64,000 bases of DNA from an uncultured Planctomycetaceae bacterium (lineage in GTDB: Bacteria; Planctomycetota; Planctomycetia; Planctomycetales; Planctomycetaceae). How positions within the stretch are numbered: the first letter of the stretch is position 1; each line of letters begins with the position of its first letter. Where the stretch lies: NCBI GenBank assembly GCA_963976765.1, contig CAXBME010000002.1:62001-126000 (forward strand), given 5' to 3'. Below the pieces are notes generated by a model. It was not told the origin of the DNA. It searched no databases and was given only the letters and a program-made list of their open reading frames with translations. The translations under genes and the position numbers were made by a program. Of this stretch, positions 1 to 64,000 are shown piece after piece.

Positions 1-1411
1 CGTAAGTGCTCAGCAGGTAGACGTAACCGCCAGCACCTACGGTAATCAACACGCCTCCGAAACCGAGCATCACCCTGGAGACGGGTCGCCGTTCATTCAA
101 GTCATCACCGGATCGGAGACGATGCTTCGCTCTCACACTTGTGAACAGCATCATGAGAAGATACGGCGTGCTCATCAGAAGCATGAAGCCGTATGAAGCT
201 CCCACGAGCGTCCATGTCCACCTTCCAAACAGGTACGCAAACCAGGCATTGATCGGAAGCGGAAGCAACAGACACACGATAATTGCAGCAGCAGTAAATT
301 TACCCATGTTGCGATCGGCCCAGCGATACCATCGTGTTAACGTTGGCAACGGTCGAGCACGCACCGGCTCCCCATCGAGAAAACGTGCCAGATCGTCGAC
401 CAGTTCGTGTGCTGACACATACCGATCGCCGGGACGCTTCTGCAGACATTTCAGGCAGATCATTTCTAGATCACGTGGCACTCCGCGGTTAATCGTGCGA
501 GGAGAAGGGGGTTCATCGTTAATGACTGCCTGAATCAACTCAAGGGGACGATCCGCCACGAACGGCGGTCGACCGGTCAGCATGGCATAGAGAATCGCTC
601 CGAGTGAATACACATCGGCAGCTTCTCCGGCATTCACGGCGCGTCCTCCAGCCTGTTCCGGCGACATGTAGCCTGGCGCCCCCAGAATCTGCCCGGTAAC
701 GGTAAGCTCACTGGCTCGTCCAGCCTGTTTAGCGAGTCCAAAGTCAGTGACCCGTGGTTGACCATCGTCCCCAATCAGAATGTTCGCGGGCTTGAGATCC
801 CGATGAACGACTCCCTTGTCGTGTGCAAAACCGACGGCCTCGGTGATGTACTTCATCAAGGTTGCTGCGTCTCGAGACGAAAACGGCCCGGTCGCAACTC
901 GATCAGCCAGCGAGTCGCCTTCGACCAGGGCCATGGAAAAGAAGTGATGTCCGTCGTGGTCGCCGACTTCGAAGACAGGGACAATGCCGGGATGATCCAG
1001 TTGCGCGGCAGCTTCAGCTTCTGCCTGAAATCGCTCCACTTCGGCCTGGCTGGCAAACTGACCGGCCAGGATCATCTTCAATGCAACGATGCGATTCAGC
1101 CGAGTCTGACGGGCTTTATAGACGACTCCCATGCCGCCCCGAGCGATCTCCTCAAGCAACTCGTAATCACCAAAATAACGCAGTCTCGTTCCAGCAGAAG
1201 GTATCTCAGCATCTGAGGGGGCTTCGGGTTGAATACCCGACTCACGTGGGTTTGTCTCAGCCGGTCCCGGACTCGAAATGACCGTTGCGTCCACATCTGA
1301 AGAATCAGCGGATTCATCAATTCCAGCCTTCAACAGACAGCGGGGGCAGATGCCAACTGGAGCATCCGGTGGCAGCGTCGTTCCACACTTCTGGCATTCG
1401 TTCTGTTGCAT
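1..1411 (-). CDS. Ser/Thr protein kinase (Hanks type) with N-terminal Cys motif and C-terminal membrane segments; 3' end runs off the window
   Basis: Manual translation from ATG at 1411 (not in the ORF track because no stop lies in the window): MQQNECQKCGTTLPPDAPVGICPRCLL..., EIARGGMGVVY, HRDLKPANIL, DFGLAK, GAPGYMSPEQ, then hydrophobic helices. Confidence 0.93.
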   Translation of the reverse strand, partial: MQQNECQKCGTTLPPDAPVGICPRCLLKAGIDESADSSDVDATVISSPGPAETNPRESGIQPEAPSDAEIPSAGTRLRYFGDYELLEEIARGGMGVVYKARQTRLNRIVALKMILAGQFASQAEVERFQAEAEAAAQLDHPGIVPVFEVGDHDGHHFFSMALVEGDSLADRVATGPFSSRDAATLMKYITEAVGFAHDKGVVHRDLKPANILIGDDGQPRVTDFGLAKQAGRASELTVTGQILGAPGYMSPEQAGGRAVNAGEAADVYSLGAILYAMLTGRPPFVADRPLELIQAVINDEPPSPRTINRGVPRDLEMICLKCLQKRPGDRYVSAHELVDDLARFLDGEPVRARPLPTLTRWYRWADRNMGKFTAAAIIVCLLLPLPINAWFAYLFGRWTWTLVGASYGFMLLMSTPYLLMMLFTSVRAKHRLRSGDDLNERRPVSRVMLGFGGVLITVGAGGYVYLLSTY

Positions 1412-1481
1412 TATTGTCGCTCCCAGAGTCGTCAATCCGTTCTTACGGAAATTCCGACAGGCGCAACTCGAAAAATGAAGT

Positions 1482-2225
1482 TCATTCTGAAAACGTATCA
1501 AACAGGTGCTGCACTTCGCTGTCGATTTCCTCGGGTGTCGCGACAGTCTGAGCGATCTCTTCCCGCAGCAACTGGCGATATCGTTTCCGCATGCGACTCG
1601 CTGCCATGCGGGCTGCCGATTCGCTCTGCCCCAGCACCGACGCGACCGAGGCGTACGTCTCCGTTTCTGTTCCGATGGAGAAGTCCTTCAGCAGATTGAA
1701 TTGCTGAGACTTGCCGTTGCGTTCCATTTCCCGCTGCAGCCGCGTCATGACCCGGTTGAGCAGCGTGACGGCCCACTGACGTTCGTAAATCCGTTCGGCC
1801 GTCAACGTGTCGTGCAACGCACCCCAGTTGCGATCCTGTGACGCGAAATCGGCAGAGAACGTAATCCGGGTACCACCACGTTTCTGTGCAGCCGCTTTGT
1901 CGCGTTCCTTCGACAGGAACCGTTTGAACGCCGTAATCAGAAATGAACGGAAACGGCCGCGTGAGGGATCGGCATCGGCGAGATACTGCTTGTCCAGCAA
2001 ACGCTCGAAAAAGGCCTGCGTCAGATCCTGTGCCTCATGAATGTTGCTGACGCGGCGACGAACGTACGCATACAGCGGTGGCCAGTAAGCCTGACACAAC
2101 TTCTCAAGTGCGTGCTGGAATTCATCGTGGTCACGATTTCCGGCCGCGAGAATCAAGCTCCAGTGTGTCGTCGCAAACTGGCCAGCGTTATTCCGTCGCA
2201 GGTCTGACTCATTGCAGGATTCCAT
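1482..2225 (-). CDS. ECF-type RNA polymerase sigma factor of the kinase-associated type
   Basis: FATTHWSL start, region 2 (YWPPLYAYVRR...EAQDLTQAFF...GRFRSFL), region 4 (YASVA..LGQSESAARMAASRMR); directly upstream of the kinase. Start placed at MESCNE; the ORF track extends to 2306. Confidence 0.9.
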   Translation of the reverse strand: MESCNESDLRRNNAGQFATTHWSLILAAGNRDHDEFQHALEKLCQAYWPPLYAYVRRRVSNIHEAQDLTQAFFERLLDKQYLADADPSRGRFRSFLITAFKRFLSKERDKAAAQKRGGTRITFSADFASQDRNWGALHDTLTAERIYERQWAVTLLNRVMTRLQREMERNGKSQQFNLLKDFSIGTETETYASVASVLGQSESAARMAASRMRKRYRQLLREEIAQTVATPEEIDSEVQHLFDTFSE

Positions 2226-2324
2226 GCAGAGCAAGATACCGCTTTGTGACTGACTTCGCGCTCTCCAGCGATCGTAAGCGTCGTCAGCAGACGACTCTGT
2301 AATCACACAAAGAAAAGCTCCTGG

Positions 2325-3830
2325 CTAAGCCAGCATTTCCTGGACGACGCCGTTGTTTTCAGGCACCAGTGGGAGTGGTCGGTTGCCTCGATCGTGCAGC
2401 AGGGTGTGCGGGTTAATTCCCAGCAGGTGGTACATCGTGGCCAGAACGTCTTTGGGAGAGACCGGCCGCGACAGGACTTCACCGGCGTGACGATCCGTGG
2501 CGCCGATAACGTTGCCTTTTGCGATACCGCCTCCGGCGAAAATCGCCGAGTACGCTTTCGACCAGTGATCTCTTCCGCCGCCGACTGCCGAGTTGATTTT
2601 CGGAGTTCGTCCGTGCTCGCTCAGGCAAACGACCAGCGTGTCGTCAAGCATGCCTCGCTGTTCAAGATCGAGGATCAACCCGGAATACGCCCGGTCAAAA
2701 CCCGGCATCAGTTGATCTTTCATCCGGGGATAATGCTTGAAGTGCGTGTCCCAGGCATCACCGGCCAGACCGTACTCGTCCCAGAAAACCGTCGCCAGCC
2801 GCGTGCCGGATTCGACCAGCCGGCGAGCCGCCAGGCAGCCCTGCCCGAACAGTGTCATGCCATACTGGTCCCGCGTCGCGTCGTCTTCCAGGCGGGTATC
2901 CAGCGCCTGCGAAACGTTTGGCGAGCTGACCAGCGAGAACGCCTGCTGCTGGAACTTGTCGAGCGACACTCCAACCGCGGTTCTGTCGAAGTGCCGTCGC
3001 GAATCGTCGAACTGTTCGAGCAGACTCCGGCGACGGTCAAGCCGGTCCATCGTGACGCCTGGCAGCGGAGCGGTCGATGAAATCTGAAAATGGGTGTCGC
3101 GTGAGCAGCCAAGGTACGGCTCGGGACCACTGTACGAGAACCCGCCGCCTCGGTCTTTTTCGACGTGCACCGTGCCTTCGCCTTTGAATTCCGTCCACGT
3201 CGGATTGAATCCGGAACCCAGAAACGCGCCGTACGGGCCTGACCGAAATGGCTGGTCGGTTCGCTGACTGCTGAAGTGAAACGGCAACGCGACATTCTGA
3301 ACGAAGTCGCTGTCCGAACCCCGCCGTTGCCGATCGATGTACTCCACGACGGAACCGAACCACGGATGATGACGAGGGTCGTGCGGCGCCAACTCCATCG
3401 CAACATCGATCGTTGGAATTCCGGTCATCGCATAAGCGACTCCGTGAATCGGGTACGGATGCGTCATGGATCGAACGACCGTCGTTCGGTCCATGATCTT
3501 CGACGTTTCCGGCAGCAGCTCGCAGACATCGAGTCCTGGCACTGACGAAGCGATCGGCTCCATCGTCCCTCGGATTTCGACCGGGGCTTCCGGCTTCATA
3601 TCGAACGTCTCAAGCTGACTCGGCGATCCGTACAGAAAGAGCAGGATGCAACGCTTCGCGCTGCCAAACGAACTATCTGAGACCGCTTCGGTTGCCGATG
3701 CCGCCTGAGCATCCGCCTTTAACAAATCAGACAACCCAAGCCCGGCGATCCCCAGACTCCCGGCCTGCAAGAAGTCCCGCCGGCCCAGGCCGCTACAGAG
3801 TTTTCGATGGGAACCGAGTATGCGAAGCAT
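2325..3830 (-). CDS. DUF1501 domain-containing protein (Tat-exported)
   Basis: RRDFLQ twin-arginine signal, GSPSQLETFDMKP, ARRLVESG, WDTH, SEHGRTP, GRDHW motifs; start placed at MLRILG. Confidence 0.92.
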   Translation of the reverse strand: MLRILGSHRKLCSGLGRRDFLQAGSLGIAGLGLSDLLKADAQAASATEAVSDSSFGSAKRCILLFLYGSPSQLETFDMKPEAPVEIRGTMEPIASSVPGLDVCELLPETSKIMDRTTVVRSMTHPYPIHGVAYAMTGIPTIDVAMELAPHDPRHHPWFGSVVEYIDRQRRGSDSDFVQNVALPFHFSSQRTDQPFRSGPYGAFLGSGFNPTWTEFKGEGTVHVEKDRGGGFSYSGPEPYLGCSRDTHFQISSTAPLPGVTMDRLDRRRSLLEQFDDSRRHFDRTAVGVSLDKFQQQAFSLVSSPNVSQALDTRLEDDATRDQYGMTLFGQGCLAARRLVESGTRLATVFWDEYGLAGDAWDTHFKHYPRMKDQLMPGFDRAYSGLILDLEQRGMLDDTLVVCLSEHGRTPKINSAVGGGRDHWSKAYSAIFAGGGIAKGNVIGATDRHAGEVLSRPVSPKDVLATMYHLLGINPHTLLHDRGNRPLPLVPENNGVVQEMLA

Positions 3831-3930
3831 GACCTGCACCGTTAGAAGTTTCAGAACTGGCAGCAGCAACAGGCTTCCAGAGTAACTCTTCGCCGGATCA
3901 GGGCAACGTCAACAACAACACTTCGACTCC

Positions 3931-3970
3931 ACAAACAGAAACAGCTCTGCACGAACTGGTCGTGCAGAGC
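3931..3970 (-). terminator. Probable intrinsic terminator
   Basis: Perfect 11-bp stem GCTCTGCACGA/TCGTGCAGAGC followed on the minus strand by TGTTTCTGTTTGT, downstream of the 4062-4328 gene. Confidence 0.6.
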
Positions 3971-4061
3971 CGATTGGCTGAAGAATGACAGAAAGGTCTC
4001 CGCAGCTGACTGTTAACGGTTGAGCCACGAACAGCTCAAGCCCGACCAGGTTACAGCCCAA

Positions 4062-4328
4062 TCATTGTCGTTTCGGCAGAGCGACGGAATAGAGCATCGT
4101 CACCGTACCGACGGACATCAGGCAGAAGGCGGCCCATTCGGGTGGGTTGAAAACCTTGCGGTCCGTCTGAGCCTCTTCTTCCATGAACAAACCGCGAAAT
4201 TCGCGAGTACGCTCTTCCGTTTTGCTGGCAGAGGCGGTCAGAACCATCTTGTCGACCATCAGGAACGACGTGCCGCAGAGCGCGACGAACAGGCCGCCGG
4301 CGAAAAAGATTGCTCGAATCATGTGCAT
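4062..4328 (-). CDS. Small two-helix membrane protein of unknown function
   Basis: 88-aa ORF with two hydrophobic segments (IFFAGGLFVALCG; PPEWAAFCLMSVGTVTMLYSVALP) and a terminator downstream. Confidence 0.7.
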   Translation of the reverse strand: MHMIRAIFFAGGLFVALCGTSFLMVDKMVLTASASKTEERTREFRGLFMEEEAQTDRKVFNPPEWAAFCLMSVGTVTMLYSVALPKRQ

Positions 4329-4827
4329 TGCCTCGCTGGTGTGGACTCTACCGGTAGGAGCGATGAGTGCGGAAACCGAAGACCGTCACGGTGAACGTTC
4401 TGAGGATCGTTCAGCAACTCGGATAATCCATCAACTCACGTCAGAGGTGGGTGATGAAATGCCTTTGTGCAATCAGTGAATCTGTTGCTGTGAAGCAGCC
4501 AGGCGGCGGGAACCAACAGGCACTTGCCCGACGACCTGGCTGATCGAAATATCGACGTGAGAGATCGGCGATTTGAAAGTCTCCCTGCAAATTCAATGAC
4601 GACACAGCAATAGTCGTTCAGAACATTGGTTGCAGTTGTTTTTCGGGCGTTGCGGATTTGATGGTTCGCAAGCGTCAGAACGGTCGACGGTTTCATCCAG
4701 TACGAAAATCAGGATGCGAAATCCGCAACATTCCGACTCAGGAACATGCCCTGAATAACTTCCCGATTTGACAATGCTGAATTTCACCACAAAGGCAGAA
4801 TGAGCAAACCTGCTTCGGCCTGTTGAC

Positions 4828-5637
4828 TTACAGGCTCGCGGTCAGAATTCCGACGAGCACGTCGTACAGCGCGTGACAGCCGACGGTGATGCCGAAGCCT
4901 CGCAGCAGGTACACCGTCGCGAAGAAGCAGCCGGCGGTCACTCGGAAGGTAAAGCTGAACAGCGAGAACGCTTCACCAGCCGGACCGACGTAATGCGCAA
5001 CTGAAAATACCAGACTCGTCAGAAACACAGCCATCACGGCAGACCAGCCTTTGGGCATCCGAAAAACGACTCGCAATCCGATCAGCACAACGGGAAGCAG
5101 CGCGAGCCGGAACATGACCTCTTCGTACACGCCCGCTCCGACGTAGCTGATGAGTCTCGGGCCGAGTTCGCTGCCGAAGGCCAGCAACGGACGCTCGCCT
5201 GGAGTCATCTGCCGAATGTTGACTTCACCAGGAAACCAGCACTGAAACGCCATGTCCTGAAGCTGAGCAACGAACAGCAGCGCGACGGCAAACAACAGGC
5301 TTTCGGCGAACATGCCAATCAGTGTTTCGCGAGAAATTCGCCACTCGTACTCACCCCAGCGATGCCACGCCAGCAGTACACCCACAACCAGCGCTGGCAG
5401 CACCACGGCGTCGATGCCCGCTCCCTGAAGCCAGGTTCTCATCCAGAAGTCGGCACCGTTGCGGATACTGCCTTCGCTCGAACCATGCCACAGGACGCCG
5501 AACTCGTAGATGGCCAGCAGCGGGGCGAGGAAAATCAGACATGCCAGCGGTTCGCGAGCCTGTTTCCAGTACGGGAGCACCGGCTCGACGTCGTCATCGA
5601 ACTCGTCCGCGATGTCGTGCAGAGCGACGTCGGACAT
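4828..5637 (-). CDS. CPBP/Abi (CAAX protease-like) intramembrane glutamic endopeptidase
   Basis: EEVMFR, FSVAHY and HALYD motifs in a multi-TM protein. Confidence 0.85.
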   Translation of the reverse strand: MSDVALHDIADEFDDDVEPVLPYWKQAREPLACLIFLAPLLAIYEFGVLWHGSSEGSIRNGADFWMRTWLQGAGIDAVVLPALVVGVLLAWHRWGEYEWRISRETLIGMFAESLLFAVALLFVAQLQDMAFQCWFPGEVNIRQMTPGERPLLAFGSELGPRLISYVGAGVYEEVMFRLALLPVVLIGLRVVFRMPKGWSAVMAVFLTSLVFSVAHYVGPAGEAFSLFSFTFRVTAGCFFATVYLLRGFGITVGCHALYDVLVGILTASL

Positions 5638-5934
5638 GGTGCGATCTCAAGGCGAAAGATGGGAAACGGGGTGTCCGGCAACGACCGGAAGACTCCCCCT
5701 GAATCGTTGTTATCGGCCTTCGAGACAGGCTGCTTTGAGGATTCCGCTCAGGTCGCTGCGATGCGTTGCAGCCGCAGAATCGTTCCACTACGGTCGCGCA
5801 GCTTGAGCCAAACTTTGTCAGTTTCGACACAATCCTCGTTTCCGTTGAACTCGGCCTTGCCGTAATCGTCACTCCGCTGTTCTCGAACGTTGCAGACTTC
5901 CAGCCTGCGACAGCGACCCTGTTTCAATTTCAAC

Positions 5935-6029
5935 GTGTGCCACTGGCTCTGCCTGTGCGAAACTTTCTGCAAACGTCGATTCCAATCGGCACTGGCAAAG
6001 CCAGTGGCACACTTTTAAACGGGCTACTA
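5935..6029. repeat. Palindromic repeat element, CACTGGCAGAGCCAGTGGCAC family, copy 1
   Basis: GTGTGCCACTGGCTCTGCCTGTGC (5935-5958) and GCACTGGCAAAGCCAGTGGCACAC (5989-6012) in inverted orientation; near-identical copy at 55690-55774. Confidence 0.8.
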
Positions 6030-7111
6030 TGAGTCCTACGACGAAGAACGCCGAACAGAGATTCCTTGAGCTGATCGCCGGGCCGCCCAGGTCGCTCAGC
6101 GAACGAATTCAGCGGGGACTGCTGCGAATCGCTTCGTGGGTCTACCGCTGCGGCGTTGCCTTTCGAAATACGTTGTTCGACCTCGGCCTCAAGCGGTCGC
6201 ACGCGGCACCCTTTCCAGTAATCAGCGTTGGCAATCTGACGACCGGGGGCACCGGCAAGACGCCGGTTGTTGCGATGCTCGTCCGCATGCTGAAAGAAGT
6301 GGGGCACCGTCCGGGCATCATCAGCCGCGGTTATCGAGAACTGTCTGGGGGCGGCAACGACGAAGCTCGCGTTCTGGAACTGCTTTGCCCCGGCACGCCG
6401 CACGTTCAGAACCGTGACCGAGTCCTCGCTGCCCACCGGGTCGCGGAGAAGCAGGCCGGGGCAGACGATGGCTGCACCGCGATCATTGCCGACGACGCGT
6501 TTCAGCATCGACGGCTGAAGCGGGATCTCGACATCGTCCTTATCGACGCTCTGAACCCGTTCGGTCATGACGCATTGCTGCCGCGAGGACTCTTGCGAGA
6601 ACCAGTATCCTCGCTGCGTCGAGCGGACGTCGTCATCCTGACCCGTGCCGATCTTGTTGACGAGGCTTCGCGAACTGCCATCTGGCAAATCGTCAAAGCA
6701 AACAACCGCGCCGCAGCCAGAGTCGAACTGTCGTTTATGCCTGCCGGACTGGTCGACAAAGCGGGAAAGCAACACGCTGATGAGAAAGCGAACGTGCTGG
6801 CGTTTTGCGGAATCGGCAATCCGGACGGATTTCGGAAGACGCTGGCTGCTGCGGAAATCCCAATCCAGGATCTGATTGCGTTCCCGGATCATCACCACTA
6901 CGACCAGGATGATATTCAGAAACTGGTAGCGACTGCGGAGAAGTTGGAAGCCAAGGTTCTAATAACGACGCTCAAGGATCTCGTGAAAATTGAACCCGCC
7001 TGGGCTGGTTCGGCAGAAGTTGTGGCACTGAACATCGAAGCTCAAGTAACGTCCGGCAAAGAGTTACTGGCCGAAGCAATTTCCAAAGCTACGCCGCGAC
7101 CGAATCGCTGA
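6029..7111 (+). CDS. lpxK: Tetraacyldisaccharide 4'-kinase
   Basis: VISVGNLTTGGTGKTP, SRGY, DDAFQH, LLPRGLLREP, FCGIGNP, FPDHH, TTLKD. Confidence 0.95.
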   Translation: MSPTTKNAEQRFLELIAGPPRSLSERIQRGLLRIASWVYRCGVAFRNTLFDLGLKRSHAAPFPVISVGNLTTGGTGKTPVVAMLVRMLKEVGHRPGIISRGYRELSGGGNDEARVLELLCPGTPHVQNRDRVLAAHRVAEKQAGADDGCTAIIADDAFQHRRLKRDLDIVLIDALNPFGHDALLPRGLLREPVSSLRRADVVILTRADLVDEASRTAIWQIVKANNRAAARVELSFMPAGLVDKAGKQHADEKANVLAFCGIGNPDGFRKTLAAAEIPIQDLIAFPDHHHYDQDDIQKLVATAEKLEAKVLITTLKDLVKIEPAWAGSAEVVALNIEAQVTSGKELLAEAISKATPRPNR

Positions 7112-8108
7112 GTGACGCGCTGGCCATCCAGGCAACTTCGACGGACGCTTCGTCGCAGCAGTCACCCACCCGGCTGACTTCGATGCGAACTCCGTAAGCA
7201 TGCACCGCCGTTGTTCGGAAGCGAAGATCGGAATCGTCAGCCGGTTCGCACTCAAACTCCGGGGTGTCAGCCAGCGGCGGCGAAAATGGCAGATGGACCG
7301 GTGCCAGTCGTTGACCGGCAGCGAAACGGACTCGGAACGAACCTTCTGCGACGTCCAGTCCTTCGACGCGCGAACGGCTCATCCATTGCGTCGTGTCAGG
7401 ATTACTGGCCGGGTGCTGCAGCGATTCGTTCAGGTCGAATGGCAACGCAGACGCTTCTTTGTCTACCGTAAACGCTTCGGAGATCCCGGGACTTGCGTCG
7501 GCGATCGTCAGGTTCGTCGGCTGAATCGATGACTGATCGCCACTAGAAAAGCCAGTGGCACAAGTCGGATCAAGGCTTCTGTCGTCTTTCAACAGGCTGC
7601 TGGATAAGTGAGCGTCAAAGGTTTCTTCGCTGATAGTCGTGACTGTTTCTGCCGCCCCATCAGATGTAACTGGCGTCTGAGTGCCTGTTGGCCGCTCGGC
7701 CTGCGAACCGTCAACGTCTTCAGTCGACGAATTTGTTCCGTCGGATTCCGACGCAGAGACCGTCAGCACCGCCGTCACATAAAGACCAAGCAGGCACGCC
7801 AGGCCCGTCGAACTTCCGGCTGGCATAACCGCCAGACCAAGCATGACTCCAGGCAGGCCGCACCCGGAGATCAGCAACGTTCTTTGTGGATGGCCCAGGC
7901 GGTCGCTGATCAGATCAGGCGTTGATGCCGCAAGAACAGCGATCAGACTCGCCGCGATACCTGTCAGACAAGCAGCCAGTTCGGACGCGAATGCTGAAGC
8001 GTCGCCAGAGATTCTTCGCGACAGCACAACGGTCGTGACCAGGAACACACCGCTCAACAGACTACAGGCTGCCGACCGGCGTTGGGTTTGCCAGAGTGTT
8101 CCCATCAT
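7089..8108 (-). CDS. Hypothetical membrane protein: N-terminal TM bundle, acidic linker, C-terminal globular domain
   Basis: 339-aa ORF starting 25 bp after the tolC-like stop; hydrophobic N-terminus; 3' end overlaps the lpxK 3' end convergently. Confidence 0.7.
   Translation of the reverse strand: MMGTLWQTQRRSAACSLLSGVFLVTTVVLSRRISGDASAFASELAACLTGIAASLIAVLAASTPDLISDRLGHPQRTLLISGCGLPGVMLGLAVMPAGSSTGLACLLGLYVTAVLTVSASESDGTNSSTEDVDGSQAERPTGTQTPVTSDGAAETVTTISEETFDAHLSSSLLKDDRSLDPTCATGFSSGDQSSIQPTNLTIADASPGISEAFTVDKEASALPFDLNESLQHPASNPDTTQWMSRSRVEGLDVAEGSFRVRFAAGQRLAPVHLPFSPPLADTPEFECEPADDSDLRFRTTAVHAYGVRIEVSRVGDCCDEASVEVAWMASASLSDSVAA
7541..7562. repeat. Degenerate half copy of the CACTGGCAAAGCCAGTGGCAC repeat inside a CDS
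   Basis: CACTAGAAAAGCCAGTGGCACA matches the 5990-6011 arm at 20 of 22 positions. Confidence 0.55.
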
Positions 8109-8132
8109 TCATTCCTTCGCAAGCTGTTCAGG

Positions 8133-10619
8133 TTATTCGTCGACCGGAACGGGAGGAATGAAGTCGGGCAGCTCAGCTGGCGGCAGTGGAGCAACCTCGG
8201 TGAATTCGGAATCGTCGCTGATTTCCGAGTTGGACGGCGACTCGAATTTGACCGACTCGAAAGTTTCAACCACACCCGTAGAAGCGGCAGCGTCGTCTGG
8301 CATGAACTCAGGAACTTCCAGGGTCTGCGAGCTTTCGCCACCGAGCTGCTGGAGAAAACTCAGGTCAGACACTTCGGCAGCTGGTGCAACCTGAACGCGG
8401 GCATTTTCCGGGACTTTCAGACCTTCGAGCGATTGCGGCGCGTGAGCTTTGTTGAACAGAGCCGCCGAATCGCTGGCTGGTGCGAGTGGCTGAGGCTCAA
8501 CGGTTCCCGGCTCAGCAGTCGGTTCCGGAGTAAACGGCTCAGCAGTGAACGATCCGTTTTCCCATTCCGGAGCGTCACCGGGCACCATGTTCTGGTTGTA
8601 TGGCCCGGCACTGAGCGGCTTCGGACGATTGATCATTCCATTCAACCCGTCCAGACGAATCTGATTTTTATGCCGGCGCATGCCGTCTGCGTAAGCCTGC
8701 ATTGGCCACAGGTCTTCGGTCAGGAAGACTTCGTTGTAGTCAAGCAGCGACCCCTTCTCGAAGTGAACGTTCCGAACAGCAATCGTGTATTCAACCAGCG
8801 AGCGATGGTAGTTCGTTTCCGCGTCGAGGAACCGACGCTGAGCGTCCAGCAGGACGTCGAAGTTGACCTTGTCAGCATCGAACGCCGCCTGCACCGCGTT
8901 GAGTTGTTCCGATGCGGCGATGCGGCGATCGTCGGAAGTTTCCAGCAACGACCACGTTCGACTGAGTTCCGCAACGACTTCGCTGAGAGCCATCACGACT
9001 TCTCGTTCCTGTTCGGACAGGATGGCCCGTTCGCGACTGAGTAACAGCTCCGCATATTCGACAGCCGCGTGGGCTCGACGATTTCCGATTGGCATGCTGA
9101 ATTCAAATCCGAGCTGCCATTCCTGGAAGTTTCCACCGAACAGATTCTCAGCCGCATTGTTGAATGAAACGCTGTCGAGGTCGCCCGCCGTTCCCGTTGT
9201 TGGTGTCGAAGGATCGTGTTGTTTCAGCAGGTCACGCCCGAGGCCACGCCAGCGATAGCGACCGACCAGATCGAGAGTGGGTAACAGGAAGTTTTTCGAC
9301 GCGATCAGCTCCTGCTCGCGTTGTTTGATCACCCACTTCTGGCGACGCAACTCACCTCGGCGAGTCAACGCTTCGACCAGAATGGAATCCCAGTCAAAAT
9401 TGACCTGTGCAAGAATCGGCTCGTCCTGAGGTCGCAGCAGCTTGCCATCGTTGATCGGCAGCCCCATCAGCAATCGCAGACGTCGTTCTGACGAAAGGAC
9501 GCCGCCGTTTCCTCGAAAGGCACCGCCAGCAGTTCCGTTGTTCGTTCGCGTGCCGCCATCGAGCTTTCCGCTCAAAGCGTTCTGAACCTGTTCCTGAAAG
9601 CGGAAATACTGCTCGCGAGCCTGCGCTTCTTTTTCCGCCTCACCGCCAACTCGACCACTTTGATAGAGAGCGTTAATTCGATTCCACGTCGCCAGTGCGT
9701 TGTCGCGAGCGACGATTCGAGCGTCGAGATCTCGGTAAGCAAAGTACAGATCCCAGTAGGCGTTTTCGACATTGCTGACAAAGTCGCGGACTGACATTTC
9801 GAAGTCAGCCAGAGACGTATCGGTTCTCAGACGAGCGATCACGACACCATTAATGCTAGCTGGCGACTCGCTTGGTCCCGCGATTCGGTTGAACTCGGTC
9901 CCTCCTCCTTGAAGCAAAGGATGCCGGGCTTCCATGTCGAGCCACGTGGTCCAGGCACCGCCGAAGAAGTTGCCGGGCGCGTTGTTCTGGTCGTATTCCG
10001 TGTGGTTGAGAAATGTCAGTTCGGTTCCCGTACCGGCGCGCTTGGTCAGTTGCGACTCGATCGTGGCTGTGTCCTGCTTCAGGCGTCGGGTACCACCACC
10101 GAAGAACTGATTGTTCAACGCCCGGTCGTTCTTGTCGTAGAACGTTGATGTTGCGAATGACGCATCGAATTCACTCAACGCGGCCGCGACGCCGAAGCGA
10201 GGATCAAGCTCCTGAAGTGCAACGTCAAACGAGGTATCCATGTCGCCAGGGCTTCGCAGAATGGCTCCACCCAGATCCCTAAGTACGCGTGAATTCATCA
10301 GCGCCGTATGCACGGCTTCCTGTAAAGGCACATATTTGAACTCGATGTCGGATTCATCCGTGACGGTTAGCGGCGGAGCGGTTGCCAGCACATCGTTATT
10401 GATCGGGTCCATGATGTTTGGAAATTCGATCGACGCCGACGACACCTGGTAGTAGTTGGCGTCGGCAGTCGTCCCGACCGAATCGTCCGGTCGATTGAAC
10501 CCGCAGCCAGCAACCAGCCCGAGCGCACCGGCCAACAACGAGGATCCGATCACGGTCGATCTGAACCACGCCAACCCGTGACGCCGCGAAGCGTTCACAC
10601 GGCAGACTCCAGGTGTCAT
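8133..10619 (-). CDS. TolC-family outer membrane protein (probable lipoprotein) with Pro/Glu-rich C-terminal tail
   Basis: Lipobox LVAGC; VENAYWDL, LLPTLDL, FSMPIG, DVLLDAQRR outer-membrane-factor motifs. Start uncertain; the ORF track extends to 10802. Confidence 0.85.
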   Translation of the reverse strand: MTPGVCRVNASRRHGLAWFRSTVIGSSLLAGALGLVAGCGFNRPDDSVGTTADANYYQVSSASIEFPNIMDPINNDVLATAPPLTVTDESDIEFKYVPLQEAVHTALMNSRVLRDLGGAILRSPGDMDTSFDVALQELDPRFGVAAALSEFDASFATSTFYDKNDRALNNQFFGGGTRRLKQDTATIESQLTKRAGTGTELTFLNHTEYDQNNAPGNFFGGAWTTWLDMEARHPLLQGGGTEFNRIAGPSESPASINGVVIARLRTDTSLADFEMSVRDFVSNVENAYWDLYFAYRDLDARIVARDNALATWNRINALYQSGRVGGEAEKEAQAREQYFRFQEQVQNALSGKLDGGTRTNNGTAGGAFRGNGGVLSSERRLRLLMGLPINDGKLLRPQDEPILAQVNFDWDSILVEALTRRGELRRQKWVIKQREQELIASKNFLLPTLDLVGRYRWRGLGRDLLKQHDPSTPTTGTAGDLDSVSFNNAAENLFGGNFQEWQLGFEFSMPIGNRRAHAAVEYAELLLSRERAILSEQEREVVMALSEVVAELSRTWSLLETSDDRRIAASEQLNAVQAAFDADKVNFDVLLDAQRRFLDAETNYHRSLVEYTIAVRNVHFEKGSLLDYNEVFLTEDLWPMQAYADGMRRHKNQIRLDGLNGMINRPKPLSAGPYNQNMVPGDAPEWENGSFTAEPFTPEPTAEPGTVEPQPLAPASDSAALFNKAHAPQSLEGLKVPENARVQVAPAAEVSDLSFLQQLGGESSQTLEVPEFMPDDAAASTGVVETFESVKFESPSNSEISDDSEFTEVAPLPPAELPDFIPPVPVDE

Positions 10620-10945
10620 CCCCGAGCCGATACCGTTGCTGCCTCTGACTCCATTCATCGTGCTTTGTCCTGATCCACAAAAGAGGACTCGGCGGATTTC
10701 GCTCGTCCATGAGCGAATCACCTGACACATTCGCTGCCCGAGAGAAACCGACCATCTCGAACAGCAGGCCACCCACGCGAAAGCGCGAATTCTTCCGCGC
10801 ACCTCGCAGCGGAGGCATGTCTCGTCTTTTCATCGGCCAGGCCGCACGATCGACACAACCGTTTTATTGCTCAGAATCGAAATTATCCGCACAGATTACC
10901 GGCTGAATGATAAGGCAGAGCAAATACGCAAGATCGGTCACCAAT

Positions 10946-13168
10946 TCACGGCGTAAAACTGCCCCGCCGCTCGACCCCATCGGACAACCCGCTAACCCGA
11001 TGGATGCACCGGTCGATCGCTCCACGCACCACGGATTCGCTGCCGGCAATGCATAAAAACCCGGGCAATGTCTGACCGCTGGCCTGATCTACCGACTCTT
11101 TCACTCGCGTAACGGCGGTGTAAAGAAGCTCGCGGGAAAGAACCGGCGAATCGCGCTCGGGCAGAACCAGCAGCACCTGTCTGAACTCCGAACCCTGGCT
11201 GCGATGAATCGTCATCGCGAAGCAATCCTGTACGCCAGGAATCAACGATGCCGGCACACGTCGAACTCCAGAATCGTTGCTCCCGTCTTCAAAGACGATC
11301 GCACGACTCTGGTCAGCAACAGACGAAGGCTTTATCCCGACGTCCCCCTGCGCGACCACGCCAACATCGCCGTTGAACAGGTCGAGCCGGTAATCATTCC
11401 GTGAGACCATGACCAGGCGACCGAACGAATCTCCGGCGTAAGAGCTCAGCCAGCCGTCTGCCGTCAGACGTTCGGCGATACGCTGGTTGAGCATCGTCTC
11501 ACCACGCAGACCGGAACGATGCGCGCACAGCACTCTGATCTGCGAGGCCTGATGCAGAATTTCCAACGACCCATTCGGCTCGTCTTTAAGTCGCTCCAGA
11601 TAATCGCGGTAACCGATTGCCGCCTGCTCAATCGCAGACTCAAGCGGCGACGCCCCCGGAGCGTTCCCATCGAGCCACCGGATCTCGTCCGGATTCGCCG
11701 CTCGAAGCAGCGAGATTGCCTCTTCTGCTCGGCCCTCGCGAATCGCTGTCGCCAACTGACCGAGTGAACTCTCGGCAGAAAAGCGATGACTGTAGTTAAG
11801 CGTGGCGACACTCTCGGCCAGCGTGCTCGCCGGAGCGGTTGAACCTGCCACCGCAGCGTTTTTCTGTTCAACAGCCGCGAGCGACCGAGTGGATGCTTTG
11901 TCGGGAGTCCCGTCGGCATCAAACGACAGCGTCAGCTGTTTCGAATCGACTTTCTTCCTGCGCGACGTTGACCTCGTTTTTGACATCTCTGCCGGCACAG
12001 ACTCCCGAGTCGACACAGAAGCCGACGAAAAATCCGAACCTGCATCCGCCATGCTTAACCCGGTCCGGTGAGCAATGATCGCTCGCCTCTTCTCACTGAG
12101 CCTGTCGAACGGGCCACCCAAAAAGTCTCCGCACAAGTCGCTCAACACACCGCCAGCTTCGACGGAAGCCAGCTGGTCTCGATCCCCGATCAGAATGACC
12201 TGAGCCGAATGTGGAATCGCATCGAACAGACGGCACATCAGCGCGAGGTCGACCATCGACGCCTCATCGACCAGCACGATGTCCGCTTCCAGCGGCACCT
12301 CGGCACGGTGACGAAACGGCCCGCCGCGCTCGGGCGGCAAAGGCGTCCATCCGAGCATCCGATGAATCGTTCCCGCCGAAATCTGCTTCAGCGCATCCTG
12401 CACTCGCTGGTCACCGTTCAGCTGCTGCGTCGCACGACTGAGCGACTCGTTCAGCCGCTGAGCCGCTTTTCCGGTCGGAGCCATCAGCAGAATGCGCAGC
12501 TCGGCAGGATCATTTCCAGCAGACAGATGCTGAAGCAGTCTGAGAGCCAGAAGTCGGGCAACCGTCGTTGTTTTCCCCGTTCCCGGCCCGCCGGTGATCA
12601 CAGAGAACCATCGATCGACGGAATTGGCGACCGCCAGGCACTGATCACGACTGCCAGCGTTCTCCCGATCCGGAAACAGCTCGGCGATTTCACTCCGCAG
12701 ACGAGCTTCGTCGAACGGCAACGGATTCTGCGCTAATCGGCGGGCAATATTGCCGGCGAGCCTTTGTTCGAAGTACCAGTACCTCGCGAGGTACAGCCGA
12801 CAACGTTCAACGTCGAGGACTAAAGGAGTCGCAGCGGCTTCCCAGTCAGCACCTCGCTCAACGACTGTCACCAGCGGGCTGTTCTCCAGATTCTCGACCC
12901 ATGTTGTGACTTCTGGCCAGTTGTTGTACTGCCGAATTCTCGAATCCAGGTCGGTCGTCGGAAACGCGATCTGGTGAGCCACCGACAGGTCGAGGCAAAC
13001 ATGGCCTCGCGTCAGCTGCTCGCTGCACAGCACCGCCGCCAGCAGAACATCCGGGCTCGTCGACGCGTCGACGCGTTGAAGTGTGTCTGCGAATGCCTGA
13101 TGAATCGGAGACAGAACTCCGTCGACAGCCAGCTGCTGAAAGGTCAGCGAAGAAGTGAGGGCAGTCAT
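10946..13168 (-). CDS. recD: Exodeoxyribonuclease V alpha subunit
   Basis: GHVCL, LYLARYW, ITGGPGTGKTT, APTGKAAQRL, TIHR, VDEASMVD, GDRDQLASVEAG, FNGDVG, AMTIHRSQGSEF, RELLYTAVTR. Confidence 0.95.
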   Translation of the reverse strand: MTALTSSLTFQQLAVDGVLSPIHQAFADTLQRVDASTSPDVLLAAVLCSEQLTRGHVCLDLSVAHQIAFPTTDLDSRIRQYNNWPEVTTWVENLENSPLVTVVERGADWEAAATPLVLDVERCRLYLARYWYFEQRLAGNIARRLAQNPLPFDEARLRSEIAELFPDRENAGSRDQCLAVANSVDRWFSVITGGPGTGKTTTVARLLALRLLQHLSAGNDPAELRILLMAPTGKAAQRLNESLSRATQQLNGDQRVQDALKQISAGTIHRMLGWTPLPPERGGPFRHRAEVPLEADIVLVDEASMVDLALMCRLFDAIPHSAQVILIGDRDQLASVEAGGVLSDLCGDFLGGPFDRLSEKRRAIIAHRTGLSMADAGSDFSSASVSTRESVPAEMSKTRSTSRRKKVDSKQLTLSFDADGTPDKASTRSLAAVEQKNAAVAGSTAPASTLAESVATLNYSHRFSAESSLGQLATAIREGRAEEAISLLRAANPDEIRWLDGNAPGASPLESAIEQAAIGYRDYLERLKDEPNGSLEILHQASQIRVLCAHRSGLRGETMLNQRIAERLTADGWLSSYAGDSFGRLVMVSRNDYRLDLFNGDVGVVAQGDVGIKPSSVADQSRAIVFEDGSNDSGVRRVPASLIPGVQDCFAMTIHRSQGSEFRQVLLVLPERDSPVLSRELLYTAVTRVKESVDQASGQTLPGFLCIAGSESVVRGAIDRCIHRVSGLSDGVERRGSFTP

Positions 13169-16100
13169 TCGGCAGTCCTTCCATCCAGGGCGTCCGAAAG
13201 GGCCTTCACAAAGCTCGCCTCCGGACGATGGTGCCAGACTCCGGCCCGAGGTGATCCGTCCACCGGCAAACCTCGCAGAAACAGATAGACGACTCCGCCA
13301 AAGTCTGTTTCCAGGTTGAACGCCGGCAGTCTCTGTTCGAGCAACCGACCGACAGCCACCGAGTACAGACCAGCCTGAAGTAGATAGTCATACTCGAACA
13401 TCGCCGCTTCGAGACACTCGGTCGCGTAGTTCGAAATGTTCGGGCCGAGATAATTCGTTTTGTAGTCAGCCACGAACCATTTTCCGTTTGCCTCAAACAC
13501 GAGGTCAACAAAACCAGCCAGAAACCCCTGCAACCCCGCGACGGACATTGCTCGAACCCGCCTTGCGTAATCATGCATCAGCGAGTCCGTCGACGATTCG
13601 AACGCTGCCGCCAGTTTCCGTGTGGAAAATTCCGCCGCTCCGCCGAGCCTGAGCAGGAATGGTACTTCCGTGGCCAGACGGCAGGCTTCAATTTTCGAGA
13701 GGCGGCATTCGTCGTCGCCGATCGTCAACGTTTCGGCCAGACACGTCGTCAACGTGGCAGCCAGCGGGGCCAGCCAGCGAGCATCCAGTTGCATTCGCTC
13801 CAGCCTCGGTTCAAGCAGTCCTGTTACCTGCTGAGAAATCTCCTCGCGCGAAGCACCATGAAGACCGCCAGACATCAACGCATGCTCAAGCACAAAATGT
13901 ACCACGTCACCAATCAGTCGCCCGCCCGGCATCGTCGCCAGTGGAACTTCAGTGTCGCTGCTGTCGCTTTGTAAGTCCGATTGAAATTCCGAGTCGCCAC
14001 GCAACGGCATGACCAGCGAGTCGCGATCCACAACGTCGTCGATCATCCGACCGTGCGTCGAAGAGGCCAGCGCCGTGAAGCTGGTTTGCGACACGGCTGA
14101 AATCGTCTGTCGGCGAACGGGCCGCGACACGAGCCTCTGCTCAGATGCCTGCTGCCTTTCGTAGCGGACGCCTGGTCGAAGTCGCGACAATTCCGCGCCG
14201 CTGCGAACCTTCGCTCTGTCGATATCGAAGCTGCCGACCCATTCCCGGATGCAGGCGGCCAGTTCCGTGTCCGATGAATTCTCGGAAAGTTCACCGAGCA
14301 GAATCTGACCGAGTGCGGAGTTCGCCGAGTTTTTCGCCGCCGTCCAGTAAATGTGGCATTGATGCTTCGCCCGCGTCAAAGCGACGTAAAGCAACCGGCG
14401 TTCTTCCGCCCCGCTTTCGTTCTGATCCTGTCCCTGGCGAACTGGCAGCAGCTCGGAACCGACATCGATCTGCGGCACGGGCAACAACTTGCCATCGACT
14501 CCGCTGCGCGACATCACGACGGTCGGCTTTTTCCATTCACGAATCGACCACAGAGCCGGGCAGTAAACGATCGAGTATTCAAGCCCTTTCGACTTATGAA
14601 TCGTGCAAAGCTGGACCGCAGCGCTGTCAGTCTCCAGGCGAAGCAACGCTTCCTCGTCGCTGTTTGAACCTCGGCGGAGTGTCTGCTCGAACCAGCGTAA
14701 CAGCTCATCGGGGCCGGCATGGGCAGATGCGGCCTGTCGATGCAGCAGCTCGCCCAGGTGCAGATAGTTGGTGATCTGCCGCTCTCCGTTAATCTGCCCG
14801 GCCAGTCGTGCGATCGTGCCTTCGTCATCAAGCAAACGCCGCCACATCACGACAAAACCGTCGCGCTGCCAGAGCGTGTGCCAATCCAGTAGTCGCTCAA
14901 CGAAGTGCGACAGTCGATCGCTGTCGTCGCGCAGCGAATCAATCTGCTGAGCATTCAGGCCGAAGACCGGCGTCTGTAACGCGTTGAATAATCGAGTCAG
15001 GCTCGTTGTGTTCTGAACGGCCCGCAGAACGTGCAGCATGGCTTCAGCCTCGGCAGACTCGAAAACCGACTCGTCAGTTTGAAGAACGGAAGCGACTCCT
15101 CGATCAGCCAGTGCCTGCTGAATGCTTCGCAACTCATAACCCGCTTTACACAGCACGGCGATGTCTGAAGGTTCCAGCCGTCGCCACGAGCCATCGCCCG
15201 AGCGGATTTCATCATCAGACTGAAGCTGCGAAACGATGTCTTCCACCAGTCGCTCGACAGTGAGTTCCAGCGCCGCCGACCGAGACATTGCTTTATCGGG
15301 TTCCTGATATTCCGGTCTGGGGATCAGCGAAACAGACATCGCAGGCCCCGGTCGAAACCGGTCGTCGTAGTGAGCATCGACTTCTGGCAGAGGAATCTGT
15401 TCGTTGAGAAACGGGTTCGACACGCTGTCAAAAACGGCCTGCACGGATCTGACCAGCGACCGGTCCGACCGCCAGTTCGTTCCCATGTTGTGGCGATGCT
15501 CGGCAGGGGTCTGCCGTTCCGCTTCCAGGTACGCCGCCAGGTCGGCCCCTCGAAAGCGATAGATCGACTGCTTCGGGTCGCCGATCATGATGAAGGCTCG
15601 GTCGGCCTCCGGATCAGGAGTCTCTGCCGCTTCGCGGAACACTCGACTGAAGATGCGATACTGAACCGGGTCCGTGTCCTGAAACTCGTCGACCAATGCC
15701 ACGCGATATTTCTCTCGCAGACTTTCCAGCAGCAAATCCTTCTGACGCCCGTCGAGTGCCTCGTCAACTTTGTGCAGCAGATCACCAAAGCTCATGATGC
15801 CGCGTTCGCCGCGACGCTTCGCCACGTGGTCGCGCACAAACTGCCCGGCTCGCGCCAGCAATCGCGACTCAACTTCCTGCTGCCGCTTTGAAAATTCCCG
15901 CGACAGGTCAGCAATTTCCTGGAGCAACGAAAACGCCGGATGCTGAGGCGTGCTGCCTCGAAAGTCTTTCTTCGTGCCAGCTTCAAGCCCGCCCTGCGTG
16001 AGCCGATTCTGATCTCCATCGAGCTTGTCCTTATCCCACTTGAATTCAGCCAGCGATCGGGAATCGACCAGCGAATCGATAAACGCCATTGACTTGTCGA

Positions 16101-16914
16101 TCTGGTCCGCCGTTTTATAGCTGACCTTGCTCAACACACCGTTCAGCATGGCGGCATCGATCAACTCACGAATTGCGGAGCGTTCCTGCGCCCAGACTTT
16201 CGCCAGCTGATCGACCAAACGCTCTGCCGATTTCAGAAAGTCCGAACGCAGCAATTCATCGAGTTCACCACTATCCGGAACGATTTCCAGCGACGGGCTC
16301 TCCATCACTGCGGCGGCGACTTTTTGAATTGCGCCGTACAGTGAATCATTGAGCGGCAGCCAGCGTTCGATCAAAGAATCTTCCGTCGCCCACGACTGCG
16401 CGACAAAATCGTCGACGCCTTCCCGAATCTGCTCATTGAGCGAGGCAACCAGCTCGACGTTGAAACGCGTTCCTGATTCGAAAACCAGTTCCTGCAAAAC
16501 CCGGCTGCAGAATCCGTGAATCGTGAAGACGGGAGCCTGATCGAAACTCAGCAGCGCATCTTCAATTCGCTCAACGACTCGCGGACCGGAATCTTCATCC
16601 CACGCCCCCCCCTGCTCCAGCAGTTGCACGAGTTGAGGGTCCGCCTTTCCGGCCTCACCGGCAGCTTCGACATCAGTCGGATCGGGACAGGATCTCAGCA
16701 GTTGAAGAGCGTCATTCAAACGGCCACGCAATCGATCGCGCAGCTCCGACGTCGCTGCCTCGGTGAACGTCGTCACGAGGATCTGATCGGTCAGGCAACC
16801 GCCTTCCAGCAGCAGCCTCAGATAAAGAGTGGTTATGGTGAACGTCTTCCCGGTCCCGGCACTGGCAGCAATGCTGTGCACTCCGGAAAGAGGCATCTGT
16901 AACGGATCAAACAT
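13165..16914 (-). CDS. recB: Exodeoxyribonuclease V beta subunit (UvrD-type helicase plus nuclease)
   Basis: ASAGTGKTFTI, TFTEAATSEL, TIHGFC, VDEFQDTD, GDPKQSIYRFRGAD, TIHKSKGLE, LLYVALTRA; nuclease motif GFVDLVF...DYKTN; 4-bp overlap with recD. Confidence 0.93.
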   Translation of the reverse strand: MFDPLQMPLSGVHSIAASAGTGKTFTITTLYLRLLLEGGCLTDQILVTTFTEAATSELRDRLRGRLNDALQLLRSCPDPTDVEAAGEAGKADPQLVQLLEQGGAWDEDSGPRVVERIEDALLSFDQAPVFTIHGFCSRVLQELVFESGTRFNVELVASLNEQIREGVDDFVAQSWATEDSLIERWLPLNDSLYGAIQKVAAAVMESPSLEIVPDSGELDELLRSDFLKSAERLVDQLAKVWAQERSAIRELIDAAMLNGVLSKVSYKTADQIDKSMAFIDSLVDSRSLAEFKWDKDKLDGDQNRLTQGGLEAGTKKDFRGSTPQHPAFSLLQEIADLSREFSKRQQEVESRLLARAGQFVRDHVAKRRGERGIMSFGDLLHKVDEALDGRQKDLLLESLREKYRVALVDEFQDTDPVQYRIFSRVFREAAETPDPEADRAFIMIGDPKQSIYRFRGADLAAYLEAERQTPAEHRHNMGTNWRSDRSLVRSVQAVFDSVSNPFLNEQIPLPEVDAHYDDRFRPGPAMSVSLIPRPEYQEPDKAMSRSAALELTVERLVEDIVSQLQSDDEIRSGDGSWRRLEPSDIAVLCKAGYELRSIQQALADRGVASVLQTDESVFESAEAEAMLHVLRAVQNTTSLTRLFNALQTPVFGLNAQQIDSLRDDSDRLSHFVERLLDWHTLWQRDGFVVMWRRLLDDEGTIARLAGQINGERQITNYLHLGELLHRQAASAHAGPDELLRWFEQTLRRGSNSDEEALLRLETDSAAVQLCTIHKSKGLEYSIVYCPALWSIREWKKPTVVMSRSGVDGKLLPVPQIDVGSELLPVRQGQDQNESGAEERRLLYVALTRAKHQCHIYWTAAKNSANSALGQILLGELSENSSDTELAACIREWVGSFDIDRAKVRSGAELSRLRPGVRYERQQASEQRLVSRPVRRQTISAVSQTSFTALASSTHGRMIDDVVDRDSLVMPLRGDSEFQSDLQSDSSDTEVPLATMPGGRLIGDVVHFVLEHALMSGGLHGASREEISQQVTGLLEPRLERMQLDARWLAPLAATLTTCLAETLTIGDDECRLSKIEACRLATEVPFLLRLGGAAEFSTRKLAAAFESSTDSLMHDYARRVRAMSVAGLQGFLAGFVDLVFEANGKWFVADYKTNYLGPNISNYATECLEAAMFEYDYLLQAGLYSVAVGRLLEQRLPAFNLETDFGGVVYLFLRGLPVDGSPRAGVWHHRPEASFVKALSDALDGRTAE

Positions 16915-17248
16915 TCTGAATTCCCGATGAACGGATTACACGACGCAAGCTAGCCCACAGACATCCAAAGTGCATCAGTCCGTGGTCATTGGTGAGTGGA
17001 CCTGTCAACTCGGTCACTCCTCTGGTTTCGTTTCACCAGGACGCTTCCCTTGGGTAGGAAATCCGATTCAGCAACGGTGCGATCGCTGCTCGGAACAGTT
17101 AACGTCTGCATTCTATTCGAAGAATTGATGCAGATTCGAAACGCAGACGCGATCGTAGATTCGCACGTCACGTAGTGACGCGTGGCTCGGATTTCGAATG
17201 CCAGATCACTATTCCGACTGATGTTCACTCGACAGGGAACCTGTCTCC

Positions 17249-17708
17249 ATGCCTCGAAATACAATTGCCGCCGCAGGCAGTCTGATCCTGCTCGCCATTG
17301 GTGTGACGTGTCATGCCGCTCCTTCGGCCAGTGAACTGGCTCGGTCGGTATCTGCCCGGTGAAGCGAACGCTGTCAGCGTGGTGCGAGTGGCTGAGATCC
17401 TGAATTCTCCGCGCGCGAAGGTCGAAGGCTGGGCGGAAACCGCAAACGACCGATTTCTCACCGGGGCATCACGAATCCCGCCGTGGATCGACACGCTGGT
17501 GATCGGCTCGCTTGTTCGTCCGGAACTGCATCAGCAGGTCTGGCCAACCGGCGCGCTGTAGCTGCCGAAGAACACCACGATGGAAAGCATCGCGCGCACT
17601 GAAGCATCGCGATTGGACCGACTTGGTGAACTACGCTCGGTGCGGTCAAGTCGGAATTTCATTCTGGTCGAGCTTCGTCCGAGAATGCTGGAAGTGCGGT
17701 CACCAGGC
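17249..17708 (+). pseudogene. Disrupted 5' part of a secreted hypothetical protein gene
   Basis: Signal peptide MPRNTIAAAGSLILLAIGVTCHA; a TCGG duplication (17341-17348) shifts the frame before YLPGEANAV; in-frame TAG at 17559-17561; reading then runs into RND sequence. Confidence 0.7.
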
Positions 17709-18652
17709 GTGCAACTGGAACAGATCTCTCTGGCGGCGATCATCATTGCACTGGGCTTGCTGGTCGATAACGCGGTGCAGGTATGCGATCAGTCACGCAC
17801 CAATCAGATGGAAGGCATGTCACCCGTCGAAGCCAGTATCAAAGGGACGACTCAGTTGCCCACAGCGATGCTGATGGGAACCGCCACAACCGTCGCTGCT
17901 ATTGCGCCGATGCTGATTGGCCTGATCGGCAGCACGCGCGAGTACGTTTACAGCCTGCCCGTCACGCTGTCGATCACGCTGGGAATCAGCTGGGTGCTGG
18001 CGATGACGTTCGGCACGATTCCGGCAGCAGCGTTCATTCGCGTTCCGGCCGACCCGACCAGGCCGTCGGTACCTCTGCCCTGGCTGTTTGCGAAACTGAC
18101 AGCACTGGTCACAAAGAAGAAAAACGCTGACAGTTCCACGGAACAGAAATCTGATCCGCTCGACAGAATCTTCGGAGCGGCCGTTCGCGCGTGTATCGAT
18201 TTCAAGTTCGTTACTATTGGCATCGCTGCTGCATTACTCGTCGTCGCGCTGAAGCTGCCGGTCGCTTCAGAGTTTTTCCCAAAAGACATGCGGGACCAGT
18301 TTCCGATCGAGATCTTCCTGCCGGAGAATTCGACGATTGAGCAGACAGACGCCGTCGCCAGACAGGTTGAAACGATCATCCAGAAGTTGAGCCCGTTGAC
18401 TGACGCTGTCGGACAGCCCGTTGCTGACGAGTCAGGCGAGCCGGTTCAGCAGATTCGTGCATTCCGAACCATGGTGGGTCGCGGTGGCTGCCTCTGGCCA
18501 TGAGCGGTGGTCCGCTGTGGGAAGGCATGTCCTGGTGCATGATCTACTGACTGATCGTCGCTACGCTGCTAACACTGCTCGTCGTCCCGGCGCTCTATGC
18601 GTTGCTTGTCGAAGTTTTCAATGTCAAACCCGTTCAGATTGCATCGGCATGA
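17709..18652 (+). pseudogene. AcrB/RND efflux permease remnant (internal fragment plus extreme C-terminus)
   Basis: ISLAAIIIALGLLVDNA (TM4 motif), TTVAAIAPM, FFPKD; then in another frame LPLAMSGGPLWEGMSWCMIY*LIVATLLTLLVVPALY (last TMs, internal stop). Confidence 0.85.
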
Positions 18653-18781
18653 ACGGCTCGCAACCCGGCTCGCTTCGCAAGAATCGACACTGACACCACC
18701 TCAGTGGCACGTACAGGCAGGTCGAGCAACAATGAACAATGCTGTCGCCCTCCCGCCATGCTTTGTGATCGTCCAACCTCA

Positions 18782-19675
18782 ATGAACGAAATTCTTTACT
18801 ACGACCGATATCGCGAGGAAGTCTGCTCCGAAAAGATCTATGGCGACAGGTCGTTACGTTGGACTTATGGAACGACGGCAGGAAAAATCGCCCTGCACCT
18901 GCTGGTGAAACGCGCCTTGTTTTCCCATTGGTACGGTTGGTCAATGGACCGCCCTGGGACGCGTCGGAAGATTGAACCGTTCATCGAAAAGTTTGAACTC
19001 GATGCCAGCGAATTCGCGCTTCGCCCCGATGAGTTCAAAAACTTCAATGAGTTCTTTTTTCGAAAGCTGAAGCCCGAAGCCAGGCCGATTGATTCAAACC
19101 CCTTGTCCATCTGTTTCCCTGCTGACGGACGGCATCTCTGCATACCCGACCTTTCAAGCGGCGATGGCCTGTTTGTGAAGGGCGCAATGTTTAACCTAAG
19201 AACGCTGATCGGCGACGACGAACTTGCAAGCCGCTATGAAAATGGGAGCCTGCTCCTGTCCCGACTCTGCCCGACGGACTATCACCGATTCCACTTTCCC
19301 ACCAGCGGCACCCCCACGCCGGCAAGACTGCTCAACGGGCACCTCTTTTCGGTCAATCCGATAGCGCTTTGTCAGAATATTCAAATCCTTGCGACCAACA
19401 AGCGGGTGTTGACGAAGCTGGTTACGGAGTCGTGTGGAACAGTGCTGCTCATCGAAGTTGGTGCGACCTGTGTCGGTGGCATTTGTCAGACGTACGAACC
19501 AGACGCTGCCGTCGCCAAGGGAGAAGAGAAGGGATATTTCCGATTTGGAGGCTCATCCACGATCGTGATTTTCGAACCTGGTCAAGTCGTCTTTGACGAC
19601 GACCTGATCAAGCACTCCAGCCAGCACCGTGAACTCTACGCCCGAATGGGCGACTCGATGGGGACCATCCTGTAA
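18782..19675 (+). CDS. psd: Phosphatidylserine decarboxylase proenzyme
   Basis: FNEFFFRKLKPEARPI, PADG, RLCPTDYHRFHFP, VGATCVGGI, GYFRFGGSST autocleavage motif; start placed at MNEILYY. Confidence 0.92.
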   Translation: MNEILYYDRYREEVCSEKIYGDRSLRWTYGTTAGKIALHLLVKRALFSHWYGWSMDRPGTRRKIEPFIEKFELDASEFALRPDEFKNFNEFFFRKLKPEARPIDSNPLSICFPADGRHLCIPDLSSGDGLFVKGAMFNLRTLIGDDELASRYENGSLLLSRLCPTDYHRFHFPTSGTPTPARLLNGHLFSVNPIALCQNIQILATNKRVLTKLVTESCGTVLLIEVGATCVGGICQTYEPDAAVAKGEEKGYFRFGGSSTIVIFEPGQVVFDDDLIKHSSQHRELYARMGDSMGTIL

Positions 19676-19866
19676 CACGTCAGAAGCTCTGAGAAACAAC
19701 CAGACAATCGTGCTCATGCCGGTTAATCCCCGAAAACATGCCCAAACATCTCGCAGACGCCACGAGATACGATCTCTGACCTGCATTTCTTTTCGTGCCG
19801 TTAAAGATCAGGCGCGAACGTCATGCAGCGAGAGCGACTGTGAACCAGACGTCGCGACTCAGGTAC

Positions 19867-19945
19867 AGCAACCCGACGTGCAGGTGAGGAGTCCTGAAAA
19901 CCAATGAGCGATCTCGGACACCCCTCGCCTGCACGTCGGACTACT
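19867..19945. repeat. Intergenic inverted repeat between convergent genes
   Basis: CCGACGTGCAGGTGAGG (19873-19889) and CCTCGCCTGCACGTCGG (19923-19939), one mismatch. Confidence 0.7.
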
Positions 19946-19995
19946 TACCCTGCGACACCCAACTCATAGCCCCTCAAAGCTTTGTCCGGAGAGTT

Positions 19996-21855
19996 TCAAG
20001 CAACCGGCAACGACACCAGCATGGCTGGTGGTTCAATGGCAGGCTGCTGGTCATCTTCCGGAGCGAGAACGGTATCGACCAGGAAGTAGAGAAGCTGACG
20101 CAGCTTTTCGTTGTCGACGTTGTCCGCCAGTGTTTCCGCACGGGCTCGGGATTTTTCGACCAGAGCGTCGGCCTTTTCGAAGACGCCTGTTTCTTCAAAC
20201 AGACGCTTCAGGCGAGGCCCGCGGCGATCGTCTGTCGACTCCATATTGATGATTTCCTGCAACTCCGCACGCTGTTCAGGAGAAGCCGCATCAATGGCCA
20301 GGGCGAGCATCACCGTAGGCCGCAGCGCCTGGGCATCCTGGCCGGAGAGCAGTTTGTTATTGCTGTCGCCACGCCAGTCTTTCAGGTCGTTGAGAACCTG
20401 GAAGCCGACTCCCAGGTGGCGGCAGAACGATGGGACCAGTTCTTCGTACTTGTCCATCGGCCCGGCCATGCGGAGTCCGGAGTACAACGCGGCCTCGAAG
20501 GCCGGCGATGTTTTCAGAGCATAAATCTGCAGCGCATCGAGCGGGGTCAGTTCCAGCGTCGGTCGCTGCTGCCAGGCCATTTCGGCACCCTGACCGTCAC
20601 ACAGTTTGATATGCGCTTGCGACATGCGGTCCGTGACGTCGCAGGCGACTTCTGCACCGAAGTCTTCGCGACAGGCGTTGAGTAACCGATAACCGAGACC
20701 GATCAAATGGTCGCCAACATTAATGGCAGTTCCGAGATCGTATTCGCGATGCAGGGTTTCTCGACCGTAGCGATACATGTCGTCATCTTCGATGTCGTCG
20801 TGGACGAGCGAGGCTTTGTGGAACGCTTCGATCGACATCGCGACCCGGGCAACGCCGTCAGGGACAGGTAAACGGTCCACGTTTTCGAGGTTCGTTTTCT
20901 GCAACTCTCCATCGGTCATCGCGTCGTAGGCGGCCAGCGTGATAAACGGTCGGAATCGTTTACCACCGTTCTGCAGCCAGTCGTAGGCCAGTTTTTCGGT
21001 GAACGCAATCGGTGATTCAATCTTCGCCGGATCCTTCGTTCGGATTCTTGGAAGGAGCCGATCGAAGTCCCGTTCGAAGATGAAATTCGAGGCTCGCATC
21101 GCCGGCAGGAAGCTGGGAGTCTCAGGCTCGTCCATCGGTTCGTACTGGTCGATGACTTCCCAGATCCATGACTGGTCCAGCGTGGTGTTTTTACAATCGC
21201 CCGAGTGCAGCGGGACGGCGTACGACGGCACGCCCGCGATCAGAATTTTGTCGATCGCTTTTTCCAGCACATTCAGGCAGGCAACTCCGAGGATACCGTC
21301 GATGTAGCCGCTGACGATAATTTTCAGAACGATCGGCGAACCTTCGGCGACGAGCACTTTGTACCCAAGCTTCTCGGCTTTGCCTTTGTAGTCAGCGATC
21401 GAGCAGGCACCGCAGGTTTCACAGTCGAGACCGAAGTCGTCGTAGTCGGCGGGGCAACCTTCCGCGTGTTTCAGGCAGTGAGGCAGCAGCAGCATTCGTC
21501 GGTTAAACGGAATCGCCAGGAACTGACGCTTCCAGAAGAAGTTGCCGATCAGCACGGCCACAAAGCCGGTGTACTTTTCGGGCAGTGACATCTGGTTAAG
21601 CAGTTGTCGAGCCCAGTCTTCCAGTTCGGCCTTGTTGAAGTTGCGGCTGCGGTCGAGCGTTCTGGCGAACTCTTCGCAGGCCGCTTTGACCTTTTCTCGC
21701 AACTCCAGCGTGTCGGGCACTTCTTTGAGATGGCTGGTGCTCTTCCGCTTGCGACGGCGTTTCACCGGAGCTTCATCGTCCACGAACGTAATCTCGTCGG
21801 TCTGTGCTTCTTCCGAGGAGTTGGCGGCACGCGTATCGGCTGGTGCGATGGACAC
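19996..21855 (-). CDS. Polyprenyl (trans-isoprenyl diphosphate) synthase fused to an N-terminal Cys-rich DUF116-like domain
   Basis: N-terminal LLLPHCL...C...[10 protein letters not shown]...GVAC...DC; C-terminal [38 protein letters not shown]. Confidence 0.9.
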
Positions 21856-22006
21856 GTTGTGCTCCTATCGTGAAGTCCGCAGACGAAACCGACTCCATTC
21901 GGCCGCGGGCGGTAATTTGTCTGTTGAGAAAAACTCGCGCGCCATGCGCGAATCATTCCGTACTACGAACGATCTAAAGCCTTAGTTCCTGCGAACATGT
22001 CTGAAT

Positions 22007-22073
22007 CTCACGCGAGGGCAACAAGTTGCAAAGAGCTGAATCAGGATTCTTTACGGCTTGGTGCCTTCGCGTA
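22007..22073. repeat. Imperfect palindromic element, CTCACGCGA...TTCGCGT family, intergenic copy
   Basis: CACGCGAGGGCAACAAG...CTTGGTGCCTTCGCGT arms; left arm resembles the element at 22991. Confidence 0.65.
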
Positions 22074-22186
22074 AAAACGTCCGTCTGACGAAATTCCCGA
22101 CTGGGAATCACGATGCAAACGCCGGGACTTAACCTGGTGATCTGAACTGAACTGGGGAGAGCCGCCGCAGGACTGCGAGGCTCCAA

Positions 22187-24163
22187 TCAGGCAGGACTCT
22201 CTTCCGAAATCTCGACCGCCCGGCGTAACGCCGAGACAGCAAAAATCAGCGGATAGAGCCTTTCAAAATACCATAATCGAGCGAAATAGAAACCGATCGG
22301 TGTCGGCACACAGACAGATCCGTCAACGACCTTATCGATTAACCAGCTAATCCCGTCAAACGCGTTCTTTCGATAAGCCGGGAATTCCAGTAGCACCTCC
22401 GCTGCCAGAGCAGTCTCTTCGACCGATGGAGCAATTCCAGCACCTCCGCCCCAGCCTCCGTTCGAGTTCTGAACACTGGCCAACCATTCGGCAGCACGTT
22501 CAATTTCGGGGAGCCTGCCAGGATTTCCTCGAAAGTAAGCCAGGACTTTTGCTGTGCCGTAGACCGGATTTTCATCATCATTTCCATGCTGATTTCCGAA
22601 CCACAATGGAACCCATGAGCCATCAGGACGTTGCCTGCCCATGAGAAAAGCGAGCCCACGAGCCAACGATGTTTGAATTTTCACATTTAATTGTGAATTT
22701 GACACCCAGCAACTGAATTCGTCGAAACTGTCTGACGGCTCAGAATTACTTAATCTGGCGTTTGCTCCGGAATTCCCGATCGATAATCCTCGATTCCTGG
22801 ATTCTCTGAGGAACTGCCGCGCGTGCCATTCGGAAAGTGCCCTCAGGCAATGTGCAGTGATGTCTGCCGAACTTCGATCAAACGGCAACGTCCCCCAGCC
22901 TCGGCAGAAAGTTGGAAAGCCGCCGTCGCGGTTCTGCAGGCTGAGCAACCACTCAACTCCGTTTTCGAGGGCACCCGGAATTTCCGATTCCTCACGCGAA
23001 TGCGCGAAGCTGCAAAGATCTGACTGAGTTCTTCGTTTCTTCGCGTCTTCGCGTGCCCCCCTTCCCCGTGCCGACCTGCTAAGCGTCTGTAAAGCCAGCA
23101 TTGCTCCGGGTGTGTCGTCGGCGTCGGGGACTCCACCGGGGAGGTCGGTCCAGGCCCAGCCTCCGGGGGCGGCGTTCGTAAAAGGGTGCACCTCTTTGTA
23201 CTGCTGATCGAGCAGCCATTTTGAAAGGCCGGGGCGGAGCTCGTCGGGTACGTGCCCCTGCAGCGCGTTGATCGACAACGTCGTCACCCACGTCGCGAGG
23301 TTCGTGTCGATCGGCCAGCTTCCGTCTGGACGAACGGACTCGCATAGAAAACCGACAGCCCGCTTCACGACGATGTGATCAGCGAGACCTTTCCCCGCAA
23401 GACTCATCGTGACGAAACTCGTCAGCGGAGCCGCTTCCAGGAAGCCTCCATTGGGCGGCTGGATCCGATCCAGAACCTGCAGACTTTTCCTGATCGCTCG
23501 GTTGCGGATGAAACGGACAATCGGATTCCAACTCGGGCAATGATGATGCTTTACCTGCCCGATCGCGATCAAAGCCGGCAGCGCGTAACTGACAACCGGC
23601 AACCGAATCGTGCTGTAAAACTTCGCCGGCAGACACGCCAGTTCGAACGGCAGCGACGTGACTTCTTTCCAGTCAACCAACCCGGCGAGCGCACAATGAG
23701 TCAGGATCGGAACGGAGAACGTTTTGTCTTTCCCGTACCGAGCGACGACCGCCGGCACTCCGCCCTTCTCGTCGATGTATTGCTTTGCTTTTTCCACATG
23801 ATGTGGAAACTCGCCGACCGTACCCGTTGCGTGAAACACGGCGTGAGCGAGCATCGTCGTTGAGATATTGCTGATGCTCTTAACGGTGTCGCCCCAGCCG
23901 CCGTCGTCATTCTGATGGTCGGCCAGCCAGTTCACCCCGCCTTGAATCAGCACGGCGAAGTCAGCGTCCAATGAGTAGTCGGCAGCACTGCGTCCGGCAT
24001 TGCAGACCTGCTGAAGTGCCATGACCGTTGTTGCGGTCGATAAGGCCGACGTCGAAAGCTCACCTTCCCAATGCGGCAGCTCGCCCGGCTTGTTCCGGCA
24101 TTCGGCCAGAAGCAAATCCTTCGCCGTTTCGAAGGTGGATGTGAGTTTCTGCAAATCGATCAT
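22187..24163 (-). CDS. Squalene-hopene-cyclase-like class II terpene cyclase (prenyltransferase/squalene oxidase repeats)
   Basis: [14 protein letters not shown] motifs ([34 protein letters not shown]); PGGWAW; catalytic [16 protein letters not shown]; start placed at MIDLQK. Confidence 0.88.
22991..23055. repeat. Palindromic element inserted in frame within the cyclase gene
   Basis: CACGCGAATGCGCGAAG...CTTCGCGTCTTCGCGTG hairpin, translated as [22 protein letters not shown]. Confidence 0.7.
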
Positions 24164-24171
24164 TGGATGCC

Positions 24172-24271
24172 GTAGGGTGGGCACTGCCCAACAGAAGAGT
24201 AGGCTGGGTCAAGCCCCAGCTTGAAACCATTGCTGGGACACGTCCCAGCCTGCAATCTCGGCCCACCTTAC
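24172..24271. repeat. Nested GTAG-type REP doublets
   Basis: Outer arms GTAGGGTGGGCACTGCCCA (24172) and GCCCACCTTAC (24261-24271); inner arms GTAGGCTGGGTCAAGCCCCAGC (24199-24220) and GCTGGGACACGTCCCAGCCTGC (24232-24253). Confidence 0.75.
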
Positions 24272-25557
24272 AAAGCTCGAATGATCGCCGCCGCGCTTTG
24301 ACCAATGGCAGTGCGGTTTACGGTGATCGCCGTCAGGTTTTTCAAAGGCTGCGGACCATCGTGCACGACGTTCAGACGGCAGCGAGGATCCGGAATTCGG
24401 TAGTTCAATGTGGCTGGCAGCGTTTCGTTCTGAAGAGCGAGCAGGCTGCCGGCAAGTTCAACCGCGCCGGAACCATCGTCGAAGTGGCCGAAGTAACTCT
24501 TCAGAGCCGTCACCGGAATGCGTCTGGTCGCATCGCCGAGTCCCCAGTAGTAGCCCCGAGCTTCGATCACGTCGTCCCGCTGAGTGCTTTTACCGTGCGC
24601 GTTGATGTGGCCGATCTGGTCGGGTTCGATATTTGCCCGTCGCAGCGCGGCGTGGATCGAACTTGCGATGCCTCGCCCATCGGTACTGTTCGGATGACCG
24701 GACGCGTCGCTGCCAGCTCCAACCCCCAGGACTTCCGCGTAGATTCTGGCTCCACGGGCAACCGCGTGTTCGTACCGCTCAACAATGAATGCCGCAGCTC
24801 CCTCGCCAACAATCGTCCCGTCGCGAGTGACGTCGAACGGTCGGCAGGCGTGCTCCGGGTCGTCGTCGCGCTGCGAGAGGCTTTCGAACAGATTGAACTT
24901 GGTCAGATCGACGGGGTGAATGTTCGAGCTGCAAGCTCCCACAATCATCACGTCGGCAACTCCTCGTTCGATGACCCTTACAGCTTCACCGAGCGCCAGC
25001 AACGCGGAAGCATCCCGACAGGTGATGGTGTTATTCGGCCCCTGGGCATTATGTTCGATGGCGACGTGGCAGGCCGGCATATTGGGGAGTTGCTTGAGCA
25101 ACCACAGCGGGGCAATTCTTCCAAGGCCGTCTTCGCCCCAGCGAGTAAACTCGACAACGTCGTCCATTAAACTTTGACAGGCGGCCTCAATGAGTTCTTC
25201 AGGACGACTCGAAATACGACCGCAGCCAAAGACGACGCCCAGTCGAAGTGGATCAATCTGGTCATGTTCCAGCGAGGCATCTTCCATTGCCATCGCTGCT
25301 GCGGTCACTCCCAGTTGAATGCCGCGTGACATCACCTTGATGAACTTCCGGCAGTAAATGTGATCCTCGGGGGCGAAGTCGCGGATCTCGGCAGCCAGCC
25401 TGGTCGGGTAGCCGGCATTCGGCAGCGATTCCAGAAGTCCGATGCCCGACCTTCCTGACTTCAGGCTGTTCCAGAATGCGGCGTTGCCAATTCCGTTCGG
25501 CGCAACGGTGCCGACTCCGGAAATGACTACTCGATTTTGTTCGGGCACCCAGACCAT
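24268..25557 (-). CDS. FabF-like beta-ketoacyl synthase family protein with atypical active site
   Basis: RVVISGVG, GRSGI, LPNMPACHV, GPNNTITCRDAS, CRPFD, GEGAA, INAHGKST, KSYFGHF; start placed at MVWVPE. Confidence 0.9.
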   Translation of the reverse strand: MVWVPEQNRVVISGVGTVAPNGIGNAAFWNSLKSGRSGIGLLESLPNAGYPTRLAAEIRDFAPEDHIYCRKFIKVMSRGIQLGVTAAAMAMEDASLEHDQIDPLRLGVVFGCGRISSRPEELIEAACQSLMDDVVEFTRWGEDGLGRIAPLWLLKQLPNMPACHVAIEHNAQGPNNTITCRDASALLALGEAVRVIERGVADVMIVGACSSNIHPVDLTKFNLFESLSQRDDDPEHACRPFDVTRDGTIVGEGAAAFIVERYEHAVARGARIYAEVLGVGAGSDASGHPNSTDGRGIASSIHAALRRANIEPDQIGHINAHGKSTQRDDVIEARGYYWGLGDATRRIPVTALKSYFGHFDDGSGAVELAGSLLALQNETLPATLNYRIPDPRCRLNVVHDGPQPLKNLTAITVNRTAIGQSAAAIIRAL

Positions 25558-25952
25558 CTCGCCTTTCAGTCCGCAGGCTCTGAGCTTGAACATCTGGCGA
25601 CGTTCAAGTTTCGCAGACTGCTTGCAGCGTCATTACGAAATGCAGGACTCAGTCGTTCAAAATGTCGACCGGAAATCGGCGTCACATTAGAGGACGACTC
25701 AGTAAATCGCACATTTCACGGCAGTGACTACAAGCCCCAGCAAATGAGATGTAATCAGCAAATCAGGACAGAACCTTGCATTTCGCCAGACACCACCGGA
25801 CCCACTCACGGTCGTTTTGTCGAGCTGATTGCAGAACTGGCTGAGATTACACCCCTGCGTCCCGATGGTGTCAAGAGCCTGACCTTCAAGCTTCGGAACG
25901 GCCCGAGCAGCCGATCGACGCAAAGTTTGCCAAAGTTTGCCGACGCCACCTG

Positions 25953-26006
25953 AGGAATGCCGAAGGGAAGTGCTTCAAAGCTGACGCTTCTCCCTTCGGC
26001 ATTCCT
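25953..26006. repeat. Perfect 16-bp inverted repeat in a divergent intergenic region
   Basis: AGGAATGCCGAAGGGA / TCCCTTCGGCATTCCT. Confidence 0.7.
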
Positions 26007-26476
26007 TGTTCAGTCTTGAACATTCGACTCATTCGATTCCGGGATCTCATCATGCCCTGTTCTGGCTACACCTTCGGGCAGGTGTTCGAAAAGTTGGGCC
26101 GTCGATGGACGTAGATGCCACCATTCTCGAAAACCCGCGTTGATCTGCATCTATCAGCAGCTTGAGCACTTTCAGAATTCGTTTTCAGTGTTCTGCAGGA
26201 GGGCCACAGAGGGTGCAATGGCTATTCCGGGTGCCCGCTCCTGCACAGAAACCATGAAAATGGTCTACATTCGGGAATGGGAAGGGACGAGGATTTCGCA
26301 CGAATGTCGGAGTGATCGGTCGGTCGAGCGTTTCTCAAAATCCGACAATTTCTCACTAAGACGTCGGTTGCTGGCTCGTCAATGAGGCAGCACGACTCAG
26401 CGGCGCAGTTGTTTTTCGCAGAGAGTTGCGGGATCGGCGGTTGCCTGAACGGGGACATGAAAGTCCGGGGACGAAG

Positions 26477-26995
26477 ATGAACAACGGGCAGGTCAGCCAG
26501 TCCGAGTGGGTCCGGGAGGCTCTTCTCAAGTTTGAAGGGCCTCTGGTTCGTTATGCGCAGCGAATCACCGGTGAGCTGGAGCTGGCTCGCGATGTCGTGC
26601 AGGAAACATTCCTCAAGCTCTGCCGGCAGAATCGAGCGGAAGTGGAGGGCCATCTTTCTCAGTGGCTGTTCACCGTCTGCCGAAACAGGGCTCTGGACGT
26701 TCAGCGAAAGGAGCGTCGAATGACGACGACCACTGCTCTTGATCAGCGAACTTCGACTGCCGGAGACGACACACCGGATGCCGCAGCCGAACAGAAGGAC
26801 TCGATGGCCCGGGTGCTTCAGCAGCTCGACCGCCTGCCCGACAACCAGCAGGACGTCATTCGGCTGAAATTTCAAAACGAACTCAGCTACCGAGAGATCT
26901 CCGAAATCACCGGCCTGACGGTTTCCAACGTCGGCTTCCTGCTTCACGTCGGTCTGAAACGCCTGCGTGAACTGATGCAGGTTGAACTGGCATGA
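26477..26995 (+). CDS. ECF-type RNA polymerase sigma-70 factor
   Basis: LVRYAQRITG..LARDVVQETFLKL, WLFTVCRNRALD, LPDNQQDVIRLKF...LSYREIS...VSNVGFLLH; start placed at MNNGQ. Confidence 0.92.
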   Translation: MNNGQVSQSEWVREALLKFEGPLVRYAQRITGELELARDVVQETFLKLCRQNRAEVEGHLSQWLFTVCRNRALDVQRKERRMTTTTALDQRTSTAGDDTPDAAAEQKDSMARVLQQLDRLPDNQQDVIRLKFQNELSYREISEITGLTVSNVGFLLHVGLKRLRELMQVELA

Positions 26996-26997
26996 GC

Positions 26998-27070
26998 GGG
27001 TGACTGAGGTGACAAGGTGAGTGGGTGATCGTTTCAAAGTTTCACCCCATCACCTTGCCACCCCTCACTC
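26998..27070. repeat. Imperfect inverted repeat (GGTGACAAGGTGA / TCACCTTGCCACC)
   Basis: Arms at about 26998-27028 and 27042-27070, between the ECF and vWA genes. Confidence 0.6.
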
Positions 27071-27109
27071 TTACCCCCACACAACCTTCCTCCCACCGGG
27101 AGATTCGAA

Positions 27110-30100
27110 ATGACGAATCCAGCTTTCAATCCCGAAGATCCTCGCCTGACAGCCTTCGTGCTGGGCGAGATCGACGACAGCGGCCGAGCAGAAATCGAAC
27201 AGTTACTTGAAACTTCTCCGGAAGCTCAGGCAGCCGTTAAGGAAATCGAGGAAACGATCGGCGTGCTCAAAGAGAGTCTGGCTTCCGAACCGGCTCCCGA
27301 GCTGACCGACGCACAACGAGCGACTGTTGAGCAGCAGCTTGCTGGCCCGAGAATAGCTCCTCCCGTTGAGGCAATGCCGCAACCGCTGCAGCGATCGGGT
27401 GGCCAGGCTGGCAAGCTCTTCGGAGTGGTAGCGTCAGTCGCGGCTCTAGGGTTGCTTGTCACGTTAAACCTTCCGGCCGTGCAGCAGGCTCCCATTTTGC
27501 CGAGAGGTGACTTCGCTGCCACGTCGACACCAGAGCTGGTCGCGATGAACGACGCTGCCGAGAATGAAGAATCGTTTACAATGTCGAACTTCGGCGTTTC
27601 GTCAGCAGACAGAACTTCGAGCAGGGCACAATTGAAGTCGAATTCAACGAGTGACGAACTCGGCTTCGCTGCGGGCCGTCTTGAAAGTCTTGATGTTTCC
27701 AGCACTGAATCTGGCCAGGCGGACAGACCGCAACCGTCTGATTCGTTATCCAGGGCTGAAATTGCAAAGACGCAACTGGCGTCGGAAAAAGCAGAGCTTC
27801 CAGCTTTTCGACAGAATGTTGCGAAAACGAAACCTGCTGAAATTCCGGACGAAGCAGATCCTTTCTCCCGGCCAACGGGATCCAGCCAGCCTGACTCGCC
27901 GCAGCGACTGATCGCGGACTCCGGTTCGCGACCGCAGGGTAAGGATGGCGCGATGAAATCGGGCGGCGTTCTCGAAGGGCGATCTTTGTCGATTTCGGGT
28001 CGGCCCGCTGGAGAGCCTGGGACGTCAAGATCAAAGAATGATTCGTTTTCAACGCTGGTTCCTGGGGCGTCTCCGGTTTCCCGAGCACCTCTGCCGGCCG
28101 CTCCAGCTTCTGGCCAGCCGACTGCGGACAAATCTGGATTGGCAAGACAGCTTGCCGGTGCTACGGGCGGAAAACCCTTTAACGTTCCTGACGTTGAGGA
28201 GCCTCGTTCCGTGACCGCACAAACTAACAATCCTCACACGAGAGAAACGGTTGTTCGAAATCGAGTTTCCGTCACCCCTGGTGATTTGAGTAAACCGGCT
28301 GTGGTTGACGAAAGCAAAGGTCGTCTGACTGGACCTGTCACCGGCGGTGCAGTTGCCACGTCGCCCGAACCGGCAAGAGCCGTCGCTCTCAAACCGGCAC
28401 AAAGCCGACCTCAAAAGCGTGTGATGTTTCTCGAAGAAGAAGCCCTGCAAGTGGGACAGCAAAGGCCGGTTCCGCCGCCTGCTCCAAGCCCTGAAGCAGC
28501 CGCCCTTCAGCAGATTCGCCAGCGGGAAGAAGCGTTGGCTCGCGGAGGCGAAATCAAAAAACTGGCTGAGCTGTCGAAGGAATCGCAGTTGCAGACTCGG
28601 CTGGCGGCAATCGACAGCGGTGCGGCGCCACGAGTGTCAGGTCGCGGCTTCGGGCTGGGAGGTCGCGATCTTAATGAACAGCTTGAGCGATACTCCGAGA
28701 GTCTGAGGCTGTCACGATTCAGTCGAGAGCCACAACTTGAAGCGAAAACGCGGGCGTTTGGATTCGGCAGCGAGACTTACGAAGCCATCGTCGAAAACGA
28801 TTTCATCGTGCCGGTGATCGGCGACAAGGAAAAATCTCTGTCGACAATTTCGGTCGACGTCGACACGGCCAGCTATGCCAACATGCGACGCTTTCTGAAT
28901 CGGGATCAGCTTCCGCCAGCGAACTCCGTGCGGATCGAAGAGCTGGTCAACTATTTCAACTACAACTACCCGGAACCGGAAGGCAACGATCCGTTCTCGG
29001 TGAAGACTGAACTGGCTTCCTGCCCGTGGCAGCCGAGTCATCGTCTGGCAATGATCGGTCTGAAAGCAAAGACGATCGAAAAGGCCAAACGACCACCGAC
29101 GAATCTCGTCTTCCTGCTGGACGTTTCCGGGTCGATGCGAGCTTCCAACAAACTGCCGCTCGTGCAGCAGTCAATGCGGCTGCTCGTTGAGGAGATGACT
29201 GAAGACGACCGAGTTTCGATCGTGACTTACGCCAGCAACGCCGGAATTCGTCTACAGTCGACTCTGGGATCGAAGAAGCAGGAAATCCTGAACGCAATCA
29301 ACGGTCTGCAGGCCGGCGGGTCGACCAACGGCGAAGGCGGCATTCGCATGGCTTATGACGAAGCCAACCGTCACTACTTTCAGGGCGGAGCGAACCGGGT
29401 GATCCTGTGCTCGGACGGCGACTTCAACGTCGGCAAGAGCAGCGACGGCGACCTTGTCGAGCTGATTCAGGAGAAAGCCGCCAGCGGAGTGTTCCTCAGC
29501 GTGTTCGGCTTCGGCATGGGCAACCTGAAAGATGGCAAGCTGGAAAAACTCGCCGACAAAGGCAACGGCCACTACGGTTATATCGACGACCTGAACGAAG
29601 CGAAGAAAGTCTTCCAGGACGAACTCGTCGGCACGCTCTACACCGTGGCAAAAGATGTAAAGCTGCAGGTCGAGTTCAACCCGGCCACTGTCGGAGCGTA
29701 CCGGCTGATCGGTTACGAAAACCGCAAGCTGGCCGCTCAGGACTTTACGGACGACACCAAAGACGCAGGCGAAATCGGATCGGGCCATACGGTAACGGCT
29801 CTGTACGAAATCATTCCGAAGCATATTCTGCTGGAACAGCCGAGCGTTGACGGGCTGAAGTACCAGGCCGCTCCCAAGGAATCAGCTGCGGATGAGGCAG
29901 TGGCTGAACCGACAGAGAATCCGGCGAAACTGGTTGGCTCTCCAGGCACTGATCAAGAACTGCTGACCGTCAAACTGCGGTACAAGAAGCCGGACGAGGA
30001 AGTCAGCGAGGCCGTGGCGAATGACTATCCCGTAACGGACGTTGAAATTGCCGGGAAGCAACTCTCACCAGTCAGCGATGATCTGATGTTTGCCGCATCG

Positions 30101-30583
30101 GTAGCTTCGTTCGGCATGAACCTGCGAGGCTCGAAGTATCGAGGCAACTGGGGCTTCGCCGAAGCTCTGGAATCCGCACAGGGAGCGCAGGGCGACGGCA
30201 ACGATGCTCAGCGAACGGAGTTCATCCAGCTTGTCCAGCGAGCGATGCGAATCACCGGCCAGCAGGTCGGCCCGCAACCGAGCACAGGCGAAGGAACGAC
30301 GACACGACCGGGAGAACTGGAAGCAACCGAGGCTCGAATTAAAGCATCGGTCGATGGTAAGTACCGCCGCCTGGTGAAGAAGATCGAAGTCCGAGACGAC
30401 TTCCAACGGTTTGGAGCGTTCAACGACTATGGTCATTGGGACGGCACCGAGTACGCCGGTCACAAAGACCTGCCACCCGGCAACTGGGTCTACGTTTACC
30501 CGAACTGGTACATCTGGGCCGAGGCCGCTGCGCCAGCGGCAGAAGGCGTTCCTTCCGCCGAAGAAAAACCAGCCGTCAAGTAG
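27110..30583 (+). CDS. Anti-sigma-like N-terminus, TM helix, long low-complexity linker, YfbK-like vWA/DUF3520 module and an extra C-terminal domain
   Basis: PRLTAFVLGE...; TM LFGVVASVAALGLLV; STISVDVDTASYANMRRFL, VRIEELVNYF, MIDAS FLLDVSGSM, GGSTNG, SDGDFNVG, YRLIGYENR, DAGEIGSGHTVTALYEI. Confidence 0.9.
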   Translation: MTNPAFNPEDPRLTAFVLGEIDDSGRAEIEQLLETSPEAQAAVKEIEETIGVLKESLASEPAPELTDAQRATVEQQLAGPRIAPPVEAMPQPLQRSGGQAGKLFGVVASVAALGLLVTLNLPAVQQAPILPRGDFAATSTPELVAMNDAAENEESFTMSNFGVSSADRTSSRAQLKSNSTSDELGFAAGRLESLDVSSTESGQADRPQPSDSLSRAEIAKTQLASEKAELPAFRQNVAKTKPAEIPDEADPFSRPTGSSQPDSPQRLIADSGSRPQGKDGAMKSGGVLEGRSLSISGRPAGEPGTSRSKNDSFSTLVPGASPVSRAPLPAAPASGQPTADKSGLARQLAGATGGKPFNVPDVEEPRSVTAQTNNPHTRETVVRNRVSVTPGDLSKPAVVDESKGRLTGPVTGGAVATSPEPARAVALKPAQSRPQKRVMFLEEEALQVGQQRPVPPPAPSPEAAALQQIRQREEALARGGEIKKLAELSKESQLQTRLAAIDSGAAPRVSGRGFGLGGRDLNEQLERYSESLRLSRFSREPQLEAKTRAFGFGSETYEAIVENDFIVPVIGDKEKSLSTISVDVDTASYANMRRFLNRDQLPPANSVRIEELVNYFNYNYPEPEGNDPFSVKTELASCPWQPSHRLAMIGLKAKTIEKAKRPPTNLVFLLDVSGSMRASNKLPLVQQSMRLLVEEMTEDDRVSIVTYASNAGIRLQSTLGSKKQEILNAINGLQAGGSTNGEGGIRMAYDEANRHYFQGGANRVILCSDGDFNVGKSSDGDLVELIQEKAASGVFLSVFGFGMGNLKDGKLEKLADKGNGHYGYIDDLNEAKKVFQDELVGTLYTVAKDVKLQVEFNPATVGAYRLIGYENRKLAAQDFTDDTKDAGEIGSGHTVTALYEIIPKHILLEQPSVDGLKYQAAPKESAADEAVAEPTENPAKLVGSPGTDQELLTVKLRYKKPDEEVSEAVANDYPVTDVEIAGKQLSPVSDDLMFAASVASFGMNLRGSKYRGNWGFAEALESAQGAQGDGNDAQRTEFIQLVQRAMRITGQQVGPQPSTGEGTTTRPGELEATEARIKASVDGKYRRLVKKIEVRDDFQRFGAFNDYGHWDGTEYAGHKDLPPGNWVYVYPNWYIWAEAAAPAAEGVPSAEEKPAVK

Positions 30584-30600
30584 GTCAGGCTCTGCCTGAC
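30580..30600 (+). repeat. GTAG-type REP palindrome overlapping the vWA stop codon
   Basis: GTAG-GTCAGGC-TCT-GCCTGAC. Confidence 0.7.
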
Positions 30601-30622
30601 GAAATCCGCTGATCAAAATTGG

Positions 30623-30693
30623 ACCACGGAAGGCACGGAAAATACCGAAGGAAGAACGAAAATTCCTCCGTGCAAATCCGTGCCTTCCGTGGT
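30623..30693. repeat. Perfect 17-bp inverted repeat between convergent genes
   Basis: ACCACGGAAGGCACGGA / TCCGTGCCTTCCGTGGT. Confidence 0.75.
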
Positions 30694-30717
30694 TCTTCTC
30701 CTTTGACGGCTTCGTGA

Positions 30718-31875
30718 TCAAAGAAGCTCGCCAGCAACGGTGTCTGCAAGAAACCGGCCCTGGTAAGTCAGACGGATAGTCGAGCCGATCTCTTCGATTA
30801 GACCTTGCGTAACGAGTCGGCTGATCGATTCTCCGGCCAGTTGGTACAGGTCGAGGTCGGTCGTTTCCCTGAACCACCCCTGCTCAACTCCATCGTTGGT
30901 GCGCAGGCCAAGGACCAGCAGTTCGCGGGCGAATGATTCAGGATCGAGTTTTTCGACGTCGCCGATGGCTGACTCTCCGGCGAGAACTTTCTTCAGCCAG
31001 GTCGTCACACTGCGGTGGTTCTGCCGTCGTTCGTTGTCCATCAGGCTGGCCGCGCCGGGACCGAAACCGAAGTACGACTGACCGGTCCAGTAAACCTGGT
31101 TGTGGCGACAGCGGAAGCCGGGGCGAGCGAAGCTGGAAATCTCGTACTGATGAAAATCGTGAGCGGCAAGTTGCTCCATCGCGATTTCGTACATTTGCCG
31201 CTCCAGCTCTTCGGTCGCCTGCGGAAGCTCGCCCTTCTCACGCCGCGTCCAGAATGCCGTCCCTTTTTCGAAAGTCAGGCCGTACGTCGACAGGTGCGTC
31301 GGCGAAAGTTTGATGGCTGTTTGCAGCGAAGACTCCCAAAGTTCTACCGTCTGGCCGGGAACGGCGAAGATCAGATCGAGCGAAATATTTTCGATGCGTT
31401 GCCTGATTCGGTCGACGCAGGTGAAGACGTCGGCTCGCCGGTGGTCGCGTTCAAGCATCACCAGCGTCGCATCGTCAAACGACTGCACGCCCAGGCTGAT
31501 TCGATTCACGCCAGCGTCCGCGAGCACGGCGATCCGATCATTGGTCATACGTGCCGGGTTGGCCTCAACGCTGAACTCGGTTTCCAATGTGAGCTGAAAT
31601 CGGTCGTGGACAAGCCCGCAAAGTCGTTCGAGTTGCTGAGCGGAAAGCTGCGTCGGCGTACCGCCTCCGAAAAAGACAGTGTCGATCTCCGGCCTCGACG
31701 GCAATGCCGCGTCGTGGCTGCTAATGCGGCCCAGATTGCGGTCGATTTCTATCGTCAAGGCGTCAAGGTACCGGTCAGCCAGATAGTCCTTCCCGGCAAC
31801 CAGCGTGAAATCGCAGTACCCGCAGCGGTGGGCGCAGAACGGAACGTGGATGTAGAGTGACCGAGGCTGGTTCAC
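30718..31875 (-). CDS. hemW: Radical SAM heme chaperone (HemN-like)
   Basis: LYIHVPFCAHRCGYCDF, FFGGGTPT, EANP, RISLGVQSF, YEISSFA, HNQVYW. Confidence 0.92.
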   Translation of the reverse strand: MNQPRSLYIHVPFCAHRCGYCDFTLVAGKDYLADRYLDALTIEIDRNLGRISSHDAALPSRPEIDTVFFGGGTPTQLSAQQLERLCGLVHDRFQLTLETEFSVEANPARMTNDRIAVLADAGVNRISLGVQSFDDATLVMLERDHRRADVFTCVDRIRQRIENISLDLIFAVPGQTVELWESSLQTAIKLSPTHLSTYGLTFEKGTAFWTRREKGELPQATEELERQMYEIAMEQLAAHDFHQYEISSFARPGFRCRHNQVYWTGQSYFGFGPGAASLMDNERRQNHRSVTTWLKKVLAGESAIGDVEKLDPESFARELLVLGLRTNDGVEQGWFRETTDLDLYQLAGESISRLVTQGLIEEIGSTIRLTYQGRFLADTVAGELL

Positions 31876-31938
31876 CGGGTGCTTCCGCAGTTTTAGAAGA
31901 TGAGAAGTCAGAATGTTGCGACATCAGTCAGTGGAAAT

Positions 31939-31976
31939 CTTTGCGTGTCTTAGCGGCTTTGCGGCTTAGCGTCAGA
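31939..31976. repeat. Half element of a GCGGCTTTGCGGCTTAGCG-type repeat
   Basis: CTTTGCGTGTCTTAGCGGCTTTGCGGCTTAGCGTCAGA; 9-bp periodicity resembling the arms of the 22007 family. Confidence 0.45.
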
Positions 31977-32181
31977 TCCCGAAGGCAGAAAGTTAATGCG
32001 GCCTGCTGTGCAGCCGGAGTCGGACTTCTCAGAAATCGGAACTCGAAAGGTTGTCTGGAAACTCGAAACCGGCCCGCGTACCATTCCCGGCTTCGTGGCC
32101 GGGCGGTTTTTCGCTTTGGCAAGTCAACCAACGAATGTCGGGCTTTTCCGGCATCTGAACTCGCAGCAAAGGCAGCGGACC

Positions 32182-32547
32182 ATGCCGAAGGTCACGTTCG
32201 TCAAAGAGAAAAAAACCATCGACGTTCCAGAGGGTGCCAACCTTCGAAAAGCCGCCCGCAAGGCCGGCGTGGAGCTCTACAAGGGCGTCCACAAGTACCT
32301 GAACTGTCAGGGTTTCGGCATGTGCGGTTCGTGCCGGGTCTACGTCAAAGAAGGCAAGCACAACGTCTCGAAGCCGGGGCTGGTCGAGAACTTCACCACG
32401 AAGCTCGGCGGTAATCCGGAAGCATTTTTCGCTTACATCGGCCACGAAGACGAAATGCGACTCGCCTGCCAGTGCAAGGTCGAAGGCGACATCAAGGTGG
32501 AAACCCAGGCTCCGTGCAACTTCCACGGTGAGAAGTTCTGGGGCTGA
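32182..32547 (+). CDS. 2Fe-2S ferredoxin
   Basis: MPKVTF, NCQGFGMCGSCRV and RLACQ cysteine pattern. Confidence 0.92.
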   Translation: MPKVTFVKEKKTIDVPEGANLRKAARKAGVELYKGVHKYLNCQGFGMCGSCRVYVKEGKHNVSKPGLVENFTTKLGGNPEAFFAYIGHEDEMRLACQCKVEGDIKVETQAPCNFHGEKFWG

Positions 32548-32571
32548 GTACTCAACCAGGCTGGTTTTTGG

Positions 32572-32964
32572 ATGAGCAGACAATCGCGAAAACAGAAACC
32601 GCGGCCTGTGGTAACCGACGACCTTGAGACGAATGTGTCGCTGCTTTTGTCGGTCTGGGAGCGCGAGTGGTCGTTTCACGACATGGTGATTTCGTCGATT
32701 CTTCGGATCTCGGGACGCGTCGTTATTACGTTGGACGATCTCGTCCTGGTGCTGACCGGAGTCACTCAGTACACGTCAAATCTGGCTGTTGTTCCCGATG
32801 ATGAGTTTTCGGAGATCTGGGTCACCCCTTCATTGACCGGTTCCGGTGAAACTCGAACCCTCCGGGTGGAGACCGAAGGTGGCCATTTCGAGGCTACTTT
32901 CCGCAATCTCAGACTGATACGCCCGCACGACCATGCCGTGTTGATCCCTTCAATCGACGATTGA
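32572..32964 (+). CDS. Hypothetical protein
   Basis: 130-aa ORF with protein-like composition, 24 bp after the ferredoxin stop. Confidence 0.6.
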   Translation: MSRQSRKQKPRPVVTDDLETNVSLLLSVWEREWSFHDMVISSILRISGRVVITLDDLVLVLTGVTQYTSNLAVVPDDEFSEIWVTPSLTGSGETRTLRVETEGGHFEATFRNLRLIRPHDHAVLIPSIDD

Positions 32965-33071
32965 TGGAATCCTGCAGGGCCTGTTCCGAGATTGCAGCCT
33001 TGGAAACGATCGCGAACATTCGCTGAGTCCACGCTTCCTCTGCTGGGGCGAAACCGCGAGACTTCCGCTTC

Positions 33072-33489
33072 AGTCGAGTGGGCTGAGTGATCGCTGTTTT
33101 GAGTATTCGGTGGTCTTCGGATTTCCGGGTGGCTCGAAGTGGAGGAAAGTCCGGGCTCCGCAGGACAGGGTGGTCGGTAACGCCGACCGGTCGTGAGATC
33201 AGGGAAAGTGCCACAGAAAAGATACCGCCGATGGCCTGTCTGGCTTCGGTCAGGCGGGATCAGGTAAGGGTGAAATGGTGCGGTAAGAGCGCACCGGCAG
33301 TCGGGGCGACTCGGCTGGCCTGGTAAACCCCACCCGGAGCAAGGCCGAGCAGAAGGATGTCGCACTTGTGCGGCGGGGGCTTGTCCGGCTCCCAAAGACC
33401 TTCGGGTAGGCTGCTTGAGGTGCCGAGCAATCGGCATCCCAGAGAAATGATCGCTCTCGACAAAACCCGGCTTACAGGCCCACTCGGCT
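33072..33489 (+). ncRNA. rnpB: RNase P RNA, bacterial type A
   Basis: GAGGAAAGTCCGGGCTCC, GAAAGTGCCACAGAAA, GGGTGAAA..GTAAGAGC, GGTAAACCCC..GGAGCAAG, AGAAATGATCGC, ACAAAACCCGGCTTA; P1 pairing AGTCGAGTGGGC/GCCCACTCGGCT. Confidence 0.97.
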
Positions 33490-33680
33490 GATTTTTGCAA
33501 GGTTGAGGCTCAAGAGACGGGAGCCGAAGGCCGGGGGATCGGAATCTCCTGACAGAGTTCGCAGCTTAACGCGCGAACTGGCGACCAGACCGCAAAGTCA
33601 GCGTTGCTTACCACGCTTTCTCGACCGGGCAAATCCGGATCATGAGTACGACGGGCACGACTCAGACATCCCGTGCGCAT

Positions 33681-33697
33681 CCGGCACGACTGTCGCA
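33681..33697 (+). promoter_or_regulatory. Possible sigma-54 (-24/-12) promoter
   Basis: CCGGCACGACTGTCGCA versus consensus YTGGCACGRNNNTTGCW; exact GG-N10-GC spacing; about 145 bp upstream of the Wza-like gene. Confidence 0.4.
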
Positions 33698-33840
33698 AAG
33701 TGAATTCGCCCGCCAGGCCGATCAGACTCTCAGCGTCTGCGCGGCGTCAGGTGTGTGTTGCGGGAACGGACTGTCCCCTCACTCACCGAACGAGCTGCGG
33801 CTTGTCAATCAGGGCTCCTGTCAAAAGAGGCGGAGAACTC

Positions 33841-35133
33841 ATGCGTTCCGGAACGGATTCCAAAACCCGGCGACTCGGTCGCGACTTGCCGTTGGTTGCG
33901 TCGCAGATTGCCTGCGTCCTGATCTGCGTGACAGGGATCGGCTGCAACGCTCACCGAAACAGTCAGACATTGATGTCGCATCCGTCGCCCGACGTTTGCC
34001 TCAGCAATGAATGCTCATTCGCTGAACCAGCCGAATTCGGCGTTGGCGGTAACAACCCGGCCGGCGCTGCGGTTTATGACCAGAGCCAGTGGCACGGCTC
34101 TGCCTGCTCGAATGCGGACTGCAACGGAAGCGGCCATTCAGGCTGCCAGCAGTGCAACTACGAAATCCCGCGCGAACTGAAAAAAGTATCGCTGCCGGAC
34201 TACGTGGTCGAGCCGCCGGATATTCTGCTGATCGAAGTCAGCAGTGGGCAGAAACTTCCGAATGCAAAAATCCGCTCCGGCGAACTTCTGAACGTGAGAG
34301 TCGGCAACACGCTTCCAGTCGACACGTTCGACGATCCGGTATCGCGAGCGTTCAAACAAATCGATGACACCTATCGCGTCCAGCCGGATGGAACGATCAA
34401 CTTCGGCCCCGAATATGGCGCCGTCCCGGTTCGTGGCCTCACGATTCCGGAAGCTCGTCGCCTGATCGAACTGCATCTTCAACAGACGCTGCGAACTCCG
34501 CAGGTTCTCCTGTCTCGATCAACTGACCAGGCGGACCAGCCGGTGACTGGCGAACACCTTGTCCGTCCCGACGGAACTGTTTCGCTGGGCATTTACGGTT
34601 CGGTCTACGTGGCCGGGTCAACGCTCAGCTCTGCTCGACAGGCCATTCAGCGGCACCTTTCAGAACACATGAATCAGCCCGAGGTTTACGTCGACGTCCT
34701 GGCTTACAACAGCAAAGTTTTCTACATCGTGACAGACGGTGGCGGTGCGGGTGAGCAGGTTTTCCGCTTCCCATGCACCGGCAACGAAACCGTGCTGGAC
34801 GCCCTGTCGCAGATCAACGGCCTGCCAACAGTCGCTTCGAAGAAAGATATCTGGATCGCTCGACCAGCTCCTCCGGAAGTCGGCTATGAGCAGATTTTGA
34901 AAGTTGACTGGAACGGCATCGTTCGAGGCGGGCAGTCAAAAACAAACTACCAACTGCTGCCAGGAGACCGGCTCTACGTCCAGGCCGATCGACTGGTCAC
35001 CTTCGATACGATGATCGCCAGAATCACGGCGCCGCTCGAACGAATCGCCGGCTTTGTTCTACTTGGTCATGGAACCTTCCGCAGTATCCAGTTCGGCCAT
35101 CAGGGGCTGAACGGCGGCGGTGGCGGACTCTAG
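33841..35133 (+). CDS. Polysaccharide biosynthesis/export (Wza-like, SLBB) lipoprotein
   Basis: Lipobox TGIGC; LPDYVVEPPDILLIE; two Poly_export-like units (VQPDGTINFG, VRPDGTVSLG); GNETVLDAL; NYQLLPGDRLYV; start placed at MRSGTD. Confidence 0.88.
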   Translation: MRSGTDSKTRRLGRDLPLVASQIACVLICVTGIGCNAHRNSQTLMSHPSPDVCLSNECSFAEPAEFGVGGNNPAGAAVYDQSQWHGSACSNADCNGSGHSGCQQCNYEIPRELKKVSLPDYVVEPPDILLIEVSSGQKLPNAKIRSGELLNVRVGNTLPVDTFDDPVSRAFKQIDDTYRVQPDGTINFGPEYGAVPVRGLTIPEARRLIELHLQQTLRTPQVLLSRSTDQADQPVTGEHLVRPDGTVSLGIYGSVYVAGSTLSSARQAIQRHLSEHMNQPEVYVDVLAYNSKVFYIVTDGGGAGEQVFRFPCTGNETVLDALSQINGLPTVASKKDIWIARPAPPEVGYEQILKVDWNGIVRGGQSKTNYQLLPGDRLYVQADRLVTFDTMIARITAPLERIAGFVLLGHGTFRSIQFGHQGLNGGGGGL

Positions 35134-35246
35134 CGTAAACCGAAAACCGTAGAGTGCGTCTCGACGCACCAGTGTTGATAACTGCAAGCCTGCGTGGTGC
35201 GTTAAGACGCACCCTACGAACCAGGAAACGACGTCGAGAGGGTGAA

Positions 35247-35759
35247 ATGAAACACGTGACAATGTTCGTGGGACTGGGATTCTGGTTGGTGGCGAGCCAC
35301 GCGCAGGCACAGCTTCCATATGTGCAGTCACGAGGCTTCAGTCAGTACGGCAGTCCTGGCGGCATTGGTGCTGTCGGGCAGCCAACCTTCAGTCCGTACC
35401 TGAACCTGCTGCGGCGAGGCAATTCGACTCTTCAGAACTACTACGGACTCGTCCGCCCCGAGCAACAGTTTCGGACGGCCAACGAGCAGTTTCAGTCAAA
35501 TTTCAATCAGGTGCAGAGACAGTTTAACTCGACGCAGCAAACGAAGGTCGCACCACCGCTGCAGGCAACCGGCCATCGAGTTCAGTTCATGAGTCAACAG
35601 GCAACGGGCAACGGCAGTCTGCAGGGATTCAGACCGTCGCCGCCGTCAGTGTTGCCACCTGGTGTCTATCCCTCGCTGGTCCCTCAGACGGGACATCGAA
35701 CTTACTTCGGAAATCAAGGGACGTGGTTCTCATCCAACCCGGCAGCGCCGCGACGTTAA
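35247..35759 (+). CDS. Secreted hypothetical protein
   Basis: Signal peptide ending AQA; PTFSPYLNL...NYYGLVRP segment; TGH motif twice; start placed at MKHVTM. Confidence 0.75.
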   Translation: MKHVTMFVGLGFWLVASHAQAQLPYVQSRGFSQYGSPGGIGAVGQPTFSPYLNLLRRGNSTLQNYYGLVRPEQQFRTANEQFQSNFNQVQRQFNSTQQTKVAPPLQATGHRVQFMSQQATGNGSLQGFRPSPPSVLPPGVYPSLVPQTGHRTYFGNQGTWFSSNPAAPRR

Positions 35760-35860
35760 TCGTAAAGTCGGGTTCCTGACTCAAATCAGAATCAAAGTTC
35801 TGAACAACGTGAAACCAGTTCGTCTCGATTCGGGCCAGCGAGAAAGAGGAAAGAGTAAAC

Positions 35861-37225
35861 ATGCGACGGACTGCCAGAAAAACAGGACTGCTCATCACAT
35901 CCGCCGCGGCCGGGCTGGCGACATTGTCTCATTGCAGCGCAGGACTGCTGGGAGATCTCTTCGACAAGCACTCCGACAAAGATCGAGTCGGTATCGAAAA
36001 ACGGATGCCGGCCTGCGACTGCTCGTTCGGATACTTCTCGACTGCCTGGCAACCGTGGGGAACCTGCGACCAGACATCCGAGGCCGGCTGTTCCAGCGGA
36101 GCGTGCCGGAATTCAGCACCGACATTCCTGCGAAGCGTTCAGCCCGGATACAGCACCGGTCCGTCAATGAATGCGATACCGCCCTACGGCGACAGCTGGC
36201 CCCCACATAACAACGTGCTTCCGCCGGCTTCGCCGGACATGTTTAACGGTGTCCCGAATCCGACGGGCAGCTCGCCGGCACCGATCCTCATGACGCCTCT
36301 TCAACCAGAGCCGGCAACAGAGTTTCCGCCTTCATCTTCCTCGTCAGCAGCGTCGCCACGCGACTCTTTCGAGCCACCTTCGGCAAATCCGTTTCCACGA
36401 GCCATCACAACGAACCCGGAACTGCCTACTCTGAATACGAATCCTTATTCGCCCCCAGGCCTGAATCAAACGCCAGGCGGTACGTCAGGAATCTCACCAC
36501 AGCCGCAATCGCTACCTCAACCGCAACTGAGTCCTGGTGTCAGTGTGCCGCTTGATCCGGCACAGCCTTCGTTCAGCTTTCCACAGGCTGCCCCGCAGCA
36601 GTCTCTTCCTCAACCGTTACAGAATTACGGCTCGTCGGGAACAGGGGTCACCTTACCGCCGCGCCGAGCCACCAGCGTCACGATTGATATCCCGCCTGGA
36701 TCAGCGGGAACATCACTCAGCTTGCCGGATCCGGTTCGGTCAGGCAGTAACTTTGGAGGAACGTCCCTTCCATCGCCTGACAACGCGGCGCCGTCAGCAA
36801 CGCCCGGTAATACAGGACGTCCACTGACTCCAGAGCCGTCACTGAGACCTCAGCCACCTGCTCCGAGGCCGTCGGTCGTGCCCGGCTCAGACACCACTTA
36901 CCGGATGCTGCCCTTGCAGGCTGCCCCGCAGTTTTCTGCCATTCAGCAGGCGAACAATCGACCGATGCCGCATGCAAATTCTCAACCGATGATGCGACAG
37001 GGTTCGACCGTCCCGCCTCAGCAATTCCCGACACAGCAGTTTCAGCCAGCAACGCACTGGCAGGCGGTCCCGCAGATGCAGCCTCAACAACAGACCGGGT
37101 GGCGAGTGATTCCCGGTGCTTACCCACCAGCTGTCAATCGGCAGAACGCGGTTCAGCCGCCTCAACATCGCAGCCCGACACCATCGGAACGTGTGATCTA
37201 CCTGCCACCACCGCCTCGTCGGTAA
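35861..37225 (+). CDS. Secreted Pro/Ser/Gln-rich, largely disordered protein
   Basis: Signal peptide, short Cys-containing motif (PACDCSFGYFSTAWQPWGTC), then about 350 aa of low complexity. Confidence 0.75.
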   Translation: MRRTARKTGLLITSAAAGLATLSHCSAGLLGDLFDKHSDKDRVGIEKRMPACDCSFGYFSTAWQPWGTCDQTSEAGCSSGACRNSAPTFLRSVQPGYSTGPSMNAIPPYGDSWPPHNNVLPPASPDMFNGVPNPTGSSPAPILMTPLQPEPATEFPPSSSSSAASPRDSFEPPSANPFPRAITTNPELPTLNTNPYSPPGLNQTPGGTSGISPQPQSLPQPQLSPGVSVPLDPAQPSFSFPQAAPQQSLPQPLQNYGSSGTGVTLPPRRATSVTIDIPPGSAGTSLSLPDPVRSGSNFGGTSLPSPDNAAPSATPGNTGRPLTPEPSLRPQPPAPRPSVVPGSDTTYRMLPLQAAPQFSAIQQANNRPMPHANSQPMMRQGSTVPPQQFPTQQFQPATHWQAVPQMQPQQQTGWRVIPGAYPPAVNRQNAVQPPQHRSPTPSERVIYLPPPPRR

Positions 37226-37254
37226 TTTTCTGCGATGAAATCATCGCGGCAAAA

Positions 37255-39081
37255 TTACTGTTGAGAACTGACCGGACCGCGGAAGCGAGAGATTTCAAAC
37301 TGCATTGCTTCTTTCAGGTCGATTCGTTGACGAACCTCGGAGCCAGCGATCAGTTTCACGTCGTCGACGACGAATCGATCGCCCTCCCGAATCATCCTGA
37401 CCGTCGCCCCGTACTGATCGTCTCCCAGGCCCATGATGGCAAGATCGTCGTTCATTTCGAGCGACATCAGCGGGACCGCGAAGTGTTCGTGCGGCGTCAG
37501 GCCGACCGACGGAATCTGTTTTGTCCGGTGCCAGACTTTTCGGTTCAGGTCACGTGACGAAAGCTGTTGCAGATGATCGATGCTTCGAGTCGACAAAGCA
37601 TTGGCGAACTGGACGACGGGAACCATCGCTTCCAGAGTTTTGCACAGAGAATTCGGACGCCCGGAAACGGGCAACAGAACATCCTGAACCAGCAGTTCGC
37701 CTTCGCGGTCCTGCAGCACGTAGACCAGGGCTCGCGACCCCTGTCGCACCGTGACTTCGGTGACCGCTCCCATGAAGACAGTGGTCAGAATTTTCGGAGA
37801 GGCGTTTTCGATTTCCGGCATCGGCAACTGCATCAGCAGCGGCTCGTCGACACGACTCCAGACCCGCTGTCTGAATTCAGGCGTCGACAACATGCGGACG
37901 GTCTGAAGCTCACGCAGTGACAAGGCCTCGGCATAGAGTTCGACCATCGCGTGAGAGAGGAACAACGCTGACAATCGCTTTTCCTGATTGCCGTCGATTT
38001 CGTAAATCGTCACATCGTCGACAAGATACTTCGCCGCCGTCTTTGAATCTTCGCCTTCGACCTTGGACAGACTCAGCTTCACCAGGTCAGTTTCTGTGGC
38101 GACCATAAAATCAGCAAAGCCGCTTTGCAGTTTTACCTGATAAGTCGACGCCGCCTGCGATGCTGTAGGAAGCTGAACCGTGCTCAGAATGGCTGGCTCC
38201 AGACTGTTCTCGAAGAATGTTTTCATCGTGACAGTCTTCAGCGTCTTTTTGTCGCCGGTTGAGTACGAGTCGAGAAACACCGACGCCGATCGGAGTACGG
38301 TCGCCATCTGCTTTGCCGACGAGATGTGTTCCTTGTCCTTGCGTGACTCAACGGCCAAGTCGCTGATCAGCCACTGGTCCCGGATCTTTGTGAACGAGAT
38401 AATCATCTGACCCGACTTGCCAGGCAGACGGACCAGCGCGACATCTTCGTCCATCTGCGCTTCCGGACGAACTTTCGAATCAGCCCGGTCGCCGATCACC
38501 TGCTTTGCCAGACGCATGAGGTATTCGTCAGGCAGTGCCCCGAGCAACGCTCCGAATTCCGGATCGGCCATTTGCAGAATGCTGCTTCTCGAGCCAGCGT
38601 CCCAGGCGTCGATGAATTCTCGAACGGTCGTGATCAGGTCCATCAGTTCGGTGACAGCCCGAGTCGACTCGACACCGTTCTGCTGCTTCCTGATATAGAC
38701 GTCGTCGACGACCCACTTGCCGGTTTTCTCGTCGCGGACCAGGAGGTACCTCAGTCGTCTCGATTTTGAGTTGCCAATCTGCACGGTGACTCGTTTTTCC
38801 GTGTCGCTGATGTGATCGATATCGACGATCTCGACGTCGCCTTTTGGAATTCGCAGGACGGAAAAATCTTTGACCGAGTCTTCGTGCCGCAACGACTTCT
38901 CTTCGAAACGGCTGGACGTCACGTCGCGCAGCGAGTCGACATCTTCCTCCTGCAATGCTTCGCTGAACGCTGCGATGGTCCGACTTTCCACCAGGTTGGC
39001 ACAGCCGGAAAACGCGAACGGAAGCGCGAGGCAGGCGACGACGGCCAGTCGATGTGCGAAATCATTGATTCTGAGGTTCAT
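37255..39081 (-). CDS. Lipoprotein with about five tandem NTF2-like repeats
   Basis: Lipobox FSGC; roughly 115-120-aa units ending WVVDDVY, WLISDLA, YLVDDVT, LLVQDVL, FVVDDVK. Confidence 0.8.
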   Translation of the reverse strand: MNLRINDFAHRLAVVACLALPFAFSGCANLVESRTIAAFSEALQEEDVDSLRDVTSSRFEEKSLRHEDSVKDFSVLRIPKGDVEIVDIDHISDTEKRVTVQIGNSKSRRLRYLLVRDEKTGKWVVDDVYIRKQQNGVESTRAVTELMDLITTVREFIDAWDAGSRSSILQMADPEFGALLGALPDEYLMRLAKQVIGDRADSKVRPEAQMDEDVALVRLPGKSGQMIISFTKIRDQWLISDLAVESRKDKEHISSAKQMATVLRSASVFLDSYSTGDKKTLKTVTMKTFFENSLEPAILSTVQLPTASQAASTYQVKLQSGFADFMVATETDLVKLSLSKVEGEDSKTAAKYLVDDVTIYEIDGNQEKRLSALFLSHAMVELYAEALSLRELQTVRMLSTPEFRQRVWSRVDEPLLMQLPMPEIENASPKILTTVFMGAVTEVTVRQGSRALVYVLQDREGELLVQDVLLPVSGRPNSLCKTLEAMVPVVQFANALSTRSIDHLQQLSSRDLNRKVWHRTKQIPSVGLTPHEHFAVPLMSLEMNDDLAIMGLGDDQYGATVRMIREGDRFVVDDVKLIAGSEVRQRIDLKEAMQFEISRFRGPVSSQQ

Positions 39082-39656
39082 CGGAACGCTCGATTTTCAA
39101 GGTATTGCAAAGGAATTTGCTGAAAGAAGCACCGAACACCTCTTGTTCACAATTGTGACCAGGAAGAAATTCACAGCGAAAACGCAACAGCATTGCTGGA
39201 ACGTTTTCATCAGTTCGGTGATTGTCTGGGGAAGGTGATTCGATTGACCGAAACCGGCCTGAAGACGTGCTGTTGCCTGGAAAAGGTGGCAAACTCTGGA
39301 TGGGACACGGCTTGTCGCAGATCAGCGAAAACGGGTCAAGACAGAGATCCTGCCCAAACTGCTCGGCGACAACTGAGTAAAGACCGTGCTCCCATCCCGT
39401 ATTTTGCGTCTGAGCAGAACGACCATCAGAGTTGCCGGCCAGTGATCGCCCCGGCGGACCGACGGCGTCTTGCACAAACAAATGGACGCTGATATGTTGA
39501 GTTGTTGAATTTGCCGAGGCTGGATTGAAGCTGGTTTCAAATTTCGGTCGGAACCACCTGAAACCGAGTCGGCGAATCTCGACGCACACCTGTTTTTCCC
39601 TCCTGAACACTCCCGCCGCTTGACGCTCTGGCCTGCCTCGTCGACTTTTCCTGTGC

Positions 39657-42188
39657 ATGCCAAAGCAAAGCAATGGAGCCACGCTCATGACGCGTTCGGA
39701 AACTCTTCTGACAGGCCTTCTGGCATTCTTCATCGCAGCTCCAACCGTGACCGCGGAACAGGTCAAGCCGAAAGGGCTTGGCGATCCCGGCGTTCTGAAC
39801 TCACTGCGGATTGAACCGGAAGCTGCCGAAGGGCAAGCCGGACTGATCATTCGCGGGCGGGATGCGCGGCAGCAATTGGTCGTCACCGGCGAGTACTCGT
39901 CTGGCCAGCTTCGCGACCATACCCATTCGGCAACGTACACTGTCGAGCCGGCTGGCATCGTTGAAGTTGCCAGCGACGGTATGGTTTCACCGCTGAAAGA
40001 CGGAGTCGCTTCGGTCAAAGTCATCGACGGTGGCAAAGAGACAACTGTCGCCGTTCACGTCGAAGGTGTCGCTAACCAGATCAAGATCAACTTTAAAAAC
40101 CAGATCGTCCCGATCTTCACGAAGCTGGGTTGCAACTCCGGCGGTTGTCATGGGAAGGCGAGCGGCCAGAATGGTTTCAAGCTTTCTCTGCTGGGCTTCT
40201 ACCCGGACGAAGATTACGAATACCTCGTCAAGGAAGCTCGTGGCCGACGGCTGTTTCCAACCTCACCAGCTGAAAGCCTCCTCCTTCTTAAAGCAACCGG
40301 CAAATCGCCACACGGCGGCGGCAAGCGGATGGAAGAGGGCAGCTACGAATATCGCATGCTGTATCGCTGGATCGAACAAGGCATGCCGTATGGCAACCCG
40401 GACGACCCGTACGTCGTCGGTATTGAGTGCGTTCCTGCTCAAAGACTGCTGGACCGCGGAGCCGACCAGCAGATCACCGTCGTCGCCAGATACAGCGACG
40501 GGTCTACCGAAGACGTCACGCGGATGGCTCTGTACGAAGCCAACGATACTGAAATGGCCGAAGCCACCGAGACCGCCCTGGTTAAAACGCTCGACCTCGC
40601 CGGTGAGGTCGCCATCATGGCTCGGTATCAGGGACAGGTTTCAACTTTCCGAGCAACCGTTCCACTGGGGGCTGACACCTCTGCGATTCCGGCTCCGGCC
40701 AACTTTGTCGATGAAGCGGTCTTCTCGAAACTCAAGCTGCTCGGGATTCCGCCGTCAGAACTGTGTGACGATGCGACATTCCTTCGACGAGTCCATATCG
40801 ACGTTACCGGAACAACTCCGACGCAGGATGAAGTAGTGGCCTTTCTGGCTGATCCATCCACTGACAAACGCGAAAAGCTCGTCGATCGCCTACTCGAAAC
40901 AGAAGCCTACGCTGACTACTTCGCCAACAAGTGGAATCTGGTCCTGCGAAACAAGAAGCGACGGAACGAAGATCTTGCAGCGACCTACTCGTTCTACCGC
41001 TGGATCTGGGACAGCCTCTACGAAAACAAGCCGTACGACGAATTCGTTCGCGACGTCGTCACCGCTTCCGGCGAAGCATCGATTAACCCGGCAGTCGTCT
41101 GGTACCGCGAGGTTAACGAGGTCAACGAACAGGTCGAAGACACGGCACAGCTTTTCCTGGGACTCCGGATCCAGTGCGCGAGGTGCCATCATCATCCATT
41201 CGAGAAATGGAGCCAGAACGATTACTACGGATTCTCAGCGTTTTTCACGACCGTCAGTAAGAAGAACGTTTTTGGTGCTATCAACACTCAATCGGACAAG
41301 CGAATCTTCCACAACGAGAAAGTGGCTCAGGCACAGAATCCACGATCAAAACAGAATCTGAAGCCTGCTGGCCTCGGCAGCGATGCTCTTGAGATTCCGC
41401 CAGAACGAGACCCACGACACTATCTTGCCGACTGGATGGCTCGCGAAGACAACCCGTTCTTTGCAAAAGCACTGGTGAATCGTTACTGGAAGCACTTCTT
41501 CGATCGAGGCATCGTCGAACCAGAAGACGACATGCGGGAAACCAATCCGCCGTCGAATCCTGAATTGATCGACGCGTTGTCGCAGAATTTCGTTAAGAAT
41601 GGTTTCGATCTGAAATGGCTCGTCCGAACGATCTGCAACTCAAAGACGTACCAGCTCAGCGCCTTGCCGAATGATTATAACCTGAAGGATAAGCAGAACT
41701 TCTCGCGCTACTATCCAAAGCGGCTCACGGCAGAAGTACTCTATGATGCGTTCCATCAGGTAACAGATTCGACGCAGGGTTACTCAGGCCTGCCGGCTGG
41801 CACGCGAGCCATTCAGCTTCCGGACGCGTCGATCGGTCCGTACTTCCTGAAGGTCTTCGGCCAGCCGCAGGGCGACACCGCTTGTGAATGTGAGCGTTCG
41901 CAGGAAGCCAACCTGGCTCAAAGTCTCCATCTGCTGAACAGTTCTGAAGTGCAGACCAAGATTGCCAGCGGTTCAGGTCGAGCCGCAAAACTCGCTGGAG
42001 ACAAAGCGAGAGCGGACGATGACAAGATTCGAGAACTCTATCGCTGGGCATACTCCCGAGAACCGAAAGACGACGAACTGCAGATTGCGACGGCGCATAT
42101 TAAGAAGCACGAAACGAATCCGAAAATTGCCTACGAAGATATCGTATGGGCTCTGATTAATACGAAAGAGTTTCTGTTTAACCATTAA
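39657..42188 (+). CDS. DUF1549/DUF1553 protein with Ig-like (Big_2) domains and heme-c-like motifs
   Basis: GCNSGGCHG, FLRRVHID, FLGLRIQCARCHHHP, NPFFAKALVNRYW, PPSNPELIDAL, CECER, EDIVWALINTKEFLFNH. Confidence 0.93.
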   Translation: MPKQSNGATLMTRSETLLTGLLAFFIAAPTVTAEQVKPKGLGDPGVLNSLRIEPEAAEGQAGLIIRGRDARQQLVVTGEYSSGQLRDHTHSATYTVEPAGIVEVASDGMVSPLKDGVASVKVIDGGKETTVAVHVEGVANQIKINFKNQIVPIFTKLGCNSGGCHGKASGQNGFKLSLLGFYPDEDYEYLVKEARGRRLFPTSPAESLLLLKATGKSPHGGGKRMEEGSYEYRMLYRWIEQGMPYGNPDDPYVVGIECVPAQRLLDRGADQQITVVARYSDGSTEDVTRMALYEANDTEMAEATETALVKTLDLAGEVAIMARYQGQVSTFRATVPLGADTSAIPAPANFVDEAVFSKLKLLGIPPSELCDDATFLRRVHIDVTGTTPTQDEVVAFLADPSTDKREKLVDRLLETEAYADYFANKWNLVLRNKKRRNEDLAATYSFYRWIWDSLYENKPYDEFVRDVVTASGEASINPAVVWYREVNEVNEQVEDTAQLFLGLRIQCARCHHHPFEKWSQNDYYGFSAFFTTVSKKNVFGAINTQSDKRIFHNEKVAQAQNPRSKQNLKPAGLGSDALEIPPERDPRHYLADWMAREDNPFFAKALVNRYWKHFFDRGIVEPEDDMRETNPPSNPELIDALSQNFVKNGFDLKWLVRTICNSKTYQLSALPNDYNLKDKQNFSRYYPKRLTAEVLYDAFHQVTDSTQGYSGLPAGTRAIQLPDASIGPYFLKVFGQPQGDTACECERSQEANLAQSLHLLNSSEVQTKIASGSGRAAKLAGDKARADDDKIRELYRWAYSREPKDDELQIATAHIKKHETNPKIAYEDIVWALINTKEFLFNH

Positions 42189-42193
42189 GAGAC

Positions 42194-42232
42194 AAAACGG
42201 GCGGCATTCACTTGAGTGTCGCCCGTTGTTTT
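42194..42232 (+). terminator. Intrinsic terminator-like hairpin
   Basis: AACGGGCGGCATTCA-CT-TGAGTGTCGCCCGTT followed by GTTTT. Confidence 0.6.
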
Positions 42233-42435
42233 CCCACCTCTGATTTCCCCGCTGAGTCACTCCACGTTTGCCGCTTCAGGTCCGTCCGTTTTCGGCACGA
42301 CTGAAGCGGTTCTCCCACTTGTTTTGAGATATTCGGTTAGTCGTTTCGTCGATCACACGGGCTGCCCTTCGGCATTCAGACCGAAGACTCCGTTTTGCTG
42401 ACGAGCTGACTGCCTGACTTAAAGAGGGCTGTTCG

Positions 42436-45400
42436 ATGCCAGTTCGCGTCATCACGCCACGTCGATTGATCCCTGCTTTCTTCGTTGCAGTCGTCACTTC
42501 TCTGATTGCTTCCATCGGCCATGCGCAGCTTCCACAAACGAGGCTAACGGCAGTATTCCCGCTGGGTGCACAGGCCGGACAGAGCATTGAAGTGACAGCT
42601 TCCAGTGGCACGGACCTCGACGAACTCGACAGGATGAGTTTCAGCCACCCCGGCATCACGGCGCAGCTGAAGTCAGGCAGCACATTTGCCGTGTCCGTTG
42701 CCGCTGATGTTCCGGTTGGAGTTTACGAGGTAACGGTTCACGGTCTTTATGGAACAAGCAATCCTCGATCTTTCGTCGTGGGCTCCCTTCCGGAAGTCCA
42801 GGAAAACGACGCCAACGACAGTCAGGAGAAAGCTCAGGCCATTGAGATTGGCAGCGTTGTCAACGGTCGATCGAATCGCGGAGCGGACGTTGACTTTTTC
42901 AAAGTCAACGGCAGGAAAGGTCAACGTCTCCTCATTGAGTGCCAGGCATTGCGGATCGATTCACAGTTTCAGGCCGAGCTGCGACTTTACTCGCAAACAG
43001 GTCGACGTATCGGTCGCAGTGTCGCTCAGTTCCGGACGCACGATCCGATTCTTGACGTGACGTTTCCCGAAGACGGCGACTACTTTATTCGAGCAAGCGA
43101 CTTCGTTTATGGCGGCAGCAACGATTACGGTTATCGGTTGAAGGTTCACACCGGACCGCACGTTGATTTTGTCATTCCCCCCGCTGGCGTCCCTGGCAGC
43201 AAGGCTCGGTACACACTTATCGGTCGCAACCTGCCCGGCTCTCAACCCGCCGGAATTGGTGCAGACGGTCGACAGCTTGAAAAACTGGACGTGGAAATCG
43301 CGCTGCCCAATAAACCGACCGAACTGGATCCCGGACAAACGGCGTTTTCATTCGAGTCAACTCTCGACGGTGCGAGCTACGTTTTCCAAGGTGCAAATGG
43401 TGATGCCAATCCAGTCACCATCGCCTTCGCCCCTCAAGCGTTGAGCACAGAAAACGAACCCAACAACGAAGCGGTCGAGTCTCAGAAAATCACGGTGCCA
43501 GCCGAAATCGCAGGGCAACTTCAGCAGCGTGGCGACGTGGATCGTTTTGAATTTGAGGCGAAGGCCGGGCAGGTATTCTGGATCGACGTCTTCGGACAAC
43601 AACTTGGTCGACTGACCGATCCCGTGCTCACCGTCGAACAGGTCACGAAGAAAGAGGACGGTACCGAGACAGTCAAACGGCTCACAGCCCTGGACGATAC
43701 AACAACCAACGCGGCAGCTAACCTGTTCGATACTGCCAGCAACGACGCCGTTTTCCGACTCGCGATCCCAACGGACGGAATTTACCGAGTGACCATTCGG
43801 GACCGGTATTGGGAATCGCGAGGTACTCCCGATCTGCAATACCATCTCGCTATTCGGCCTGAAGAATACGATTTTCGACTCGTAGTTATCCCGTCAGCTC
43901 CGGTGCAGAACCCGGCGGCTGTGATTCAAACGTGGGCCACAGGCTTGCGACGCGGAGAGAATCTGCATGTCAGCGTCGCCGCGATTCGTCAGCATGGCTT
44001 CAAAGGCGTGATCGACGTGTCTGCCGAGGGACTTCCAGCCGGGGTCACCTGCAAGAGTGTCAGCATCGATGGCAGCGACACATCAACCAACCTGGTGTTC
44101 TCAGTCAGCGAAGACGCCACTCCCGGTGAGTACGATGTTCGAATTGTCGGAACCGCTCGCGCGGAATCGGATGCCGCTGTGAACGCCGTTGCCGCTGCTG
44201 AAGCCGAACTCACGAAAGCTCAGGCCGCGTTGCCAGCACTCGATGCCACCTTCCAGAAAGTGGTTGATCCTAAGAACAAAGCGGAAGCCGGTCGAAAAGC
44301 AGCAGAGTCAGCAGCGGCAACAGACGCTTCAGCTCTGGCCGCTGTAACGACAGCCAAATCTGCGGCAGATAAGAAGGTCGTCGACGCTACCGCTGCTGCA
44401 AAGGCAACTGCCGTAGACAAACTCGCCGCAGACAAAGCAGTACAGGATGCGGCAGCTGCTGTCGTCAAATCTGAAGCTGATCTGAAGGCTGCTCAGCAGG
44501 AACTCGACAGCGACAAAGAAAACCAGGATCTGAAAGACAAAGTTGCCGCCGCAACTGCTGCGAAAGTGGAGAAAGACCAGGCACTGGCAACGGCGAAAGC
44601 GACAGCCGAGACAGCCTCAACGAAGGCCGCCGAGTCTGACGCCGCATTGAAACAGGCCATTGTGGATGCGCAGAAAGCTCAGGCTGAGTATGCCAAAGCA
44701 GACCAGAAAGCAAAGCAGTCCAAGGCCGCGCTGGACGCGGCAGTGAAAGCTCACGATGCAGCCGTTGCAGCCTTCAAGCAGGCAGAATCTGCCTTGAACG
44801 CTGGCAAGGCGGCGATTGCGACGGCTCAGGCCGGCGTTGCGACCAGGAAGAAAGAGCGAGAAGCCGCTGTTCGAACAATTTCTCACGAAGCCCGGGCGGC
44901 GACTGTCGTTTGGAATGGTACGAATCAGCAACCGGCCGTTTCCCGAGTGTCTGAATCGATGACGCTCTCCATCATGGAAGAACTGGCTCCTTACCAGGCA
45001 ACGTCCGATGTCGAGCGGGAAGTTCTTGGCCATAATCGCCAACTGTTGATTCCCGTGAAACTTGCCAAACGAAATGGTTTCGATAATCAGGTCCAGCTGA
45101 CGTTTCAGAATGTTCCGAAGAATCTTCAGGTTCAGAACCTCGCGATTGCGAAAGGCAAAGACGAAGCACTGCTTCGAGTGTTTGTGCCGACGACCGTCGC
45201 CGAAGGAACTTACACGATGTTCCTGCAGGCTCAGGGGCAGGTTTCCTATCAGAAAAATCTGAAGCGGCTCGAACGTGCAACCGCCGCTCAGAAAATGACC
45301 GACGAAGCGCTGAAGGCGTCGACGGAGGCAGCCTCAACCGCAAAGACTGCTGCAGATGCTGCGGCGAAAGCATTGACTGATGGTACGAACGCACAGAACA

Positions 45401-46272
45401 CAGCGCAGCAAAAAGTTGATGCTGCCAGCAAAGCGCTGACAGCATCACAGGCCGCAGAAAAGACAGTAAGTACGGCAAAGGAAGCCGCAGACAAAGCGGT
45501 TGCCGACGCCCAGGCAAAACTTGCTCAGGCGACAGCGACAGTCGATGCAGCGAAGGCGGCGAGCGAGAAAGACACCGAAAATCAGGATCTGGTCAAGCAA
45601 CTGGAAGCGGCTCAGAAGTCGCAGGCTGACTTGCAGAAGTTATTTGACGCAGCTCAGAAGGCTGCGGTCGAGGCTGAGGCGAAAGTCGTCGAGGCTCAAA
45701 AAGTCACAACTGCAGCCAGTGAAGCTTCGGCTGCTGCAACGAAGGCATTGACCGATGCGCAGGCGATCGTGGCTGCGGCCACCGAAGCAAAGAAAGTGGC
45801 CGACGCTGCCAAAGTCGCCGCAGACGCGAAGGTAAAAGCGGATACCGCTGCGAAGACTGCGGCGGACAACGAACTCAAGGCCGCGACAGCCTATTCGAAA
45901 GCGGCAAACATCAACGTCTACGCACCGTCGACTCCCATCGTGATTCAGGTTCGCAAGGGAATTTTCTCGCTGACAGTCAGCGGCGGCGGCGATCTGAAAC
46001 TCGGTCAGCAAACTGACGTTAAGGTCACACTGAAACGCGAGAAAGAATTTTCAGGGCCTGTGACTGTCAGTCTAGCCGTGCCTCACGGAACGAAGGGACT
46101 GTCCGCTCAGCCAGTGACGATTGCCGCCGACCAGACCGAAGCCATTCTGAAAGTCTCTGCAGCAGCCGACGCTACTGAAGGTGACATCGCCAATCTTGTC
46201 GTTCGAGGCTCTGCCGAGTGGGACGGTCCGATCTCGGCAGACCAGACTGTGAAACTTAAAGTCGTTAAATAG
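42436..46272 (+). CDS. Pre-peptidase C-terminal (PPC) domain protein with two long Ala/Lys coiled-coil insertions
   Basis: Signal peptide; VFPLGAQAG, SNPRSFVVG..PEVQE, DVDFFKV, ENEPNN, GDVDRFEFEA; Ala/Lys tracts at about 44160-44880 and 45260-45900. Confidence 0.88.
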   Translation: MPVRVITPRRLIPAFFVAVVTSLIASIGHAQLPQTRLTAVFPLGAQAGQSIEVTASSGTDLDELDRMSFSHPGITAQLKSGSTFAVSVAADVPVGVYEVTVHGLYGTSNPRSFVVGSLPEVQENDANDSQEKAQAIEIGSVVNGRSNRGADVDFFKVNGRKGQRLLIECQALRIDSQFQAELRLYSQTGRRIGRSVAQFRTHDPILDVTFPEDGDYFIRASDFVYGGSNDYGYRLKVHTGPHVDFVIPPAGVPGSKARYTLIGRNLPGSQPAGIGADGRQLEKLDVEIALPNKPTELDPGQTAFSFESTLDGASYVFQGANGDANPVTIAFAPQALSTENEPNNEAVESQKITVPAEIAGQLQQRGDVDRFEFEAKAGQVFWIDVFGQQLGRLTDPVLTVEQVTKKEDGTETVKRLTALDDTTTNAAANLFDTASNDAVFRLAIPTDGIYRVTIRDRYWESRGTPDLQYHLAIRPEEYDFRLVVIPSAPVQNPAAVIQTWATGLRRGENLHVSVAAIRQHGFKGVIDVSAEGLPAGVTCKSVSIDGSDTSTNLVFSVSEDATPGEYDVRIVGTARAESDAAVNAVAAAEAELTKAQAALPALDATFQKVVDPKNKAEAGRKAAESAAATDASALAAVTTAKSAADKKVVDATAAAKATAVDKLAADKAVQDAAAAVVKSEADLKAAQQELDSDKENQDLKDKVAAATAAKVEKDQALATAKATAETASTKAAESDAALKQAIVDAQKAQAEYAKADQKAKQSKAALDAAVKAHDAAVAAFKQAESALNAGKAAIATAQAGVATRKKEREAAVRTISHEARAATVVWNGTNQQPAVSRVSESMTLSIMEELAPYQATSDVEREVLGHNRQLLIPVKLAKRNGFDNQVQLTFQNVPKNLQVQNLAIAKGKDEALLRVFVPTTVAEGTYTMFLQAQGQVSYQKNLKRLERATAAQKMTDEALKASTEAASTAKTAADAAAKALTDGTNAQNTAQQKVDAASKALTASQAAEKTVSTAKEAADKAVADAQAKLAQATATVDAAKAASEKDTENQDLVKQLEAAQKSQADLQKLFDAAQKAAVEAEAKVVEAQKVTTAASEASAAATKALTDAQAIVAAATEAKKVADAAKVAADAKVKADTAAKTAADNELKAATAYSKAANINVYAPSTPIVIQVRKGIFSLTVSGGGDLKLGQQTDVKVTLKREKEFSGPVTVSLAVPHGTKGLSAQPVTIAADQTEAILKVSAAADATEGDIANLVVRGSAEWDGPISADQTVKLKVVK

Positions 46273-46296
46273 AAACTACCGTTTGGCACCTGCCAA

Positions 46297-49200
46297 TTGA
46301 TGAGGCATCCGATGAACCGGTCACTTCTACTGATTCTGCTGACAACGGCTCTAGCTGCTCCTGTCTTTGCCGCCGACGAACAGGTGAGCAAGCCGATTGA
46401 ACCCGAAACGATTTCGCTCGGGCGCCCGGTCAGCTTCGAGAAAGACATTCGAGACATTTTTGAATTGAACTGCGTCGCTTGCCATTACGAAGGTGGCGCG
46501 GAAAGCCGACTCGTTGTTGAAGAAGCAGCAGCAATGATCAAAGGCGGCAAGCGAGGCGCCGGCATCATCCCCGGCAAGCCTGACGAGAGTTTGATTTACC
46601 TGGTGGCCGCCAGAAAGAAAGCTCCTCATATGCCGCCTCTGCCGAACAAGGTCGAAGCTGCGGCACTGACTCCCCGAGAGCTTGGACTTTTGCGACAGTG
46701 GATCATCGAAGGTGCACAGGCCGACGGCACCGATACCGGCACGAAGGTCAACTGGCAGCCGATTCCCGCCGGCATGCACGCCAGCTATGCCGTGGCGCTT
46801 TCACCGTGGGCTGACCGTGTAGCCGCCAGCCGGGCCAATCAGTTAAGCATTTTTGAAGTCGATTCAGGCAACGAAGTGAAACTGCTCGATCCAAACCTCG
46901 CGTCGCTCAAAATTGACGACCGGCCAATGTATCCAGGCGGAGCGGCTCATCGAGATTTCGTTCATTCAGTCGCTTTTCATCCCAATGGAAGGATGCTCGC
47001 GTCGGGAGGATTTCGCGTCGTTAAACTCTGGGAACAGCCGCAGAACGTTCAAACCTTGACGATGCCTCTTGGGATGATCGCAGCCGACATCGACTTTAAT
47101 TCGGCTAAACAGGTCGTGGCGATCGGTACGCAGCAGAACTCGATTTCGTTGCGATCGATTGTCGACGGAAAAGAAATTAAGAAGTTTGACGGACACACCG
47201 GCCCGGTATCAGGTGTTGCGCTGACGGCTGATGCCAGCCAGTTGGTTTCCGGTTCTGAAGATAAGTCGATCCGTATCTGGAATGTCGAGTCCGGAGCGAT
47301 CGTCCGACAAATCGACACACCGTCGCCGATTCATGACCTTGTCCTGACGCTTGATGGCAAGCAGGTCATCGCTGCACACGACGATGGCATCATTCGTGTG
47401 TGGAACGTCGCCGCTCCGGAGCCTGCGTTGCCGGAGGGCGAAACTGAAAAACCCGCGAACGAGTTGAAGGGGCACAATAAACCGGTTCGCTCTCTGGCTC
47501 TGCTACTGCCTGCCGGCCAGATTCTGGTTTCAGGATCGGATGACAACACGGTCCGACTCTGGACAATTTCGAATGGCCAGGCAACTCGAACATTGAACCA
47601 CGGCGGCCCGGTTGTGTCAGTCGCCGCTCGCCAGGACGGGAAGTTCGTCGCATCGGCCAGTTCTAATAACACAGCAAAACTCTGGGACGCGTCCAACGGC
47701 AAAGAGATTGCCGAACTCCGCGGGCACCTGCCTGCGACTCGATCCAGCCTTGTCGCCAAAGAAGAAGCCGACCTGGCAAAGCAGCTGGTCGCTCTTGCCG
47801 ATACGGCTCAGAAAGCCGCCGAGAAGAATGCGACTGAACGAGCCGATGCGTTGAAAAAAGCGAACGAAGAAAAAGAGAAGGCTGTAAAAGCCGTCGAGGA
47901 GCAAACAAAGAAACGCGACGAAGCAAAGGCCAAGGCTGACGAGGGGCAGAAAACGCTCGATGAAGCAACAAAAGCTGCCGAGGATGCCCAGGCAAAAGCC
48001 GACGAGACGAAAAAAGCATCAGACGCCAAACCTGATGACGCTGATTTGAAAAAAGCGGCGACTGATTCAGCTGCCGAAGCGAAGAAGTTGATGGACGCAG
48101 TGAAGGCTCCGACAGACGCTCAGAAAAAACTGACCGACGAGTTGCAGAAGCAGGAGGACGAACTCAAAAAGCAGGATGAGGTTCTGAAATCCGCAACTCG
48201 CAGTGTCGATCTGGCAGTGAAGGCAGATGCGAAAGCGAAAGTAGACCTGGAAGCTGCAAAGACCGCACACGTCAAATCTCAGGAACACCAGAAGGCGCAG
48301 GACGAAGCTTTCACAAAGGCACAGGAAGGTACAAAAGCTGCCGAAAAACCAATGACAGCCGTCGCCTTTTCATCTGATGGAAGCCGCCTGGCCATCGCAT
48401 CGGAAGACGGAGCGATCACGATCGCGACAGGCGAAACGGGAGTCGCGCTGGACATTCTTGCTGGAACTGGCGGACCGGTTCGTGCTTTGGCATTTACGGA
48501 TGAGAAATCGTTAATCGCCGCTGGTGATGACCAGGCGGCTGTTATCTGGGACGCCAGCCCAGCCTGGAAACTGGTTGGCCAGCTGGGGGTTCCGACGGAC
48601 GATCCGCTCAACATTTCAGCGTCGCCATTTGAGTTCCGCGTCCTTTCGCTCGCCTTCAGTCCAGACGGCAAATTCCTTGCGTCCGGCGGAGGAGAGCCTT
48701 CTCGTAGTGGCGAACTGATGATCTGGGATGTCGCCAGACGAGAGCTGGTTAAAAAAATCGAAGACGCGCACAGCGACACGGTTTTTGGGGTCGAGTTTTC
48801 TCGGGACGGAAAAAAAATTGTCAGTGGTGCGGCCGACAAGTTTGTGAAAATTCATGATGTGACTACCGGCGAGCATATTCGGTCGTTCGAAGGGCACACT
48901 CATCATGTCATGGATGTTTCCTGGCAGGCCGACGGCAGCACCCTGGTGAGCGCCGGCGCTGATGATGCCATCAAGGTCTGGAATGTCGATACGGGCGAGC
49001 AGATTCGCACGATCGGCGGCTACACGAAACAGGTCACGTCGATCAGCTTTTCGGGCATCGGCGGCAACGTCATCAGTAGTGGCGGCGACAAAACGGTTCG
49101 ACAGTTTACGGCGTCTAACGGACGGGCCGTCCGTACATTCAGCGGCGGGACGGATTTCATGTATTCCGCAGACGCGTCACGCGATGAAAAACTTGTCGTT

Positions 49201-49311
49201 GCAGGAGGCGAGGATGGCGTGATCCGCGTCTGGAACGGCACGAACGGGCAAGTCATCCGAAACTTCGAACCACCCGCCCCGACGACAGTTCAGGCCAACG
49301 CGGTCAAGTAA
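46297..49311 (+). CDS. Planctomycete cytochrome c domain plus WD40 repeats, with a coiled-coil insertion
   Basis: VSFEKDI...NCVACH, IIPGKPDESLI, MPP, LRQWI; many GH...SG..D..IRIW repeats; Lys/Ala/Glu tract at about 47740-48350. Confidence 0.93.
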   Translation: MMRHPMNRSLLLILLTTALAAPVFAADEQVSKPIEPETISLGRPVSFEKDIRDIFELNCVACHYEGGAESRLVVEEAAAMIKGGKRGAGIIPGKPDESLIYLVAARKKAPHMPPLPNKVEAAALTPRELGLLRQWIIEGAQADGTDTGTKVNWQPIPAGMHASYAVALSPWADRVAASRANQLSIFEVDSGNEVKLLDPNLASLKIDDRPMYPGGAAHRDFVHSVAFHPNGRMLASGGFRVVKLWEQPQNVQTLTMPLGMIAADIDFNSAKQVVAIGTQQNSISLRSIVDGKEIKKFDGHTGPVSGVALTADASQLVSGSEDKSIRIWNVESGAIVRQIDTPSPIHDLVLTLDGKQVIAAHDDGIIRVWNVAAPEPALPEGETEKPANELKGHNKPVRSLALLLPAGQILVSGSDDNTVRLWTISNGQATRTLNHGGPVVSVAARQDGKFVASASSNNTAKLWDASNGKEIAELRGHLPATRSSLVAKEEADLAKQLVALADTAQKAAEKNATERADALKKANEEKEKAVKAVEEQTKKRDEAKAKADEGQKTLDEATKAAEDAQAKADETKKASDAKPDDADLKKAATDSAAEAKKLMDAVKAPTDAQKKLTDELQKQEDELKKQDEVLKSATRSVDLAVKADAKAKVDLEAAKTAHVKSQEHQKAQDEAFTKAQEGTKAAEKPMTAVAFSSDGSRLAIASEDGAITIATGETGVALDILAGTGGPVRALAFTDEKSLIAAGDDQAAVIWDASPAWKLVGQLGVPTDDPLNISASPFEFRVLSLAFSPDGKFLASGGGEPSRSGELMIWDVARRELVKKIEDAHSDTVFGVEFSRDGKKIVSGAADKFVKIHDVTTGEHIRSFEGHTHHVMDVSWQADGSTLVSAGADDAIKVWNVDTGEQIRTIGGYTKQVTSISFSGIGGNVISSGGDKTVRQFTASNGRAVRTFSGGTDFMYSADASRDEKLVVAGGEDGVIRVWNGTNGQVIRNFEPPAPTTVQANAVK

Positions 49312-49763
49312 TGCGAAGTGAGCTCTGCTGATCTTTTCCAGCCGTTCGATATCTGTGACGCAGGCCTCGTTCCGATGACAGCGGACAGGTCGGTTCCAGC
49401 TTCATTCTTCCCAGGATAACTGATTTCCAGGAAGAGCTGCGGCTGGCTGTGAATGCCGCCGGCTGATACCGTCTGGTCGGGCGAGGTCGTTCAGTGCATG
49501 AATATCTGGTCGCCGTCCCGTACGCTCCCGGATTCCAGACGGACGTTTCTCATCGAGTTCCGTTCGAAATCAATTGCTGACTCATTCGTATGTAGTCTTC
49601 AGTTCGGGGTAAGTGCCGAATGCTGTTTCCGGTTCCGGAGTACGTTCTACCAGATCCGGGAAACAGGATCGTCCGCCTGAATTTGACATGCACTCAGATG
49701 TAAACTCGACTGTCCAGTCCAGAGCTCACGATTCTTCACACAATCAGTTCACGGAGCAGAGCG

Positions 49764-50828
49764 ATGGCTGACTTCAAGGTCACGCAGATCGACGAGAACC
49801 TCGACTTCGACAGTCTTCCCTGGTGGGATGTCGTCATTATCGGTGCCGGACCAGGTGGGCTGGCGGCCAGCCTGACCACAGCTCACCGAGCACTCACGAC
49901 ACTCGTTATCGAGGCCAAGGACACGCCCGGCGGCCAGCCTCAATTCCTGTACGCGGACAAAAATATTGTCGACGTACCTGGCTTTCCGGATGGCATTTCC
50001 GGGCAGGAATTGTCTGACCGGACTTATCGGCAGGCGACCGACGCTCACGTTCAGTTTCGGTTTAATGAAGAACTGAAAGCGATCGAAGACACGGATCAGG
50101 AAGTCGAAGGCGATATCCTGAAAAAAGTCGTGACCAGTAACGGCAGCTATCTTTGCCGCAAAGTGATCCTGGCCTGCGGGCTGCTTCATTACCCGAGGCG
50201 TCTGGCCGTGCTTGACGCTCTGAACAGCGACGTCGTTCATTACCGCTCTCCGCGGATCAAAGATTACGAAGGAGCTACGGTGATTGTTGTCGGCGGAGGC
50301 GATTCGGCACTCGACGCGGCGGTGATGGCGCTGCAGCGAGGGGCTCGTGTCGAGGTCATCGTTCGCAAAGAACCATCCGGCAAGGCTGACACGCTGAACC
50401 ACGTGCTCGAACTCGGCGGAGTCATTCATACGTCAGCTGAGATCGCCGACGCGACGCTGAACAATGGCGTCGTCAGCGCGGTGCTGAACGATGGCACAAA
50501 GATTGATTGTCAGCACGCTGTCGTGCAGATTGGATTCCTCTCAGCGAAGGACACATTCGAAGGCCTTGGCCTGAAGCTGAACGACGAGGGCGCCGTCGCG
50601 ATCGACCCGTATTTCGAAACCAGCCGTCGAGGTATCTTTGCCGTCGGAGACGTACACGGAGACATTAAGCTGATCGCGGTCGCCTGGGCCGAGGGAATTC
50701 AGGCGGCGATTCATGCCTTCCGCGAAATCACCAGCCCGTTCTGGTTGAACGAAAAACGACTGCACGACAACAAACTGTCTTTGATCGCCGAACGACTCAG
50801 CGCGGCGGCAGCGCAGAAGCGTCGTTGA
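49764..50828 (+). CDS. FAD-dependent thioredoxin-reductase-fold oxidoreductase, likely ferredoxin-NADP+ reductase type
   Basis: IIGAGPGG, GGQ..FLY.DK.I.DVPGF, VGGGDSALD, GIFAVGD; no CxxC redox pair. Confidence 0.85.
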   Translation: MADFKVTQIDENLDFDSLPWWDVVIIGAGPGGLAASLTTAHRALTTLVIEAKDTPGGQPQFLYADKNIVDVPGFPDGISGQELSDRTYRQATDAHVQFRFNEELKAIEDTDQEVEGDILKKVVTSNGSYLCRKVILACGLLHYPRRLAVLDALNSDVVHYRSPRIKDYEGATVIVVGGGDSALDAAVMALQRGARVEVIVRKEPSGKADTLNHVLELGGVIHTSAEIADATLNNGVVSAVLNDGTKIDCQHAVVQIGFLSAKDTFEGLGLKLNDEGAVAIDPYFETSRRGIFAVGDVHGDIKLIAVAWAEGIQAAIHAFREITSPFWLNEKRLHDNKLSLIAERLSAAAAQKRR

Positions 50829-50885
50829 TATTCATGACTGGTCCGCTTGTGCATTTCTTTTCGTTGATCAAGGTAAACTGAAACG

Positions 50886-52259
50886 ATGCAGCTTATCCTG
50901 GCCCTGATTGTCGCTTGCCAGGCGGAATCGCCAATGCCGGCAGCGCCGTGCCGGATTGACGTCGTCGAGAAAGGCTCGGGCTGGCCCGTTCCCTTGATCG
51001 AACTGCGGACTGTCCACGGTCTTCGATTCGTCACTGACAATGCCGGTGTCATCGTGATTGACCAGCCTGAGCTGATGGGGCGAGAAGTTTACTTTCACAT
51101 TGAAGGTCACGGTTACGAAGTCCCAGCCGACGGATTTGGTTACCGCGGAGTTCGGTTGACTCCTCACCCTGGTGAAACTCTTCGCGTCGAAGTTGACCGA
51201 ACCATCATCGCTCAACGTCTGGGGCGTCTGACCGGCGCAGGAATTTTCGCGAATGCTCAACGTGCCGGTCAGGAAACGGAATGGCGTGAGTCGGGCGTGG
51301 CTGGTTCCGACAGTGTCCAGACGGCGGTCTATCGCGGTCGCCATTTCTGGCTATGGGGAGACACGAGCCTGCTCCACTATCCGCTTGGAATTTTTCACTC
51401 CAGCGCCGCGACGACGGAGCTCCAGCCGCTTGATTCATTCACACCGCCGCTTCGAGTGAAGTACGACTATTTTCGCAATGAACAAGGCAGGCCTCGCGGT
51501 GTTGCAGAAATGCCCGGCGACGGCCCGACGTGGCTCAGCGCGCTGACGACCCTGTCAGACAGAAACGGAGTGCCACACCTCGTCGCATCGTACGCAAAGA
51601 TCAAACCGCCGCTTGACACGTACGAGAAGGGGCTTTGTATCTGGAATGATGAATCGCAAGACTTCGAGCGACTGAAAGTTGTCTGGTCAACGTCGGAGCG
51701 AACACCGAAGTCGTCACCGATGCCGGACGGGCATCCGACCTTCTGGACGGACGAATCGGGGAAGAGCTGGGTACTGTTCGGTAATCCGCTTCCGGTTTTG
51801 AAATGCCCGGCGACGTTCGAAGCGTGGCAGGATCCAACTCAATGGGAAGTTCTGACACCGCAGAAATCGCTGACTGCTGCAAGCGACGGTTCAGAGGTGC
51901 GGCTTCACACCGGTTCGATTACCTGGAATCCGTGGCGGAAGCGATGGGTGACCGTCTTCATGCAGTGGTTCGGGAAACCGTCCGCGTTCGGCGAGTTGTG
52001 GTATGCCGAGTCTGATCAGCCGACTGGTCCGTGGGGACCGTGCGTGAAGATTCTCACTCATCAGAACTACACGTTCTACAATCCGCGGATTCATCCGGAG
52101 TTCACACCAGGCAACTCGCCGATTCTTCTGTTCGAAGGAACCTACACCCAGCAGTTCGCTGACAAACCTCATCCGACGGCAAGGTACGATTACAACCAGA
52201 TTCTGTACCGACTCGATCTGAATGACGAGCGGCTCAAGCCAGCACAGGCCAGGCGTTGA
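50886..52259 (+). CDS. Secreted hypothetical protein, Trp/aromatic-rich, possibly a beta-propeller
   Basis: 457-aa ORF with signal peptide; WLWGDT, GSITWN, ELWYAE...GPW, YTFYNP motifs. Confidence 0.78.
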   Translation: MQLILALIVACQAESPMPAAPCRIDVVEKGSGWPVPLIELRTVHGLRFVTDNAGVIVIDQPELMGREVYFHIEGHGYEVPADGFGYRGVRLTPHPGETLRVEVDRTIIAQRLGRLTGAGIFANAQRAGQETEWRESGVAGSDSVQTAVYRGRHFWLWGDTSLLHYPLGIFHSSAATTELQPLDSFTPPLRVKYDYFRNEQGRPRGVAEMPGDGPTWLSALTTLSDRNGVPHLVASYAKIKPPLDTYEKGLCIWNDESQDFERLKVVWSTSERTPKSSPMPDGHPTFWTDESGKSWVLFGNPLPVLKCPATFEAWQDPTQWEVLTPQKSLTAASDGSEVRLHTGSITWNPWRKRWVTVFMQWFGKPSAFGELWYAESDQPTGPWGPCVKILTHQNYTFYNPRIHPEFTPGNSPILLFEGTYTQQFADKPHPTARYDYNQILYRLDLNDERLKPAQARR

Positions 52260-52364
52260 CCAATCAGTACGAACTTCCAGATTGTGTGAAGCGTGTCGAC
52301 GCACTTCAGTCGACACATCGAAGAGCGAAAACTGAATTCTGAACTGCAACCTGACCCAATCATA

Positions 52365-52403
52365 AACGAAGCCTCACACCGAAAGTCGGTGCGAGGCTTC
52401 GTT
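52365..52403. terminator. Hairpin terminator between convergent genes
   Basis: AACGAAGCCTCACACCGA-AAG-TCGGTGCGAGGCTTCGTT. Confidence 0.65.
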
Positions 52404-52433
52404 CATTCTCAAATTGCCAGGTCATCTGCTTCG

Positions 52434-52817
52434 CTACTGACGGCCAGATGTCTTCACTTTTTTTAATTTCAAATTCGTGCGATCGATCATCGGAACGACG
52501 GGACGACTGCTTCGAAGGTGGCTGTTATCTACGGGTCGCATTTCATACCCAAAACCTTCAGAACCCCACACGCTTTCCTGCATCAATCCCAGCAGACCTG
52601 CTCCTGACCCTCGCTTCTTTTCCGGCAGAGTTGTGGTCTGAGCCCAGCTTTCTTTCATGCCGTTCCAGTCTTTATCCCACCTGGCTGCGATCTCATCGCC
52701 GTAGTTGGTCCACAGCATCCCGAGCCCGAAAACCGTCCCCATTGTGAGAACAAACAGGGCTGCAGATCGCGCAAAATCTGACGGCGGCTCGTACGCTGGC
52801 TCCTGTTCATAATCCAT
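52434..52817 (-). CDS. Small single-TM hypothetical protein
   Basis: Start placed at MDYEQE after a GGAG ribosome-binding site; one TM (AALFVLTMGTVFGLGMLW). Confidence 0.6.
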   Translation of the reverse strand: MDYEQEPAYEPPSDFARSAALFVLTMGTVFGLGMLWTNYGDEIAARWDKDWNGMKESWAQTTTLPEKKRGSGAGLLGLMQESVWGSEGFGYEMRPVDNSHLRSSRPVVPMIDRTNLKLKKVKTSGRQ

Positions 52818-53177
52818 GTGCCGATCTCCTCTTTCAGAATCAATTTCGAAAGTTCCTGATTGACGAAACAGCGATGCGACACCGGAAGAATTGCCGCATG
52901 CCCACTCAGTCTGATGTGGCGGCTCGATCTGATGAAAAAAGTCAACAACCATACCGAGTTGATGTTGCCTGAAATCAACGACTCTCCGTTGAAGGCGAAC
53001 CGTTTCGTGCCACACGATACACAGCAGAATCGAAGGCAAATGCCGTTCCGAACTCTGGGACGCAATGCCGGAGTCCGGTTGCCTGCGTATTTCGATGAAG
53101 TAGACTGCTCTCGCTGTTGTGTTACATCCCGACGTCTTCCATCGGGTCGACGCTTTTACTGACTGAGGAGTGAAACG

Positions 53178-53708
53178 GTGACAGGTTTGAATCGAGTTCT
53201 GAGTACTGGGTTGCTTGCTTTGTTCATGGTTTCGGGATGCGTACCTCCCCCATCGTCGAACAGTGGAACCCGTCGCGTTCCGGTTCCGACGGCGCCGGCA
53301 GCTTCTGAATCAGCAGCGTCACCTGATGATTCCCGCACTGAACCGGGGCCTGACGATCCAGACGCTCCGACAGAATTCACAGAAACGGCAACTGGGTTGA
53401 AGTATCGAATTCTCCGCAAAGGTACCGGTCGAAAGCCGACTGGCACCGACACGGTAAGATGCCACTACCGAGGCACTCTTGACGACGGGTCAGAATTTGA
53501 CAGCTCGTACAGTCGGGGCGAATCCATCAGCTTTCCATTGACCGGAGTAATCGCTGGCTGGACTCAGGGGCTTCAGCTTGTAGCAGAAGGCGGCAAGATC
53601 GAACTCGAAATTCCGTACCAGCTTGGTTACGGCGAAGCGGGCAGCCCACCAAAGATTCCACCGCAAGCAACGTTGCATTTCATCGTCGAGCTGATCGCCG
53701 TTGAGTAG
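53178..53708 (+). CDS. FKBP-type peptidyl-prolyl cis-trans isomerase (lipoprotein)
   Basis: Lipobox VSGC; TGLKY, HYRGTL.DG.EFDSSY, VIAGWTQGL, IPYQLGYG, TLHFIVEL. Confidence 0.95.
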   Translation: MTGLNRVLSTGLLALFMVSGCVPPPSSNSGTRRVPVPTAPAASESAASPDDSRTEPGPDDPDAPTEFTETATGLKYRILRKGTGRKPTGTDTVRCHYRGTLDDGSEFDSSYSRGESISFPLTGVIAGWTQGLQLVAEGGKIELEIPYQLGYGEAGSPPKIPPQATLHFIVELIAVE

Positions 53709-53748
53709 CGGCAATGTCGACGTTTGAGGTCAATCCGCTCAATGATCG

Positions 53749-54663
53749 GTGATCGAATTCGTGAAACTCTCACTGACCATAGTGATGGTGATAGCGTTCG
53801 TCGGCTGCTCGTCCAGCGGTCTGGATGTTTCTCCGGCTCTTGCTCAAACGGCGACCGACGGAGAAACAGCAGCGAAGGCTCCCGAGCAAAGAAAGCCACC
53901 GGTCGTGCGATCTCTGGACGAACTGCTGCTGTTTCAGCCGACGAGATATCCGAATGGAAACTGGAAACCGGATCAGCTTGATTTTTCAGATGCCTGGATG
54001 ACTTCGAAAGACGGGACGCGAATCCACGGCTGGTTTTGCCCGAACGAGCAGCCGAAAGCGGTCTTGCTTTACTGCCACGGCAACGGCGGAAACCTTGCCG
54101 GCCGCGAGTCGACGCTGCGGTTTCTGCAGAAAGAGATGGGCGTCTCGGTGTTGATCTTCGACTATCGCGGGTACGGTCGCAGCGAGGGCAAGGCAACTGT
54201 CGCGGGGGCAATCGCTGACGCGAAGGCTGCCCGAACGGAGCTGGCAAAACTTGCGAAGGTCAACGAGGCAGACATCGTGCTGATGGGACGTTCGCTTGGC
54301 GGAGCCATCGCGATTCAGCTCGCCGCCGACGCTCCGCCGCGAGGATTGATTGTCGAAAGTTCGTTCTCGTCCCTGCGTGAGGTGGCTTCCGAACACTTTC
54401 CGAAACTTGCCTGGCTCGTAGCCAGGAACAGGCTCGACTCGGGCCAGGCGATTGCGTTAGTTGGCTGCCCGCTGCTGCAAAGCCACGGCGACGCCGACCG
54501 AGTCATCTCGTGTGAAAGTGGTCGCCGTCTGTTCGCGGCAGCGAAACATCCGAAACGGTTTATCACACTCACGGGACTCGGCCACAACGATCGGCCAACG
54601 CTGGAATACTACGAAGCGATGGCAGACTTCCTCGACACATTGCCGAATAAGGGCAAAGACTGA
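53749..54663 (+). CDS. Alpha/beta hydrolase (ABHD12/13-like)
   Basis: HGNGGN, DYRGYGRSEG, GRSLGG nucleophile elbow, HGDAD, GHND. Confidence 0.92.
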   Translation: MIEFVKLSLTIVMVIAFVGCSSSGLDVSPALAQTATDGETAAKAPEQRKPPVVRSLDELLLFQPTRYPNGNWKPDQLDFSDAWMTSKDGTRIHGWFCPNEQPKAVLLYCHGNGGNLAGRESTLRFLQKEMGVSVLIFDYRGYGRSEGKATVAGAIADAKAARTELAKLAKVNEADIVLMGRSLGGAIAIQLAADAPPRGLIVESSFSSLREVASEHFPKLAWLVARNRLDSGQAIALVGCPLLQSHGDADRVISCESGRRLFAAAKHPKRFITLTGLGHNDRPTLEYYEAMADFLDTLPNKGKD

Positions 54664-55607
54664 TGACGACTCCGATTATGGGCGATGGTTTGCCGGCTCC
54701 GTTACTGGAAATGCTGGGCAACGGGTATCAGGTTTTTCCCTGGGACACTTCCGAAGGTTCCGCGGCTCTGGAGACCTGTGTTGGCGTCATTACTTACGGA
54801 CATCCGTCTGTTGATGGTTCACTGATGGACCGCATGCCGAATCTGAAAGTCGTCAGTAATCACGGGGTTGGCGTCGACCATATCGTCGTCGCAGATGCTC
54901 ACGAGCGGGGCCTGCCTGTTGGCAACACACCTGGCTGCTTGGACGCCGCGACGGCTGACATGACGATGGCGTTGCTCATGGCCTCGGCGAGGAACGTCGT
55001 CATCGGCGACCACTTTGCACGCGGTCCCGAGTTTACTCATTACGATCCGTCGATTCTGATCGGGCACGAAGTCACCGGCAGCACGCTGGGCATCGTCGGC
55101 ATGGGGCGAATCGGGAAACAGGTGGCGAAACGGGCTCGCGCGTTCGACATGAAGATTCTTTACCACAACCGGCGACGCGACGAAGCGGCAGAAGCGGAAC
55201 TCGATGTCGAGTTTCGTTCGCTGGACGACCTGCTCAAAGAAAGCGACTTCGTTGCGTTAAACTGCCCGCTCACTGAAGAGACGACAGGTTTGATCGGAAA
55301 GGCTCAGTTCGAACTGATGAAGCCGTCGGCGACATTGATCAACATGGCTCGCGGGCCAGTCGTCGTGACTGATGATCTTTACGAAACCCTCAAAGCCGGA
55401 CGAATCCGCTCAGCCGCTCTGGATGTCACTGATCCGGAACCCTTGCCGCGCGACCATCCGTTGCTGACCCTCGAAAACCTGGTCATCGCCCCCCATCTGG
55501 GAAGCGCGTCTCATCGGACCAGGCAAAGAATGCTGGAAATGACGGTTCAGAATCTGGCGGCAGGTCTTGCCGGGCAGTCACTGCCCTACCCTGTTCTGCC
55601 GAAGTAG
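54663..55607 (+). CDS. D-isomer-specific 2-hydroxyacid dehydrogenase (glyoxylate/hydroxypyruvate reductase-like)
   Basis: GVGVDHI, NTPG, GIVGMGRIG, INMARGPVV, LDVTDPEP, PHLGSA. Confidence 0.93.
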   Translation: MTTPIMGDGLPAPLLEMLGNGYQVFPWDTSEGSAALETCVGVITYGHPSVDGSLMDRMPNLKVVSNHGVGVDHIVVADAHERGLPVGNTPGCLDAATADMTMALLMASARNVVIGDHFARGPEFTHYDPSILIGHEVTGSTLGIVGMGRIGKQVAKRARAFDMKILYHNRRRDEAAEAELDVEFRSLDDLLKESDFVALNCPLTEETTGLIGKAQFELMKPSATLINMARGPVVVTDDLYETLKAGRIRSAALDVTDPEPLPRDHPLLTLENLVIAPHLGSASHRTRQRMLEMTVQNLAAGLAGQSLPYPVLPK

Positions 55608-55654
55608 CCGTCAATTCCTGATGAGCCTGGCGAGTGGCCCGAACTGCGGACGAT

Positions 55655-55793
55655 CTATCAGGATGTTGAAAAGTTGAGTTGCAGGATATGTGTGCCACTG
55701 GCTCTGCCAGTGTTCATCACAGTTGGCTGTTGACCGTAACGAATTTACGAACACTGGCAGAGCCAGTGGCACACACCTTTCAACAAGCTGCTA
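55655..55793. repeat. Palindromic MITE/REP-like element, CACTGGCAGAGCCAGTGGCAC family, copy 2, with outer terminal repeats
   Basis: Inner perfect IR GTGTGCCACTGGCTCTGCCAGTGTTC / GAACACTGGCAGAGCCAGTGGCACAC (55690-55774); outer arms TATCAGGATGTTGAAA / TTTCAACAAGCTGCTA. Confidence 0.8.
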
Positions 55794-55840
55794 TTCGAAA
55801 TCGGAGTTTAACTTCACTCGTCTGAAGCCGGAGCGTTGTC

Positions 55841-56710
55841 GTGAAAGCTGTTGCCTTTCTGAGTGTCGCCTCAATTCTGTTGAACATCGCTTCGTCAGTT
55901 AACGCGGAAACCTATTACGTCAACAACCGAACCGGTGCGGATCGGAATGACGGGCTGGTCGACACGCCGCTGAGCAGTATTACCGGTCCGGTGAGATCGA
56001 TTTCTCAGGCACTGAAGCTGGCGAGCTTTGCCGACACGATCATCGTCGCGAACACCGGCGTCCCGTACTACGACAATCTGTCGTTTCAGGGAGAAAAGAA
56101 CAGCGGCGATCCTGTCCGGCCATTCAAGTTGATCGGAAACGGAGCAACCGTCACGGGAGCGATGGTTGTTCCTGATGGGGCGTGGCGCGAAGCTGCTCGC
56201 GACGTCTGGAAAGTGACACCGTATCGTAAAGGTTACTTTCAGCTCATCCGCGACGGTAAAGCGCTGCCGGAACTTCGACCACAGACTGGTGAAAAATGGG
56301 ATACGATCCCCGACCTGGAAGTCGATCAATGGTGTTCGTGGAACGGCTCAATTTATTACCGGGTCGAACGGCTTGCGGATCCATCGACGCAGAGGCTGGC
56401 CATCGCCCGGCGAAGCTGCGGGATCACGGTTTTTGCAGCTCACGATATTGTGATCTCGGACCTGACGATCCAGCACTTCCGCCTGGACGGCGTGAATCTA
56501 CACGACCTGGCAACTGGAGTTCAGCTGGAGAAATTGACGCTTCGCGAGAATGGACGCGCCGGTCTGGCAATTGGCGGCTCGTCCACAGCTCAACTGCGAG
56601 CGTCAGATGTCGAACGGAATCGTGACCACTCGGTGCTGATTCAGGAAGCGGCCGCGATCGCGCTGGAAGACTGCATCCTCGACACCGATCCGACTGTCCA
56701 GCAGAAGTAG
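55841..56710 (+). CDS. Secreted right-handed parallel beta-helix repeat protein
   Basis: Signal peptide; TYYVNNRTGAD.NDG...GPVRSISQAL; LTIQHFRLDGVNLHD; ENGRAGLAIGG. Confidence 0.8.
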   Translation: MKAVAFLSVASILLNIASSVNAETYYVNNRTGADRNDGLVDTPLSSITGPVRSISQALKLASFADTIIVANTGVPYYDNLSFQGEKNSGDPVRPFKLIGNGATVTGAMVVPDGAWREAARDVWKVTPYRKGYFQLIRDGKALPELRPQTGEKWDTIPDLEVDQWCSWNGSIYYRVERLADPSTQRLAIARRSCGITVFAAHDIVISDLTIQHFRLDGVNLHDLATGVQLEKLTLRENGRAGLAIGGSSTAQLRASDVERNRDHSVLIQEAAAIALEDCILDTDPTVQQK

Positions 56711-56854
56711 CCGGCATTTCGGAAACTGTCGTGGTGAGCTAAAGCCAGGCGTTGCTCGACACGAAGGTCGCCGTGTGCCGCCGCTGGAAACTACATGATT
56801 TCTGTAATGCGGACAGCGCGAATCGATTTTCAGGAAGTTACTCTCGACATATCC

Positions 56855-58057
56855 CTAAGCAGTTGCAGGCAGGGAACGTCTTCTTGCTGAAGTACGGACA
56901 GAATGCTGCCGTATCGTTGCTACCTGCTCGTTGTATCTGAGCTGGTAGTTCAGAATCGACGCACAGATCACGAACGGGACGTACTGAAAACTGGTCATCA
57001 ACATCGTCATCGTGCAGAGTGCCAGCATGTGACAAAACAACATGACAGCCGCCGGTTTCTGACCGGAACGAAAGCTCGACACGATCAGCATCCCGAACCC
57101 GGTCCACTGAAGAACCGCCGCCGGGAAGCCGACAACCAGAACCATTCCAATGTGAAATACATGGACGGTGTTTCCAAAGTGCTGCTGCAATTCTTTGGTA
57201 GTGCCTTCCGTACCCATTCCGATGATCGCACATCGCGATAAGTAACGAAGCGAAAACCTGAGCGTCGACGTCCTTTCGTAGAACGAAAACCCCGCTTTGT
57301 CGACTCGGTAGGTCACGGTGTCGTACACACGGCTTGTCGCGTTTCGAATCCGAGGCGATACGGTAAACAACCCGGCACACATCGCCAGCACGATTGCGGC
57401 CACGACAAGAACTCCGCGACGGTTGGGCTCTTTGAACAGGTAATAGGCAAGTCCGGCGCTGGCGAAGATCGTCGACTTGGCCAGAGTCGCCAGCAACCCC
57501 AGCACCAGCACCAGCAGAAACACCATTCGCTTGCGATAGTCGGGAACGTAGAGCAGCAACGCAAAAACCGGCGAGAGTGAGAGGCATAATCCGCTGCAAC
57601 TGATACTCAGGCCGGCCGAGCGGATCGCCCCTCCGGACAGTGCCCAGATCGACTGGTTTCCGACCTGGCCAATGAAACCTCCCAGTTGCAGACCTCCGAC
57701 GATCGCGCTGAGGCTCAACGAAAGCAGGAACCCGGCGATTAACGTGCGGGGCCGAAAGTTTACGAACGCAACCCATCCGAAGGGCAACACAACGCCAAAG
57801 ATGTAGATTGCCTGAGCAACGCCGATAATTGAACCATCAGGATCAGCTACCTGCGAAAGCACAATCAGCGGCAGCGAAGCCAGCAACGGAATCTGCCAGC
57901 CTCGAATCTTTCCCACATAGTCGATATTCAGCAGGATTGCCGGCAGCAGCAGCAGGTCACCAAATGTGATGCTCTGCGCGGCCGGGCGCAGCGCAGGCCA
58001 CGGCAGCATCAGCAGCGCTGCGAAAGCAAAGATCTGTTGGAGACGTCTGGTCTGCAT
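56855..58057 (-). CDS. O-antigen ligase/polymerase-like polytopic membrane protein
   Basis: About ten TM segments; RSAG; loop SFYER...IIGMG...VHVFHI resembling Wzy_C. Confidence 0.65.
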   Translation of the reverse strand: MQTRRLQQIFAFAALLMLPWPALRPAAQSITFGDLLLLPAILLNIDYVGKIRGWQIPLLASLPLIVLSQVADPDGSIIGVAQAIYIFGVVLPFGWVAFVNFRPRTLIAGFLLSLSLSAIVGGLQLGGFIGQVGNQSIWALSGGAIRSAGLSISCSGLCLSLSPVFALLLYVPDYRKRMVFLLVLVLGLLATLAKSTIFASAGLAYYLFKEPNRRGVLVVAAIVLAMCAGLFTVSPRIRNATSRVYDTVTYRVDKAGFSFYERTSTLRFSLRYLSRCAIIGMGTEGTTKELQQHFGNTVHVFHIGMVLVVGFPAAVLQWTGFGMLIVSSFRSGQKPAAVMLFCHMLALCTMTMLMTSFQYVPFVICASILNYQLRYNEQVATIRQHSVRTSARRRSLPATA

Positions 58058-58538
58058 GGATTCTCAAACGACGAAGCTCGGTCACGACACATGCAAGAAT
58101 GAGTCGCGCGAAGATTGAATTTTTGAGTCAGGATTGTGAAGAATCGTTGCGGCGAGCGCGCAACGGGAATTGACAGCCGGCAGGAAATGACAGCCAGTTG
58201 GGGCGTGGCTGCTTTTTGGGATCAGAAGGGGTCGGGAGTCTACCGGACCATTTCCAGATCCAGCAACATGGGATTCAGACCGTGAATCCATGCTCAAACA
58301 TATTCCGGCAAGCCAATTCCGATGGAAGGCGCTCTTCTGCTTCAAGAGCCGGCTGCTTACAAATAGACCGTTTTCATGGTTTCTGTGCGGTAGCTGGTAT
58401 CTGGGATAACCGTTGTTTCCTTTGCGGCCTTCCTGCAGGATACTGAAAACGAATTCTGAAAGTGCTCGAGTCGCTACCCTTGTCTGACTGTCAGCCTGAC
58501 GGCCGTTTTCGAACTCCATTCGGACTGTTTCCTGATTC

Positions 58539-59174
58539 ATGTGGCCTGACTCCGAACAAACTCAGCAGCTGCTTCGCTCAGCAGTCGATGGCAACGCTTC
58601 GGCAGTGAATCAATTGCTCAATCGTCATCGTGACGCCGTTCGCCGAATGGTTCATTTGCGGATGGACCGAGCTGTTGCAGCGAGGGTTGACGCCAGCGAT
58701 GTCGTGCAGGATGTCATGCTGGAAGCGAATCAGAGACTGGGTGACTACATTCAGAATCCGTCGATGCCGTTCCACTTGTGGCTGCGGCAGCTTGCCAAAG
58801 ACCGGCTGATTGACATGCATCGTCGACACCGCGGTGCTCAGCGACGAAGTGTCGATCGCGAACGTTCTCTTAACGCGGCGTACTCGGATCAGTCGTCTCT
58901 GGATCTCGCTGCACAGCTGAAAGATCACGAACTGACGCCGGCAGCGGCCACAATTCGCCGGGAACTGGAAGAGCGATTCCTGGCAGCCCTTTCAGAACTC
59001 GGCGAAGACGATCGCGACGTCATTGTCATGAGGCACCAGGAACATCTGTCGAATGGCGAAGTTGCTGAGGCACTGGGCCTGTCATCGGCCGCCGCCGGGA
59101 TGCGATATCTTCGAGCGTTGCGGCGACTCCGCGACGTGCTGGGCAGTGACCATTCCGGATCTGCTGGAACCTGA
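58539..59174 (+). CDS. ECF sigma-70 factor, planctomycete-type
   Basis: RVDASDVVQD, FHLWLRQL, HRRHRGAQRRSVDRE, TPAAA, DRDVIVMRH.EHLSN.EVA..LG, RYLRAL. Confidence 0.92.
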   Translation: MWPDSEQTQQLLRSAVDGNASAVNQLLNRHRDAVRRMVHLRMDRAVAARVDASDVVQDVMLEANQRLGDYIQNPSMPFHLWLRQLAKDRLIDMHRRHRGAQRRSVDRERSLNAAYSDQSSLDLAAQLKDHELTPAAATIRRELEERFLAALSELGEDDRDVIVMRHQEHLSNGEVAEALGLSSAAAGMRYLRALRRLRDVLGSDHSGSAGT

Positions 59175-59201
59175 GGTCGTCTTTCAAGCCGGATACGGTT
59201 C

Positions 59202-59984
59202 CTACATTTCACCGCTTTCGCGGTTCGACCACCAGGGGAGGCTGACTCCGCCGTCGATCGTCAGCGTGCTGCCGGTCATGTAGTCGGCATCGTCACTTAA
59301 GGTAAACGTGATCGCTCTGGCGATTTCTTCAGGAGTTCCCATTCGCCCCCAAGGCAACCTGGCGGCACCTTTCTGAATGTCTTCTTCGCTGAAGAACTTC
59401 CGTTCGCCGGGCGTGTCAATCCAGCCAGGGTGAACCAGGTTGGCTCGCACACGATGCTCGGCCAGTTCGATGGCAGCAGTTCTGACCATGTGGTCAATGG
59501 CCGCTTTCGCCATGTTGTAGGCCATTGCCGTGGGAATCGGGATGACGGCGTGCGGAGAACTGACGACAGTGATCGCGCCGCCATTGCCCTGCTTGACCAT
59601 CTGCTGAGCAGCGGCGCGAACTCCGTAGAACGCTCCCCACATACTGACGTCGATCGTTCGGCGAAAACCTTCCATGTTGGCATCGATCATCCGCTCACGA
59701 TCGCTGTAGGCGGCATTTGAGACGTACAGGTTCAAACTGCCGAATTCTTCAGCGGCCTGCGCGACCATGCCTTCGACGAAGGATTGATCTGCCACGTCAC
59801 CCTGAAGCAGGATCGCCTTCTGGCCGGCGGCTTCGATCTGGCGAACAACGTCGAGAGCTTCGTCTTTGTTCGATCGAAAGTTCAGGCCGACGTTTGCGCC
59901 CTGCTGAGCCAGTTCGATCGCTACCGCCCGTCCGATTCCACGCGAGGCACCGGTAACAATGGCGTTTCGGCCTGCAAACTTCAT
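59202..59984 (-). CDS. Short-chain dehydrogenase/reductase (glucose-1-dehydrogenase/FabG-like)
   Basis: TGASRGIG, SNAA, YNMAK catalytic motif, PGWIDT, TG..L.IDGG; start placed at MKFAGR. Confidence 0.93.
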   Translation of the reverse strand: MKFAGRNAIVTGASRGIGRAVAIELAQQGANVGLNFRSNKDEALDVVRQIEAAGQKAILLQGDVADQSFVEGMVAQAAEEFGSLNLYVSNAAYSDRERMIDANMEGFRRTIDVSMWGAFYGVRAAAQQMVKQGNGGAITVVSSPHAVIPIPTAMAYNMAKAAIDHMVRTAAIELAEHRVRANLVHPGWIDTPGERKFFSEEDIQKGAARLPWGRMGTPEEIARAITFTLSDDADYMTGSTLTIDGGVSLPWWSNRESGEM

Positions 59985-60277
59985 CTTTGAGGTTCCCTTC
60001 ACCGTCATTCAGTCATGACTCTGCCTGGTCGATCCATACGCCGCGCCGGACTTCAGACCTGCACCGAGCGGGAAGGATTGTGACGCGAGCTTTGGGCGTC
60101 GGCAACCAACGTTGAAATTGCTGATGAGGTGAATCAATTTCGACAAACCCCCTTTGTTACAGATCATCGGTTCGTCGTCGGCAAGAAGTAATTCACAACG
60201 GGATACCGCGTCGAAGATTCCGCAGAGGCTTTTCACAGACCAATTCTGTACATTCTTCGGTCGCGAGCGATTCCGCT

Positions 60278-60312
60278 CTTTCCGACATCGAAACTTTCCG
60301 ACATCGAAACTT
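60278..60312 (+). repeat. 16-bp tandem duplication upstream of proC
   Basis: CTTTCCGACATCGAAA twice, followed by CTT. Confidence 0.8.
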
Positions 60313-60345
60313 CGTTCTGCCACGCCAGCCTTCCGAGCAACACCA

Positions 60346-61167
60346 ATGACACAGTCTGCAAATCTCACAATCGGATTCATCGGTGCCGGTCGAATGGCGA
60401 CGGCACTTGCTCAGGGGCTTGTCTCGGCGGGCTTTGTATCTGCCGATCGAATCCTGGCGACCGATGTCGTTCCGGCGGCACTGGATGCCTTTTCTGAACA
60501 GACTTCCGCCCGCGTCGTTGCAAGCACGTCGGCGGTCATCAGCGAAAGCGACGTGCTGATTCTCGCCGTCAAACCTCAGCAGATGCCTCAAGTTCTGGAC
60601 GGTCTTTCGACACTGCTCGAAGATCGGCATCTGATTGTCTCAATCGCCGCTGGAGTGCCGTTGTCCGTTTATGAATCGGCATTAAGTGCAAACCGGCGAA
60701 TCGTTCGCGTAATGCCCAACACGCCCTGCCTGGTCGGTGAATGTGCTGCGGGCTTTTCCATTGGGGGAGCGGCAACAGCTGAAGATTCAAAACTGGTCGA
60801 AGCCATGCTGACAACTGTTGGCGTGGCCGTTCAGGTCGACGAAAAGCTGCTCGACGCTGTCACGGGATTATCCGGGAGCGGCCCAGCTTACGTTTATCAG
60901 ATGATTGAAGCGTTGAGCGATGGTGGCGTCCGGGTTGGCCTGCCGCGAGACATAGCGACGAAGCTGGCGGCTCAGACGTTGCTCGGCGCGGCGAAGATGG
61001 TCCTGCAAACCGGCCAGCATCCGGGAGCCCTGAAAGATGCGGTCACCAGTCCAGGCGGAACGACGATCGCCGGACTCCACGCTCTGGAGTCCGGCGGCCT
61101 GCGAGGGACACTGATCAACGCTGTCGTAGCCGCAACGGAACGCTCGAAGGAACTCGGCGCGACGTAA
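60346..61167 (+). CDS. proC: Pyrroline-5-carboxylate reductase
   Basis: IGFIGAGRMA, LAVKPQ, SIAAG, RVMPNTP, TGLSGSGPAY, VTSPGGTTIAGL. Confidence 0.96.
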   Translation: MTQSANLTIGFIGAGRMATALAQGLVSAGFVSADRILATDVVPAALDAFSEQTSARVVASTSAVISESDVLILAVKPQQMPQVLDGLSTLLEDRHLIVSIAAGVPLSVYESALSANRRIVRVMPNTPCLVGECAAGFSIGGAATAEDSKLVEAMLTTVGVAVQVDEKLLDAVTGLSGSGPAYVYQMIEALSDGGVRVGLPRDIATKLAAQTLLGAAKMVLQTGQHPGALKDAVTSPGGTTIAGLHALESGGLRGTLINAVVAATERSKELGAT

Positions 61168-61249
61168 CTAACCAGGTTCTTCTCCAGACACCAGACGATC
61201 GAACGTGTGAGATCGGTCAGTCTGGTTGCGGCGACGACTCAGCAGGCAG

Positions 61250-62158
61250 CTACCTGGACGGTGCTGACGATGTGTAATTTGCAGAGTTCACTGACAGTGA
61301 AGATTTCGCACGCACTGTCGCGTGAGCATGACTGACTACCGAGCCCCCTTGAGCGGTATCACCTGCGGTTGACTCGGCGACCACCTGAACAATGCTGTCG
61401 TCTGAATCTTTCGCTTTGGCTTTGGCTCGAGCAGCTTTGGACGATGCAATCTGCTGTTCGCGAGCCGCCCGACGCGTCGCCTGCTGCTTCAACTCGGCAA
61501 TCTGCACCAGCGCGTTGGCGGCGGATTCGAGTTTGTCGTCAAGACTCAACGCTTTCGCAAAGCACTCGGCAGCTTTTTCGCCTTCGCCCAGACTGACGTG
61601 GACGTACCCCAGGTTCACCCATGCGGAAGCTTCGCCGCTGACCTGGCGGAACAGAGCGAGACTTTCTTCCGACTTACCAGCATGACCAAGAACAAGAGCC
61701 AGGTTGTTGGTCGCTCGCTCTTCGCCGGGGACTTCATTCAAGGCCCTTCGCAAGGCGGTTTCTGCTTCGCTCAGCTTGCCCTGAAGGAACAGTGAATAAC
61801 CCCAATCAGTCAACACTTCGGCGTCATGGGGATTCAATTCCAACGATTGCCGGAAATACTGATTCGCCGCCTGATGGTTACCGTTCTTACTCTCGATCAC
61901 ACCGAGACGGTGTGGAATCGTGGCATTCTTCGGGTTCTTCTGCGCGAGCTGTGTGTACCGCTCAGCGGCTTCCCGGAGTTGCCCCTGATGCTCCTGAATT
62001 CGAGCAATGCTGAGTTGCGATTCGAGCTTGTCAGTATTCCCGATCAGTGCCGGCAGACTGGGCGTTGCCAGCGAAGACTGATGAGCCGCTTTGTGACATC
62101 CCGATGCAGCGATGATCGTCAGCATCGCCAATGATAGACAGCCAGCAAATTTCTTCAT
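61250..62158 (-). CDS. TPR-repeat lipoprotein (TadD/pilotin-like)
   Basis: Lipobox ASGC; TPR motifs (HRLGVI, TDWGYSLFLQG, NNLALVLG, VNLGYV); downstream of a secretin; start placed at MKKFAG. Confidence 0.82.
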   Translation of the reverse strand: MKKFAGCLSLAMLTIIAASGCHKAAHQSSLATPSLPALIGNTDKLESQLSIARIQEHQGQLREAAERYTQLAQKNPKNATIPHRLGVIESKNGNHQAANQYFRQSLELNPHDAEVLTDWGYSLFLQGKLSEAETALRRALNEVPGEERATNNLALVLGHAGKSEESLALFRQVSGEASAWVNLGYVHVSLGEGEKAAECFAKALSLDDKLESAANALVQIAELKQQATRRAAREQQIASSKAARAKAKAKDSDDSIVQVVAESTAGDTAQGGSVVSHAHATVRAKSSLSVNSANYTSSAPSR

Positions 62159-62355
62159 CGTAGTTACCAATCCATGGCTTCGTTGAAGTTCCTCTCGCAG
62201 CCGTCCCTGGCAGCGAGAGATATCATTCTTTTCGTACTTGCCCGGCATGTTGATTCAGAAAAAAAGAGGCTTTGCTCCGGAAAATCGGCTTCCGAAGCAA
62301 GGCCTCAACTGAATCGCCTATTGTGAACTCGCGATTGGCAAATCGCTCGCATTCG

Positions 62356-62946
62356 TCAGCGGCCAAGTCCCCCACCGAGTCCGCCACCGACTCCACCGCT
62401 CCTTCCGCCGAGTCCGGAGTTCCCGCCACCAAAGCCTCTGAGACTCTGGTAGTAAACGGCTTCGCCTTCGACCTGCTCGTAACCGGGTGTCAGTGCCGGG
62501 CCGATGACGACTTTGTTTTCGACATCCTTCGCACCCAGCTCGATCAGAGTATGGACGAGAACTTCGCGACGTCGTTGATCAAGTGCCGGATCGTTATGGA
62601 CGGCGAAGCTGTGGACATCACCTTCCCGGGTGCTCATCGAGCTGGACTGAATAATTACGGGATACCCGTTTTCGTCCATCCGAGCAGCTATCTGCCGAAC
62701 ATGGGACTCGCCCTTGGCATTAAGCACCGAAGTATTTCCCCGAAACTCGTGTTCGTGGACCACGAAGTCAGAAGCTTCCGCATTCGCTTCCTGGAGCTTC
62801 CAGGCTTGATCGCTGTAGGCTCCCAGTGGAATCGGATCGGTCGGTTGCATGTAGGCACATTTGTCTTTGCAGCAGCCGACCGTCAGCAGGGCAAGTAACC
62901 CGCAAGTCGCTGTTGGCATCAGACGAGCCCGTTTCAGAATCGGCAT
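62356..62946 (-). CDS. Hypothetical lipoprotein with Gly-rich tail
   Basis: Lipobox TVGC; QEANAEASDFVVHEHEF; LDQRRREVLV; lies between the secretin and TPR genes. Confidence 0.75.
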   Translation of the reverse strand: MPILKRARLMPTATCGLLALLTVGCCKDKCAYMQPTDPIPLGAYSDQAWKLQEANAEASDFVVHEHEFRGNTSVLNAKGESHVRQIAARMDENGYPVIIQSSSMSTREGDVHSFAVHNDPALDQRRREVLVHTLIELGAKDVENKVVIGPALTPGYEQVEGEAVYYQSLRGFGGGNSGLGGRSGGVGGGLGGGLGR

Positions 62947-63111
62947 TGTCTGTTTTCCTTATTTGATGGTGCCAGCGTGAAATCGATCGAGTCACTTTTC
63001 GGCACACTACGGTGAAGTTGTTCCAGTCGTCGGCCCACTCGCCTTCCGGGATGACTCTGCCACTGTTGAGAAGTTGACGAAGGCCAGCCCGGCATCAGCA
63101 ATCAAGTGAGA

Positions 63112-64000
63112 TTACTTCGAAAACCCATTGTTGCCGTGAACGTAGTACTGTTGAGATTTATTGATCGCTTCGAACTCGTCCTTGCAGCGGCAGTTGCGGT
63201 TCTTGAAGAGCGGCCACACGGTGCTGCGATGGTGGAATCCTGGTCGGCCTTCGATGTCCCCGTAGATGAAGAAGTCAACATCATCCGGCTCGGTGACTTC
63301 CATGCCAGGGAGAATCGTTGGAGCCTCGTGAGATTCCATCGGGTGAACCAGCTCGGGGCTGACCAGAATCAGCAGTTCCGTTTCGTCTCGTGAAACAACC
63401 TTCGTTTCAAACAGTGGTCGCAACAGCTTTGTGTCACCCAGCAGTGGAACGCGAGTCGAATCCCCTCGCTGCTGTTCCTGCAACAGGCCAGCAATGGCCA
63501 GTACCTGTCCTTCACGCAGTTCCACAGTCGTGTTTACTGAGCGAGTATCGACTCCGAAAATTCCAGCAACCGAGTTCGCTGAATTAAGAGTGCTGAAGCT
63601 CGGTGAAACGTTCAGACGAATCCGATCGTTGTCCAGGACCGTCGGGCTGAAACTCAACTGAGTACCAAACCCTTTGAACGTTGTTGTTGATGCCTGAGCA
63701 CCACCGACTCCGACGACGGTTGGCACCGCAAACTGGCCCCCCGAGATGAAATCAGCAGTCTGACCGCTGAGCACGACGAGGTTTGGCTCCGCCAGAATCT
63801 TTGCGTTGCCGTTGCCGGTCAGAGCTTTCAGAGCGAGCGAGAACGAATCATCGTTGAACGTTCCTGTCGCCATAATGTTGCCGCTGCCAGCAAGAGCCGA
63901 ACCCAGCATCAGGTCGCCCACATCGAAGTTGAAGTCGGCCCCGAGTTGTCGAATCGCCGATCGCTTCAGCTCGGCAATTCGAACTTTCAGCATCACCTGC
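63112..64000 (-). CDS. CpaC/RcpA-like secretin, C-terminal part; 5' end outside the window
   Basis: QVMLKVRIAEL, ILAEPNLVVLSGQ.A.F.SGG, FGTQLSFSP, TTVELREGQ.LAIAGL, VPLLGD, ETELLILVSPELV. Confidence 0.92.
   Translation of the reverse strand, partial: QVMLKVRIAELKRSAIRQLGADFNFDVGDLMLGSALAGSGNIMATGTFNDDSFSLALKALTGNGNAKILAEPNLVVLSGQTADFISGGQFAVPTVVGVGGAQASTTTFKGFGTQLSFSPTVLDNDRIRLNVSPSFSTLNSANSVAGIFGVDTRSVNTTVELREGQVLAIAGLLQEQQRGDSTRVPLLGDTKLLRPLFETKVVSRDETELLILVSPELVHPMESHEAPTILPGMEVTEPDDVDFFIYGDIEGRPGFHHRSTVWPLFKNRNCRCKDEFEAINKSQQYYVHGNNGFSK

Follow-up and report, generated by a model that had tools for sequence, protein, structure and literature searches.

A planctomycetal clade of cyclases, termed "SHC-like", has been described with a neighbouring polyprenyl synthase and a proposed substrate other than squalene (Santana-Molina et al. 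2020, PMC7306690). The part of that paper's supplement devoted to the clade reports that the catalytic residues are conserved and that a polyprenyl synthase usually lies nearby. In the trees discussed by McShea et al. 2025 (PMC12414744), the clade falls outside SHC/OSC, next to polyprenyl cyclases, and its sister clade holds meroterpenoid and epoxy-polyprenyl cyclases; the same account, which names Gemmata obscuriglobus, still gives its function as unknown. Our literature search found no product for SHC-like planctomycetal cyclases. The clade is among the few large terpenoid cyclase branches without a known product.

Here we analyse a stretch of 64,000 nucleotides (the window) from an uncultured Planctomycetaceae bacterium, positions 62,001 to 126,000 of contig CAXBME010000002.1 in assembly GCA_963976765.1. 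It carries a cyclase gene next to a gene for a DUF116 domain fused to a trans-isoprenyl diphosphate synthase (trans-IDS). The initial annotation proposed that the fusion supplies the cyclase with a polyprenyl substrate for a non-hopanoid polycyclic lipid, an interpretation supported below in part (divergence from canonical SHC, conserved pairing), and knew of no characterised product for the gene pair, in agreement with McShea et al. 2025 (PMC12414744). The hypothesis is not new: in outline, it is already in print in the sections of Santana-Molina et al. 2020 (PMC7306690) on this clade.

The window cyclase fits the SHC-like clade feature by feature, being matched on the features described in these papers rather than on tree placement: it shares the divergent two-domain architecture, the occurrence in Planctomycetota, Verrucomicrobiota and Acidobacteriota, the conserved catalytic residues and the polyprenyl synthase nearby. 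In contrast to what is reported below, the passages on the clade in Santana-Molina et al. 2020 and McShea et al. 2025 make no mention of DUF116, iron-sulfur, radical SAM or toroid companions.

Three other routes invite comparison. With the hopanoid route of canonical SHC (TIGR01507) the window cyclase has in common the beta-gamma toroid architecture, QW-type repeats and an aligned DxDD; it differs in that its gene is linked to a prenyl synthase, while the squalene synthase genes lie on other contigs. The Bacillus C35 sesquarterpene route (HepS/HepT heptaprenyl synthase, YtpB, SqhC) is alike in that a dedicated long-chain synthase provides the head-to-tail chain on which an SHC relative acts as cyclase, as outlined in PMC7306690. 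However, SqhC, the sporulenol synthase, groups with SHC in the trees discussed in PMC12414744, whereas the window clade does not; the Bacillus route has a YtpB-type class I enzyme, and none is seen among the conserved neighbours here; and here DUF116 is joined to the synthase, with Fe-S and radical SAM genes as companions. Finally, Lon15 and AtoE, epoxy-polyprenyl cyclases of Actinomycetes from the reported sister clade, act on all-head-to-tail prenyl chains according to the relevant section of PMC12414744. They open an epoxide made with O2, unlike the window clade, in which an alkene-protonating DxDD is invariant; no epoxidase occurs among the conserved neighbours of the pair in 20 loci.

The cyclase and the DUF116-synthase fusion

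Two adjacent, co-oriented genes had been reported at first reading, and both ORFs are indeed present on the minus strand at the place given to them. Their features are collected in Table 1.

Table 1. Features of the gene pair, in window coordinates.
Feature	Position	Strand	Basis or remark
SHC-like class II terpenoid cyclase	22187..24184	-	ORF; Pfam SQHop_cyclase_N and SQHop_cyclase_C
DxDD general-acid motif, D354-A-D-D357 within PDADDT	23114..23125	-	Sole DxDD of the cyclase
Spacer between cyclase and fusion, 331 nt	21856..22186	-	Terminator-like hairpin at 21938-21950
DUF116::trans-isoprenyl diphosphate synthase fusion, 619 aa	19996..21855	-	ORF; Pfam; AGGAG 7 nt before GTG
DUF116 domain, residues 84-235	21151..21606	-	PF01976, 126.8 bits (cut-off 25)
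Cys-rich loop of the DUF116 domain, residues 127-151	21403-21477	-	
Polyprenyl synthase domain, residues 289-543	20227..20991	-	PF00348 (polyprenyl_synt), 144.9 bits (cut-off 27)
First Asp-rich motif of the fusion, DDIED	20785-20799	-	
Second Asp-rich motif of the fusion, NDLKD	20377-20391	-	

From its first possible start, GTG 24184, the cyclase measures 665 aa. Because its relatives start at the methionine that is residue 8 of this ORF, the start is probably ATG 24163, which gives a protein of 658 aa. Matches to both Pfam halves (SQHop_cyclase_N at 71.6 bits, SQHop_cyclase_C at 104.1 bits) identify a two-domain class II cyclase. The intact DxDD noticed at first reading is borne out as one motif at residues 354-357. 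All 31 clade members that were aligned have its three aspartates (D354, D356 and D357), and in an hhalign alignment PDADDT falls on the PDVDDT of the canonical SHC encoded by the same genome. The four QW motifs claimed at the same time are about right: we count five repeats of the form Q-x3-[DNG]-G-[GS]-[WF], of which three have W as the last residue and two have F.

Sequence scores set the window cyclase apart from canonical SHC: it stays below the cut-off of every SHC/OSC model, with 90.4 bits against 431.1 on NCBIfam hopene_cyclase (TIGR01507) and 117.2 against 322.7 on NCBIfam squalene_cyclas; its best sequence match to a solved structure reaches only 37 bits. The other cyclase of the same genome, on contig C3, attains 680.1 bits on hopene_cyclase and is a real SHC; hhalign relates the two with a probability of 99.7 at 26% identity. 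Measured by bit score, the cyclase is far from canonical SHC, though the DxDD is kept.

The fusion protein is as first described, a trans-IDS joined to a Cys-rich domain: both Pfam domains are found, together with seven conserved cysteines. Of 51 aligned fusions, at least 49 retain each of these residues (C127, C134, C145, C148, C151, C193 and C221 of DUF116), and the same holds for DDIED. The first residue of the second Asp-rich motif is N in 32 of the 51, including the window protein, and D in 18; where RRG is usual, 47 of them have 'RYG'. The two domains occur together in 120 of 120 fusion homologues among the matches listed, and the fusion is the more conserved member of the pair (best homologue 94% identical, versus 83% for the cyclase). 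A search for longer fused forms found none, which is weak evidence. The 889-aa DUF116-synthase-toroid triple fusion that appeared in locus L021 is an artefact of ORF picking, since Pfam shows only Prenyltrans, at the C-terminal end.

The synthase domain escapes the usual chain-length classes. It stays under every NCBIfam cut-off of this kind, for FPP, GGPP, C25 and C30-C45 synthases alike (best 124.2 bits versus 450), with 94.6 against 275 on FPPsyn and 64.1 against 412 on the octaprenyl model. Small residues, A348 and S349, occupy positions -5 and -4 relative to the first Asp-rich motif, as is typical of synthases whose products are C20 or longer. The AlphaFold model of the fusion has a mean pLDDT of 87.7 and a pTM of 0.87, and the solved folds closest to its synthase domain are those of C20-C50 synthases (TM 0.83-0.86).

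Around the pair, promoter and terminator scans give nothing above shuffled sequence: ten terminator-like hairpins are found in the region and 7.2 +/- 2.3 in shuffles. Pfam scans of the other large ORFs of the window reveal no further terpenoid genes. The neighbouring ketoacyl synthase was considered as a member of the system and rejected, being absent from 20 fetched loci and present in only one of 80.

Linkage and companion genes in other genomes

The initial annotation had suggested surveying the co-occurrence of the two genes. Among 401 Planctomycetota genomes (cyclase at E<=1e-40, fusion matches down to E 1.6e-30), the cyclase is found in 101 and the fusion in 103; 99 genomes have both, four the fusion alone and two the cyclase alone. 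The pair is present in about a quarter of the genomes searched, and the fusion accompanies the cyclase well beyond chance. Both genes share a contig in 75 genomes. They lie at most 5 kb apart in 70 of these, always on the same strand (70/70), and 6.5 kb to 547 kb apart in the remaining five.

A second sample comprises loci from 80 species genomes, with Verrucomicrobiota and one Acidobacteriota record included. Here 47 of the 80 loci have the fusion no more than 6 kb from the cyclase; among the 41 with full flanks, it is that close in 31 and not in ten. It is downstream of the cyclase and on the same strand in 40 of 43 full-length hits, as in the window. Adjacency of the two genes is not universal. 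The cyclase has relatives in Planctomycetaceae, Gemmataceae, Acidobacteriota and Verrucomicrobiota, among the last Chthoniobacter flavus Ellin428.

In relatives, a cluster of some nine genes is built around the cyclase and the fusion. It adds to the pair a half-size prenyltransferase-like toroid (Pfam Prenyltrans, devoid of DxDD), a radical SAM protein, a 4Fe-4S protein, a GcvH-like protein, a CobW-type GTPase and a cysteine desulfurase. This composition is drawn from 20 fetched loci, where neighbour counts are minima, as greedy ORF picking missed the fusion in three of the 20 and the cyclase also in three. In nine of the 17 loci where the fusion was called, the toroid gene comes immediately after it; ten of the 20 loci have the 4Fe-4S protein and ten the GcvH-like protein, eight have the cysteine desulfurase, and the radical SAM protein and the CobW-type GTPase occur in seven each. 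'TGA inside' flags on several matches do not point to selenocysteine: the codon is the stop at the gene end in both cases examined.

Two of the companions can be followed through the phylum. At E<=1e-25, 47 genomes have the toroid, and at E<=1e-80, 73 have a radical SAM orthologue; every one of these is cyclase-positive, and neither gene occurs in any of 300 cyclase-negative genomes. In the source genome the companions are scattered: the four that were searched for are all present as intact copies, all on other contigs (toroid on C13, radical SAM on C1, GcvH-like and 4Fe-4S on C15). Here the cyclase and the fusion have remained side by side despite the dispersal of the other cluster genes, which singles them out as the functionally tightest pair. 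As the cluster of about nine genes around them in relatives includes iron-sulfur and radical SAM proteins, a plain two-enzyme pathway is unlikely.

Candidate products of the gene set

We lean, by a modest degree, towards the reading that the pair is central to a conserved set of genes for a cyclic isoprenoid, made without a squalene intermediate. A dedicated all-trans polyprenyl diphosphate, longer than C15, would come from the synthase domain of the fusion and pass to the SHC-like cyclase; this enzyme would protonate a terminal double bond with the acid of its DxDD and drive ring formation along the chain. DUF116, the ferredoxin-like protein and the radical SAM protein might modify the chain before or after cyclisation, be it by reductive handling of the diphosphate end or by C-C or C-S chemistry. 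The product would presumably be a membrane lipid distinct from hopanoids. Points that weigh against this reading are the loci in which the two genes lie apart, the 331-nt gap with its hairpin in the window, the DUF116 genes found outside isoprenoid contexts, the generic fold of DUF116, the N at the start of the second Asp-rich motif, the synthase scores under every NCBIfam cut-off, the squalene likely to be available in the source cell, and the presence of only two trans-IDS genes in the source assembly, where the fusion might also, or only, meet housekeeping needs for long chains. The set also provides a list of constructs for heterologous expression: cyclase, fusion, toroid, radical SAM, ferredoxin-like and GcvH-like proteins; Chthoniobacter flavus Ellin428 and Gemmata obscuriglobus are candidate cultured hosts.

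The cyclase might, instead, be a second and divergent cyclase of squalene or a squalene-derived substrate. It would then yield a triterpenoid other than the usual hopanoids, with the synthase only loosely related, for example as a precursor boost. The absence of a squalene synthase from the window, noted at the outset, holds: the window is part of contig C2, and in the whole genome PF00494 (SQS_PSY) has matches only on C10 and C5. Still, the two SQS_PSY genes of the genome and the canonical SHC make squalene likely to be available in the source cell. A cyclase that has kept the DxDD and the two-domain architecture could accept it; SHCs are promiscuous, as McShea et al. 2025 (PMC12414744) point out in discussing these enzymes, and relatives of the window cyclase are publicly annotated as 'squalene--hopene cyclase' or 'sporulenol synthase'. 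We nevertheless find this explanation unlikely. The co-occurrence with the fusion is near-perfect (99/101), and the toroid and the radical SAM protein are restricted to cyclase-positive genomes. The genome already has an ordinary SHC and an ordinary FPP synthase: the latter, on contig C9 and adjoining dxs, scores 347.8 bits over a cut-off of 275, so that FPP for squalene can be had without the fusion. The published trees, as presented in PMC12414744, also speak against it by their placement of the clade.

Improbable, too, in our judgement, is a meroterpenoid or a cyclised prenyl phosphate, in which the chain would sit on a polar or aromatic head built or joined by the radical SAM and iron-sulfur proteins. 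The cyclase would here act on a prenylated molecule, by analogy with Lon15, MstE or copalyl diphosphate synthases. Such a product is suggested by the meroterpenoid and epoxy-polyprenyl cyclases of the sister clade, as reported in PMC12414744, by the half-size toroid, which resembles a prenyl-binding protein (Pfam Prenyltrans), and by conserved companions that exceed the needs of a synthase-plus-cyclase route. However, the conserved neighbours in the 20 loci include no aromatic prenyltransferase of UbiA or ABBA type, and the DxDD, a sign of alkene protonation, does not discriminate between these substrates.

We give little credence to the idea that the fusion is chiefly a housekeeping synthase of medium- or long-chain prenyl diphosphates, for instance for respiratory quinone side chains, and is adjacent to the cyclase through shared isoprenoid metabolism: the FPP synthase and the fusion are the only trans-IDS genes of the source assembly, the residues before the first Asp-rich motif are small and the long-chain-type synthases of the relatives examined have no orthologue in the source genome, but about 300 of the 401 genomes presumably need quinones and have no fusion, the fusion tracks the cyclase rather than respiration, seven of eight fusion-positive relatives examined have a further, non-FPPS synthase, and in an assembly of 95 contigs such a gene may simply be missing. 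A crude screen for MenA found none.

Returning to the reading in which the pair works without squalene, a far-reaching version of it can be put forward as a long shot. The pair and its scattered iron-sulfur and radical SAM helpers would perform an oxygen- and squalene-independent cyclisation of head-to-tail polyprenyl chains to tricyclic or polycyclic polyprenoids, and the host bacteria would be a source of orphan sedimentary biomarkers such as extended tricyclic terpanes. Cyclic isoprenoids regulate membranes and persist as molecular fossils, and the geochemical literature proposes tricyclohexaprenol as the precursor of extended tricyclic terpanes. If this version were true, the long-sought biological source of these compounds would lie in bacteria that are widespread in water and soil.

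The DUF116 domain

In the model, the DUF116 domain (pLDDT 94.2) consists of three N-terminal helices and a Rossmann-like alpha/beta core. Foldseek returns no specific solved relative at E<=0.001; the best fold match (Z 5.7) is a generic Rossmann fold, the others being generic Rossmann or flavodoxin-like, and a search of the ESM Atlas recovers DUF116 clusters only (scores 0.79-0.83). From the seven cysteines and the neighbouring genes only, we infer that the domain may bind an iron-sulfur cluster.

DUF116 is single copy in the source genome. Stand-alone DUF116 genes of the phylum adjoin rsmB, or an Rce1-like gene and priA; the domain is therefore not specific to isoprenoid metabolism. A stand-alone DUF116 gene is also listed in a terpenoid cluster of Bipolaricaulota, according to a published figure legend.

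The cyclase and the fused synthase

The initial annotation described two adjacent, co-oriented genes, a squalene-hopene cyclase (SHC)-like class II cyclase and a trans-isoprenyl diphosphate synthase (trans-IDS) fused to a second domain, and this observation of the pair is correct. The window covers bases 62001-126000 of contig C2 in its genome. Both genes lie on the minus strand, and the second domain, DUF116, shares a single ORF with the synthase. Relatives of the cyclase begin at residue eight of its GTG-started ORF, so that ATG 24163, the end first proposed for the gene, is the likely start. A terminator-like hairpin lies in the 331-nt gap between the two genes, as does a good AGGAG ahead of the GTG start of the fusion; a scan for promoter and terminator sites gave counts no higher than in shuffles.

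Coordinates of the pair and of other features discussed (window positions unless a contig or fetched locus is named; G000, the genome of the window)
Feature	Location	Strand	Description
Cyclase P0002	22187-24184	-	ORF, 665 aa; both squalene-hopene cyclase Pfam domains
Charged insertions in P0002	22690-23090	-	low complexity
Fusion P0001	19996-21855	-	ORF, 619 aa; Pfam DUF116 (residues 84-235) and polyprenyl_synt (residues 289-543)
FabF-like beta-ketoacyl synthase	24268-25593	-	83 nt upstream of the cyclase; sole same-strand upstream gene
RND permease-like ORF	17580-18503	+	307 aa
PNP_UDP_1, GcvH-like and 4Fe-4S genes	G000 contig C15, L032:36-2532	+	
Toroid gene (half-size Prenyltrans protein)	G000 contig C13		intact
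Radical SAM gene	G000 contig C1		intact
FPP synthase and dxs	G000 contig C9, L121:180-4937		
Stand-alone DUF116, locus L037	7918-9446	-	
Stand-alone DUF116, locus L038	7937-8935	-	

The cyclase carries a single DxDD, intact as had been claimed, at residues 354-357 within PDADDT; D354, D356 and D357 are invariant in all 31 aligned clade members. The QW-type repeats are also present, but we count five instead of the four reported, three with a terminal W and two with a terminal F. Against NCBIfam, the protein scores 90.4 bits on hopene_cyclase (cut-off 431.1), 117.2 bits on the squalene/oxidosqualene subfamily model (cut-off 322.7) and 73.2 bits on the oxidosqualene cyclase model (cut-off 851). 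Its top matches among all PDB sequences reach only ~37 bits and are confined to the QW repeats. A profile of 31 clade members aligns with the canonical SHC of G000 over 548 columns, at 26% identity and a probability of 99.7, placing PDADDT on PDVDDT. By these low scores, and by a DxDD that is both kept and aligned, the protein is a real class II cyclase, probably an active one, whose lineage is separate from that of ordinary SHCs.

Two charged low-complexity insertions interrupt the cyclase, at residues ~366-400 and 455-500. They occupy loop positions of greatly varying length among the aligned relatives and are probably surface loops.

DUF116 and the synthase domain occur together in each of the 120 fusion homologues listed; the best homologue is 94% identical for the fusion and 83% for the cyclase. 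At each of the seven cysteine positions of DUF116, at least 49 of 51 aligned fusions retain the residue. In the synthase domain, the GGKRxRP, GQ and KT motifs are retained, as is the first Asp-rich motif, DDIED, in at least 49 of the 51 sequences. In 47 sequences RYG stands in place of the usual RRG; the first residue of the second Asp-rich motif is N in 32 and D in 18. Positions -5 and -4 ahead of the first Asp-rich motif are A and S, which by chain-length rules we take to be compatible with products of C20 or longer, the exact length not being fixed. The fusion reaches no cut-off of the NCBIfam synthase equivalogs, and the structural neighbours of its synthase domain are C20 to C50 synthases.

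The predicted model of the whole fusion is a confident one, with a pLDDT of 87.7 and a pTM of 0.87. Modelled alone (pLDDT 94.2), the DUF116 part shows three helices, then a Rossmann-like α/β core with a Cys-rich loop. Foldseek returned nothing at E ≤ 0.001 for this model, and exhaustive structural alignment with 48,161 chains gave a best Z of 5.7, a generic similarity with no specific relative. At the sequence level, a search of 1.84 billion representatives found 909 relatives of the domain at E ≤ 0.001; 228 reach E ≤ 1e-30.

The FabF-like gene scores 327.9 bits against a fabF cut-off of 493.75. We rejected it as a member of the system, as it is found at none of 20 fetched loci around the pair and at 1 of 80 loci of a second sample. 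Elsewhere in the window the genes are ordinary for a planctomycete, and Pfam scans of the other large ORFs show none that is further terpenoid-related. The 307-aa ORF matches RND permeases in their middle only (ACR_tran positions 381-597 of 1021), and represents a gene fragment or else an RND-like protein of unusually small size.

Linkage of the pair and the known SHC-like system

A survey of co-occurrence had been proposed for the pair. Each protein served as a query against 401 Planctomycetota genomes, and we compared the positions of the matches. The cyclase is present in 101 genomes (E ≤ 1e-40) and the fusion in 103 (matches down to E 1.6e-30, weaker ones being ordinary synthases); 99 genomes have both, four the fusion without the cyclase (G035, G118, G158 and G212) and two the cyclase without the fusion (G076 and G196). 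The pair shares a contig in 75 genomes. It lies within 5 kb in 70 of them, always on the same strand, with the cyclase upstream in 38 and downstream in 32; in the other five the distance ranges from 6.5 kb to 547 kb. In 24 genomes, all draft assemblies, the two genes are split over different contigs. As kinship makes these genomes non-independent, we give the linkage as counts, without a statistical test.

The second sample rests on 185,579 species genomes, in which a single scan found at least 592 cyclase relatives. The 80 kept come from Planctomycetaceae (Gimesia, Fuerstiella, Schlesneria), Gemmataceae and Verrucomicrobiota, the cultured Chthoniobacter flavus Ellin428 among the latter; a single record is from Acidobacteriota. 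A fusion lies within 6 kb of the cyclase at 47 of the 80 loci; of the 41 loci whose flanks are complete, 31 have one within this distance. Both domains are covered by 43 matches, and 40 of these lie downstream of the cyclase on its strand, the arrangement seen in the window. The linkage of cyclase and fusion is strong.

An 'SHC-like' group was already named by Santana-Molina et al. 2020 (PMC7306690), and the supplement to that paper does not mention DUF116. McShea et al. 2025 (PMC12414744) describe the function of the clade as not demonstrated, Gemmata obscuriglobus included. The mechanism put forward in the initial annotation, in which the synthase would feed the cyclase, is plausible, and its outline has been published before. 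The window provides one more example of this known but uncharacterised SHC-like system; its own contribution is a two-gene core that stays together in G000, where the other cluster genes are scattered.

The larger cluster and its dispersal in G000

We clustered the ORFs of the 20 fetched loci by all-against-all blastp and annotated the clusters. Recurring beside the pair are genes for an IscS/NifS-like cysteine desulfurase, a GcvH-like protein, a CobW/HypB-type GTPase, a small uncharacterised protein, a 4Fe-4S dicluster protein of ~350 aa and a radical SAM enzyme of ~430 aa, whose best matches are SPASM-type and sub-threshold. Of the 17 loci with a fusion called, 9 have directly 3' of it the gene for a Prenyltrans toroid of ~310 aa, from a family lacking DxDD. 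Of the 401 genomes, 47 have toroid matches (E ≤ 1e-25) and 73 have radical SAM orthologues (E ≤ 1e-80, with a clear gap to paralogues at 5e-62), and every one of them is cyclase-positive; neither was found in the 300 cyclase-negative genomes. With thresholds this strict, absence from a cyclase-positive genome is uninformative.

In G000 the GcvH-like, 4Fe-4S, toroid and radical SAM genes are intact but scattered over C15, C13 and C1. On C15, the GcvH-like and 4Fe-4S genes directly follow a PNP_UDP_1 phosphorylase-family gene, whose product could be a 5'-deoxyadenosine/MTA nucleosidase serving the radical SAM enzyme, or HpnG-like.

The G000 assembly (8.57 Mb, 95 contigs, rated 100% complete) also encodes a second cyclase, the canonical SHC aligned above, on C3 (680.1 bits on hopene_cyclase); C10 and C5 carry its two SQS_PSY genes. 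A crude, non-exhaustive screen found two UbiA-family genes and no MenA. By tblastn, a profile search of 20,049 six-frame ORFs and tblastn with the synthases of eight relatives, only two trans-IDS genes are detectable: the fusion and an FPP synthase on C9 (347.8 bits, cut-off 275) that adjoins dxs. Seven of the eight extra synthases from fusion-positive relatives are not FPPS orthologues, and four are solanesyl-, octaprenyl- or heptaprenyl-like, all under the cut-offs; the assembly has no orthologues of these non-FPPS synthases. Either a gap in the assembly hides a long-chain synthase gene, or long chains in G000 also come from the fusion.

The FPP synthase gene and dxs overlap by one base on the same strand, an ispA-dxs arrangement. 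On that strand, at a distance of 0.7 kb, is a toroid ORF of 380 aa that matches squalene_cyclas weakly (46.8 bits).

DUF116 outside the pair

Stand-alone DUF116 genes of Planctomycetota stand in unrelated contexts: two are in tandem beside priA and an Rce1-like CAAX-protease-family gene, and one is followed after 2 nt by rsmB, which encodes a 16S rRNA methyltransferase. Such contexts make DUF116 a general module rather than a marker of terpenoid synthesis, and suggest a role beyond that process. Our literature search found no functional study of DUF116. A figure legend on a Bipolaricaulota isolate places a stand-alone DUF116 beside IspH, SHC, adenosyl-hopene transferase and polyprenyl synthetase.
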